Positions 1-45,294 of a stretch of 45,294 nucleotides of DNA are shown in pieces (positions within the stretch are counted from its first letter, which is position 1; every line of letters begins with the position of its first letter). Source of the stretch: a virus; the IMG/VR virus record IMGVR_UViG_2728369221_000001, positions 1 to 45,294 of that record. One strand, 5' to 3'. Below the pieces are notes generated by a model. That model saw only the letters and a list, made by a program, of their open reading frames with translations, had not been told where the DNA came from and did no database searches. Made by a program: the position numbers and the translations under genes.

Positions 1-95
1 CGCCCACCAGCATGCAGAGGACGCCATCCGCAACCGCGAACCGTTCACGACGGCCTATTACGTACTTCGAGCGGCACGCATCTTCCGCGCGGAAG
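1..95. repeat. 95-bp terminal direct repeat (copy 1), identical to 45200-45294
   Basis: cgcccaccagcatgcagagg...ttccgcgcggaag occurs at both ends; an ORF reads through the junction in frame. Typical assembly overlap of a circular or permuted genome. Confidence 0.95.
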
Positions 96-199
96 GCAAG
101 CACGACGTCGAACTCGACCACCACCGACTGTTCGACGAGGTCGTCGATCGAACTCCCATCCGCGATGCGCTCACGCAGGCCGTGATCCTCGACGACTGA
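2..199 (+). CDS. 3' part of the origin-spanning ORF that starts at 44781
   Basis: Frame 2 is open (AHQHAEDAIRNREPF...VILDD) and ends at TGA 197-199. Confidence 0.85.
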   Translation, partial: AHQHAEDAIRNREPFTTAYYVLRAARIFRAEGKHDVELDHHRLFDEVVDRTPIRDALTQAVILDD

Positions 200-219
200 C
201 GGCGCCGGCCCACCCTAAC

Positions 220-564
220 ATGTCCTCGGAGAACATCCCCAGAGAGCCGAGTGCGTACCGCCCGACGCTGCATTTCAAGGAACGCTTCGAGGACGCGTTC
301 GACGACCACCGGCGCCACTTGGACGGCGACATCGTCCGGCGCTGTATCACGGACGGCGAGGTCGTCACGCAGGGCCGCAACGCCGCTCGGTTCGTCGAGG
401 ACATCGAGGGCGTCACGTACGCGATCGTCGTCAACCCGCGTTCTCGCTGTGTCGCCAGCGGGTACCCGGTCTCGTTGGACTGGGACAGCGCCGCCGAATC
501 GGGGCGCTGGACCGAGTCGCAGTTAGAAGACATCAACGCGTTTCTCACGGACACATCCCGATGA
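220..564 (+). CDS. Small protein resembling DUF4258/RelE-type RNase-fold proteins
   Basis: 114 aa, acidic; YRPTLHFKERF...IVRRCITDGEV...YAIVVNP...VASGYP pattern. Fold call is by eye. Confidence 0.5.
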   Translation: MSSENIPREPSAYRPTLHFKERFEDAFDDHRRHLDGDIVRRCITDGEVVTQGRNAARFVEDIEGVTYAIVVNPRSRCVASGYPVSLDWDSAAESGRWTESQLEDINAFLTDTSR

Positions 565-820
565 CGTCGTAAGTCCCAGACGGGCAGATCGAGGGCACTG
601 CATCGCTTCGGGACCCGCTGACCCACCCAACCAGTCTCCCCGTGGTACCGGCCAAACTGTCACAGTTCTCGGTGGGATGACGCGGCGTCCTGACTCTGCC
701 GGGCACTGTCCGCCGGCCCGATCACTCGTGGCACAACCGCGAGCCGGGCGCAGCGGCGGTCGCGGTACCCAATCCGTCCCGGTCACATGCTCCACCGAGC
801 ATCCCCTTTCGATACTGACT

Positions 821-912
821 GCCCGACGCTGAGAAGGACAACCACCGCGAGCGCACAATCCGTTAGTTGTGGACCGCCGCGGCGATCGTCGGTTCAAATC
901 CGACCTCGGGCG
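821..912 (+). ncRNA. Degenerate tRNA-like element
   Basis: T-arm GTCGG-TTCAAAT-CCGAC (888-904); acceptor GCCCGA (821-826)/TCGGGC (906-911); anticodon-position stem CCGCG (845-849)/CGCGG (878-882); 5-nt variable loop CGATC; TTTT at 913-916. D-arm is degenerate and the anticodon loop is replaced by a 28-nt hairpin insert. Confidence 0.7.
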
Positions 913-919
913 TTTTATC

Positions 920-1009
920 ATGCACCTACCAGACGATGCGCGAGCCACTCGACCCGCTTGCGCACGATACGACCACCGCGTCGGCGTCGACGCCAACGAT
1001 GCATCATGA
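920..1009 (+). CDS. Possible 29-aa peptide (MHLPDDARATRPACARYDHRVGVDANDAS)
   Basis: ATG 7 nt after the tRNA-like element; stop overlaps the next ATG (ATGA). Confidence 0.4.
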   Translation: MHLPDDARATRPACARYDHRVGVDANDAS

Positions 1010-1338
1010 GCACGACAACTCCCAGCCGGCCATGGTACTGCGTCGACAGGCTCGTCGACGAGTACGTCCGGATCGCGGTCTCGCAGGACGGAGGCAATGA
1101 TCTTCGGATGCTTAAGGCGCTCAAGATCGTCCGCAGCATCCTCGTCATCGCGGCGATCGGCACGATCTCCATCTACGCGCTGTACCTCGGCGCCGACCCG
1201 ACACTCGTCGCCGGCCTCAGCCTCCCGTCGCTCGCGGCCTACGCCGGCGTCGAGGCAGCCGACTACGGTGCGCTCGTCCAAGGCTTCCGCGAGGCACAGG
1301 CCAAATCGCAGTCCACCGACGACACGGAGGGGTCCTAA
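1006..1338 (+). CDS. Membrane protein, 110 aa, about 2 TM segments (holin-like candidate)
   Basis: IVRSILVIAAIGTISIYALYLG and LVAGLSLPSLAAYAGV hydrophobic stretches, charged C-terminus, position just upstream of the terminase genes. Confidence 0.6.
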   Translation: MSTTTPSRPWYCVDRLVDEYVRIAVSQDGGNDLRMLKALKIVRSILVIAAIGTISIYALYLGADPTLVAGLSLPSLAAYAGVEAADYGALVQGFREAQAKSQSTDDTEGS

Positions 1339-1339
1339 G

Positions 1340-1588
1340 ATGCCAGATCTTCCTGACGGCGCCACCGAGGACGAGACCGAGCGTGACGGGTTCTTATCGT
1401 ATGCCATCGAGTGGCACGCATTCGCCCACGGCGTCTACGACGGGATGCGGACGCCCAAAGCCCGCCCGGGCGAGCTCCCCGACATCGAGGACGTCCAGCA
1501 GGAACCGCACTACTTCAAGGGCGGCTACGTCATCGGGACGCTGCTCCAGCTCCTGATCCTCGCCGCCTTCGGCTCCGCACTGTTCTGA
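1340..1588 (+). CDS. Small protein with C-terminal TM anchor, 82 aa
   Basis: Acidic N-terminus then YFKGGYVIGTLLQLLILAAFGSALF; ATG at 1340 directly follows the previous stop. Confidence 0.7.
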   Translation: MPDLPDGATEDETERDGFLSYAIEWHAFAHGVYDGMRTPKARPGELPDIEDVQQEPHYFKGGYVIGTLLQLLILAAFGSALF

Positions 1589-1590
1589 CC

Positions 1591-1728
1591 ATGACCTTCC
1601 GCTGTGTCGGCTGTGATCAAGACGTGCCCTTCGACCCTGCGGGCGAGACCGAGGACGGCGAACCGCTGTGTAACCCTTGCGACACAACACGCCCACGAGT
1701 TCGGACGCCGTGGGGGTGGACAGACTGA
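1591..1728 (+). CDS. Zinc-finger microprotein, 45 aa
   Basis: CVGC...CNPC; starts 2 nt after the previous stop. Confidence 0.65.
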   Translation: MTFRCVGCDQDVPFDPAGETEDGEPLCNPCDTTRPRVRTPWGWTD

Positions 1729-1747
1729 CCAACGGCATCCTGCACGC

Positions 1748-2149
1748 ATGACTAATGTCTTCGTCGAACCGGACGACACGGCAGCGCAGCTACGCGAGTA
1801 CGTCCGGTCGAACCCCGGCGTCCGAAAGGACGAGTACGACTACGACGACGTCGACCCTGTCGAAGGCGCGTGCTACCTGCTCGCCGAGGCCTACTTCCAT
1901 GCCACCAGTGGGCGCGACGCCTTCGATGTCTACCGCCTCGACTGGAGCGAGGTATCCCCGGACTACGAGGGCGCCCACTGGTTTCTCCGTCGCACCGCGG
2001 ACGACATCGTCGTCGACCTCTCGCTCCCGACGCCGGAGGACGGCGTCGATGTGCCCTGGGACGTGGCGCGACACCGTGCGTTTATCACCGGCTACACGCC
2101 CTCGAACCGCACGCAAACCGCGCTCTCGGCTCTCGGACTGGAATCCTAG
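1748..2149 (+). CDS. Putative transglutaminase/papain-like Cys hydrolase, 133 aa
   Basis: EGACYLLAEAY...GAHWFL...IVVDLS gives Cys-His-Asp order and spacing like transglutaminase-fold catalytic triads. Confidence 0.5.
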   Translation: MTNVFVEPDDTAAQLREYVRSNPGVRKDEYDYDDVDPVEGACYLLAEAYFHATSGRDAFDVYRLDWSEVSPDYEGAHWFLRRTADDIVVDLSLPTPEDGVDVPWDVARHRAFITGYTPSNRTQTALSALGLES

Positions 2150-2163
2150 ATGCAATCAACCCC

Positions 2164-2802
2164 ATGAACGACGAGAGTGACGATGCTGAGCGCTGTCCGG
2201 GAACGAACCGGGAAGGCGAGCCGTGCGGCCATCCAGCCGGCTGGGGCACCGACAACGACTCGGGACCCTGCAAGTTCCATGGCGGCGCCGGCGGCTCCGG
2301 TGGCGCACGCGAAGGCGCCGGCGCACCCGAGGGCAACACGAACGGCGTCACGCACGGCGCCTACGCCGATCACAACTCGTACTACCAAGATGTCCTCGAC
2401 GACGACCTCCGGGAGTTCGTCGACGACGTCTTCGCGGACTACCTCGACCGCTACCGTGATCTCCATGGAGACCCCCCGCTGGGGATCGAGTCGGAGCTCT
2501 TCCGTATCGCCGTCACGCACGCGAAGGACATCGGCCTCGATCGGTGGGCCGACGAGAAGCCCGAGGGACTAGAGAGCGGCCACCCGCTCGTTGACGAGGA
2601 GACCGAGATCGTGCCGATCGGCGAGGGCGAGATCGAGAGCCAACGACGGTACCGCGAGTCGGTCGTGCTGGCCGCGCAAAAGAAGCTCTCGAACGACCGC
2701 AGGATGTGGCTGAAAGACCTCGGGCTCCTGGAAGACCCTGACTCGCAGGACGCCCAAGCAAAGGAAGACGTTGCTGATGCCCTGCGCGATGTGTTGCAAT
2801 GA
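2164..2802 (+). CDS. terS: Terminase small subunit, 212 aa
   Basis: C..C..C.FHGG zinc motif plus GAPEGNTNGVTHG, typical of TerS N-termini; ATGA overlap with terL. Confidence 0.8.
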   Translation: MNDESDDAERCPGTNREGEPCGHPAGWGTDNDSGPCKFHGGAGGSGGAREGAGAPEGNTNGVTHGAYADHNSYYQDVLDDDLREFVDDVFADYLDRYRDLHGDPPLGIESELFRIAVTHAKDIGLDRWADEKPEGLESGHPLVDEETEIVPIGEGEIESQRRYRESVVLAAQKKLSNDRRMWLKDLGLLEDPDSQDAQAKEDVADALRDVLQ

Positions 2803-4418
2803 GCACGACTACCAGCTCCGACGCCGGCGTCGACGTCGACACGATCCGCGAGGTTATGGCGCAGTACGCGCCGTCGACGGGCCCGGATCGCTACGCCCGG
2901 TTCATCGAGGACCTGCTCGACCTGGAGCGGACGTTCGTTCAGGACCACATCCTCGCAGCGCTCCACGAACACGAGCAGGTGGTTGTCTCGGCGGCCAACG
3001 GCGTCGGGAAGAGCTATATCGCAGCGGCGGGCGGTGTCGCCGGGCTGCACTGCAACCCGGACACGATCGTCAACGTCACCGCGGGGACGAGCGGGACGCT
3101 GAAGACGAACATCTGGAAGCCCGCCCGCAGCCTCTACCGTGACAGCCCGCTTCCCGAGATGTTCGGCGGGCGCACGATGGACGGCGACCGCGAGATCCGC
3201 ACCGGTTTGGACGACGAGTGGTTCTTCGAGTGCGTCTCCCCGCGATACCCCGATGACCTTCAGGGCCCGCACAACGACCACGTCATCTATATCGTCGAGG
3301 AAGCGGACAAGCCCGGCGTCACGGCTGACCACATCGAGAGTGTCCGGTCGACTGCGACGGACGCTGACGACCGCGTCCTCGTCATCTCAAACCCGCCGGA
3401 CGGGTCGGGAAACATCGTCCACCAACTGATCGAGAACGACGAGTGGCACCACCTCCAGTTCCCGACCTGGGAGTGCCACAACGTCCGCATCGACCGCGGC
3501 CTTGATCAGGGTGAGGAGATTGGCGGGCTCGCCACCACTCACAAGCTGCGGAAGGACTGGCGTGAGTACCACGACGAAGAGTGGCCCGGGCTGGAGCAGG
3601 CGATCCGCTGGTCGGATCCGTGGCTCGGCGCCGATCCCGAAAATCGCAGCGCTGTCCTCCCTGAGAACCTCAACGAACTCCCGAACGACGAGTTCCGCGA
3701 GGATCTCCACTCGTTGTGGTATCGCCGGCGCTGCGGGATCGTCCCGCCGGGCGGCGCCAGCGTGCTCCGGCCGATCGAGCCCGGCGATGTCCGTTCGGCG
3801 TACGACCGAAAGCCCGGCCAGGTCAGGGAGACGCCCCAGGCGGTCGGGATCGACGTTGCCCGGACGACGGACAGCACCGTGATGATCGGACTGCACGATC
3901 TCGAGCTGCGTGTCCACTACGCCGAGCAGGGCGACAACCACGAGCAACAGAAGCCCGAGGTCGTCGACGGGACGGCGTCGACGCCCGGGCTGAGCGAGTG
4001 GCCGAATCCCGATGTCGCCGTGGACAAGGGCTACGCACCCGGCTTCCACGACTACGTCAACGACCGGTGCCCGAACGTGACGGGGTTCCAGAACGGCACG
4101 AAGCCCGTGGCGATGACACGCTGGAAAGACAAGTGGGCAGAGGCGCTCCACCACTTCGGCGAGTTCCTCGAACAGGGCGGCAGTATCGCCAACTCAGAGC
4201 TTCGGAAAGAGGCACTGGCCGCGGCTCGCGTCATCCAGTACGAGGAACGAACGCTCGACAGCCGTGGGAAGAATGGCGCCGAAGTCTATCAGGCGACGTC
4301 GAAGGACGCGATCAAAGAGGAGCTCGGTCACTCGCCGGACTACCTCGACGCCGCGCTGATGGCGCTGTGGGTCGACCGCGTCGACTTCGAGGAAGAGAAG
4401 CCCTCACCAACTTGGTAA
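2799..4418 (+). CDS. terL: Terminase large subunit, 539 aa
   Basis: Walker A AANGVGKS, Walker B YIVEEAD, VISNP coupling motif, nuclease VGIDVAR and HSPDYLDA. Confidence 0.95.
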   Translation: MSTTTSSDAGVDVDTIREVMAQYAPSTGPDRYARFIEDLLDLERTFVQDHILAALHEHEQVVVSAANGVGKSYIAAAGGVAGLHCNPDTIVNVTAGTSGTLKTNIWKPARSLYRDSPLPEMFGGRTMDGDREIRTGLDDEWFFECVSPRYPDDLQGPHNDHVIYIVEEADKPGVTADHIESVRSTATDADDRVLVISNPPDGSGNIVHQLIENDEWHHLQFPTWECHNVRIDRGLDQGEEIGGLATTHKLRKDWREYHDEEWPGLEQAIRWSDPWLGADPENRSAVLPENLNELPNDEFREDLHSLWYRRRCGIVPPGGASVLRPIEPGDVRSAYDRKPGQVRETPQAVGIDVARTTDSTVMIGLHDLELRVHYAEQGDNHEQQKPEVVDGTASTPGLSEWPNPDVAVDKGYAPGFHDYVNDRCPNVTGFQNGTKPVAMTRWKDKWAEALHHFGEFLEQGGSIANSELRKEALAAARVIQYEERTLDSRGKNGAEVYQATSKDAIKEELGHSPDYLDAALMALWVDRVDFEEEKPSPTW

Positions 4419-4424
4419 CTTTTC

Positions 4425-6380
4425 ATGAGTTCAAACACACAGAACGGCGAGCAGCCGGACGCTGGCGAGATCGCCGTCCGGGCGAACGCCGTCATCGACG
4501 GTCTGCGGTGGTCGCTCGCAAACGAGCTCGGCGATTCCGGGCATGACGACCGTGACTGGTACGACACCTTCGGCTGGCCGAACCGCGGCAACAACGCCGA
4601 CTGGGACGCCGACAACTACTACGCGCTCTACCTGCGCAACGCCTACGCGTACGCCGTCGTCGCCCAGAAGCCGAAGACGACGTGGAAGCACGCGCCGGAG
4701 GTCCGCGATCGCGCCGATCAGGACGAAGACGCCCAGCGCGACCCGACCGAGTTCGAGCGGTCGATCACCAAGCTCGATCGAGAGCACGATCTCTGGCACT
4801 ACGCCCACCGGGTCGACCGGATGGCCGGGATCGGCCGGCACGGGCTGCTGGTGATCGACTACGCTGACACGAACGGTCCGGAGGACTTCGAGGCGCCGTT
4901 CACTGGCGTCGAGAACGCGTCGGGCCTCGACATGATCAACGGCTACCGGGTCTACCCGGAGCCGATGATCGAGGACATCGAGTGGGGCGCGCCCGGCTCG
5001 GACCGCTGGGGTAAGCCGGTCGAGTACCAGATCGACCTCGGCGACGACGCCGACGCCGGCACGCAGGATGAGGAGAACACGACGCTCACCATCCACCACT
5101 CGCGGGTGATCGACGTCCCGGCGCGCGTCTTGGACGACGACGAGACGCGTGCCCGACCGCGACAGGAGCCCGTCGTCAACAACATCCTCGACATCGAGAA
5201 GGCGCTCGGCTCGACGGCCGAGCTGTCCTACCGTGCTGCCGACTACGGCCTGAACGTCAACCTCGACCCGGACAAGGTCGACACGTCGGGCGACGCGCTC
5301 GACATGATGGAGGAGGACCTACAGGACTGGTATCACGGTCTGCAGCCGTTCCTTCGCACAACCGGCGCCGAGGTCAACCGCCTTGGCGGCGAGGTGAAGG
5401 ACCCGACTGGGATCGTCGACAACGAAGTGCGCGCGATCTCGACGCAGACGGGCATCCCGCAGCGCGTCCTCGAGGGCGCATCGCTGGGCGAGCTCGCCAG
5501 CGCCGAGAAAGACGAGCGGCAGTACCTCAGCATGATCGGCGAGCGCCAGCAGCAGTACGCCGAGCCCTACATCGCCCGGGCGGTCATCAACCACCACATC
5601 GACGACGGCGTCCTGCCGGAGCCTGCTGGCGAGTGGTTCGACTTCATCTGGCCGGACCTCACCGAGCTCTCCGAACAGGAGGAAGCCAACATCCAAGAGA
5701 CGCGGTCATCGACGGTGGCCAACCTGCAGGCGGCGGTCCCGGGCCTGAGTGGCGAGCGCGCCGAACGGTTCGTCGAGAAGGGCGAGTTCCCCGAGCGCGA
5801 GGACACCACCAGTAACGCACCGCTCGACGAGGACGACCCGCGCGTCCAGCAGTCGTTCCAAGCGCTCACCGGCACGGCGAACGCCACTCGCTACGAGGCC
5901 GGCGGCTGGGTTGCGACGCCTGACGGGAAGGGCCTCGTCGACGACGCCGTCCAAGAGGGCACCGTCGACGGGATGGAGGCCAGCAGCGAGTCGCCCGTGT
6001 ACGCCGTGATCATGCTCGATGAGACGGCGGTCAACTTCTACCATGCCGGTGACCTCGAGGCGGCCGAGGGGCCGGACGTCGACGTTGCGGACCCGGCGGC
6101 CGATGTCGTAGAGGCGAACAGCACCACCAGCACGCTGGCCGCGTGGCTGGATGTTCTCGGCGCCGACATCACGGCCAACGACTGGTCGATGCCGCCGTCT
6201 TGGCGACAGTCCGAGACGCCGGCGCGCGTGATCCTGCTGGATGCGTGGTCGTCGATGGGTGCGCAGTTCGACTGCGGCGGCGCGTGCTGCATGGGCGAAC
6301 TGAAGGATGAGGAATTGTGTGCCTCAATGAAAGATTCCGCGTTGGGGACCACTGCTTGGAGAGGGGGATGGGCCGACTGA
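4425..6380 (+). CDS. Portal protein with C-terminal extension, 651 aa
   Basis: Follows terL; TIHHSRVI, TGIPQRVLEG and FIWPDL motifs typical of DUF1073-like portals. Confidence 0.9.
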   Translation: MSSNTQNGEQPDAGEIAVRANAVIDGLRWSLANELGDSGHDDRDWYDTFGWPNRGNNADWDADNYYALYLRNAYAYAVVAQKPKTTWKHAPEVRDRADQDEDAQRDPTEFERSITKLDREHDLWHYAHRVDRMAGIGRHGLLVIDYADTNGPEDFEAPFTGVENASGLDMINGYRVYPEPMIEDIEWGAPGSDRWGKPVEYQIDLGDDADAGTQDEENTTLTIHHSRVIDVPARVLDDDETRARPRQEPVVNNILDIEKALGSTAELSYRAADYGLNVNLDPDKVDTSGDALDMMEEDLQDWYHGLQPFLRTTGAEVNRLGGEVKDPTGIVDNEVRAISTQTGIPQRVLEGASLGELASAEKDERQYLSMIGERQQQYAEPYIARAVINHHIDDGVLPEPAGEWFDFIWPDLTELSEQEEANIQETRSSTVANLQAAVPGLSGERAERFVEKGEFPEREDTTSNAPLDEDDPRVQQSFQALTGTANATRYEAGGWVATPDGKGLVDDAVQEGTVDGMEASSESPVYAVIMLDETAVNFYHAGDLEAAEGPDVDVADPAADVVEANSTTSTLAAWLDVLGADITANDWSMPPSWRQSETPARVILLDAWSSMGAQFDCGGACCMGELKDEELCASMKDSALGTTAWRGGWAD

Positions 6381-7318
6381 TGGCCGCCACGCACACCCAC
6401 CCGCCGACGGCCAACCGACGAGGGCGGGCGACGTCGACGGTCGTTGAGGAGCAGTTCCTCGACGAGATGCGGCGGCGCTGGCGTCGCGTCCGTGGCCTCG
6501 TCCGGCGGACGATCGGCTACGAGAACGACGCCCTCGGACTGCGTGCGAACGCCGACGAGCGCGAGGCGTTCGACTTCCCGACTGACCGCGGGAAGACCGA
6601 GCAGTTCGTCCGGTGGCTGCGCCGGGCGCTGCGCGACGAGATCCTCGCGCCGATCGACGCCGACGCGGTCGCCGATGGCAGTCACTGGACGGCGGCGTAC
6701 ATCCGGTCTGCGGTCACCCGAGGCGCCAACCAAGCGACGGGGTTGCTCTTCCAGCGCGGCGCCAGCGTCGAGAACATCCCCGACGCGGAGCTGCCCGAGC
6801 GCCCGATCTACGCCAAGACGCTCCGCGATCTCTACACGCGGACCTACGAGAACCTCGAATCGATCACCGATGAGGCGGCGCCGCAGGTTCGGGAGATCGT
6901 CACGCGGGGGTTCGCCGAGGGGTGGCACCCGCGGAAGATGGCGCGTGAGGTGACCGGCGAACTACGCGACATCCAGCGGACGCGTGCCGAAACCTTCTGC
7001 CGGACGGAGACGATCCACGCCCACAGCGAGTCGACGCTCACGACCTACGAGCGCGCCGGCGTCGACACCGTCAGTCACGGCGAGTGGCAGGCGACCCAGG
7101 ACGACCGGACGTGCTCGTTCTGCCGGCGGCTCTCCGGCGCCGCGCTCGCGATCGACGAGATGCGATCGGGCGCCGTCGAGTGGCGCGGCCAGGTCTACCG
7201 GCTGCAGCCGCCGGCGCACCCGAACGGTCGGTGTGTGATCCTGCCGAGCGTCGGTGGCGAGCCGCCGACGTCGCCGCTGGCCGAGCGCGTTCCGGGAACT
7301 GTGCTTTCAGGAGCCTGA
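6380..7318 (+). CDS. Minor head/morphogenesis protein (SPP1 gp7/Mu gpF-like), 312 aa
   Basis: RAETFCRTET, D.RTC..C and PPAHPNGRC motifs; ATG overlaps the portal stop. Confidence 0.88.
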   Translation: MAATHTHPPTANRRGRATSTVVEEQFLDEMRRRWRRVRGLVRRTIGYENDALGLRANADEREAFDFPTDRGKTEQFVRWLRRALRDEILAPIDADAVADGSHWTAAYIRSAVTRGANQATGLLFQRGASVENIPDAELPERPIYAKTLRDLYTRTYENLESITDEAAPQVREIVTRGFAEGWHPRKMAREVTGELRDIQRTRAETFCRTETIHAHSESTLTTYERAGVDTVSHGEWQATQDDRTCSFCRRLSGAALAIDEMRSGAVEWRGQVYRLQPPAHPNGRCVILPSVGGEPPTSPLAERVPGTVLSGA

Positions 7319-7322
7319 TACC

Positions 7323-9143
7323 ATGCACTACACACTCATCGCGAACAGCGTCGACCCCGAGCAGGTGGAAGAGCGGACGATCGACGGCGATCGCCACCTG
7401 GTCGCGAAGAACGTCACCTTCATCCGGCCGATGGAGCTGGCCGGCGGGTACGTCCCCGAGCAGTCGGTCGCCAACTCGGCGCCGGCGTGGGACGAGCAGC
7501 CGCTGACGATCAACCACCCGAAGAACCTCCCCGACCGGCCGTGGTACGACGACGATCACGGCGGCTTCTACGTCTCGGCCAACGACGAGGAGGTCCGCCG
7601 TCGGAAAGTCATCGGCCACGCCGAGAACCCGTCGCTGAACGACGACGGGTCGGTCTCGGCCGACCTCGCGCACAACGCCGATCGCCTCGAGGCGATCGCG
7701 AACGGCGAGGCCGTGGCCCGCGAGGACGCCGAGGCGGCGACCGAGCTCCTGGAGGCGCTCGAGAACGGCGACCCGTTCGACGTCTCCAGCCAGTATTTCC
7801 CGCAGCCGCTCCCGCCGGGCGAGTACGACGGCGAGCACCGGGAGGAGGTCGAGGCGATCGCGAACGCCGACAGCATCGCGATCCTCCCGACCAAGCCCGG
7901 CGTCTGTTCGCTCGAGGATGGCTGTGGGTTCAAGCCCCAGCAGGCGACGGCCAACGCGGGCGTCGTCCGGGCGCCGGTCGCGAACGCCGACCAGGCCGAT
8001 GACCCTCACGGCGAGGACCTGGGCCGCGACTCCACCGGCAACGCGACCAACTACTCCCTGACCGACGTCAGCCCCGACGACGTCGACGAGTGGACGGATG
8101 ACGAGTGGGACGGCAGCGACGCGATCGCCGGCCTGCCCAACCCATCCGAGGACAACGAGGCGGGTGATCTCCTCGACGCAACGCACGCCGTCCACCCGAC
8201 CGGCGAGAGCAACCGCGATGCGAAGGCCAACTGGAAGCTCCCCTTCCGGACGGCGCCGGACGCCCCGGTCAACACGCGGGCACTGGTCGCGATCGACGCG
8301 GCGCTCTCTGGCGGTCGGGGTGGCGTCGAAGGGCTCGGCCAAAACGTTGCGGACGACGTCTCCGAGTGGGTCGGCGAGATGCTGGAGGCGGCGCCGGACG
8401 ACATCTTCGGGTCGACCGATGACGGCGAGCCCTCGGCGAACACGCTGCTCTCACTCGGGAAGCGGGTCGCGTCGACGATCGGGCTGACAGGATCGAGCGG
8501 AGACGAGCCGGCGGAATCCGGTACGGAATCTGGCGTCCCGGAAGGTGGCTACGAAACAGCCCCGACCGACAGCAACCCAGATCGCGGCAGTTCTGACCCG
8601 GGCGACGACCCGGGAGCTACCATGGAACGAGACACTCTTATCAAGCAGATCACGGCGAACAGCGAGATCAAGCGCGAGTCGCTGGAGGGCATGGGCGACG
8701 CCTGTCTCCAGTCGACTCACGAGCACATCGTCGCCAACGCCGGCGGAGACGGTAACGGCGACGACGATGACGATAACGGACAGGCAACGAACACTGGCGG
8801 GCAGACGATCGCCGACCTGACCGTCGACGAGCTCGGAAACGAACTCGCCGACCAAGGCTTCGTCACCGAGGACAGCCTCGAGGACGTCGTCGCCAACGCC
8901 CAACAGCAGACCGAGAAGGAACAGCGCGTCGAGCGGATCGTCGCCAACTCGGCCGAGTACGACGAGGACGACAAGGACGATCTCATGGACACGCCCGAGT
9001 CGGTCCTCGCAGACATCGAGACCGGGCTGTCGAGCAACAGCACACTGCCCGGCGCGACCGGTGCAGCCGACCGTGCGACCGCGAACGCTGGTGGCGACGA
9101 CGCTGACGAGTACCCTGACGGTACCATCGGAGGTGGTGCCTGA
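7323..9143 (+). CDS. Prohead protease/scaffold fusion (DUF2213-like N-terminus), 606 aa
   Basis: Position before the capsid genes; PLTINHP, VSSQY and IAILP..PGVCS motifs; long acidic C-terminal scaffold-like region. Confidence 0.8.
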   Translation: MHYTLIANSVDPEQVEERTIDGDRHLVAKNVTFIRPMELAGGYVPEQSVANSAPAWDEQPLTINHPKNLPDRPWYDDDHGGFYVSANDEEVRRRKVIGHAENPSLNDDGSVSADLAHNADRLEAIANGEAVAREDAEAATELLEALENGDPFDVSSQYFPQPLPPGEYDGEHREEVEAIANADSIAILPTKPGVCSLEDGCGFKPQQATANAGVVRAPVANADQADDPHGEDLGRDSTGNATNYSLTDVSPDDVDEWTDDEWDGSDAIAGLPNPSEDNEAGDLLDATHAVHPTGESNRDAKANWKLPFRTAPDAPVNTRALVAIDAALSGGRGGVEGLGQNVADDVSEWVGEMLEAAPDDIFGSTDDGEPSANTLLSLGKRVASTIGLTGSSGDEPAESGTESGVPEGGYETAPTDSNPDRGSSDPGDDPGATMERDTLIKQITANSEIKRESLEGMGDACLQSTHEHIVANAGGDGNGDDDDDNGQATNTGGQTIADLTVDELGNELADQGFVTEDSLEDVVANAQQQTEKEQRVERIVANSAEYDEDDKDDLMDTPESVLADIETGLSSNSTLPGATGAADRATANAGGDDADEYPDGTIGGGA

Positions 9144-9649
9144 TGGCGAAGTCGATCACCGATGTCGCGGGCCGCACCTACGGCGAAGCGCGGTACAAGG
9201 AGGGCGAAGCGGGCAGCGATCTCACGCCCGGCGAGCTGCTCGTCCAGACCGGGACGAACGCGGACGGCGAGCCGATCTACGACGCCGTCTCGACGGTCGA
9301 CAAGCTGGGGCCGGAAGCGCAGTTTGCGATGGTCCCGTCGACGCCGCCGGCGCGCGACGTCTCCGACGCAGACCCGATCGAACAGACGATCCCCAGCGGA
9401 ACCCTCGTCGAAGTCCGGGTTTTCACCGCCGGCGAGACCGTGCAGAACGCACTGCTCGCCTCCGGGTCGGACCTTGCGACGGCGTCGAACGCGAACGTCT
9501 CGCCGGGTGACCGACTCGGCTCCAACGACGACGGGTCGCTGAAGATCACGACGACCGGCGGCGCTGCCGTGGCCGTCGCGCGCGAAGCGAACGACAACTC
9601 TGGCGCGGCCGCGGGAGAGCGTGCCCGCCTCAACGTGGAGGTGCTCTAA
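9143..9649 (+). CDS. Capsid decoration/stabilising protein, 168 aa
   Basis: Small beta-rich, Ala/Gly-rich protein between protease and MCP; PGDRLGSNDDG motif. Confidence 0.7.
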   Translation: MAKSITDVAGRTYGEARYKEGEAGSDLTPGELLVQTGTNADGEPIYDAVSTVDKLGPEAQFAMVPSTPPARDVSDADPIEQTIPSGTLVEVRVFTAGETVQNALLASGSDLATASNANVSPGDRLGSNDDGSLKITTTGGAAVAVAREANDNSGAAAGERARLNVEVL

Positions 9650-9652
9650 ATC

Positions 9653-10789
9653 ATGCAGGCTAACACTGGAACGCCGAACGATCTCGAACCGCCGACGCAA
9701 CTGCATCGGACCGCACTGTTCGGGCAGACGCCCCAGCAGCGACAGCAGGCGCGCAAGCAGATCCGCGCCAACTCCGAACGCGGCCCGTCGTTCTGGGAGA
9801 CGCTCGACGGCGCGTTCACGATGGGCTACCTCAACCCGCAGCCCCAAGCCAACGCGTCGCCGCGGGCCAACGCCCAGCTCTTCGACTACGACGAGTGGGC
9901 GAACCGCTCCGACGAGATCATCGACGAGGTCGACCTCGAGCTCACGCTGCTGGACGACGCCCTCGGCATCGACACGGTCAACAGCGACCTGTCGTTCACC
10001 GTCTACACCGAGCAGGCCGAGTCGAACATGCAGACCGAAGCCGAGGTCAGCATGGACGGCCAAGCGAAGGGTGACGAAGACGGCACCGCGACGCTGCCAG
10101 TCGGCGTCGCCCAGCCGATCATCCACGTCGACTACTCGATCGGCGCCCGCGATCAGGCGCAGTCCCAGAACATGGGCTCGGACAAGGAGGCGCGGAAGGC
10201 CGAAGAGGCCGGCCGCCTCATCCGCGAGAAGGAAGACGAGATCATGCTGAACGGCTGGGGCATCGACGTCCAAGGCCCGAACGGCGGGACGTTCTCCGTC
10301 GACGGCTACCTCACCACCGACGCCCGGATCACGGGCTCGGCACCGGGCACGTGGACCAGCTCGTCGCTGTCGAACGTGCAGGACACCGTCGAGCAGATGG
10401 TCGAAGAGCTCGAGACGCTCGGCCCGAACAACGACCGCAACCTGATGCCGCGGTCCCGAGGCGTCTACCTCTACTACAACCAGACGCACAACAGCGTCCT
10501 CGACAAGGCCGACCCGCGCGGCGACGGCAACCAGTCCGTCCGCCAGCGCCTCCAGCAGGACCATCCGTACGTCACGCTGCGTGAGACGCCCTTCATCCCC
10601 GACGGCGAGGCAGTCATGGTCGTGCGCGACTCGCGCGTCATGTCGGTCGTCAACGCGCAGGGTCCGACCAACCTCAGCTGGGAGCCCGGCCCGATGGCGA
10701 CCCGGTACAAGGCCCTGTCGAGCCGCGTGCCGTTCTTCCGGTCGACCTACGACGACATCCTCGGCGTCGTCAACTACGACGGGATCTGA
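9653..10789 (+). CDS. Major capsid protein (HK97 fold, encapsulin/linocin-like), 378 aa
   Basis: Size and synteny; PIIHVDYSIGAR and EDEIMLNGW motifs. Confidence 0.9.
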   Translation: MQANTGTPNDLEPPTQLHRTALFGQTPQQRQQARKQIRANSERGPSFWETLDGAFTMGYLNPQPQANASPRANAQLFDYDEWANRSDEIIDEVDLELTLLDDALGIDTVNSDLSFTVYTEQAESNMQTEAEVSMDGQAKGDEDGTATLPVGVAQPIIHVDYSIGARDQAQSQNMGSDKEARKAEEAGRLIREKEDEIMLNGWGIDVQGPNGGTFSVDGYLTTDARITGSAPGTWTSSSLSNVQDTVEQMVEELETLGPNNDRNLMPRSRGVYLYYNQTHNSVLDKADPRGDGNQSVRQRLQQDHPYVTLRETPFIPDGEAVMVVRDSRVMSVVNAQGPTNLSWEPGPMATRYKALSSRVPFFRSTYDDILGVVNYDGI

Positions 10790-10791
10790 CG

Positions 10792-11037
10792 ATGACGCTC
10801 TACCACAGTGACGTCGACGACGGCGTCAACGGTGACGAGGGCGTCGAGCAGATCATCGAGAACCACCCCGACTACGCAGAGTTCGACGAGGAGGGCCGTC
10901 TCGTCCTCACGCTCGACGATCTCCAGCGCGAAGAAAAGCGGAAGTCGCTGCTCTTCGCCGCTGCTGCGGCAATCGAGGCGTCGGACGAGTACGACCTCGC
11001 CACCGAGCCCGAAGTCGAATGGGTAGGTGGTGAGTGA
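10792..11037 (+). CDS. Hypothetical head-associated protein, 81 aa
   Basis: Acidic ORF directly after the MCP; ends in an SD (ggtggtga) for the next gene. Confidence 0.75.
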   Translation: MTLYHSDVDDGVNGDEGVEQIIENHPDYAEFDEEGRLVLTLDDLQREEKRKSLLFAAAAAIEASDEYDLATEPEVEWVGGE

Positions 11038-11396
11038 TGGCGGACTACCGCTGGGTGGGCGCTCACGCCTACCGCGATCACCGGAATGATCGCGTCATCG
11101 AGCCCGGCGAGGAGATCGGCGACGACGCCGAACGGATCGTCGCTGCTCACCCGCACGATGTCGAGCAGATCGACGCGGACGACGCCGGCTTCGAGTCGTT
11201 CGAGGACGGCATCGAGACGGTGCGCGACGCCGTCAGCTTCGATCCCGCCGAGCGCACGAACGACGAGATCGCCGACCTCGTCGAGGACATCGACAACCGC
11301 GAGGAACTCGCCGCGATCCGCGACCTCGAGCAGCACGAGCAGAACCGCTCGGGCGCGCTGGACGCGATCAACGACCGACTCGACGAACTCGAGTAA
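11037..11396 (+). CDS. Hypothetical head protein with helical C-terminus (Rho-N/HeH-like), 119 aa
   Basis: Acidic ORF with SD; RSGALDAINDRLDEL C-terminus. Confidence 0.7.
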   Translation: MADYRWVGAHAYRDHRNDRVIEPGEEIGDDAERIVAAHPHDVEQIDADDAGFESFEDGIETVRDAVSFDPAERTNDEIADLVEDIDNREELAAIRDLEQHEQNRSGALDAINDRLDELE

Positions 11397-11408
11397 CAAC
11401 GTTACAGC

Positions 11409-11786
11409 ATGGCAGTCCAACCTGACGACGTAGCCGACGCACTCGGATCGACAGACCTCGCAGACAGCCAGCTACAGGCGCTCATCGACGCCGCCGGCCG
11501 GATGTACGACCGGCGGATCGAGGGCAAGACCGTCGACGCCGAGGCGCGTGACGACGTCGTCACGCAGCTGGCCGCCCACTTGGTCGCCAGCGGTCCAGAA
11601 CGCCAAGTCAGCTCTGCTGGCGAAGGCGGCGGGAACGTCTCTTTCGAGGGCGAGACCGGCGAAGGACTGTCGGGAACGACCTACGGCCAGACGGCTGTAC
11701 TGCTCGACCCGACGGGGTCGCTCGCCGGCGCCGACAAACCGAGCGCCTCGATCGACGTGCCCAACGCGAAAGGTCTTGACCGATGA
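11409..11786 (+). CDS. Head-tail adaptor, 125 aa
   Basis: Helical N-terminus, LAAHL and T.YGQ motifs, synteny. Confidence 0.75.
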   Translation: MAVQPDDVADALGSTDLADSQLQALIDAAGRMYDRRIEGKTVDAEARDDVVTQLAAHLVASGPERQVSSAGEGGGNVSFEGETGEGLSGTTYGQTAVLLDPTGSLAGADKPSASIDVPNAKGLDR

Positions 11787-12268
11787 CCAACTTCGACTTC
11801 GACATCCGTGGCGTCGGGGCCCACAAGCGCGAGCTCCAGGACGAAGCAGCGGACTGGAGCAAGCCCTCGGGGACGTGGCACGTTGGCACCGCGGTTGAGT
11901 ACGGCGTGTTCCTGGAGTTCGGCACCTCAAAGATGGATCCGAAACCGTTCTTCCGGCCGGCGTTGGCGGAAGCCGAGCGTGACCTCTCGGCGTTCGTTCG
12001 TGATAACACGGAGACGTCGCTGGAGCAGATCGACGGGCCACGAGAGCTCGTTCGCGTCATCGCGCTCGCACTCGAGCGCCGCGTGAAGGAGATCATCACT
12101 GAGAAAGGACTGGTCGACACCGGCGTGCTCCGTGCGTCAGTGCTTGCGGTGCCGTCGTCGCCGAGTTCGTTGCCAGACGCTGAGGATTTCGACCCGCCCG
12201 AAACCGGGTCGTTGCCGGCAAACGCCGGGCAGGATCTCGTCCAGCGCAACATCGAGGTGAGTGCCTGA
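11783..12268 (+). CDS. HK97 gp10-like tail completion protein, 161 aa
   Basis: VEYGVFLEFGTSKMDPKPFFRPA and VDTGVLRAS motifs. Confidence 0.85.
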   Translation: MTNFDFDIRGVGAHKRELQDEAADWSKPSGTWHVGTAVEYGVFLEFGTSKMDPKPFFRPALAEAERDLSAFVRDNTETSLEQIDGPRELVRVIALALERRVKEIITEKGLVDTGVLRASVLAVPSSPSSLPDAEDFDPPETGSLPANAGQDLVQRNIEVSA

Positions 12269-12269
12269 G

Positions 12270-12656
12270 ATGGCTGGCGACCGTATCGCCGACGCGCTGC
12301 GGCGCGTCCACTCCACCGAGCTCGCGAACACCTCGATCGAGGTGTACGAGCCTACGACCACCTACAGCCAGGGCGACGGCTGGACCGTTTCCTATCCCGA
12401 TCTCCCGAACGCAGCATACGACGCCCGCATCGACTCGCCGAGTGCGGACAGCGACCGGGACCGATCCGGCACCACGTCGGAGATCGACGTCATCGTGCGC
12501 GTCCGCGACGACACCGGCCAGCAGTGGACTGGCTGGGGAGAGGAAACCGAGGCCCCGGTTCGGATCCGGGATGCCGCCGACCAGACCATGTACGAGGTCC
12601 AGGACGACATCGACCAGCACAACGGCACGATCGAGCTTGAGGCGGTGGGGGTCTAA
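12270..12656 (+). CDS. Head closure/stopper protein, 128 aa
   Basis: Beta-rich, synteny, SD gaggtga upstream. Confidence 0.65.
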   Translation: MAGDRIADALRRVHSTELANTSIEVYEPTTTYSQGDGWTVSYPDLPNAAYDARIDSPSADSDRDRSGTTSEIDVIVRVRDDTGQQWTGWGEETEAPVRIRDAADQTMYEVQDDIDQHNGTIELEAVGV

Positions 12657-12661
12657 CCCGG

Positions 12662-12784
12662 ATGCCAGACACAACCCTCACCGTCCACAGTTGCACGGAG
12701 TGCGGCGCTAAACCGATGAACTGCAACTGCGTCGCCGCCGGTGCATGGAGATCCGTCACGGTAACAGCGGTGATCGGCCGATGA
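12662..12784 (+). CDS. Unannotated Cys microprotein, 40 aa (CTEC...CNC)
   Basis: Manual translation MPDTTLTVHSCTECGAKPMNCNCVAAGAWRSVTVTAVIGR*; fills the gap exactly and overlaps the next ATG (ATGA). Confidence 0.6.
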   Translation: MPDTTLTVHSCTECGAKPMNCNCVAAGAWRSVTVTAVIGR

Positions 12785-13314
12785 CGAAGACACGACTCTC
12801 TGACAGCGCCGAGCAGGTCTTCATCGACCAGGCGCTGCTCGAAGACTGGGATCCTGCCGGCGCCGTCGGCTACGACGTCCACGCGAGTCCCGGTGAGGAG
12901 GCGTTCATCCCGGTCGGCGAGTCTCTCGAGGACGTCGGCGAGACCTACCCGTCGCTGACAGTGCAGCGGACGAACGAGACGGCGCCCGGCAGCACTGGCT
13001 ACAATTTCATCACGGCCGAGGGGCCTGGCCAGGATCGCACTGGCCAGCTGCTCGTTACGGCGCGGGCCGAAGCCAGCCAGGAGGGCTACACCGGTAACTC
13101 GTCCCAGCATGATCCCGTCGACGCAGAGGATGTCGTCGACGAGCTCATCAACGAGGTCGAAGACGTCTGCCTCGCGAACGCCACGCCGCTGGACACCGAG
13201 TTCAATAGCCTCGGCTCGTACCGCGGCGCCGATGCACCGGACGACTACGACGCGACGCCGACGGTGTTCCTCGAGCAGTGCGTCGTCCTCTATTCCTGGA
13301 GTCGGCTACCCTGA
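12781..13314 (+). CDS. Tail terminator-like protein, 177 aa
   Basis: YPSLTV motif and position before the tail tube; likely ATG 12781. Confidence 0.65.
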   Translation: MTKTRLSDSAEQVFIDQALLEDWDPAGAVGYDVHASPGEEAFIPVGESLEDVGETYPSLTVQRTNETAPGSTGYNFITAEGPGQDRTGQLLVTARAEASQEGYTGNSSQHDPVDAEDVVDELINEVEDVCLANATPLDTEFNSLGSYRGADAPDDYDATPTVFLEQCVVLYSWSRLP

Positions 13315-13328
13315 CTCCGTTTCCAACC

Positions 13329-13515
13329 ATGTTCATCCAGACCAGCAATCAGCAGCTCCAGAGCCTCTACAACGAGGACCTGATGGGAGACGACTACGAC
13401 CCCCCCGGGCGTCGAATTCTCGTCGAACGGCGTGGCGCAGGTCACCCAGGAGGTCGGCGAGCGGCTCGTGGAGCACTACGACGACATCACCCCGAAGGAG
13501 ACCGATAACGAATGA
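13329..13515 (+). pseudogene. Small tail-region gene split by a +1 frameshift at a C7 run (61 aa if corrected)
   Basis: Frame 0 reads MFIQ...DDYDPP then becomes Arg-rich; the +1 frame continues GVEFSSNGVAQVTQEVGERLVEHYDDITPKETDNE* with ATGA overlap to the tail tube. Confidence 0.75.
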
Positions 13516-14765
13516 GCCTATCTGAATCACAGAGCGGCACGACAGCAGAGTCTGGCGCGCTTCCCGGGCGCTACGAGTGGGTCGAAGAGCCCTCGCCCGG
13601 CGCAGTACCAACCGATCCGGAGTGGAACCGATTCTCCGACGTCATCCGGACGTTCGAAATGGACGTCGGCGCGACGCTTGCCCGACAGGATAGCCTCGGG
13701 ACGCCCGACGCGGTCGACCATAATCGCGGGCCAGAAGAGCCGGAGGCGACGGTCGGCTACGACCTCCAGCAGTTCCCCGTCGACGGCAGCGGCAACCCCG
13801 TCGACGCATCGGCGTACGGCATCCTTCGCGACCAGTACAACGACCTGCTCGGGACACTGCTCGCGGTCGGCCGTCGCGAGTACGGCGGCGGGAACGACGG
13901 CGCCGGCGTTCGCGAGTACTCTGTCGTCCGCGGCGCCGGCGTCGACTCTGTCTCCCCGACGCTCGACCCGTCCGGCGAGCAGCCGATCCTGATGGAGCTC
14001 GGCCTGACCACGCGGAAGAATCGTTCCTACAAGATCCACCAGCCGAGCGCAGGGACGACGCTCGACATCGTGTCGACAAACGCAAACGACACGATGGACA
14101 TCACGATCGAGAGCGAGGACGGCAGTACGACCGAGACGATCGCCCTGACCGGTGATACGGCGGTCACGACGACGTCGACGTTCAGCGACATCGACGCGAT
14201 CTGGCTCGCCGACAACCCGGAGGGCAACGTCACGATCTCCGACGGGTCCGGTACGACGCTCTGCGAGCTGACCGGCGGCCTGGAGTACAGCGACGATGAC
14301 CAGCCGGTCGACGGCGACCGGGGCGTCCCGCCGACCGGCGCCGGCAGTCACGCCAGTGCCATCGGCTCGAGCTTCGAGCACTTCGTCGGCGACCGTTTCG
14401 AGCGGCCGGCTGGCGAGGCGGTCCGGGCGCGGATCAACTCGGCGTCCTGGACGGTGGAGAACAACATCAACACACAGGCGCTCCACCAGACGCGCGCGCC
14501 GGCGCTCGACGCTGGGAACCGCGATGTCTCCGTCGACGCCGACGCAGCTGGCCCGTACGTCAGCCACAAATCGATGATGGAGAGCCTGCAGAAGGTCCAG
14601 CAGGATATCGAGCACGAACTCTCGGGTGGAACCGTCCGGTTCAAGAACGGCGTCCCGACCGACTCCGCAACGCGGACCATCGAAGCCGAGCAGGCCGTCG
14701 CGAGCGTCTCGGAGACGTTCGGTTGCTCGGGCGATCCCGCGATCGAACTGGAGGCGAGTAACTGA
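13512..14765 (+). CDS. Major tail tube protein, 417 aa
   Basis: Largest gene before chaperone and TMP; SASWTVENN motif; no sheath gene, so a non-contractile tail. Confidence 0.85.
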   Translation: MSLSESQSGTTAESGALPGRYEWVEEPSPGAVPTDPEWNRFSDVIRTFEMDVGATLARQDSLGTPDAVDHNRGPEEPEATVGYDLQQFPVDGSGNPVDASAYGILRDQYNDLLGTLLAVGRREYGGGNDGAGVREYSVVRGAGVDSVSPTLDPSGEQPILMELGLTTRKNRSYKIHQPSAGTTLDIVSTNANDTMDITIESEDGSTTETIALTGDTAVTTTSTFSDIDAIWLADNPEGNVTISDGSGTTLCELTGGLEYSDDDQPVDGDRGVPPTGAGSHASAIGSSFEHFVGDRFERPAGEAVRARINSASWTVENNINTQALHQTRAPALDAGNRDVSVDADAAGPYVSHKSMMESLQKVQQDIEHELSGGTVRFKNGVPTDSATRTIEAEQAVASVSETFGCSGDPAIELEASN

Positions 14766-15166
14766 TGTCTGAACAGGACACAACCCCGTCGATCACGGAG
14801 GTAGCGCACGACCGCGACGGCGATGGCGAGCTCATGGCCGTCACGGAGGACGTCGAGATCCACGGCCAGGAGTACGAGGCCGAGATCTATCCGGCGACGA
14901 CTGGCCAGCGGAACGAATGGACGCAGCGCCTCGAGGGCGAGGACGAAGAGCTCTCCGATGAGCTGACCGCCGAACTCCTCGACGAGTTTGCTACACACGA
15001 GCCCGAGGACTTCGGCGCCGACTCGTGGGACGACGTCCGCCCGGCCGTCACCGACGCTCTCGGGAACGCCATCCTCGCGAAGATGTTCGATGCCGAAGAC
15101 ACCGACGAGTTCGTCGAGGCACTCGAGGAGGCCGCCCAGGGAGCGACCGAGGGAAATCAGGACTGA
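14765..15166 (+). CDS. Tail assembly chaperone (gpG-like), 133 aa
   Basis: Between tube and TMP; ends just after a slippery site. Confidence 0.85.
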   Translation: MSEQDTTPSITEVAHDRDGDGELMAVTEDVEIHGQEYEAEIYPATTGQRNEWTQRLEGEDEELSDELTAELLDEFATHEPEDFGADSWDDVRPAVTDALGNAILAKMFDAEDTDEFVEALEEAAQGATEGNQD

Positions 15167-15204
15167 GCCGCGTCGAACTCCGAGCGAGCTTCGACGCGTG
15201 GCTC
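15151..15204 (+). promoter_or_regulatory. -1 programmed ribosomal frameshift signal
   Basis: G GGA AAT heptamer (15151-15157) in the chaperone frame, 7-nt spacer, then stem GAGCCGCGTCGAA/TTCGACGCG(TG)GCTC (15165-15204). Confidence 0.9.
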
Positions 15205-15414
15205 CACAAGGAGTGCGGGCTCACGTTCATGGACGTCGCCGAGTACACGCCCCAAGAACTCGCCCGGCTCCAGTTAGGCTTCATCATCAGGGAACAGCCG
15301 CAACAGAACGCCGACCACTCTGGGACGCACGCCAGTTCGCGGAAACGCGAACTGCAACGCGGCCAGCAGAAGGCCCGCCAAGAGATGCTTGACGATCTCG
15401 GCGTCGAGGCCTGA
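15157..15414 (+). CDS. -1 frame extension of the chaperone (gpGT-like fusion, about 216 aa)
   Basis: -1 frame open to 15414 (WLHKECGLTFMDVAEYTPQEL), resembling gpT-type segments. Confidence 0.85.
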   Translation, partial: SGLSRVELRASFDAWLHKECGLTFMDVAEYTPQELARLQLGFIIREQPQQNADHSGTHASSRKRELQRGQQKARQEMLDDLGVEA

Positions 15415-15435
15415 CCGACACGACCACCTTTTATC

Positions 15436-17733
15436 ATGCCCGGAAATCCACTCCACGCAGAAGTTACTGCAGATAGCGCCGACTACGTGAGCGCAGTTGA
15501 GGCCGCGGTCCAGAGCTCGGAACGACTCAGTGACGAAGCAACCGAGACAGCGGCCGCCATGCATCTCCTGCAAGGCCGCGTCGAGAAGGCCGGCAACGAG
15601 GCGCTGGCTGCCGGCGCGAAAGCAGGCGCGTCGAGCAGCGGCTTCTCGTCGCTCGCGGCGTCGGCGGCCTCGACGCAAGTGTCGTTCAACAGCTTGAGCG
15701 CCGCCACGCTGACGACGCTGATCCCGGCGCTGCTGGCGCTCTCGACCGTGATGGCGCCACTGCTGGCCGCGATGGGCGGCTTCATCACCGTCGCCGGCTC
15801 GATCGCCGGCCTCGGCCTCGCCGGCTTCATCGGCGCCGTCGCAACGAACGGCGAACAACTTCAGTCCACGTTCGACCAACTCACGGCGACGATCCGATCG
15901 GAGTTCGCTCCAGTCTTCGATGAGTTCGCTCGCGTGCTCGACACGCTGATGCTGTCGCTGATCGACACCATCCCCGAGCTCGTCCCGGCCCAAGACGTGG
16001 TTCGGGAGCTGGCGAATCAGTTCCTCGCGCTCGGCGAGTCGATCATCGGCTCGTTGCCGGCCTTCGCGGAGATGGCCACCACGCTGGCAACGCGATTCTT
16101 GCCGCCGTTCGTCGAGTGGACCGAGGGAGTCCTCCCGCGCGTGCCCGGGATGCTGCAGAACCTGATCCCGGTGATGCTTGAGGTCGGCGCGACGCTCGGC
16201 CCACTTGCCCAGTCGTTCGTCGAGATCGCGCCGACGATGACAGAGTTCGGGACGCGCGTCCTGAACATCGTCACGCCGGCGCTCACGATGGCCGTCCAAG
16301 CCTTTGATCGCGCGATGGACGCGGTCAACAGCCTCGACAACAACGTCGCTTCGTTCGTCTCGACGATGACACTGGTCTCGCCGGTTTTGGCGAAGGCGGC
16401 GCTCGCGCTCGCCAGCATCAGCAACCCGGCGGCCGCGGCGGCGGTGGCGATCGGGACGCTCGGCGCTGCGTGGGCGACCAACGTCTACGGCATCCGCGAC
16501 GCCACCAGCGAGGCGCTCGAAGAGACCCAAGGCGTGGTCACATCGCGCTTCGAGGCCATCGCTGAGGCCGTCCAAGATGTCGGCAGCCGACTCTGGAGCG
16601 GTATCCTGAAACCGGTGCTGTCGCTGATCGAGCGCCAGTGGAGCGTCCACGGCCGGACGCTCATCCGTGAGGCCCAGCAGACGTTCGGGACGATCCAGCG
16701 GACGATCAGCCGCATCCTGCGCGGCATCTACCGCACCACGGTCCGGCCGGTGCTCCGGCTGATGACCCAAGCATGGAACGTCTTCGGTGACGACATCATG
16801 AAGATCGCCGACGCGGCGTTCGGGACGATCCTCACGATCGCCGAGACGGGGATGGACCTCATCATGACGGCCGTGACGGTCGGGATGCAGGTCCTCCAAG
16901 GCGACTGGGAGGGCGCGTGGAACTCGATCGTCGGCTTCGCTCAGCGAACGTGGCGCCGACTGGTCACGTGGCTCCAGACGGACGCAATCTCGCTGCTGAC
17001 CGGCGCGTTCGGGCTGTTGATCACGGGCGCACAGACCGCGCTGAACTACCTGATCGGCACCGGCGAACGGACGCTGTACGGCGACATCAAGAACGTGCTC
17101 GGTGCGATCGACACGTACCTCATCGGCACCGGTGTCAGCCTGATCAAGGGCGCGTTCGGGACGATCGTCAGCAGCGCGAAGACGGCGCTGGGCTACTTGA
17201 TCGGCACCGGCGAGGGCACGCTGCACGGCGACGTGACGGGCGTCGTCGGCGACATCGTCACCTACCTCACCGACGAGTTCGGCCCCAACGCAAAGGACGC
17301 GATCGTCGGCGCTCTCAGAGGGGCTGGCGAAGCAGCTGCCGAAGCGCTCAAGCAAGCGTTCAATCACGCCGTCCCGTCCTCGATCGGCATTGACGAGGTC
17401 GAGATACAGGGCCAGACCGTCGTCCCAGAGAAGCGCATCGACCTGCCGCAACTCGACACCGGCGGGCTGATCGAAGAGGAAGGTCTGTACGTCGGCCACC
17501 CCGGCGAGCGCGTGCTCAACCCTGCCGAGACGCGTCAGCTTGAGCAATTCGACCAGACCGCGATGGCTGGTGGCGAGGTTGACGTCGAAGACGATGTCCG
17601 CCGCGCGCTCGAGCAGGCTGATCGGACCGACGTGGTCGCGCAGAAGCTGGACGCGCTGATCCGCACGATCGAGGAGGGGATGGACGTCGACGTGACGATC
17701 GAGGACAGCAGCGGCCGCCACGACCCATTCTGA
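15436..17733 (+). CDS. Tape measure protein, 765 aa
   Basis: Long Ala/Leu-rich helical ORF, GDWEGAWNSI repeats, C-terminal TGGLI...HPGERVL motif. Confidence 0.93.
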   Translation: MPGNPLHAEVTADSADYVSAVEAAVQSSERLSDEATETAAAMHLLQGRVEKAGNEALAAGAKAGASSSGFSSLAASAASTQVSFNSLSAATLTTLIPALLALSTVMAPLLAAMGGFITVAGSIAGLGLAGFIGAVATNGEQLQSTFDQLTATIRSEFAPVFDEFARVLDTLMLSLIDTIPELVPAQDVVRELANQFLALGESIIGSLPAFAEMATTLATRFLPPFVEWTEGVLPRVPGMLQNLIPVMLEVGATLGPLAQSFVEIAPTMTEFGTRVLNIVTPALTMAVQAFDRAMDAVNSLDNNVASFVSTMTLVSPVLAKAALALASISNPAAAAAVAIGTLGAAWATNVYGIRDATSEALEETQGVVTSRFEAIAEAVQDVGSRLWSGILKPVLSLIERQWSVHGRTLIREAQQTFGTIQRTISRILRGIYRTTVRPVLRLMTQAWNVFGDDIMKIADAAFGTILTIAETGMDLIMTAVTVGMQVLQGDWEGAWNSIVGFAQRTWRRLVTWLQTDAISLLTGAFGLLITGAQTALNYLIGTGERTLYGDIKNVLGAIDTYLIGTGVSLIKGAFGTIVSSAKTALGYLIGTGEGTLHGDVTGVVGDIVTYLTDEFGPNAKDAIVGALRGAGEAAAEALKQAFNHAVPSSIGIDEVEIQGQTVVPEKRIDLPQLDTGGLIEEEGLYVGHPGERVLNPAETRQLEQFDQTAMAGGEVDVEDDVRRALEQADRTDVVAQKLDALIRTIEEGMDVDVTIEDSSGRHDPF

Positions 17734-17735
17734 TC

Positions 17736-19571
17736 ATGGTAGGAATCTCACTCCGGATCGACGGCTCGGATGGCACCACGAAGACGACTGTCTCGGCGCA
17801 GACCGCCAACAAGAAAGAAGAGCTGAAAGGCGAGATGGCGCGCGCCGAAGTGGAGCTCCTCCGGAGCGCGTGGGCCGACGTCGAGGACGTCCTCGACCGG
17901 CGGAACGACCGGCTCATCATCGAGAAGCCGGACGGGTCAACGTTCTTCGCCGGGCGGTTCGACGAAGATCGACGCGGGAACGGCAGCGTGACGGTCTCGG
18001 TCGAGTCCTACGAGCTCGACGCCAAGCAAGCCGAGCCGACGGGGGCGAACGTCGTCTACCAGAACGTCAACGACAGCACGATCGTGCAGGACCTCATCGA
18101 TCTCGTGCCGACGCTCTCGGCGGGCACGATCGACACGCTTGCGAGCAACCTCTCGATGTCGTTCAGCTACGCCGAGCCCAGTAAGGGCATCCGCAGCGTG
18201 GCCGAAGCGACCGGCGCCGAGCTGCGGTACAACTACGACCGGACGATCGACTACGTCGACCGCCGCGGGACCGACAAACCCGGCGTCGTGCTTTCGCCGA
18301 GCGAGCAGACGGTGGTCGACAACCCGCGTATCACTGAGGACGCCCGCGAAGATGTCACGCACATCCGCGGGTTCGGCGCCCAGAGCGGGCCGGACCAGAT
18401 CACTGCGACGGCAACCGCTGACTCCTACAATGGCGGGCGCCCGAACTGGAAGGAATACGAGAACAAAGAGATCAAAGCCGTCTCGCGGCTGCAGCGGATC
18501 ATCGACCAGCGCATCAACGAGTACGACGGCGAGCCACGCCATCTCGACATCGACACCTCGGCCGTCGGCGTCGACGTTGCGCTTGGCGACCGCGTGACCG
18601 TCCAGATTCCTGAAGAGAACATCGACCGCATGCTACGAGTCATCAGCCGCCGATCAGTGCTCGGAACCGCCGGCGCGGTCCTCAAGCTTGTCACATCGAA
18701 CCGCCTGCTGACCAGAGACGATCAAAACCAGAAGGCGCGAAAGGACCTGCAGCGGTTCAACCGTGGGTATCAGGGCTACGTCGACCGGAACACGGCGCCG
18801 TACGGCCCCGAAGTCGCCGGCGACGGCAACCCACGGGAGATCATCGTCCCTGACTGGCCGGACGACATCGTCGACGAGCAGTTCGTGAATCTCGTCGTCC
18901 AAGGGTCGGCGTGGCGATCTCCGGTGACGCCACTGTCGCATGATCACTCGGTCAGCATCGCCGATCACAGCCACTCGGTCAGCATCTCGGGCCACCAGCA
19001 CGAAGTGGACATCCCGGGCCATCAGCACGACTACGAACAGGCCGTGCTCGACCACCGACACACGCACAACGACTACGAGTTCCAAACCGGACAGACGGAC
19101 GGGCACGACCATTCATATCAAAACGGCTTCGGCTATGTCACCCTACAGGACGGGACCTTCACACGGGCGAGTGGAGGCGTCCTCGGCGGATCGTGGTCTA
19201 CGACTTCAACCACGACTGAGAGCGGCGGCTCAACAACCGAGACGACCAAAAGCGGCGGGGCAACCACGACAACGACAAGCGACGGCGGCGGGACAACGAC
19301 AACGACCGACTCATCTGTCCCGCTCTCGCCAGAGATCACCACGACGTTCCAAGGTAATTCCTACTACCCGACCGACGTGACGATCTCGGTCAACGGAACC
19401 GACATCACAACTGTTTCCGGAGACAGTTCTAGCAGCTGGTCGGAGACGGTCGACCTCACTGGAGAACTGACGCCGGGGCAGAACACGATCACGGCGACGC
19501 CGGCGACGCGGGGGCAGATCAACCTCATCCTGTCGAGCGAACTCTTCCGGCGCGGCCGGAGCTCGGCCTAA
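17736..19571 (+). CDS. Tail hub/tip protein with His-rich and Thr/Gly-rich segments, 611 aa
   Basis: Follows TMP; VTHIRGFG and LGDRVTV hub-like motifs; HxH repeats. Confidence 0.75.
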   Translation: MVGISLRIDGSDGTTKTTVSAQTANKKEELKGEMARAEVELLRSAWADVEDVLDRRNDRLIIEKPDGSTFFAGRFDEDRRGNGSVTVSVESYELDAKQAEPTGANVVYQNVNDSTIVQDLIDLVPTLSAGTIDTLASNLSMSFSYAEPSKGIRSVAEATGAELRYNYDRTIDYVDRRGTDKPGVVLSPSEQTVVDNPRITEDAREDVTHIRGFGAQSGPDQITATATADSYNGGRPNWKEYENKEIKAVSRLQRIIDQRINEYDGEPRHLDIDTSAVGVDVALGDRVTVQIPEENIDRMLRVISRRSVLGTAGAVLKLVTSNRLLTRDDQNQKARKDLQRFNRGYQGYVDRNTAPYGPEVAGDGNPREIIVPDWPDDIVDEQFVNLVVQGSAWRSPVTPLSHDHSVSIADHSHSVSISGHQHEVDIPGHQHDYEQAVLDHRHTHNDYEFQTGQTDGHDHSYQNGFGYVTLQDGTFTRASGGVLGGSWSTTSTTTESGGSTTETTKSGGATTTTTSDGGGTTTTTDSSVPLSPEITTTFQGNSYYPTDVTISVNGTDITTVSGDSSSSWSETVDLTGELTPGQNTITATPATRGQINLILSSELFRRGRSSA

Positions 19572-19601
19572 CGCAGTCGGCTTTTAGCAGCAGAAGCAAC
19601 C

Positions 19602-20057
19602 ATGCCACAGCAACTACACACCACCGGCGAGGAGTTCGAGCGGAAGCGTATCGAAGACTACAACGCCCAGAGTCGAGGGCTGCCAGCGTCGGCAGATGTC
19701 GGGCTCTACAACGACTCGACGGATCAGCTGGCGGACGCCGACGACGTCGGCGCGATCACCACCGAGCCTGCCGGTGCAGCGTACTCCCGGGTCTCGGTTG
19801 ACTTCGCGTCGATGGCTCCCGAAGAGACGAGCGATCCAAACTGGCAGCTGACTCTTCCCGACGTCGCGTTCGATGTCAGCGATAGCGACCAGACCGTGGA
19901 CTCGTACTTCCTCGTCGTGACGTTCACGAGCGAGACAGCGGGTGACAGTGGCGACAACCCGCATCTGTACTACACAGGTGCGCTGAAACGCGAGGAGAAT
20001 CTCTCGGACATCGCCGGCGAGTACGTGATGCGGGATGGCGGCTTGGAGGAGGACTAA
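19602..20057 (+). CDS. Minor tail protein, 151 aa
   Basis: VGLYNDSTD, EP.G..YSRV motifs; tail-module position. Confidence 0.65.
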   Translation: MPQQLHTTGEEFERKRIEDYNAQSRGLPASADVGLYNDSTDQLADADDVGAITTEPAGAAYSRVSVDFASMAPEETSDPNWQLTLPDVAFDVSDSDQTVDSYFLVVTFTSETAGDSGDNPHLYYTGALKREENLSDIAGEYVMRDGGLEED

Positions 20058-20060
20058 CTC

Positions 20061-20612
20061 ATGCCCACGACACAGATTAGCGACGCGATCGTCTTTCCAG
20101 AGGACAAAGGAACCGGCCTGCCGAGCACGTCCGACGCGGACTACTCCAGCGCGGGGCACTTCGGCGGGCTGGCGGCACAGAGCAACAGCACCGACTACGT
20201 CGAGGCCGGCATGGGGTTCACGCCGGACTTCGGAACGCCAGCGCTGGACATCGGCGCCGGGCTGGCGTACATCCGTCACGAAGCAACGGTGAATGTCCAA
20301 GACGATGTCGGCGACTACATCAACGACTGGAAGCAGGGGATCTCGCTCGCGGTGCAGGTACCGTCGGTGAGTGGGCTGGCACTGACTGATGGCGCGACGA
20401 ACCACGTATTCGTAGCGCTGGATCTCTCGTCGAACAACGGCGCGGAGTACGTGATCAACACGACCGGTGATGCGCCTTCGGCGCCGTCACTGAAGATCGG
20501 GACGGTGGACACGGCGAACGACACGGTCGAGGAGCTGAACCGTGACCCGGATCTCAGCTTTGAGGTGGCGAGTGGCGAGGAGCTCGTGCTTGAGGACACT
20601 GCTAGCCAGTGA
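20061..20612 (+). CDS. Tail fibre-base/minor tail protein, 183 aa
   Basis: Beta-rich, VFPED start, LKIGTVDT motif; position. Confidence 0.6.
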   Translation: MPTTQISDAIVFPEDKGTGLPSTSDADYSSAGHFGGLAAQSNSTDYVEAGMGFTPDFGTPALDIGAGLAYIRHEATVNVQDDVGDYINDWKQGISLAVQVPSVSGLALTDGATNHVFVALDLSSNNGAEYVINTTGDAPSAPSLKIGTVDTANDTVEELNRDPDLSFEVASGEELVLEDTASQ

Positions 20613-20667
20613 TGCCAGATGCCCCGAAGCTTATATCGGTTGGCTAGAGTTTTCATGATACCACACT

Positions 20668-20970
20668 ATGCCGGATTTCACGCGACGGCGGGCACTCGAA
20701 GTGCTCGGCACAGGGGCGACGACAGTGCTCGCTGGCTGTTCGGGCGACCCAACGAATACTGAAGACAAGCCGAACGAGACAGCACCGCCAGAGCCTGAAG
20801 AGCAGTCTGTTGGGGATCTGGAGGATGTCCTCGTCATCGAGGCCGCGCAACAGCACACGTTGCGAGCCGACAGCGGTGAGGTGTACGATGCGGTGGAGAT
20901 CCACGCCGACGGGGCATTGGCGTTCGAAGACGGTGCGGCACTACAACTGAGAGGAACCAACGACTCATGA
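20668..20970 (+). CDS. Tat-exported lipoprotein, 100 aa
   Basis: TRRRALEVLGTGATTVLAGC: twin-arginine signal followed by lipobox LAGC. Confidence 0.85.
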   Translation: MPDFTRRRALEVLGTGATTVLAGCSGDPTNTEDKPNETAPPEPEEQSVGDLEDVLVIEAAQQHTLRADSGEVYDAVEIHADGALAFEDGAALQLRGTNDS

Positions 20971-22298
20971 CGGACATCAAGATCGTAAACGAGAACGGGA
21001 AGATCGTGGGAAAGGACGTCGAGACTGGCGAGACGGTGCCAATTGAACTCGGCGAGACAGTTTTGGACTCGGTCAGTACAGACGAAATAACGAGCAGAAT
21101 CCAGATCGACGCGGGCGACGATGCGCAGTCGATGATCGAATCGGCCACGGGGCCAGCATGGATTCAGGTAGAGCCGGGTGCGACGTTCGATATCACGCCG
21201 CCGTTCGAGCCGCCGGCGTCAACTTTCATCGACGCTGGAACGTCGTCACATCATGCGCCGGTAACGACGTTCCAAAAAGTCGGTGACGGCGACATGATGA
21301 GTGTCCCCAGCGGACTCTGGCTCCGCGGCATCGAGTTCGACGGGCAGCGGTCGAGTTACACAGGCAATGGCCTCGTCGACCGGAATTTCGACGGCCAGAA
21401 CATCAGGATGGTCGGCTGCACGATTCGGAACATGGCGGGTCACTGCCGTGTGCATGACGCGGCAGCTTACTGCTACTACGAGAACGACCGGTTTCTGGAT
21501 TCGGACGGCTACGCGATCCGCAATATCACAACCGACCACGACGGGTTCCGCCGCAGCACCCTCATCAACTGCCGGTCGTCATTCACCGGCGGTTTCCTGA
21601 AAAGCGAAACCTCGGATCGGTTCAACGAGTACCGAAACATCCGCGTGACGAGTCAGAACGGGCCAGGAATCCACATCGACAACAGTGCTGAAGGTGTGCT
21701 CAAGCACCACCTCTTTACCGGCCACATCAACGATACCGACGGCCCTCACGTCTACGTCGAAAGCGGGGGCCTTGTCGAAACGGACTTTGGAGTGTCGATG
21801 GCGAATGGCGGACGGAGTGTCTCTGTCCCGACGACCGCACCAGTCGGCGGCATCGTCCACGTAGAAGGGTCCAGCCAAGAATGCCGGATGACTTTCTCAG
21901 CTGGCCGCTTGGGTGTGACGGGATCAGACGCCGGCGCGGGAATCTCGAACCAAAGCGGCAACAATCTGCGCGTGCTCGCCACCGGAGCTGACGCCACAGG
22001 CAGCGAAACGATCGAGGGGCAGGTCATCCTGACCGCGATCGACGTTGAGAGGTTTGCAATGGCGCGCCCCTCGAATTTTAATGGCTCGGCAGGGTACGCT
22101 CTCGACGGCAATTTCCCCGGAGAAGGACGCCTCGTCAACTTGGACGACGGCCAGAGCTATTACTTCGGCTGGTGGGGCAACCCGCCAGAGGCCAGCCCGG
22201 CACAGGGGAGCTTCTACGTGGACTCGGGGAGCAACACGGGCGATGGGGAAGCGGGGATCGGGATCTACGACGGGTCGGCCTGGACGTACACGAATTGA
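20967..22298 (+). CDS. Right-handed beta-helix (pectin-lyase-like) adhesin or glycan-modifying protein, 443 aa
   Basis: LRGIEFDG, IRMVGCTIRN, TLINCRS repeats; C-terminal FYVDSG.NTGDG..GIGIYDGSAW; ATGA overlap with the lipoprotein gene. Confidence 0.7.
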   Translation: MTDIKIVNENGKIVGKDVETGETVPIELGETVLDSVSTDEITSRIQIDAGDDAQSMIESATGPAWIQVEPGATFDITPPFEPPASTFIDAGTSSHHAPVTTFQKVGDGDMMSVPSGLWLRGIEFDGQRSSYTGNGLVDRNFDGQNIRMVGCTIRNMAGHCRVHDAAAYCYYENDRFLDSDGYAIRNITTDHDGFRRSTLINCRSSFTGGFLKSETSDRFNEYRNIRVTSQNGPGIHIDNSAEGVLKHHLFTGHINDTDGPHVYVESGGLVETDFGVSMANGGRSVSVPTTAPVGGIVHVEGSSQECRMTFSAGRLGVTGSDAGAGISNQSGNNLRVLATGADATGSETIEGQVILTAIDVERFAMARPSNFNGSAGYALDGNFPGEGRLVNLDDGQSYYFGWWGNPPEASPAQGSFYVDSGSNTGDGEAGIGIYDGSAWTYTN

Positions 22299-22375
22299 TC
22301 ACTGCTGACGCGCGTTGCTCATTACGGTACTTGACAATCTGGGCAGTCTGACACGTTTTCAGTACACGATACATC

Positions 22376-23443
22376 ATGTCCCAACTCGGCACTTCACAAC
22401 TCGGCGAAGAGCGCCTCGGCGCCCGACCACCACGAGATCAAGACGGCCGACTCGGCCGGTTCAACTTGGGCCGTGTCCAGCTGGGCGAGACGACGCCGAT
22501 CGCTGTCCGTGAGGCGCTCGCAAGTTCGGCGACAGCTACGTCCAAGCAGTCGGCGATCGCGTCGCTCACGGCAGGCGCCGAGTCAACGACTGCGACAGGG
22601 ACGCCGCAGCAGTCCTCGATCGCGTCGATCGTCCGGTCGGCGATCACAACGTCGGCCGCAGCGACGCCGGCGGAAGCGTTCCGATACTTCCGCGACTGGG
22701 AGATCGACGGCATGACCGTCGAGACCGTCACGAAGGACGGCACGAAACGCGCGGAGCTCACAGCGAAGCGGCTCTCGCTCTCGTTCGAAGTCACGCGTGA
22801 CAACCTCGACTACTGGCGGCAATACGACCGGACTGGCGATCTATCGATCACGACGGGCTACGGCGGCTCGTTCGATGTCGTCGATCGCGCTGGCCGGGCT
22901 GGCGCCGTCGAAGCGGTACCGCCGACAGATTACCAACCACCGTTCGACCGGGCAGACTACTACGTCAACAGCTACGAGGAGAGCCAGCTTGCCGCCGATC
23001 GCTTCGAAATCTCGCTCACGCTCCAGCGGACAGAGAACCGAGAGACCAGCTTCCAGATGGCTGACGAGGCGGGTGAGGACTGGCTGCTTGAGTTCGGCGT
23101 CGCAACGGTCGCGCTCGAAAACGAGCAGGTTCGGCGGTCCTCGGCTGGCGGCAGCCGGACCGGGATGCGCGTGACGCTACCGCTGATGCTGACGGACGAC
23201 CAAGCGGCCGCAGTTGCTGAGTCGGCTGCCTATCCAGACGCCGTCGTCGAGCGGTCGGTTCCTGATGGCGAAGACTTCGTTGAGGACACGAGCGGGGGTA
23301 ATCAGACCGTGACGATCACGCCGCCGGCGTCGGCGGAGATGGATACAGGAGACTACGCAATCCAATCGTGGCGGCTCTCGTTCGGTCGGTTCGGCGAGGC
23401 GCGTTGGAGTGTCGAGTTAGAGTTGCGGGAGATGAAGAGTTGA
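22376..23443 (+). CDS. Putative distal tail/baseplate protein, 355 aa
   Basis: N-terminal xLG repeats, Ala/Ser/Thr linker, beta-rich body; last gene of the late strand. Confidence 0.5.
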   Translation: MSQLGTSQLGEERLGARPPRDQDGRLGRFNLGRVQLGETTPIAVREALASSATATSKQSAIASLTAGAESTTATGTPQQSSIASIVRSAITTSAAATPAEAFRYFRDWEIDGMTVETVTKDGTKRAELTAKRLSLSFEVTRDNLDYWRQYDRTGDLSITTGYGGSFDVVDRAGRAGAVEAVPPTDYQPPFDRADYYVNSYEESQLAADRFEISLTLQRTENRETSFQMADEAGEDWLLEFGVATVALENEQVRRSSAGGSRTGMRVTLPLMLTDDQAAAVAESAAYPDAVVERSVPDGEDFVEDTSGGNQTVTITPPASAEMDTGDYAIQSWRLSFGRFGEARWSVELELREMKS

Positions 23444-23460
23444 ACAGAGCCAGTGCGAGG

Positions 23461-24381
23461 TTACCGCGTCTGGATCTGGTTGAGTTGTCGCTGGGTGTTG
23501 TCCGGCGTCGAGGCGATGTAGCGGCGGGCGGTGCTGATCTGCGACCAGCCGAACATCGCTTGGAGCGCCGGCGCGGCGAGGCCCTTCCCGGCCAGATGCG
23601 TCGCAGCAGTCGCTCTGAGGCCGTGCGGGTTCGTCGTCTCCTCACTCAACCCGTCGGCTTCCCGCAGCGCTTCGTCGACGCGACGGTTGACGGCTTGGCG
23701 CGATCTCGTCCACTCGTCGAACCGGTCGAAATACTGTTCGAGCACGAGCTCGGCACGCGAATCGAAGTCGAACGGCACCGACCGGGCGGCGTTCTCTGTT
23801 TTCGCGGTCCACATCTGCTCTTCCGCTTCGTCCTGCGTCACCTCGTTTTCCTGTTGGTAGCGGCGAGCGACATCGTCGAGCGCCTCGCGGACTTCGTCGA
23901 CGTCGTCGACGGCGCCCGCGTTCGCCAGTAACTCCTCAACCTGCCGGTCGAGAGCATCCTTTCGGAGGTCGCCGTCGATGTGGATCACGTGGATGGTCTG
24001 AAGTTGGCGCTGGAGTTCGCCGGGCAACGAGGGCATCTCCGAGAGTTGTTCTTGCAGGGCTTCGAGGCGCGCCTCGGCCAGCGACAGCTGTGAATACTCA
24101 GCGCGCTGGGCGGCTTGCTGGCGGCAGTAGCCACAGATCCCGCCGTCCTTGCCCTTCTCACACGGGAGATGGAACGGGATGTCGATCATTCGTTTGCGCC
24201 AGTTCACCCAGTCGCCTTTCATGTGGCAGATTTCGCCCGGGCGAAGTCCGAGGCGGCCGCCGACGAACGCGACGAACCGTGCCTCGAGGCTGCGCAGGTC
24301 GCAGTCGATCGCTCTGGCGCCTTGGAGGAAGCGCTCGAACTCGTAGTCGTCGAGCGCGTTCTCTTTGCTGTGCGTCGTCAC
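23461..24381 (-). CDS. int: Tyrosine recombinase 1 (catalytic domain with Cys cluster and helical insertion), 306 aa
   Basis: LGLRPGE (R), AKT (K), HGLRATAATH (HxxR), FGW...ARRY (W, Y). Confidence 0.92.
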   Translation of the reverse strand: MTTHSKENALDDYEFERFLQGARAIDCDLRSLEARFVAFVGGRLGLRPGEICHMKGDWVNWRKRMIDIPFHLPCEKGKDGGICGYCRQQAAQRAEYSQLSLAEARLEALQEQLSEMPSLPGELQRQLQTIHVIHIDGDLRKDALDRQVEELLANAGAVDDVDEVREALDDVARRYQQENEVTQDEAEEQMWTAKTENAARSVPFDFDSRAELVLEQYFDRFDEWTRSRQAVNRRVDEALREADGLSEETTNPHGLRATAATHLAGKGLAAPALQAMFGWSQISTARRYIASTPDNTQRQLNQIQTR

Positions 24382-24515
24382 GCGTGATCACCGGCTCGGC
24401 GAGGGCCGATGCAGAGCTGCACAGGCTCGACGTCCAGATCGTCGACGCGCTCGCTACGGCGCTGGTTGATGGTCGCCGGCGCCGGCGTGGGCGCATCGGC
24501 TGACTGGCTGCTCAC
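24378..24515 (-). CDS. Unannotated 45-aa protein coupled to recombinase 1
   Basis: GTG 24515 overlaps the upstream stop; TGA 24378 overlaps the int GTG; MSSQSADAPTPAPATINQRRSERVDDLDVEPVQLCIGPRRAGDHA. Confidence 0.55.
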   Translation of the reverse strand: MSSQSADAPTPAPATINQRRSERVDDLDVEPVQLCIGPRRAGDHA

Positions 24516-24883
24516 TGTTCTCCCTCCGTTGGCTCGTAGCAGTCGGTGGTGAGCTTCCGGACGTGCTCGGCCAGCGAACTGGTCGAGTCGCTCGGGGCGA
24601 CCTGCTTCGACCGGTCGTTGTAGTTCACGGCGCCGAGCTCGTCCAGCTTGTCGAGATGGTTCTGCGTGAGCGCGATATAGACGCGCGTCCGCTGCTCGCC
24701 GGTGACGTGGCTGGGGTCGATCCCCTGCTCGATCGCCGCGATCTCGACGGCGAGGTCACCGGCAGCAACCGGGCCCTCTGCGCGGTCGAGCGAGAGCAGC
24801 GTCTGGCGACGCCGCGAGTTCGCAACGGCCTCGAAGGCGTCGTCGGGCTCCATCGGGATGCAGCCCGCAGCGGCGGCGGTCAT
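24512..24883 (-). CDS. Haloarchaeal wHTH protein (DUF7344-like)
   Basis: ANSRRRQTL...LAVEIAAIE...RVYIALTQNHLDKLDELGAVNY pattern. Confidence 0.8.
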   Translation of the reverse strand: MTAAAAGCIPMEPDDAFEAVANSRRRQTLLSLDRAEGPVAAGDLAVEIAAIEQGIDPSHVTGEQRTRVYIALTQNHLDKLDELGAVNYNDRSKQVAPSDSTSSLAEHVRKLTTDCYEPTEGEQ

Positions 24884-25182
24884 CGTCCACCTCGTGCCAG
24901 CTGCTGGCCCGCTGCTGTGAGGAGGACGATACAGTCGACATCGTCGCCGACGATCTCGACGTAGCCGCCGGCGGCCAGTCGGTTGAGCCGTTCGTCGATC
25001 TCTCGCAGCTGGAGGTCGCTCTCGATCGAGAGGTCCCGGCGGGTGGTGGCGCCGTTTCGGTCGGCGGCGAACTGTGCGATCTTCTGCAGTCGTGGGTCAC
25101 GGTCCGGGGTGAGCGGGCTGTCCTCGTACGCCTGAAGGACAGAGTTATCACTCTCCGGACGGTTAGTCTCGCTTGCTGTCAT
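24880..25182 (-). CDS. wHTH protein, 100 aa
   Basis: IDERLNRLAAGGYVEI...LLTAAG wing motif; ATG 25182. Confidence 0.7.
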   Translation of the reverse strand: MTASETNRPESDNSVLQAYEDSPLTPDRDPRLQKIAQFAADRNGATTRRDLSIESDLQLREIDERLNRLAAGGYVEIVGDDVDCIVLLTAAGQQLARGGR

Positions 25183-25261
25183 TGCGGCAGCACGGCCGGT
25201 TCCCGGTGTCACAGCACCGGGGCCATTTCAGGCGACCGTGTCAATTCTGGATAGTTGCCAC

Positions 25262-25286
25262 GTTATAAAGTATATTTGTATATTTA
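25262..25286 (-). promoter_or_regulatory. Promoter of the wHTH-int1 operon with adjacent tandem 8-bp repeat
   Basis: TTTATAAC on the minus strand (25262-25269); GTATATTT twice (25270-25285) over the BRE position. Confidence 0.6.
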
Positions 25287-25357
25287 CTCAGCGCCCGCGA
25301 AACCAGCGGTTTGAACAGGCGTAGAACAGCGGAAACGGCGGGTGGTTAGGGTCGCAC

Positions 25358-26686
25358 TTAGTCGGCGAGTTGTTCGGCGTGCTCGATGTACGAGGGCAGC
25401 CGGTCCCAGAGGTCGTCACGGCGCTGGATGATCGGCTGGAGCCGGTCGAGCGCCCGGAGGTCCTCGGCGTCGACGTCGCCGTCGACGATCAGGTCCAAGA
25501 GGTCAGCGCCTTCGTCGGCAACGGTCGGCTCGACGAGCCGCGGCGCCTGCCCCAGCTCGGCGATCGTCTCGCCGGGACACCAGAGGCACTCGTCGCGGTG
25601 CCGTGGCGTCCGGCGGCCGCAGTGGTCGCAGACGACCGGAACGATCGGATCGGGATCTTCGTCGTAGTCGATCTGTGCGCCGTCGGCCATCGCTATGTGC
25701 TTCCGGCTTTCCGACCCGAAGACAGCGATGTAGTGGGCGACGACTCTCGACCCGCGGGACCAGCCGAAGTGAAACTCGAGGTCGCGCTGGCTGACGTAGC
25801 GACTCGCAGCGAGGATGCTGGCGCGCGACTTGCGGAAGTGCTCGGGGTTCGCCGGCTTCGTGACCCCTGCGCGCTCGGCAGCCCGCTTGATGTTTCGGCG
25901 GATGTCTTGGTAGCCGACGTGCTCGTCGTCGTACCGTTTCGTCCAGAGGTACGTGTCCGACCGAGGGCCGCGATCGGTCGCGTTCGCCGGGTGAGCTTCT
26001 TCCATCCACAGCCGGACGTACGGCGCGCCGACGTCGACGCGGACGGTGCGGGCGAACGTCTTCGAGTCGGACTCGATTGACACGAGGAGGTGGTCGCCGC
26101 GGTCGTCGATCTGGCCGAACGTGAGCTCCCAGAACTCACTCATCGGCCGGCAGCCCAGCGCCCAGAGCAGCGCGGTCATCGCTTTCTCGCGCTCGTGGTT
26201 GCAGTGCTCGATGATCTCGACGATGTCGTCCCAGAACAGCACTTCCGAGGGTTCGGGTGCGGGCTGATCGTCCTCGACGTTGCCGAGCTCGACGGCGCCG
26301 AAGCGCTCGGGGTAGTCCTCGTCCGGCGCGTCCGGTGCGAGGAAGCGGCCCCAGCTGCGGAGCGCCGAGTAGTAGTTGTCGAGCGTGTAGCCGTTGTCGT
26401 ACTCGCCGTCAACCCAGCGGACGATCGCGTCGATCGCGTCCTCGCCGGCGTCGGGGTCGAGCGTCTCAACGAGCGCGTCGGTGTGCTTGGCGAGCCGGTG
26501 CAGGTGTGAGAGGTAGCTCTCGTGCCGGGTGCCGCTGATCTGGTGTTTTGCGCTGGACGTCCGGTTGTGGGCGTCAAGGGCGTCGTGGTAGTCGAGGAGT
26601 CGTTGCCGTTCGGTGTCGCTGATCTCGTCGTCGCTCCGGATGTGCCGGAGCCGTCTGTCGATGACTTTTTGATAGTCGTCTTGCAT
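25358..26686 (-). CDS. int: Tyrosine recombinase 2 (integrase with N-terminal helical domain and C-terminal Zn ribbon), 442 aa
   Basis: LGCRPMSE, SKT, EHFRKSRAS, FGWSRGS, AHYIA; CDHC...CLWC; likely ATG 26686. Confidence 0.93.
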   Translation of the reverse strand: MQDDYQKVIDRRLRHIRSDDEISDTERQRLLDYHDALDAHNRTSSAKHQISGTRHESYLSHLHRLAKHTDALVETLDPDAGEDAIDAIVRWVDGEYDNGYTLDNYYSALRSWGRFLAPDAPDEDYPERFGAVELGNVEDDQPAPEPSEVLFWDDIVEIIEHCNHEREKAMTALLWALGCRPMSEFWELTFGQIDDRGDHLLVSIESDSKTFARTVRVDVGAPYVRLWMEEAHPANATDRGPRSDTYLWTKRYDDEHVGYQDIRRNIKRAAERAGVTKPANPEHFRKSRASILAASRYVSQRDLEFHFGWSRGSRVVAHYIAVFGSESRKHIAMADGAQIDYDEDPDPIVPVVCDHCGRRTPRHRDECLWCPGETIAELGQAPRLVEPTVADEGADLLDLIVDGDVDAEDLRALDRLQPIIQRRDDLWDRLPSYIEHAEQLAD

Positions 26687-26982
26687 ACTCGTAACTGTTG
26701 GATGCGACCGCGCTACGGTGGGTTGCTGCGTGGCGGCGCGGTCGCGCTGGTTGGTTGGTGGGCGATGCTCGGGCTGCGCTGGCACGCGGCCCAAACTTAC
26801 TTAATGATCTGAAGCCCTTATATAACCTTGCCGTAAGGTAATTCGAGCTTACTGCGAGAATCAGTAGACAGTGACGAGGCGTGTAGTGTGTTTTCTCTGG
26901 TATTGAGTAGCAAGACGTATTTAAAGAGCAATTGGCTGCTCAGGGGAGAAAGCATTTCCCGATCGGCCGTGCCGTATCGATC

Positions 26983-27084
26983 ATGCCCTCGATCGAAGAG
27001 TTGCTCGTTGGAGTCTCGGTCAGCTGCGGCGTCGTCGGACTGGCTTGCATCGCTATCGGTCAGTACATCCTCCTGTTCGCGTAA
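26983..27084 (+). CDS. 33-aa hydrophobic peptide
   Basis: MPSIEELLVGVSVSCGVVGLACIAIGQYILLFA*; TATTTAAA at about 26918-26925 upstream. Confidence 0.45.
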   Translation: MPSIEELLVGVSVSCGVVGLACIAIGQYILLFA

Positions 27085-27271
27085 GTGTGGCCACTTGGTA
27101 ACATAAATAAAATAATCCTGCATCCTATCCCTAAATCGCAGTAGACAGTCGCTACGAGTGACTGAGCGGCGTCTGGAGCGGTGGACTGGGGGTGTTTTCC
27201 CCGGGTTGAGCCGCCGAAAACGTGGGCCAAAACCCCGTCGTTTCCGATGGAACAGCCCCGATAAAGCGTTA

Positions 27272-27285
27272 TTCGATATATCGAA
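27272..27285. repeat. Perfect 14-bp palindrome TTCGATATATCGAA
   Basis: Read directly; lies in the low-GC intergenic region between int2 and the par operon. Confidence 0.85.
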
Positions 27286-27342
27286 CGCGAACAGCAGATC
27301 ACTCCAGCCCGAGTTCGTCACCTCGGTAGTCTTCTGCCATCG

Positions 27343-27810
27343 TCAGCTGACCATCTCCCCGTACTCGTCGTAGGCCGCTTCGAGATCGAGGTACGCTGCG
27401 ATCGCCTCGAGGTCTTGATGTCCGTGACGGAACGCCGCAGCGTAGAAGTCGTTCTTCAGCGGCTCGTCGCGGTCAGCGAGGTTGCACAGCGCTTTGATCT
27501 GCCGGAACGCGGTCTCCAATTCCTCTTTCTCGTCCGCCGGGATGTACGCTTGGACGTTTTCACGGCTCGCCTTCACGCCGTCCTTCCCATCGGTCCCGGT
27601 AGTGCTGTCTTCGCTGTCGTTGCTGTCAATCCCATCATTACTGGCACTGCTGGCTACGTCAGTCATACTATCATTCTCGTCAGAGACATCATTGCCGTCT
27701 TTACTGTCCTGCTCGTCGTTGCCGTCGTCGGTCGTTCCTTCGTACTCGTCTTTCAGGTCACCGAGGCCGCTGAAGCGGTCGCGGGGGTCGTCGTCGGCCA
27801 TCGAGATCAC
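27343..27810 (-). CDS. ParA partner (putative centromere-binding adaptor), about 155 aa
   Basis: GTGA overlap with parA; tripeptide D-S/G-N/K repeats then an RHH-like C-terminus (ENVQAYIPADEKEEL). Confidence 0.7.
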   Translation of the reverse strand: MISMADDDPRDRFSGLGDLKDEYEGTTDDGNDEQDSKDGNDVSDENDSMTDVASSASNDGIDSNDSEDSTTGTDGKDGVKASRENVQAYIPADEKEELETAFRQIKALCNLADRDEPLKNDFYAAAFRHGHQDLEAIAAYLDLEAAYDEYGEMVS

Positions 27811-28619
27811 GCCCCGTCGATCCGCTCGTCGAGCGTTGCGGCGAGTTTACGGTAGCGGTCGCACATCGCGTTCTCAGGATCGAACTCGAACAACGTCTCG
27901 CCGTGACGCCACGACCGTGGAATCGCAACGCGGTAGCGGACTTCGAGAACCTCCTCACCGTCGTCGCTCTCTTGGAGTAGCAGCTCGTCGTCGAACTCGG
28001 GCCGAAGCTCCTCGAGGATGAATTTTTTCTCGTTGTTGTCACGCGCGACGTTGACGAAGATGCCGGCGATCGAGACCTCGTCGTCGAGGTCTCTCCGAAT
28101 CGGGATGACTTGGTTTTCCATGAGCTCACTGAACCCGTCCAGCGCCTCGCCGGCGGGCATCAGCGGCACGAGCACATTCTTCGCGGCGATGATCGCCGAG
28201 TCGCTGACGCGGTTGAGCTCCGGCGGCGAGTCCAGCACGACCCAGTCGTAGCCGTCCTCGACATCGTCGAGGAACTCTTCGAGGCGCAGGAACCACGCGC
28301 GGTCGTTGTTCAGGTCGTCGGAGAGATCATCCATCCGGCGGTTGGCCGGGATCACGTCGAACGGCCCGCGATCGCGGATGATCGATGTCGGATCGGCGCC
28401 GTCGACGGCGTCGTCCTGTAGCAAGAACTGGCCGATGTGGTACTCAGCGTCGTAGGCGTCCTCAAGGCCGAGCCCTTTCGTGAGCCCGCCGCGGTGGTCG
28501 AGGTCGACCGCGAGGACGTCCTCGCCCTGGTCGGCGAGTGCGGCCGCGAGGTTTGTCGCCGTAGCTGTCTTCCCGGTCCCGCCCTTGAATATCGCCGTCG
28601 TGATGCGTTTTGCTGTCAT
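27807..28619 (-). CDS. parA: ParA/Soj-family ATPase, 270 aa
   Basis: Deviant Walker A KGGTGKT, VLAVDLDHRG, WVVLDSPP; likely ATG 28619. Confidence 0.95.
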   Translation of the reverse strand: MTAKRITTAIFKGGTGKTATATNLAAALADQGEDVLAVDLDHRGGLTKGLGLEDAYDAEYHIGQFLLQDDAVDGADPTSIIRDRGPFDVIPANRRMDDLSDDLNNDRAWFLRLEEFLDDVEDGYDWVVLDSPPELNRVSDSAIIAAKNVLVPLMPAGEALDGFSELMENQVIPIRRDLDDEVSIAGIFVNVARDNNEKKFILEELRPEFDDELLLQESDDGEEVLEVRYRVAIPRSWRHGETLFEFDPENAMCDRYRKLAATLDERIDGA

Positions 28620-28632
28620 GATTGGCAGACCC

Positions 28633-28716
28633 GGCATAGACGGCAATCCCATCATTACTGGGATTGCTGTCCTGCCTGTCACTACCGGGAGTGCTCTCAC
28701 TGATGGATCATAAAAG
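28633..28716 (-). promoter_or_regulatory. parA promoter/operator with 13-bp inverted repeat and 9-bp repeats
   Basis: CTTTTATG TATA on the minus strand (28709-28716); GACGGCAATCCCA/TGGGATTGCTGTC (28639-28671). Confidence 0.65.
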
Positions 28717-28941
28717 CGCGTCAGACGCTCGTCGGCCGGCGAGGAATAGATGTCGAAGCGGTGCGTCAGTCGTCCGCCGGCCGGTCAGTCCCCGTATGTA
28801 GACAGTGGTGGTTGCGTGTCTCAGTCGATGAGATTATATGACTGGCCGACGCCACTGTAGGCTGTTCCAGACGGCGCTCTGGAGCCGTTGAAGTTGGCGT
28901 CCGCACCACACGATGCGGTTTCAGATGGACGCTTCTGCGGT

Positions 28942-29721
28942 CTACTCTTCGAGCTTCCGTCGCGCGGAGTTGACGCGCTCCGAGACGTTGCTCCGGTTGA
29001 GCTCCGACGCTTTTGCCCAGCCCGTCTGAGAGTAGCCAAACCGCTCGACGGCGAGGTAATCGCGTAGCTCCGACGCAGTCAGTTCCCGCGCGAGACCGTC
29101 GTACATCGTCGGTTCGCTGTCGTCGGGCTCGGCGATGGTAAGATATCGCTTGTTGCGCTTGTTGCGTTCGCCAACTCGCGTCCCGAACTGGACGATCTCC
29201 CAGCCATGCGGGAGTTGATGTTTGTCGAGCGAGAACGCCGAGAACTCCGTACCGGGCTCCCACGACACGCGCACCGCAGCCCGGCCGTCGGCAATCGTGT
29301 CGGTCTCGATCGTCCAGTCGATGGGCAGGCCTCGATTGTCCTCCAACGCCGCCGCAACGTCGTCCTGCTCGCGGTCGTGATCCTGCTTGTCGCCGCCGTC
29401 GGTCCGCAAGTCTTCGTCGCTGTCTCCGGATTCGATCTCTTCGTCTTCGTCGTCTTCGATTGGCTGGAGCGAAACGCCACTGCCGTCCTCGATCTCGGCG
29501 TTGATGTAGCCCGCGCTGACCTCGTGTTCCTCGCCCTCGTCGGTCTCGATGACGACGATGGTCTGCTCCATCGTGTTGCTCGGGCCGAGGTGCTTCGTGA
29601 CCTCTTCGATTTCTAGAACCGTAGCGTCGGTTTCGACGATCTCGGCATCCGTCGTCTCCAGCGTAAACTCGTCGGGGATGCTGATGTAGTGAACGCGGTC
29701 GCCGGCTTCGAGTTCGTGCAT
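28942..29721 (-). CDS. Modular protein with C-terminal HTH, 259 aa
   Basis: YSQTGWAKASELNRSNVSERVNSARRKL (sigma region 4-like HTH); RTDGG linker. Confidence 0.75.
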   Translation of the reverse strand: MHELEAGDRVHYISIPDEFTLETTDAEIVETDATVLEIEEVTKHLGPSNTMEQTIVVIETDEGEEHEVSAGYINAEIEDGSGVSLQPIEDDEDEEIESGDSDEDLRTDGGDKQDHDREQDDVAAALEDNRGLPIDWTIETDTIADGRAAVRVSWEPGTEFSAFSLDKHQLPHGWEIVQFGTRVGERNKRNKRYLTIAEPDDSEPTMYDGLARELTASELRDYLAVERFGYSQTGWAKASELNRSNVSERVNSARRKLEE

Positions 29722-29730
29722 TGTGTTCGA

Positions 29731-29775
29731 CCTCTATGTAGTACATAGGGGGACAACCACTTATAGTTTGTGGTG
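29731..29775 (-). promoter_or_regulatory. Promoter with palindromic operator
   Basis: CTATGTA-G-TACATAG (29734-29748) near the expected TSS; CTATAAG on the minus strand at about 29760-29766. Confidence 0.55.
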
Positions 29776-29849
29776 TATAGGGGAACACACTGGGAGGAGT
29801 GTGGGTGAGAGGGTGGCCGGTTCGGTCAGTACCGCTCGCAGACTTCTCA

Positions 29850-30374
29850 TTAGACATGTGGATCATCACCCGGATAGTGCGCGCCAGTAGTGCGGCGGGC
29901 AGTCTCGCGTTGCTGTTCGCGGCGCCGTCGAGCAGCACGGATCGGCTCGGGCAGCTGCGCATCTCGGTCTTGCCCACCAGCGTCGGGCTCGATCGACGAA
30001 AGCGCAGACGACACTGCTGAAGCGAACGCATCAGAGAACGCTTCCGCAGCGTTCGCCATCGCGTCGATCAGCGGGTCAATCGCGGTCTGCATCGCGTCAG
30101 TGAAGACGCGGACGTGAGCGTTCACGACCACGACCAACGAGATCGCGTCGCCGGCGCCGGCGTCGATCTCTTGCTGGACGATCGGCGGGACGACGATCCG
30201 GTCGCGCCGGTCGGTCGGCAGCATCGATCGGGCCAACTCCGTGGCTCGGAACTCGTCCGGCGTCAGCGAGAACTCTGGGGCCGCGCGTTCGAGCACCCAG
30301 TGATCGCCGGCGTCCAAGATGCGGTACTGGAGCGCCTTGCTGTCTCGATCGATCGACAGGCCGGTCTCGGTCAT
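29850..30374 (-). CDS. Hypothetical protein, 174 aa
   Basis: Coupled to neighbours by overlap; plausible codon pattern. Confidence 0.7.
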   Translation of the reverse strand: MTETGLSIDRDSKALQYRILDAGDHWVLERAAPEFSLTPDEFRATELARSMLPTDRRDRIVVPPIVQQEIDAGAGDAISLVVVVNAHVRVFTDAMQTAIDPLIDAMANAAEAFSDAFASAVSSALSSIEPDAGGQDRDAQLPEPIRAARRRREQQRETARRTTGAHYPGDDPHV

Positions 30375-30646
30375 AGCTCCACCTCGTCACGGAGGTCGCC
30401 CGCCGGCCGGAGCGTCGGCAGCTGCGTTGCGATGCGGACGCGGTGGGCCGCGAGCGCAACGCCGAGGAAGTACGCCACTGCGAGGACGCCGAATGCGACG
30501 AGGGCCAGTGCATCGAGCCCATGGATCGGCGTCGCTACAGCGCCGAGGCACGCGGCGGTGGCCCAGAACGCCACTCCGAACGGGCAGACTTGCTCGGCAA
30601 GTCGGGCAGTCTGGTAGAGCACGCTACGGGGCAGGTCAGTCAGCAT
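30371..30646 (-). CDS. Membrane protein, 91 aa, 2 TM
   Basis: FGVAFWATAACLGAV and LALVAFGVLAVAYFLGVALAA; ATG 30646. Confidence 0.7.
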   Translation of the reverse strand: MLTDLPRSVLYQTARLAEQVCPFGVAFWATAACLGAVATPIHGLDALALVAFGVLAVAYFLGVALAAHRVRIATQLPTLRPAGDLRDEVEL

Positions 30647-31253
30647 CGAGCATCGCCTCCTTGGCTTCCTGAACGCGCTTGTACTTCTCGACATCACCAT
30701 CGCCAGTGTCGGGATGAAGGTCCGCCGACAGCCGACGAGCGACAGCTCGTACGACCTCGTCGGGCGCGTCGGGTGCGACACCGAGGATCTCGTGCGGTGG
30801 TTCGGTGGCCTCGATCACGTCCTCGTCGTCGGCCGGCGGCAGACGGGCGTTGGCGAACTCGCTCTCGCCGGTCTCAACCGGTCGCTGCTCCATCTTGCGC
30901 TTCTCGTGGATGTAGAGCCCGACCGTCCGGACGTTGTCTCGGAGCTTCGTGTAGCGGTCGCACGCGACGGCGTACTGGTTGCCGTCCATCGACCACCGAA
31001 CCACGACGCCCGGGTCGTCTGGGTTTGCGCGGCTGTAGGGGCGCTGGTCGCGCTGGCGCTGCTGGGCGGCTGTCGAAAGCCGCCAGTCATCGACGCCAAG
31101 ACGGTCGAGTTCGGCTTCGAGATCGTCGAGCGCCTGTGCGAGCGTCACGTCGTATTTGCGATTCCGTTCGCGCTCGCCTGTGGGGGTTCGCGCGAAGTCG
31201 GCCGGCCAATCGATGCCGCTGCTCTGGTCCGGTTCGGCGGTCGCGTTACTCAT
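30636..31253 (-). CDS. Protein with C-terminal J-domain, 205 aa
   Basis: PHEILGV...ARRLSADLHPDTGDGDVEKYKRVQEA (HPD motif). Confidence 0.88.
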   Translation of the reverse strand: MSNATAEPDQSSGIDWPADFARTPTGERERNRKYDVTLAQALDDLEAELDRLGVDDWRLSTAAQQRQRDQRPYSRANPDDPGVVVRWSMDGNQYAVACDRYTKLRDNVRTVGLYIHEKRKMEQRPVETGESEFANARLPPADDEDVIEATEPPHEILGVAPDAPDEVVRAVARRLSADLHPDTGDGDVEKYKRVQEAKEAMLDAD

Positions 31254-31617
31254 CGTTTTCCCCGAGTGCCTCGCCGATGCGATCAGCTGCACGTCGTGCT
31301 GCCTCTGGGTCGCTGCGTTCGAAGGCGCCTTGGAGGCCTTGATAGGCTTCTCTCACAGATTGTAGGTCAGTTTCTGGCGAATCACAGACATCGCGCTTGA
31401 CCATCTCGTAGACCTCGGGGAAGTGCTCTTCGAGGATGTCGATGTCGCTGCCGAGCTTCTTCCGAACGCGATTTCGAACCAGCGAGCGGACTTTGTACTC
31501 GTAGTTGTCCGACACATCACGATCGCCTGCAATGATCTCCTGCTCGGCTTCGGTAAGCAACGCGCGGCCCTCTTCTGTCATTGAATCTGCTGTTTTAGCT
31601 GTGGCCATGTAATACCA
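31246..31617 (-). CDS. Putative transcriptional regulator, about 123 aa
   Basis: RALLTEAEQEII...YKVRSLVRNRV pattern seen in haloarchaeal mobile-element regulators; divergent from the early operon. Start uncertain. Confidence 0.6.
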   Translation of the reverse strand, partial: WYYMATAKTADSMTEEGRALLTEAEQEIIAGDRDVSDNYEYKVRSLVRNRVRKKLGSDIDILEEHFPEVYEMVKRDVCDSPETDLQSVREAYQGLQGAFERSDPEAARRAADRIGEALGENDE

Positions 31618-31661
31618 CATGTCGTAAGATACACGCACGCGCCAAATAGCTTACCCCTAAC

Positions 31662-31689
31662 TCGTATACACACTCAGCAGTGTATACGA
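31662..31689. promoter_or_regulatory. Operator palindrome between divergent promoters
   Basis: TCGTATACAC-N8-GTGTATACGA, 10-bp perfect arms; TATTAAG at 31701. Confidence 0.7.
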
Positions 31690-31809
31690 TTATTCGTAAG
31701 TATTAAGGAAGTGGCTGATAGAGATGTAACTGAAGCGCGGGACGCCTCGGGAGAAACTCCCGGGGACGGTGCTTCAGACACCGACCCCGCGCCCTCAAAG
31801 AGAGCAACC

Positions 31810-32199
31810 ATGGCTACGAAACAGAACGCCAAGAACTTCACGCAAGACGTCGACCGAGAGCACTTCGAGATTCCCGCCGAGTGGGCCTACGCTGGCTCGC
31901 ATGAGACGGTCGACGAAGAGACCGAGAACCGCTACTACGCCGAGAAAATCTGCGTTGAGACCCACCTCGAAGGCGAGCGCGTCAGCGCAACCGAGATCGA
32001 TTACTCCGAGGACGTCTTGATGTGGGTTCGCTACGAGCACCCCGAGACCGGCGACCGCGTCGAAGAGGCCTACCGTGCCGCGGCGATCGAGCGCGATGGC
32101 GAGATATACTACACCCCGAAGGTCGTCCGCAAAGGCGGCCCGGACAAGTTCAAGACGAGTATCGCAGTGCCGAAGCGCCGTACCGAGGAGGGACGGTGA
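31810..32199 (+). CDS. Hypothetical protein, 129 aa
   Basis: Acidic ORF after an about 80-nt leader; ATG 31810. Confidence 0.8.
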   Translation: MATKQNAKNFTQDVDREHFEIPAEWAYAGSHETVDEETENRYYAEKICVETHLEGERVSATEIDYSEDVLMWVRYEHPETGDRVEEAYRAAAIERDGEIYYTPKVVRKGGPDKFKTSIAVPKRRTEEGR

Positions 32200-32627
32200 T
32201 CACGATGCAGGACATCTGCCGCGACGCACGCAAGCGCCTCAACGAGACCGCGCGTCATCAGGCCGAGCAGTTTGACTCGGTGATCCTCCACAACCACGTC
32301 GCCGAAGGGGTTCCCGAAGACAGTGACCTTCGGCGGCTCGTCGATCTCGCCGAACGAAGCTACGCGCTGGCAGCCGACACTGACGACGATGAGATCGACA
32401 CGGCGGCGTTCAGCGCCGGCGCGGACCTCAACGACGCGGCGACCGAGCGCGTCAACGACGTCGTGACCGAGTTGGTCGCCGAACTGGACGACGACGCGAT
32501 CGCGGCCGCCCGCGACGAGCGCGACCGGTTCCTCGAGGACGATGAAGACGATGGCCGCGAAGAGCCGACCCGCTCCGAGCCAGCCGACTTCGGCGGCGGC
32601 GAGTCCACGGGGGTGCAAGACCTATGA
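32196..32627 (+). CDS. Hypothetical acidic protein, about 143 aa
   Basis: GTG overlapping the previous stop, SD ggagg upstream. Confidence 0.75.
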   Translation: MITMQDICRDARKRLNETARHQAEQFDSVILHNHVAEGVPEDSDLRRLVDLAERSYALAADTDDDEIDTAAFSAGADLNDAATERVNDVVTELVAELDDDAIAAARDERDRFLEDDEDDGREEPTRSEPADFGGGESTGVQDL

Positions 32628-32944
32628 GCGACGACCTACCCCCAATCAAGATCGGCGACCACGTCACTGACCGCGAAGACGACGAAGACAGTGCCACGAT
32701 GCTGGTCGTTGGGCTCGACACGCTTCGGGCCGACGCGTACGAACTCGGCGACGGCGGCCCGACCGTCGCGGAAGTCAACCCCGAGTACCCCGAGACCGAC
32801 GACGTCGTCGAGGTGATCTTCCCGCAACGGACCGACTTGGATGTCGACAAGAAGCGCTACGCCTACCCCCGCGAACGGCTCTCACTGGAGACGCCACTAC
32901 ACGACCTCGAGGACGAGCAGGAGGTGAACGCCGATGCACAGTGA
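32624..32944 (+). CDS. SH3-like haloviral protein, 106 aa
   Basis: IGDHVTDR...TVAEVNPEYP..D.VVEV.F...YAYP..RL pattern. Confidence 0.7.
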   Translation: MSDDLPPIKIGDHVTDREDDEDSATMLVVGLDTLRADAYELGDGGPTVAEVNPEYPETDDVVEVIFPQRTDLDVDKKRYAYPRERLSLETPLHDLEDEQEVNADAQ

Positions 32945-33329
32945 CCGCCTCGATCGGGCCGCCATCGAGCAAGCGATCTGCGGCCGGGAACTCCCGAACG
33001 ATCAGCCCGAGCACTGCCGGCGCTGTGGTGGCGAACTCTGGGAGGGGCAACCCGCCACGCTTCGCGTGACGCGGACGACCGGCGAGACGCGATGGGAGAT
33101 CGTCGGGATCTGGTGTCCAGTCTGTGCGCCCCACGAGTTGGAGTCGAGTACGCTCGGCGCCGAGGACACACTCGTCGAAATCGAGATCGCGGCCGGCCAG
33201 CTGCATCCCGAAACATGGCTTCAAGCTGTCCGCCCAGACGTGATCGACACGGCGAGTGCTCACGACGAAGGTGGCACAGACATCGATGTCGGCGCCGTTC
33301 TCATGGAGGTAGCTGATGGCGGCGAGTAA
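32934..33329 (+). CDS. CxxC zinc-binding protein, 131 aa
   Basis: CRRC...CPVC. Confidence 0.7.
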   Translation: MHSDRLDRAAIEQAICGRELPNDQPEHCRRCGGELWEGQPATLRVTRTTGETRWEIVGIWCPVCAPHELESSTLGAEDTLVEIEIAAGQLHPETWLQAVRPDVIDTASAHDEGGTDIDVGAVLMEVADGGE

Positions 33330-33528
33330 CGCCGGCGGGAGTGAGCTGCTACTCGGCCTCGAGCGGAACGCGCGAAACCATCCGACCGGGAGGGTCTACT
33401 GCGAGTGCTGCGATGCTGTTGGCGAGCGTCCCGACGAGGTCAGCCATATGGTGGACTGTCCGCTGGCGGACGACTAAGACAAAACGGGAGAGTTGCTGTT
33501 TTTGCGGGCTTACTTTAGCGACGAAGAG

Positions 33529-33696
33529 TTAGTCAGCTACTACTGTCTTCGCCGCAGTCGCATTTCCCGACAGGTGTTCTCTTAGCGCAGTCCGGACAAT
33601 CTCAGACTGCGGTACGTCGTACGGGACCTCGTCCTGCTCCTTCTGGATGAGTTCTTCCAACTCATCGTCAATTCGGACACTCAACTGCTTCGCCAT
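33529..33696 (-). CDS. Ribbon-helix-helix (CopG/Arc-like) regulator, 55 aa
   Basis: KQLSVRIDDELEELI...QSEIVRTALREHL. Confidence 0.88.
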   Translation of the reverse strand: MAKQLSVRIDDELEELIQKEQDEVPYDVPQSEIVRTALREHLSGNATAAKTVVAD

Positions 33697-33805
33697 TGTT
33701 GTTGCAAGTGTTGTTCCCCAACACAAATAAGCCTAGGGCCTACAGCGAACACTTCAACCCCGCTGCACCACAAGTATTATACTGCAACACAAGTAATACA
33801 GAGCC
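33697..33805. promoter_or_regulatory. Divergent promoter region with repeated CA(A/C)CACAA(A/G)TA boxes
   Basis: Copies at 33719-33729, 33766-33776 and 33785-33795; AT-rich. Confidence 0.7.
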
Positions 33806-34003
33806 ATGCCGGGAGATGACGATAAGTTCATTCACGTCCGCTGTTCGCCGGCTCTAAAGCGGAAAATCCGACTCGCCGCGGCAGCAGCGGAGTTGAATCA
33901 AAGCGACTTCGTCCGGTCGCGGCTCGGGGACATCGCTGACGACGAATTAGAGGACGTGAACATCGAGGAGTTGCTCGACAGCGAAGAGATCGCCGAGGCA
34001 TAG
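33806..34003 (+). CDS. Ribbon-helix-helix regulator, 65 aa
   Basis: FIHVRCSPALKRKIRLAA...NQSDFVRSRL. Confidence 0.85.
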   Translation: MPGDDDKFIHVRCSPALKRKIRLAAAAAELNQSDFVRSRLGDIADDELEDVNIEELLDSEEIAEA

Positions 34004-34289
34004 CTCGCCAATCAACTGCAGACCGCCGCGCCCCCACGCGGCGGCCAAGAACACCAATGCGCATCCGATACCACAAACCCCCGAGGCTTGGTAATGCGGC
34101 CGGTACTTGCGGCTTCGCTGTAGTATCACGAGGATACTACACGAATGCCCGCCAGTACGCCGCGTTTACTTCCACTCGGGTCGGGGTTTGCAAACCGCGA
34201 GACGGCGCCGCGGTCGGATGGGGTTTCACTTTCACTCCGGCGGGTAATCAGTTTGATAATAACCGCTCTCGTCAGAAGCAGTTGGTACC

Positions 34290-34562
34290 ATGGCGAAAGT
34301 TAAACGCGCCGACGGGAGTAGCGTCGAAGACCGGCGGGAGACCATCCAGATCAACCGGTCAGATGACATTGATCGGATGCGTTTCCGCTGTCCGAACGGC
34401 CACACGCGGTGGACGCCGACAAACTCGCACGTCTACTGCTCCTCGTGTGGCAAAGCACGCGACTCCCACCGGGATGCCGACCCCGAGCACTACGAGCTCC
34501 TGGACAAGAAGACAGGGGAGCTCATCTCGTGGTCGCGCATCGAACTCATCGACGGGCGCTGA
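34290..34562 (+). CDS. Zinc-finger protein, 90 aa
   Basis: CPNGH...CSSC. Confidence 0.75.
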   Translation: MAKVKRADGSSVEDRRETIQINRSDDIDRMRFRCPNGHTRWTPTNSHVYCSSCGKARDSHRDADPEHYELLDKKTGELISWSRIELIDGR

Positions 34563-34787
34563 GACCGCCCACCCCGGAAATACAACCCTCACTTACAACA
34601 CAGCCGCGAAAACACGCCAGCACATCACGACACTAACCGACCGCGTCGGCCCATTCCAAAAGTTCGACGCGGCCGGTTCCAAGCTGTCGTGGTCCACTGC
34701 CGGTCAGGTCGCATTGTCCACCGAGCAACCCGTTGGCCTGCTGCGGGCTCCCTAACGGGAGGATCAGCAGGCAACCGCAGTAGACAC

Positions 34788-35177
34788 ATGACCCATTCCA
34801 ACGCGACAGATAAAAGCGCTCCCCCATCGAGCGAGCGCCAGTCCATCGAGCAACCGAACACGAACCAAGCCACAACTACGCTAGCAGCCCACGATCTCAC
34901 GGCGTTCCAGCGGCACATCCTGACGGTCCTCGACGACGGTCGGCAGCACGGCCTCGGCGTCAAGGCAGACCTCGAAGACCTCTACGGCAAAGAAGTCAAC
35001 CACGGTCGGCTGTACCCGAACCTCGACGAACTGGTCGGGCTCGGCTTCGTCGACAAGAGCGATCTCGACGGGCGCACCAACGAGTACGAGCTCACCGACG
35101 CCGGCCACGACGCGCTCGTCGAGCAGGCCGAGTGGGAACTCCAGCGCGTCGCCATCCAGAACGAGGGTGATGCCTGA
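34788..35177 (+). CDS. PadR-like wHTH regulator, 129 aa
   Basis: LTAFQRHIL...HGRLYPNLDELV..GFV.K...RTNEYELT. Confidence 0.88.
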   Translation: MTHSNATDKSAPPSSERQSIEQPNTNQATTTLAAHDLTAFQRHILTVLDDGRQHGLGVKADLEDLYGKEVNHGRLYPNLDELVGLGFVDKSDLDGRTNEYELTDAGHDALVEQAEWELQRVAIQNEGDA

Positions 35178-35743
35178 TGCTCGGCCGGATCATCGATGCA
35201 CTCACCGGCACCCGCACGGAGGACGCTAACCCGCCCGAGCAGAACCACGACATGTCCGTCGACATGGCGGTGACGCCCAACACATCGCTCTCCCTGAGCG
35301 AACTCGGCGAGATCATCACCAACGCCTGTCGGCGCGACATCGTCGAGATCGTCAACGACCACTGTACCGAGACCGGGCAGGCAGTCGGCCTCGGCGATCT
35401 CGCACGCGTCGTTGCCGCACGCGAGAACGACAAGCAGCCCAGCGAGATCACCAGCGACGAGCGCAAGCGCGTGTACGTCGCACTGTACCAAGTCCACCTA
35501 CCGAAGCTCGAGAGCATGGGCGCGATCGCCTGTAACGACAGCCATGATGCGATCGTCCCGACGCCGGAGACGGCCGGCATCTGCGAAGCGCTCGTACAGC
35601 TGCGCGAACTCCAGACCGACCCGGACGACGCACCAGCCATCCCGCCGACAGCACTGACCACAGAGCGACGCCTCGACGATCTCGACCACTACGACAGCGC
35701 CGTCGGACCAGTCGCTGTCGGCGACGGAGGTGACGAGGCATGA
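35177..35743 (+). CDS. DUF7344-like wHTH protein, 188 aa (paralogue of 24512-24883)
   Basis: RRDIV...LARVVAARE...RKRVYVALYQVHLPKL. Confidence 0.8.
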   Translation: MLGRIIDALTGTRTEDANPPEQNHDMSVDMAVTPNTSLSLSELGEIITNACRRDIVEIVNDHCTETGQAVGLGDLARVVAARENDKQPSEITSDERKRVYVALYQVHLPKLESMGAIACNDSHDAIVPTPETAGICEALVQLRELQTDPDDAPAIPPTALTTERRLDDLDHYDSAVGPVAVGDGGDEA

Positions 35744-36018
35744 CGACCGACCGTGACTGGGAGACGATCGGCTGGGTGCAGTCATCGCAGTACCGTGAGG
35801 ACGTCCTCGAGGCGCTGACGGCGAGCCCGAAGACGCCGTCGACGATCGCCGAGCAGACCGACGACGGTATCGCCCACATCTCGCGGGCGCTCCGGAGCCT
35901 GCGTGAGCGCGATCTCGTCGAGCTGCTGGTCTCAGAGGACTGTCGGAAAGGCCGCGTGTACGGGCTGACTGACGCCGGCGCGAAGATCGCCGGAGAGATG
36001 CAGGAGGTGAGCGTCTGA
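35740..36018 (+). CDS. ArsR/MarR-like wHTH, 92 aa
   Basis: TPSTIAEQ...HISRALRSLRERDLVE...GRVYGLT. Confidence 0.85.
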   Translation: MTTDRDWETIGWVQSSQYREDVLEALTASPKTPSTIAEQTDDGIAHISRALRSLRERDLVELLVSEDCRKGRVYGLTDAGAKIAGEMQEVSV

Positions 36019-37652
36019 TGCACGGCGTCGACGGCGTCTGTCGCAACTGCGGCGAGGACCCGCGCAAGATATACAGATGCCAAGAATGTGGCACGCCGGA
36101 CCCGCTTGATGGCGATCAGGAGGACGACGAGGAGACCACAGGCCAGCACGTGATGGCCGACGGTGGTGAAGAGATCGAGGAACTCGCGGTCGAAGAGGAT
36201 GCGACGATCGCCGAGTTCGCGGAGATCGCTGAGGAGAAGACGCGCGGTGTGGACTTCCTCGACGAACTCGACGACGCCGAGCTCACGCTCGCCGAGCTAT
36301 CGGCGTCCTACGTCGACGCCGATCGGATGCTGCGGACGTTCGCGGTCAGTGCTGAGGGGTTCGACCCCGACGACTACGACGAGCCTGCCGACGACGAAGC
36401 GACCGACGCGGGCGACGTGCTCCGCGACCTGTTCGCGCACGCGTTCCGGCACCAGGCCGACTGGTCGGAATGGCGCAAGACGCTGATCGTCTTCGCTCTC
36501 GTGGAAGGCGTCTCGAAAGCGACGCTGCAGGCGGCCCATCGTGAAGCGGCCGACATCGTTGGTCCAGACGCCGCGGCCGACGAGTTCAGCGAGGCGCTCG
36601 AAGCCGCGATCGAGTACCGCGACGAGCTCGACCAGACCGACCGAGAGGTCCGGACTGACGGCGGCGTCGAGCACGAGCGGGCAGACCCGCGGGCTGCCGA
36701 GCGGATCGCGGGCCCCGACTGCGAGTACGAGGACTGCGACGCCGAAGCCGATTGGCTGGTCGAACTCGAGCTCAGAGGGAGCTACGTCGGGTTCGTCTGC
36801 TGTCAGGACTGCAGCAAGACCAACCGCCTGTACGCCCGCGAGAACGAACTGTACCGGAACGACGTTACTGACGAGGCCCGCGGCACGGTCGATGTCGAGT
36901 TTGAGGAGATCCGCGCCGACGGCGGAACGGGTCGTTGGGACGGCCTCGAACAGCGCGTCGAACGCATCGAAGACGAGCTGGGGATCGACCCCGAGACCGA
37001 GGCGTTCCGCGATGCGGTCCACAGAATCGACGACCGCTCACGGTACCCGCTCGAACTCATCGACATAGAGGGCGGCGATCAAGAGACGGCGCCGGAGGCT
37101 ACGCTGTCGGCCACCGATACGATGCGTGGCGTGGATCTCGACGAACTCCGCGAGCAGTTCGTCGCTCTCTCGGTCGACGGGACGGACGGCGACGTGACCG
37201 TGATGGTCAGCGGTCTCGTCGATGCGTCGGCGGGCGAGCCCGAGCTTCGCGCCGACGGCCTCGGCGAGGATCTCGACGACCACACCGACGGCGTCGGCAC
37301 ACCAGATGGCGAGGGCAAAGACCTCGGCGATGCGTGGGCCGGTGGCAGCGAGGCGACAGCAGCCCGGCGAGCATTGCGAGAGGGCGTCGTCGAGTGCGCC
37401 GGTGAAGACGGCGGGGCCAGTGTCGGCGACGTGATCGACCACGCGACCAAGAACACCACTGCCGAGATCCGGATCATCCTCAAACAGTTGCGGCTGTTGC
37501 TCCAGCAGGGCGACCTCTACGCACCAGACAATGGGACGCTCCGGCGGACGCTCGCCGACGGCAGTGGGATCACCCCCGCCGATCTGCAGGTGGGCGACAT
37601 CGCGGCGACGTTCCGTGGCCCCGGCGGCTTCGACGGAGGTGAGTCGCAGTGA
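36018..37652 (+). CDS. Modular multi-domain protein (Zn fingers, acidic domains, wHTH), 544 aa
   Basis: CRNC/CQEC at N-terminus, CEYEDC...CCQDC, late wHTH-like segment; repeated [RM][TA]DG[GL] linkers. Confidence 0.8.
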   Translation: MHGVDGVCRNCGEDPRKIYRCQECGTPDPLDGDQEDDEETTGQHVMADGGEEIEELAVEEDATIAEFAEIAEEKTRGVDFLDELDDAELTLAELSASYVDADRMLRTFAVSAEGFDPDDYDEPADDEATDAGDVLRDLFAHAFRHQADWSEWRKTLIVFALVEGVSKATLQAAHREAADIVGPDAAADEFSEALEAAIEYRDELDQTDREVRTDGGVEHERADPRAAERIAGPDCEYEDCDAEADWLVELELRGSYVGFVCCQDCSKTNRLYARENELYRNDVTDEARGTVDVEFEEIRADGGTGRWDGLEQRVERIEDELGIDPETEAFRDAVHRIDDRSRYPLELIDIEGGDQETAPEATLSATDTMRGVDLDELREQFVALSVDGTDGDVTVMVSGLVDASAGEPELRADGLGEDLDDHTDGVGTPDGEGKDLGDAWAGGSEATAARRALREGVVECAGEDGGASVGDVIDHATKNTTAEIRIILKQLRLLLQQGDLYAPDNGTLRRTLADGSGITPADLQVGDIAATFRGPGGFDGGESQ

Positions 37653-38446
37653 ATCGCGGTCGCCTCCGAACGTCCGACCTGCCGATCCGCGTCGACGAGA
37701 TCACGACATCGGCTGCCCAGCAGACGATCGCCGGCGAACCCGAGTGGGCGCTGACCGTGCGCCGCCGCAGCGAGACGACATCCGGACGCAAGTTCGTCAC
37801 CGGGCGGGCAGCGCTGCGACGGGAGATCGAGAAAGATGTCGCCTCTGTCAGCACCAGTGACGACGGCGTCAGCATCAACCAGCGGCTGCAGCGCGACCAC
37901 ACCACCGAGTTCGGCGTCTGGATGGCCGTCGATAACGGCTGGGCGATCGTCTCCGACGACTGGGTCGCCGGCGTGCTCGGCCAAGTGATCACGCCCCACC
38001 TCAAAGACACCAACCTCGATCTGCGGGGGCTCTTGGCCGACCTCGAAGAGCCGGATGTCTGGCAGCTGGGCTTCGCCGGCCGTGGCGTCGCAAAGGGCGG
38101 CCGGAAGGGCGTGCTCTATGGCAGCCACGTCAACGAGGATCCCGAGATCGGCGACGAGCTGATGCACACGCCGCTGAACGAGCTCGGCGTCGAGCACATC
38201 TACCAGTCTGGACAGGCCAAGGCCTATTTCGCGGCATCGACGGCCTACGTCGAACTCTACGGCGGCGACTGGTCGGACCAGCAGTTCGTCGACTACGTCG
38301 GTCAGCACGTCGTTCGGCACGTCAAAAACGACGGTCGAGCGCCGGGCGAAACTGGTGAGGGCGGCGGCGCCGGTGTCGACGAGAACCAAGAGACGTTCGA
38401 CGAACTCGACAGCGTCAGCGTGAGCGACGGAGGCGATTCGGCATGA
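37649..38446 (+). CDS. Hypothetical protein, 265 aa
   Basis: GTG overlap, SD ggaggtga, acidic. Confidence 0.75.
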   Translation: MNRGRLRTSDLPIRVDEITTSAAQQTIAGEPEWALTVRRRSETTSGRKFVTGRAALRREIEKDVASVSTSDDGVSINQRLQRDHTTEFGVWMAVDNGWAIVSDDWVAGVLGQVITPHLKDTNLDLRGLLADLEEPDVWQLGFAGRGVAKGGRKGVLYGSHVNEDPEIGDELMHTPLNELGVEHIYQSGQAKAYFAASTAYVELYGGDWSDQQFVDYVGQHVVRHVKNDGRAPGETGEGGGAGVDENQETFDELDSVSVSDGGDSA

Positions 38447-38682
38447 GCGCCGAGGACTTTCTCCTGGAGGCCGCCGCCGAGGACGGCGTCTCCGTGGGCC
38501 GCGAGGACGACCAGCTAGTCGTTCGCTGCACCGACCACACCGAGGAGCGGATCGACACGGAGGTCGTCCACGATCTCGCCCACGAGCACGGCATGATCGT
38601 CGAGCGGACGGTGTCGGACTTCGACGCCGGCGCCGTCGACGTGGTCATCCCGATCCACCGAGGTGAGGCCGATGGCGAGTAA
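38443..38682 (+). CDS. Hypothetical protein, 79 aa
   Basis: ATGA overlap; acidic. Confidence 0.75.
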   Translation: MSAEDFLLEAAAEDGVSVGREDDQLVVRCTDHTEERIDTEVVHDLAHEHGMIVERTVSDFDAGAVDVVIPIHRGEADGE

Positions 38683-38845
38683 CCGCCGCGCCCATCCCGG
38701 CGCCGTCGACGGCGTCCTCGGCCACGCCGGTGTGGGCGATCAGGACACGACGTGCCCCAACGGAAACGAGGGGTGTCCCGGACCGAACAACCCGACCGGC
38801 GAGTTGCCGTGGTCGGTGTGTTTCCTGAACGGAGGCGATGCCTGA
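38672..38845 (+). CDS. Small Cys-containing protein, 57 aa
   Basis: SD gaggtga then ATG 38672; CPNGNEGCPGP. Confidence 0.65.
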   Translation: MASNRRAHPGAVDGVLGHAGVGDQDTTCPNGNEGCPGPNNPTGELPWSVCFLNGGDA

Positions 38846-39426
38846 TGGCCCGCTGCGAAGCCTGTGGCGGCCCGATCCGGGAAGCACTGGGCGGCACGGG
38901 ACAGGCCGATACACTGATCGACGTCAACAAGTTCCAGTTCGACGATCGCGTCGGTCGCCGGAAGGCTCGCCGGACGCACTTCTGCAGCTATGAGTGTGCC
39001 ATTCGCGGGCTCGAGGACGACCTCATCCTCGAGCGCGACGACCCGACGCTCTGGGTCGACCGGCGTGGCGACGGCCCAGAGAACTACCCCGATCCCGAGA
39101 CCGAGCCGCTGGTCCGACGTGCCAAGGAGCTGCTGGAGACAGCGCTCGACGGCGTCGGCGATGACTACGCGCTCGATCTCAACCTCTCCGAGGCGATCAC
39201 GCTGACCGAGGAGACGCTCGACGTCCTTGCCGACAGGCCCAGCCCGGACGAGCGCGTCCACCTCGCGGCCGGCGACGCACTCGCGGACATCTACGACGGC
39301 AAGCGCCGGCACGCTGCGGTGGGCGACGCCGTCATCGAGTACAACATCGGCGACCGGCTGGGGCTGGTCAACGCCGAGGTCCTCGACGCGCTCGGCGAAG
39401 AGCTGGAGGTGAGCCCCAATGAGTGA
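38845..39426 (+). CDS. Zn-binding hypothetical protein, 193 aa
   Basis: CEAC...HFCSYEC (TRASH/MYM-like); TGATG overlap. Confidence 0.75.
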   Translation: MARCEACGGPIREALGGTGQADTLIDVNKFQFDDRVGRRKARRTHFCSYECAIRGLEDDLILERDDPTLWVDRRGDGPENYPDPETEPLVRRAKELLETALDGVGDDYALDLNLSEAITLTEETLDVLADRPSPDERVHLAAGDALADIYDGKRRHAAVGDAVIEYNIGDRLGLVNAEVLDALGEELEVSPNE

Positions 39427-39880
39427 GCCCCGGCCCGGCGTCCCGAGCACCGAACACCCGGGAGACCCGCAGAAGGGCGCCGCGGCGTTCTTCCTGGTCA
39501 CGCAGCTCCCGGCTGCTGTCGGCACGCCTGCTGAGGACCTCGTCGATGTCTGGACCCACGAGTGGGACGACGAAGACGAGCGCTGGGGCGTGGCGTTGAA
39601 CGGCACCGGACAAGACCGGCTCTGGTACGGCTCGCTGTACTTGCTGGGTGACGACCAGACGATGTCGGTCCGGCATCCCGCAGGGTCGGCCGTCGTCACG
39701 ATCGGCCAGCAGGCGATCGGCGTTCTGAAGCCAGATCACAATGAGTGGCTCTGCCCCGAACCGGACGCGATCCCGAACTGGGAGCAAGCCACGCTGTTTG
39801 CGATCCACGACCACCTCAACGAACTCGGCCACGACGTGCCGAAGATGGAGGAGCTCCTGGAGGTGAGTCCCGATGCCTGA
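39419..39880 (+). CDS. Hypothetical protein, 153 aa
   Basis: SD ggaggtga; acidic. Confidence 0.75.
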   Translation: MSEPRPGVPSTEHPGDPQKGAAAFFLVTQLPAAVGTPAEDLVDVWTHEWDDEDERWGVALNGTGQDRLWYGSLYLLGDDQTMSVRHPAGSAVVTIGQQAIGVLKPDHNEWLCPEPDAIPNWEQATLFAIHDHLNELGHDVPKMEELLEVSPDA

Positions 39881-39959
39881 GCGCTGGGACGATCGGCTCG
39901 ACGAGCTGCTGGACGATCTCGACACGCGACTGGAGGAGGTGTCGCCCGATGCCGAGTGA
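39873..39959 (+). CDS. Unannotated 28-aa acidic peptide
   Basis: MPERWDDRLDELLDDLDTRLEEVSPDAE*; SD ggaggtga upstream; overlaps on both sides. Confidence 0.6.
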   Translation: MPERWDDRLDELLDDLDTRLEEVSPDAE

Positions 39960-40140
39960 GACCGCTGCCGGTGGGTTCCTCACCGCGGCGTTCGGTCTGA
40001 CGGCGACGATCGCCGGCGCCGCGATCACGATGACCGGTCGACGACAGCCGGGGCTGCTCGGCTGGGTCGGGATGCTGCTCGTCGGCATCGGACTGACGCT
40101 GACCGCGCTCGGTTTTGGCGTCGCTGGGGGTGCCGTCTGA
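39949..40140 (+). CDS. Small 2-TM membrane protein, 63 aa
   Basis: GFLTAAFGLTATIAGAAI and LLGWVGMLLVGIGLTLTALGFGV. Confidence 0.75.
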   Translation: MPSETAAGGFLTAAFGLTATIAGAAITMTGRRQPGLLGWVGMLLVGIGLTLTALGFGVAGGAV

Positions 40141-40619
40141 TGGCGGCCGAGATAGAGCTGGGCCCAGCGCCCACCTCGGAGAACGTCATCGACCTCGGGC
40201 TGCACGAGGCGTTCGCCCGCCTCGAGGAGCTCGTCAGCGAGGCGTTCGACGCCGCGCTCGACGATGCCTGCCCACCGGACGCGACCTCAGAGCTCGCGCT
40301 CGCACACGTCACGATCCGGCCGTTCGCTGACCACCGCAAGGCCCGGACGGACTGGCTGGCCGGGACGATCCGCCGGCGCGTCGCTAACTGTGATGCCCAT
40401 CTACATGACGCCGAAGCGGAACTCGGTGGGTGGGATGGGCAGCTCCGCGACGCCCGCCAGCTGTGCTGGTGCATCGCCGAGGCACTGCCCGACGGCCGCA
40501 TGGAGGGCCGTGGGCGCATCTCGCGGTGTGCGCGGTGTCTGGGGGTCAACATCAACAGCACACCGAACACGCTACCCTGCCCGGGCTGCGAGCAGCGCGA
40601 TCGAGGTGGTCAGTCGTGA
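40140..40619 (+). CDS. Hypothetical protein with C-terminal Zn ribbon, 159 aa
   Basis: CARC...CPGC. Confidence 0.7.
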   Translation: MAAEIELGPAPTSENVIDLGLHEAFARLEELVSEAFDAALDDACPPDATSELALAHVTIRPFADHRKARTDWLAGTIRRRVANCDAHLHDAEAELGGWDGQLRDARQLCWCIAEALPDGRMEGRGRISRCARCLGVNINSTPNTLPCPGCEQRDRGGQS

Positions 40620-40915
40620 GCGACGACAGCGACACCGTCTTCGTGCGCTCGCAGCGCGGGGGCGACGATCGCCGCCCGCACCACACTGACCGCAACTGCG
40701 ACCGGCTCCAGCAGGCCGTCTCCGTGCTCGAGAAAGAGCGGAGCGTCCTGCCAGACGACCACCCGGAGTGTTCGGTCTGTGCTGGCGAGCGCGAGAACGA
40801 CATGAGCACCGGGCCACAGCTCTGCAGCAAGATCGCCAAGATGAATCCCGAGGACGTCGGGCTCTCACCGCTTGGCGAGCGTGCCGACCAGCCCGGAGGT
40901 GCCGCCGATGACTGA
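40616..40915 (+). CDS. His/Cys protein, 99 aa
   Basis: GTG overlap; HHTDRNC...CSVC. Confidence 0.7.
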   Translation: MSDDSDTVFVRSQRGGDDRRPHHTDRNCDRLQQAVSVLEKERSVLPDDHPECSVCAGERENDMSTGPQLCSKIAKMNPEDVGLSPLGERADQPGGAADD

Positions 40916-41573
40916 TGTGCTCGCAGACCTCGACGACATCAGCGTCGGCGATCAGGTCGACGTCACGGCCCACCACGACTACGCGTCGCCGCTCGACGTC
41001 GTCGCCGTCGACGGTCCGGACGAGTGGGCGGTGCCGTACGGTTCGGACTGGCGCACCGCCACGCTGCGCGTCGAGACCTCGCGCGGGACGATCTACGAGA
41101 TCGGCATCGACTCCGGCGCCGGCGAGGTTGCGACGCTGTTCGCGCTCGACGACGGTGCGCGCGGCACGCGGTACGGCGCCGTCGAGCAGCTGGCGCTCGT
41201 CGAGGACGACGGCGACCAGGACGAAGACAGCGACGAAGAAAACCCCGGGACGGCGCCCATTACAGATGGTTGTAATGGCGATGACGGCGCCGGCGCGGAC
41301 GACGAGCTCACGTCGCCGGCGATCGACGCTGAAGATCTCGTCGACACACTCGAGGAGGCCAGCAACACCGACGACAGCGATGCCGGGCCCACACTGCCCG
41401 AGAGCGTGACAAGCGAGGAGATCGAGGCGGCCGCCGACAAGTGCGACTACCTCGACGGCGTCGCCGAGGAGTTGGACGTGACGCCCTCGAAAGCGCGGTC
41501 GTTGCTGGTGAATCACGGCCGCTACGCCGATATCTCCGAAGCCTCGCGCTACCGTGGAGGTGTCAGCCAATGA
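40908..41573 (+). CDS. SH3-like N-terminus plus C-terminal HTH, 221 aa
   Basis: ISVGDQVDV; LDGVAEELDVTPSKARSLL. Confidence 0.75.
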   Translation: MTDVLADLDDISVGDQVDVTAHHDYASPLDVVAVDGPDEWAVPYGSDWRTATLRVETSRGTIYEIGIDSGAGEVATLFALDDGARGTRYGAVEQLALVEDDGDQDEDSDEENPGTAPITDGCNGDDGAGADDELTSPAIDAEDLVDTLEEASNTDDSDAGPTLPESVTSEEIEAAADKCDYLDGVAEELDVTPSKARSLLVNHGRYADISEASRYRGGVSQ

Positions 41574-41879
41574 CACCAGCGTCAGACGCGCGGCTGACGA
41601 GCAAACAGGTCAGAACGCGAGCCTTTATAGGCCACGACTCCGTCCCTCTCCGTAATCAGGACAGGACGACACTGAGGACGCTGCGGTTGGCACACCCGTC
41701 GCTGGGGAGTGTCAGAACCGGGAGTAGGATATCTGGTTCTGGGACGCCGGGCGACATAAGTTTACCGGACAGCAGTAGCTGTGCGTCTCTCCAACACGGC
41801 GGCCTCACTGTGACGCGATCACGGATTGTCGATCACCCAGCCGAGAGTGCCGTATCTACGTCCACCCAGACAACCATGC

Positions 41880-42160
41880 CAGATCACGACCACCTCACGA
41901 CCACGCTGCCGGACCACCTCAGAGAGAAATTTATTTTTTCGAACGCAGCCACGACGCTGCACGCCCCCACAGCAGCCAGACCCACGAACCACCGCGTTAC
42001 GGCTGCTTCCGCCCGCATAGCCATACCAGAGGTAGCTGCGCTAAGTGGAGGGGGTCGGTTGACCCCCTCCCCTGCCTCACAGCACCCTGCTGTGAGTGGT
42101 GGTGGTACAGCCACCGCCCTCACAGCACCCTGCTGTGAGCAGGGTAGCGGGGGTGGTCGA
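41880..42160. repeat. Origin-like cluster of palindromes and direct repeats
   Basis: CTCACAGCA-CCC-TGCTGTGAG twice (42076-42096, 42119-42139); GGAGGGGGTC-GGTT-GACCCCCTCC (42047-42070); AT tract at about 41926-41940; GACCAC repeats. Confidence 0.8.
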
Positions 42161-42161
42161 G

Positions 42162-43367
42162 ATGCGTGAGACCGTGATGCTGGACTGGCGTGTTCCGGAA
42201 CGCGAGTGGCAGACCTTCCGTGATCACGTGGAGTCTGAGTTCGGCAGCATCGACGGCTATCTCGGCCGAGAAGCGGAGCGTGCGATGCGGGCCTACGCTG
42301 ACGCCGATGGCTACGACGCCGTCGAGCAGAAGATCGATCGGCTGGTTGAAGCAGCGGGGCGCCGTCCGGGGGCGGCGTCCAAAGAAAAAAATTCCTCGCT
42401 GGCTGACCAGCCGCGGACACGTGTCACAGCTCGCGTCGACGAAGCGGTCAAGGACGAGTTCCGCGCCGTCGCAGCTGAGGATGACGACCCATTCGGAGTT
42501 GTGTTTGCCCGTGCGATCCGCGAGCATCGGGAAGGTGGCCGTGCCGATCGTCTCGAGCGGAAGCTTGACCGTGTGATCGATGACGCCGAAGCGATGCTGT
42601 CCGAACTCGATGAGAGTGACAGCGAGGGCGGCCTCGGTAAGGTCGACCGGAATGTCATCACGATCTGCCAGCGGCTCAACCGGCAGTTCACCGATGACGA
42701 ACTCAACAGCGAGATCCATGATGTTGCTGGTCGCGGACAGCGGGCATCCGAGCCGACGCTGGAGCGCTACCGTGAGCTCGTGATCGAGCGCCTCGGCGTG
42801 GAACCCCACCCCAATGCGTCGCATGTTTGGCTCCCCGAAGATGAGGCGGCGGGACTGGTCCCTGACGGGACGCCCGAGGAGTGTCGGAAGCCAGTTGACC
42901 ACCTCGATCGTGATGCCCGCGCTCGCAGGATCAAGCTCGCACTGGGCCGTCGTGCAGCAAACCGATCGACTGGCAAAGTCACTGCTCGGCGGCCGAGCAT
43001 CCAAGAGGACATCCTCGAGGACGTGCCAGCGAAGTCGACCGTCCTCGATTTGATGGAGGAGGTTGCGCTCGCGGACGGCTTCAGCATCGACCGCTCACGT
43101 GATAAGGCCGCACTCCGGGTCGATCTCCGTGCCGTCGGTGACGCTGATCCGGACCTCTTCGAGACGATAATCGACTACCGGGACGCCGAAACAGACTCGC
43201 TGCTCGGCGACACGACCGAGACGACGGTCTCCGACTACACGGCCTCGACTGAGTCGACGGTGTCGCCTGACACTGCGTCTGACCGGATGGACCAGCTAAC
43301 CGAGTCGATGACCGACGGTGGTGGCCCCAGCCGTGAGCAGTCTGAGGACGGTGATCGAGATGTCTGA
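42162..43367 (+). CDS. Putative replication initiator/DNA-binding protein with tandem RHH-like modules, 401 aa
   Basis: TVMLDWRVPEREWQTF and RTRVTARVDEAVKDEF...FARAIRE; directly downstream of the repeat cluster. Rep role is inference. Confidence 0.45.
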   Translation: MRETVMLDWRVPEREWQTFRDHVESEFGSIDGYLGREAERAMRAYADADGYDAVEQKIDRLVEAAGRRPGAASKEKNSSLADQPRTRVTARVDEAVKDEFRAVAAEDDDPFGVVFARAIREHREGGRADRLERKLDRVIDDAEAMLSELDESDSEGGLGKVDRNVITICQRLNRQFTDDELNSEIHDVAGRGQRASEPTLERYRELVIERLGVEPHPNASHVWLPEDEAAGLVPDGTPEECRKPVDHLDRDARARRIKLALGRRAANRSTGKVTARRPSIQEDILEDVPAKSTVLDLMEEVALADGFSIDRSRDKAALRVDLRAVGDADPDLFETIIDYRDAETDSLLGDTTETTVSDYTASTESTVSPDTASDRMDQLTESMTDGGGPSREQSEDGDRDV

Positions 43368-43578
43368 AGCTGGTGTCGGTCATATCCCGCTGCCGTACAT
43401 CGACACGTCGAAAGACACGTGTCCTGTCTGCGGCAGAGAGTTCAACGCAACCTTCTCGACAGTCGGATCAAAACTCACAGCTCCTGATGAGGGCGATTGG
43501 TGCATCTATAATGGCGTCTTCATTATTCATGAGGAGCTGAAATACTGGGATAGCAACTCCAACGGAGGCGATTCGTGA
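43360..43578 (+). CDS. Zinc-finger microprotein, 72 aa
   Basis: CPVC...WC..H. Confidence 0.7.
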   Translation: MSEAGVGHIPLPYIDTSKDTCPVCGREFNATFSTVGSKLTAPDEGDWCIYNGVFIIHEELKYWDSNSNGGDS

Positions 43579-43748
43579 TGTCTGAGGGCGTCCTCTACCG
43601 TTGTCCCGGCTGTGAGATACCGATTACGGACAGGAGCAAGTTGGACAAACACGGCGAGGACTACAAGTGCCCGTCGTGCTGGCACACGGTGGAACTGAGT
43701 TCACTACGTTCGGGCACCACTCCGGAGGCCGATCAGGATGCAGAGTAA
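43578..43748 (+). CDS. Unannotated zinc-finger microprotein, 56 aa
   Basis: MSEGVLYRCPGC...YKCPSCW...DAE*; TGATG overlap. Confidence 0.75.
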   Translation: MSEGVLYRCPGCEIPITDRSKLDKHGEDYKCPSCWHTVELSSLRSGTTPEADQDAE

Positions 43749-43929
43749 CGAGACGCTCCGTCGCTGTACTCGCTGCGGCAAGCCCGTCGAAGACGAGCCG
43801 TATCTGAACTGGGTGCTCCACTCGTGCCGGCACTGTTGCTACGAGGCCGATGGTCGGTTCCGAGACGGCGGCACCTACCGCAAGTGGCGCTACTTCCCGC
43901 GCTGGCATCTGAACGGTGGTGAGCGGTGA
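43738..43929 (+). CDS. Zinc-finger microprotein, 63 aa
   Basis: CTRC...CRHCC. Confidence 0.7.
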   Translation: MQSNETLRRCTRCGKPVEDEPYLNWVLHSCRHCCYEADGRFRDGGTYRKWRYFPRWHLNGGER

Positions 43930-44114
43930 TGGGCCAGTCCTACATCTGCTCGCGCTGCTGGGCTACCAGCAAAGCCCTCGACGAGCATCCGATCACTGGA
44001 CACAGCACGGTCCACACGGGCTGCCCGAACTGCGCCACCGCAACGACGCACGTCGCCGAGGGCCGCGCCGAGCACCATCTCCGAGCACGACAGCAGGAGG
44101 CGCGATCTCGATGA
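43929..44114 (+). CDS. Zinc-finger microprotein, 61 aa
   Basis: CSRC...CPNC. Confidence 0.7.
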   Translation: MGQSYICSRCWATSKALDEHPITGHSTVHTGCPNCATATTHVAEGRAEHHLRARQQEARSR

Positions 44115-44434
44115 CGACGCGCTACGACACTGCCCACTCGCCGCTCACGAACGACGAGCTGATGACCGTCCTCCGGGAGGCGTGGGAGGCGGGCGACCGC
44201 GACATCCTCGAGGGCGGCGTCGCCACGACGACGATCGCCGCCCGGATCGACATGGGCAAGTCTGGCACCGAGAGCCGACTGCGTGAGCTCTGGGAGGCGG
44301 GCCGCATCACAGTCGTCTGGGGCGCCGATCCCGACACCCATCGTCCGCGTCGCAGCTGGGCACCAGCCGATGAAGTCGACCAACCCGGCGAGGACCTCCC
44401 GGGCGACACGCTGCGAGGTGACCACAGTGACTGA
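44111..44434 (+). CDS. wHTH protein, 107 aa
   Basis: VATTTIAARIDMGKSGTESRLRELWEAGRI; ATGA overlap. Confidence 0.75.
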   Translation: MTTRYDTAHSPLTNDELMTVLREAWEAGDRDILEGGVATTTIAARIDMGKSGTESRLRELWEAGRITVVWGADPDTHRPRRSWAPADEVDQPGEDLPGDTLRGDHSD

Positions 44435-44660
44435 TCAGTCGGAGATCCCAGACGATGTCAAGACGCTGCCTCACACGGCCAAACTCGTTTACCGCGTACT
44501 GGCCGACGCGGATGAGCCGCTGCGTGCCACTGAGGTCGCTGACCGCTGTGCGATCCCCGAGCGCACGGCCCGCGACGCCCTGCAACGTCTCGCCGAACAG
44601 ACCAATAGTGTTGACCGCCGTCCGATCACCGGCCGCGAACACTTGTTTTTGGTTGCCTGA
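44427..44660 (+). CDS. wHTH protein (TrmB/MarR-like), 77 aa
   Basis: AKLVYRVL...LRATEVADRCAIPERTARDALQRL; GTG start. Confidence 0.8.
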   Translation: MTDQSEIPDDVKTLPHTAKLVYRVLADADEPLRATEVADRCAIPERTARDALQRLAEQTNSVDRRPITGREHLFLVA

Positions 44661-44670
44661 TACTCTACGA

Positions 44671-44692
44671 ACGCCGCAAGATGTTGCGGCGT
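44671..44692. repeat. Hairpin/inverted repeat at the early-late boundary
   Basis: ACGCCGCAA-GATG-TTGCGGCGT. Confidence 0.6.
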
Positions 44693-44780
44693 CTGTGGGT
44701 TTGATACTGTTCGGACACCATTTCGTTCAATAACGCGAGCATTTTCCTGAGCGCGTTCACAGCGCGCTGGGCCGATAGCT

Positions 44781-45294
44781 ATGAGTTCGACAACACAACC
44801 CAACGGCGCCGAAGAGGTGTACGAGTGCGCACACTGTGGCGGTGACCGCCGGGCGTCGACGTCGGTCGCTGGATCGTTCTGTTCGTCCAGCTGCCATCGC
44901 GCCCACAAACGAGAGCGGCGTGCCGGCGAGATCATGGAACTCCTCGAGCACGACCACCGGTTCTGCAAGACCTGCGGGCGCCAGCTGAAGACGGTCGACA
45001 AGCCCGCGACGGCGTCGGTCGTCGTCGGGCCCTCAAGCCATCAAGAGTGGGACTACGCGAAGGACGTTCTGGTCGGCTGGCAGTACCGGACTGAACACGC
45101 CGAGACGGGCGAGATTTCACTGGATGTCGACGAAGACGGAGACCGACCGATCGTCGAGCGCGGCGTTGCAACCGGCACGATCTGCGAGTGCGGCAACACC
45201 GCCCACCAGCATGCAGAGGACGCCATCCGCAACCGCGAACCGTTCACGACGGCCTATTACGTACTTCGAGCGGCACGCATCTTCCGCGCGGAAG
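44781..45294 (+). CDS. Cys-rich hypothetical protein, 205 aa, continuing across the origin to TGA at 197-199
   Basis: Manual translation MSSTTQPNGAEEVYECAHCGG...FCSSSCH...FCKTCGR...ICECGNTAHQHAEDAIR...AVILDD*; several CxxC motifs, acidic. Missed by the ORF track because it wraps. Confidence 0.85.
   Translation, partial: MSSTTQPNGAEEVYECAHCGGDRRASTSVAGSFCSSSCHRAHKRERRAGEIMELLEHDHRFCKTCGRQLKTVDKPATASVVVGPSSHQEWDYAKDVLVGWQYRTEHAETGEISLDVDEDGDRPIVERGVATGTICECGNTAHQHAEDAIRNREPFTTAYYVLRAARIFRAE
45200..45294. repeat. 95-bp terminal direct repeat (copy 2)
   Basis: Identical to 1-95. Confidence 0.95.

Follow-up and report, generated by a model that had tools for sequence, protein, structure and literature searches.

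The question raised by this locus is what a sequence that resembles the acceptor stem and T-arm of a tRNA, and that carries a long hairpin at the place of the anticodon arm, might contribute immediately upstream of a run of viral genes. The sequence occupies positions 821–912 of a 45,294-nt stretch of viral DNA, which was analysed at its full length and is referred to here as the window; all of the window features described below are on its + strand, except where a gene is cited by position only. The window is one entire contig (C7) of an 11-contig, 3.16-Mb haloarchaeal assembly, whose rRNAs are archaeal and whose tRNA genes for Trp, Met and Gln bear introns. Since positions 1–95 are exactly repeated at 45200–45294, the window is a circular or terminally redundant element of 45.2 kb. 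It belongs to a haloarchaeon and is either a temperate tailed virus or a plasmid-prophage. The product of its TerL gene (2799–4418) is 43% identical to the TerL of Halorubrum virus HATV-3, the nearest isolate, the layout of which differs from that of the window. Genes of the integrase family are situated at 23506–23706 and 25721–26230, approximately 22 kb from 821–912 on the 45.2-kb circle. No near-identical known phage was returned by megablast for window positions 1–6000, and a distant search with positions 560–1010 gave a single chance match, of 30 nt, to tRNA-Met. For the proteins flanking 821–912 (the 114-aa ORF, the 110-aa membrane protein and the 159-aa ORF of the relative L010), no Pfam family was found, and RelE/DUF4258 was unsupported for 220–564 at E ≤0.01.

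It is apparent from the sequence and the MFE fold that every structural statement made about 821–912 in a first-pass annotation of this DNA is true. The 5′ strand of the acceptor stem lies at 821–827; residues 821–826 are paired with 906–911 (6 bp), and C827 is opposite C905, giving a C·C mismatch. There is no D-stem in the D-like region (828–844), where at most 2 bp can form (836–837 with 842–843) and where a GG dinucleotide and the motif GGACAACC are kept. The ACAA motif of this region was seen again as a hairpin loop in related elements. A long bulged hairpin of 38 nt (845–882) lies at the place of the anticodon arm. Its outer stem is formed by 845–849 and 878–882, and its interior consists of a bulged A850, a helix of 851–859 with 866–871 and 875–877, a GAC bulge at 872–874 and a loop at 860–865. 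Within the 28-nt insert (850–877), the GCG/CGC pairing is that of 851–853 with 875–877, a CACAA/TTGTG helix follows, and the 7-nt anticodon loop is absent; the loop of the insert was drawn with 8 nt in the first-pass annotation, and in the computed fold it has 6 nt and an extra U·G pair.

The variable-loop position is occupied by a 5-nt linker, CGATC (883–887), of which four of the five bases are common to the window and the related viruses L010 and L038. The T-arm (888–904) has a 5-bp stem (888–892 with 900–904) and the loop TTCAAAT (893–899), with G53–C61, G52–C62 and U60. The 45-kb window contains a single copy of GGTTCRAATCC, the T-loop signature, where 0.06 copies are expected. The 3′ strand of the acceptor stem and the discriminator G912 follow at 905–912, with 906–911 paired, and a tRNase Z cut is predicted after 912; cleavage after the discriminator is the known rule behind this site (PMC4326828, PMC3296008). 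A U-rich trailer, or leader, of 7 nt (TTTTATC, 913–919) separates the element from the ATG at 920, and the corresponding sequences are CTTTTTCC (8 nt) in L010 and TACACC (6 nt) in L038. The fold z-score was –1.86 for the entire element and –2.82 for the hairpin folded alone (–17.1 kcal/mol).

ARAGORN found no tRNA in 821–912, whether introns were allowed or disallowed, and an Rfam search of 301 nt yielded nothing at the gathering score; relaxing the threshold to E ≤10 brought up no tRNA match either. Because no tRNA finder or Rfam model accepts the element, 821–912 is not a decoding tRNA (RF00005), as had been claimed; the D-stem and the anticodon loop are absent, and no call was made by a finder or a covariance model. 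A hidden tRNA was also sought, by running all 3282 single deletions of 1–45 nt through tRNA finding. Ten of these gave a call, and all ten removed 1 or 2 nt within 826–835 and produced a borderline, class-II-like tRNA-Val(CAC). On inspection, its fold has a 1-bp D-stem, a mismatched anticodon stem and an extra arm rich in G·U pairs. A hidden or intron-containing tRNA was rejected, given that these calls are borderline and that the called anticodon loop is missing in L010. The insert had been compared to archaeal intron geometry, but its bulge-helix-bulge measures 1-3-3 nt where 3-4-3 is required, and its removal leaves no anticodon loop. With this geometry, which is absent from L010 and L038, where the hairpin differs, the identification as an archaeal tRNA intron (an EndA substrate) fails. 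The element resembles YrlA-type Y RNAs in having a tRNA-like domain joined to a long stem; unlike theirs, its tRNA-like module is not permuted. No TROVE/Ro60 gene was found in the virus or in the host (a 95.7%-complete assembly), and a Y RNA acting with Ro60 was rejected on that ground. A K-turn in the GAC bulge was dismissed by inspection, as tandem G·A pairs are absent.

Alignable copies of the element were found in two viruses: L010 (5526–5607), an IMG/VR contig that is the closest relative of the window virus (TerL 92% identical), and L038 (4142–4230; TerL 66% identical). Among the three copies, two T-stem pairs are altered on both sides, in a compensatory manner. Pair 2 is U–A in the window and C–G in both L010 and L038, and pair 3 is C–G in the window and L010 and G–C in L038. 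At acceptor pairs 5–68 and 6–67, changes in L010 and L038 occur only via G·U, with pairing kept, and every stem difference among the three copies maintains or improves pairing. For the three sequences, 94% of the stem cells are paired, compared with at most 54% when the 3′ partners are slid. Covariation of the stems in related viruses, on which the first-pass annotation had made its reading depend, is present in L010 and L038; the shuffle control, run on only three sequences, does not reach significance, since 54 of 500 shuffles attain the observed covariation. The G·U pairs of the element are possible only in RNA of the + strand. A block of 22 nt (828–849) is identical in the window and L010, and L038 aligns with them at the D-like region. 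In all three viruses a long irregular hairpin replaces the anticodon arm, and it differs among them in both sequence and length. Position 7–66, at the junction of the acceptor and T-stem, is a mismatch in the window and L010 and, by eye, a U–A pair in L038; the mismatch counts against the processing of the RNA that is proposed below.

Pattern scans of viral and metagenome contigs with the D-block and T-loop recovered only the L010 contig, the remainder being chance matches. A covariance model built from the window and L010 found nothing in nine other genomes of the host's family, and on the relatives it found nothing except a true tRNA-Phe.

Relatives were gathered via TerL. In nearly all of them, a non-coding spacer of 160–1050 nt separates the early/replication genes from the late block. 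On its early side are MCM or PrimPol, a MarR-like protein and a protein of ~180 aa, and on its late side are a small membrane protein, terS, terL and the portal gene. A descriptor, comprising the T-loop T[TG]C[AG]AN[TC], a 5-bp T-stem, an adjoining acceptor 3′ strand and at least six of seven acceptor pairs, was applied to both strands of 208 kb of related viral DNA. All 11 matches were on the + strand, within the spacer or at its border. The 4256 nt of the ten spacers that were tested contained 10 matches, compared with a mean of 0.033 in 1000 dinucleotide shuffles; the descriptor was drawn up after four elements had already been seen, and it carries an ascertainment bias, because it picks decaying tRNA genes that keep the T-arm and acceptor. 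Six of the matches are in loci that had no part in its design (L003, three in L004, the second of L008, and L031). Three more distant relatives each contributed a coding-strand match inside the spacer or at its border; one of the three also gave a single minus-strand match, ~0.75 kb downstream of it. Altogether, spacer matches on the coding strand were obtained in 11 related viruses. Three T-arm features that the descriptor does not demand (G53–C61, G52–C62 and U60) are present in 12 of 13 viral elements. The same features were found in 34 of 45 host tRNAs, compared with 2 of 67 non-tRNA descriptor matches in the host chromosome.

The distance from the last element to the first late ORF is 6–25 nt in the window, L010, L038, L003, L034, L035, L037, L039 and L008, and the predicted leaders remaining after a cut would be ~170 nt in L031 and L004. 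Leaders of these lengths are not strictly leaderless, an observation that counts against the processing reading. The form of the element varies within the group. In L034 it is almost a canonical cloverleaf, with a loop of 8 nt, and in L035 it is a mini-version of 53 nt; the equivalent spacer of L008/L033, a single relative, contains an intact tRNA-Phe(GAA) on the same strand. In L030 and L032, Y-shaped structures are found from which the T-loop signature has been lost, and no such element was found in the spacers of L005 and L042. The element is evidently dispensable, since it is absent from the last two loci and its T-loop signature is lost in the other two, and this counts against the processing reading.

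The first ORF after the element (920–1009) is what remains, at 29 codons, of a gene with an intact counterpart in L010; there it has 159 codons, is acidic and overlaps, by ATGA, the homologue of the membrane gene at 1006–1338. The start and stop codons persist in the remnant, as does its ATGA overlap with the 1006–1338 gene, and the ATG at 920, which is conserved in L010, is a real start. The first-pass statement that the element ends 7 nt before a run of genes was thus correct; its placing of membrane genes at 920 was slightly off, because 920–1009 is what is left of the acidic ORF and the first membrane gene starts at 1006.

Upstream in the same spacer is a second Y-shaped, tRNA-like element, more degenerate than the first (698–783). 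In the MFE fold it has a closing stem of 698–703 with 778–783, a hairpin with a CACAA loop (725–743) and a T-like hairpin of 4 bp with an 8-nt loop (762–777). This architecture is the same in the window and L010, and the element is homologous to elements in L031, L037 and L039. In a consensus fold of five elements of this type, 7 of 21 pairs show compensatory change. Given the common Y shape and these homologues, 821–912 is the better preserved of two tandem tRNA-like units. The start of the spacer (558–615) contains the conserved motifs CCCGATGAC and CGAGGG.C.GCATCG. The first of these is found at the spacer start in 11 loci (with one variant, in L031) and the second in most of them, and the genes upstream differ; the motifs are possibly a promoter or operator for a spacer transcript. 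A TATA-like sequence, CTTTCGATAC, is present at 806–815 and could put a transcription start inside the element, which would count against the processing reading.

The arrangement described above is that expected of a t-element. In haloarchaea, tRNase Z cuts a tRNA-like structure that precedes the 5S rRNA, as recounted from Hoelzle et al. (2008, 2012) in PMC4326828 and PMC3296008. Haloferax t-elements are cut in vivo by RNase P and tRNase Z (PMC4326828; PMC3296008), and the 5S t-element has been used in Haloferax as an engineered processing signal for the two enzymes (PMC4326828, PMC7714728). Three properties of such elements were compared with 821–912. The coaxial stack of acceptor and T-stem (~12 bp) is represented by 6 + 5 bp with one junction mismatch and a T-loop of the tRNA type. 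The D- and anticodon arms are dispensable, as the interiors of the family (53–103 nt) are unconserved. The element is on the same strand as a functional RNA and, by position, directly at its end, the mRNA end there being a predicted one. The host encodes both RNase P RNA and tRNase Z, and its own 23S–5S spacer contains an acceptor and T-arm mimic that ends one base 5′ of the 5S rRNA.

The element is probably a cutting signal for host tRNA-trimming enzymes, because related viruses carry one at the same spot. More specifically, we propose, with about as much confidence as doubt, that 821–912 is a co-transcribed t-element that is cut by host RNase P and tRNase Z, leaving a late mRNA with a short leader. 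The element appears to keep only what end-processing enzymes read, namely an acceptor stem stacked on a canonical T-arm and the discriminator, the D-stem and anticodon loop having been lost. It would have no promoter of its own and would be transcribed on the + strand within a long spacer RNA, beginning in the early/replication genes or at a spacer-start promoter and running into the late block. The cuts would be made at G821 by RNase P of the host and after G912 by its tRNase Z. The predicted products are a detached structured leader, a tRNA-like RNA of ~92 nt, and a late mRNA with a 5′-monophosphate and a 7-nt leader. Haloarchaeal mRNAs are mostly leaderless, and a 7-nt leader before the ATG at 920 would be near to that form, which is commonly used by haloarchaeal ribosomes.

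Several observations bear on the transcription of the spacer. Host tRNA genes have a TATA box ~33 nt upstream, and the element has none there, which fits co-transcription. The end of the upstream ORF is overlapped by the tRNA-Phe gene of L008/L033, upstream of which there is no TATA-like motif, so that in this relative the spacer RNA must undergo processing by RNase P and by tRNase Z. From the missing host-type TATA box and this overlap, it follows that in this virus group the spacer is most likely one RNA with its neighbours. The conserved minihelix, the presence of both enzymes in the host, the 5S mimic and the Haloferax precedent together lead us to propose the cuts at 821 and after 912. 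Of the roles suggested in the first-pass annotation, that of a processing signal yielding a nearly leaderless mRNA has the best comparative support, in the form of stems that covary in L010 and L038 and a position of 6–25 nt before the late ORF in eight relatives; the cleavage itself is a prediction. Transcription through the element, its two cleavages and an effect on the translation or stability of the late genes are likewise putative. Counting against the proposal, other tRNA-like structures predicted in the Haloferax genome were reportedly left uncleaved in vitro in the 2012 work of Hoelzle et al. A broader version of the hypothesis, which is put forward tentatively, is that in a temperate lineage of haloarchaeal tailed viruses the transcript from early to late genes is punctuated by mini-tRNAs, one to three in number, that lack an anticodon. 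RNase P and tRNase Z of the host would then serve as the gate through which a long structured leader gives way to a late mRNA that is translatable and near-leaderless.

The spacer might instead act in cis as a structured leader that is not cleaved by tRNA enzymes. The Y-shaped RNAs at 698–783 and 821–912 would then bind a viral or host protein, for which the conserved MarR-type or ~180-aa zinc-finger proteins encoded just upstream in relatives are candidates, and this binding would control the transcription, translation or RNA stability of the late genes, with the T-loop serving as a general RNA tertiary module. Two tandem elements with conserved loop motifs (the ACAA pentaloop and the T-loop) and compensatory changes are in keeping with such a leader, as are the conservation of the spacer-start motifs CCCGATGAC and CGAGGG..GCATCG (11 loci) and the position at the early/late boundary, downstream of conserved regulator-like genes. 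We nevertheless consider it rather unlikely. The features retained are exactly those of a tRNA T-arm (G53–C61, G52–C62, U54, C56, A58 and U60) stacked on a 7-position acceptor whose 3′ strand adjoins it, and the interiors are free in length (53–103 nt) and sequence, so that enzymes reading a minihelix fit better than a specific binding partner. The unconserved interiors also weigh against a small tRNA-mimic RNA that is released to play a role of its own, in which case the product and not the cut would matter. Such an RNA might sequester, as a decoy or sponge, host enzymes or defence nucleases whose target is the acceptor/T-arm half of tRNAs; alternatively, it might be a mimic that is tagged with CCA or aminoacylated. 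All of the structural evidence for the t-element reading applies equally to it, and the D-like block 828–849, which is identical in the window and L010 though stemless, hints at constraint beyond the minihelix. There is, however, no anticodon loop to serve as a target for anticodon nucleases and no evident partner gene, Ro60/TROVE being absent from virus and host and Pfam blank for the flanking proteins, and we regard this explanation as improbable.

If the spacer were simply the site at which this group carries tRNA genes, 821–912 could be a pseudogene, i.e. a decaying viral tRNA gene without present function. The intact tRNA-Phe in the same spacer of L008/L033 agrees with that explanation, and so do the near-canonical cloverleaf of L034 with its 8-nt loop, the likeness of the acceptor and T-loop of the window to host tRNA-Asp (22 of 24 positions), the lack of an element in L005 and L042, and the eroded T-loops of L030 and L032. 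It is possible for any single element. As an account of 821–912 it is unlikely, in view of 13 degenerate elements versus one intact tRNA in compact genomes, of the persistence of the window-type element between viruses whose TerL proteins are only 66% identical, and of its consistent place just before the first late ORF. Moreover, both of the T-stem pairs that differ between the window and L038 have changed on two sides, both acceptor differences keep or gain pairing, and the changes in L010 preserve pairs too, while the interior has been rewritten. A signal at the level of DNA could be of two types: a tRNA-like attP, or the relic of one, that serves one of the two integrases, or a late promoter with the T-loop as its TATA box. 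The former has a precedent of a kind, in that halovirus tRNA-like genes with unconventional folds are attP sites (PMC8707807, PMC7230728). In addition, A/T-richness is highest in the T-loop, the centre of which is 24 nt before the ATG in the window and which lies 23–34 nt before it in several relatives. Some T-loops of the family (TGCGACT, TGCAACT) are poor TATA boxes, however, and the G·U pairs and the strand bias point to RNA. The first-pass suggestion of a relic att target was not upheld. The integrase genes, at ~23.5 and 25.7 kb, are roughly 22 kb away on the circle, and comparison of the contig with the host chromosome revealed no att-like identity. The 3′ ends of the host tRNAs, with which a comparison had been recommended, contain no exact attB-like match; the best match to the acceptor and T-loop is that of tRNA-Asp, and its differences are compensated within the element. 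When the 888–912 pattern was searched, with up to two mismatches, in 400 other Halobacteria genomes that were sampled, one matching place only was found. In the integrated relatives L003, L035 and L037 the equivalent element is intact, with viral genes on both flanks, and the T-loop-less form in the integrated relative L030 is likewise flanked on both sides by viral genes. On these grounds attP was rejected as the main reading, and a DNA-level signal of either type is very improbable.

The tRNA-like attP genes of HF1 and HF2 merit separate comparison with 821–912. They have poor tRNA scores and an unconventional fold and lie beside an integrase (PMC8707807, PMC7230728), and in scoring poorly as tRNA and folding unconventionally the two kinds of halovirus sequence are alike. 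The HF2 attP adjoins the integrase gene and, over its last 57 nt, is identical to host tRNA genes. The element at 821–912, in contrast, is 22 kb from the integrases, has no host tRNA match that could be found, and is internal in integrated relatives.

The 5S t-element provides a close parallel to the proposed mode of action. Like it, 821–912 is an acceptor and T-arm mimic without a working anticodon arm, placed on the same strand directly before an RNA, and it occurs in the same class of host. Unlike it, 821–912 is viral, precedes a protein-coding late operon, is larger (its 92 nt include a long hairpin as well as a D-like region) and leaves a 7-nt leader, and its cleavage is predicted. Punctuation of transcripts by tRNAs has so far been a hallmark of mitochondria. 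In plant mitochondria, t-elements (Forner et al. 2007, PMC1920247) are tRNA-like structures in polycistronic RNAs, the ends of which coincide with mRNA 5′ or 3′ ends and have been ascribed to RNase P and RNase Z. Those elements belong to organelle genomes and their ends have been mapped, whereas the present one belongs to an archaeal virus and has predicted ends only.

The tRNA-like units of murine gammaherpesvirus 68 are viral tRNA mimics that define the ends of neighbouring transcripts via RNase P or tRNase Z. MALAT1 mascRNA is also a tRNA mimic, with which RNase P or tRNase Z defines the end of an adjacent non-tRNA transcript (PMC8457004). Both of these systems are eukaryotic and nuclear, with non-coding RNAs as neighbours, whereas 821–912 is archaeal-viral.

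Elements of this kind are thus already known, from the 5S leader of haloarchaea and from plant mitochondria (PMC1920247). In the searchable literature, however, halovirus tRNA-like sequences are described only as attP (PMC8707807, PMC7230728, PMC7911831), so a tRNA-like unit that is conserved where early and late genes of archaeal tailed viruses meet, and that is independent of integrases, adds a form not described there. For annotation, the consequence is that halovirus 'tRNA-like' sequences, now read as attP sites (PMC8707807, PMC7911831), include a second class, shown by this family of elements, that is internal, distant from integrases and overlooked by tRNA finders. The compact elements (53–103 nt) could also find use in haloarchaeal genetics as natural cassettes for RNA processing, a purpose for which the 5S t-element is already employed. 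To our knowledge, the mechanism by which early and late expression are separated in archaeal tailed viruses is largely unknown. If the proposal made here is true, a tRNA mimic that recruits host trimming enzymes would be a simple post-transcriptional way to build the 5′ end of a late mRNA.

The tRNA-Phe(GAA) gene of L008/L033 bears on the origin of the family. It shares with 821–912 the spacer, the strand and the design of the T-arm and acceptor; unlike it, 821–912 has no D-stem and no 7-nt anticodon loop and is missed by ARAGORN and Rfam. A viral tRNA gene of this kind is the probable evolutionary source of the elements.

A second degenerate, Y-shaped tRNA-like element was found in the window at positions 698-783, upstream of the tRNA-like element at 821-912. 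Its T-like loop comprises 8 nt, and a hairpin within it (725-743) is capped by CACAA. Homologues were identified in four related viral loci (L010, L031, L037 and L039), and 7 of the 21 consensus pairs of the element and its homologues display compensatory change.

The equivalent spacers of other relatives, situated between the early and late genes, were also found to contain such elements. In L004, a spacer of 1054 nt, preceded by an ORF homologous to the 114-aa one of the window (220-564), holds three in tandem (60, 100 and 69 nt; 2284-2942). The spacer of L008 contains both an intact tRNA-Phe(GAA) (3705-3779, corresponding to L033 4108-4182), which overlaps the end of the upstream ORF, and, approximately 290 nt beyond it, a 63-nt tRNA-like element (4067-4128). 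L034 carries a near-canonical cloverleaf at 5076-5150, with a D-stem (GTGG/CCAT), a T-arm containing TTCGATT and, at the anticodon position, an 8-nt loop, TTCTCAAC; no tRNA was called there by ARAGORN or Rfam. The host itself has its own t-element, a tRNA-like processing signal, in the form of an acceptor and T-arm mimic in the 23S-5S spacer (host contig C10, approximately 183-232 of L024, minus strand). The T-loop of this mimic is TTCGATT, and it ends one base before the 5′ end of the 5S rRNA.

A CTTTC(C/G)ATAC motif or a T-run was observed repeatedly, directly 3′ of tRNA-like elements and immediately 5′ of start codons: at 806-815 and 913-919 in the window, and just before ATGs in L030, L031 and L032. 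It has the appearance of a common trailer or leader, or of a weak TATA-like box. Two conserved non-coding motifs mark the start of the spacer, at 558-615 in the window and in 10 relatives. CCCGATGAC is situated there in 11 loci, and CGAGGG.C.GCATCG follows it by 15-35 nt in most of the 11 loci having CCCGATGAC or a variant, in each case irrespective of the upstream gene. These motifs could act as a promoter or operator, or else serve as a packaging signal.

An exact 95-nt repeat is present at both ends of the contig (1-95 and 45200-45294), which is therefore a 45,199-bp circle or else terminally redundant. This repeat, together with the absence of any detected att-like match between the contig and the host chromosome, suggests an episomal prophage state.

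The first ORF after the 821-912 element, at 920-1009, is a 29-codon remnant of a 159-codon gene that is intact in L010, the closest relative (5616-6095). Its start codon, stop codon and ATGA overlap with the next gene have all been retained, suggesting that translational coupling is being preserved.
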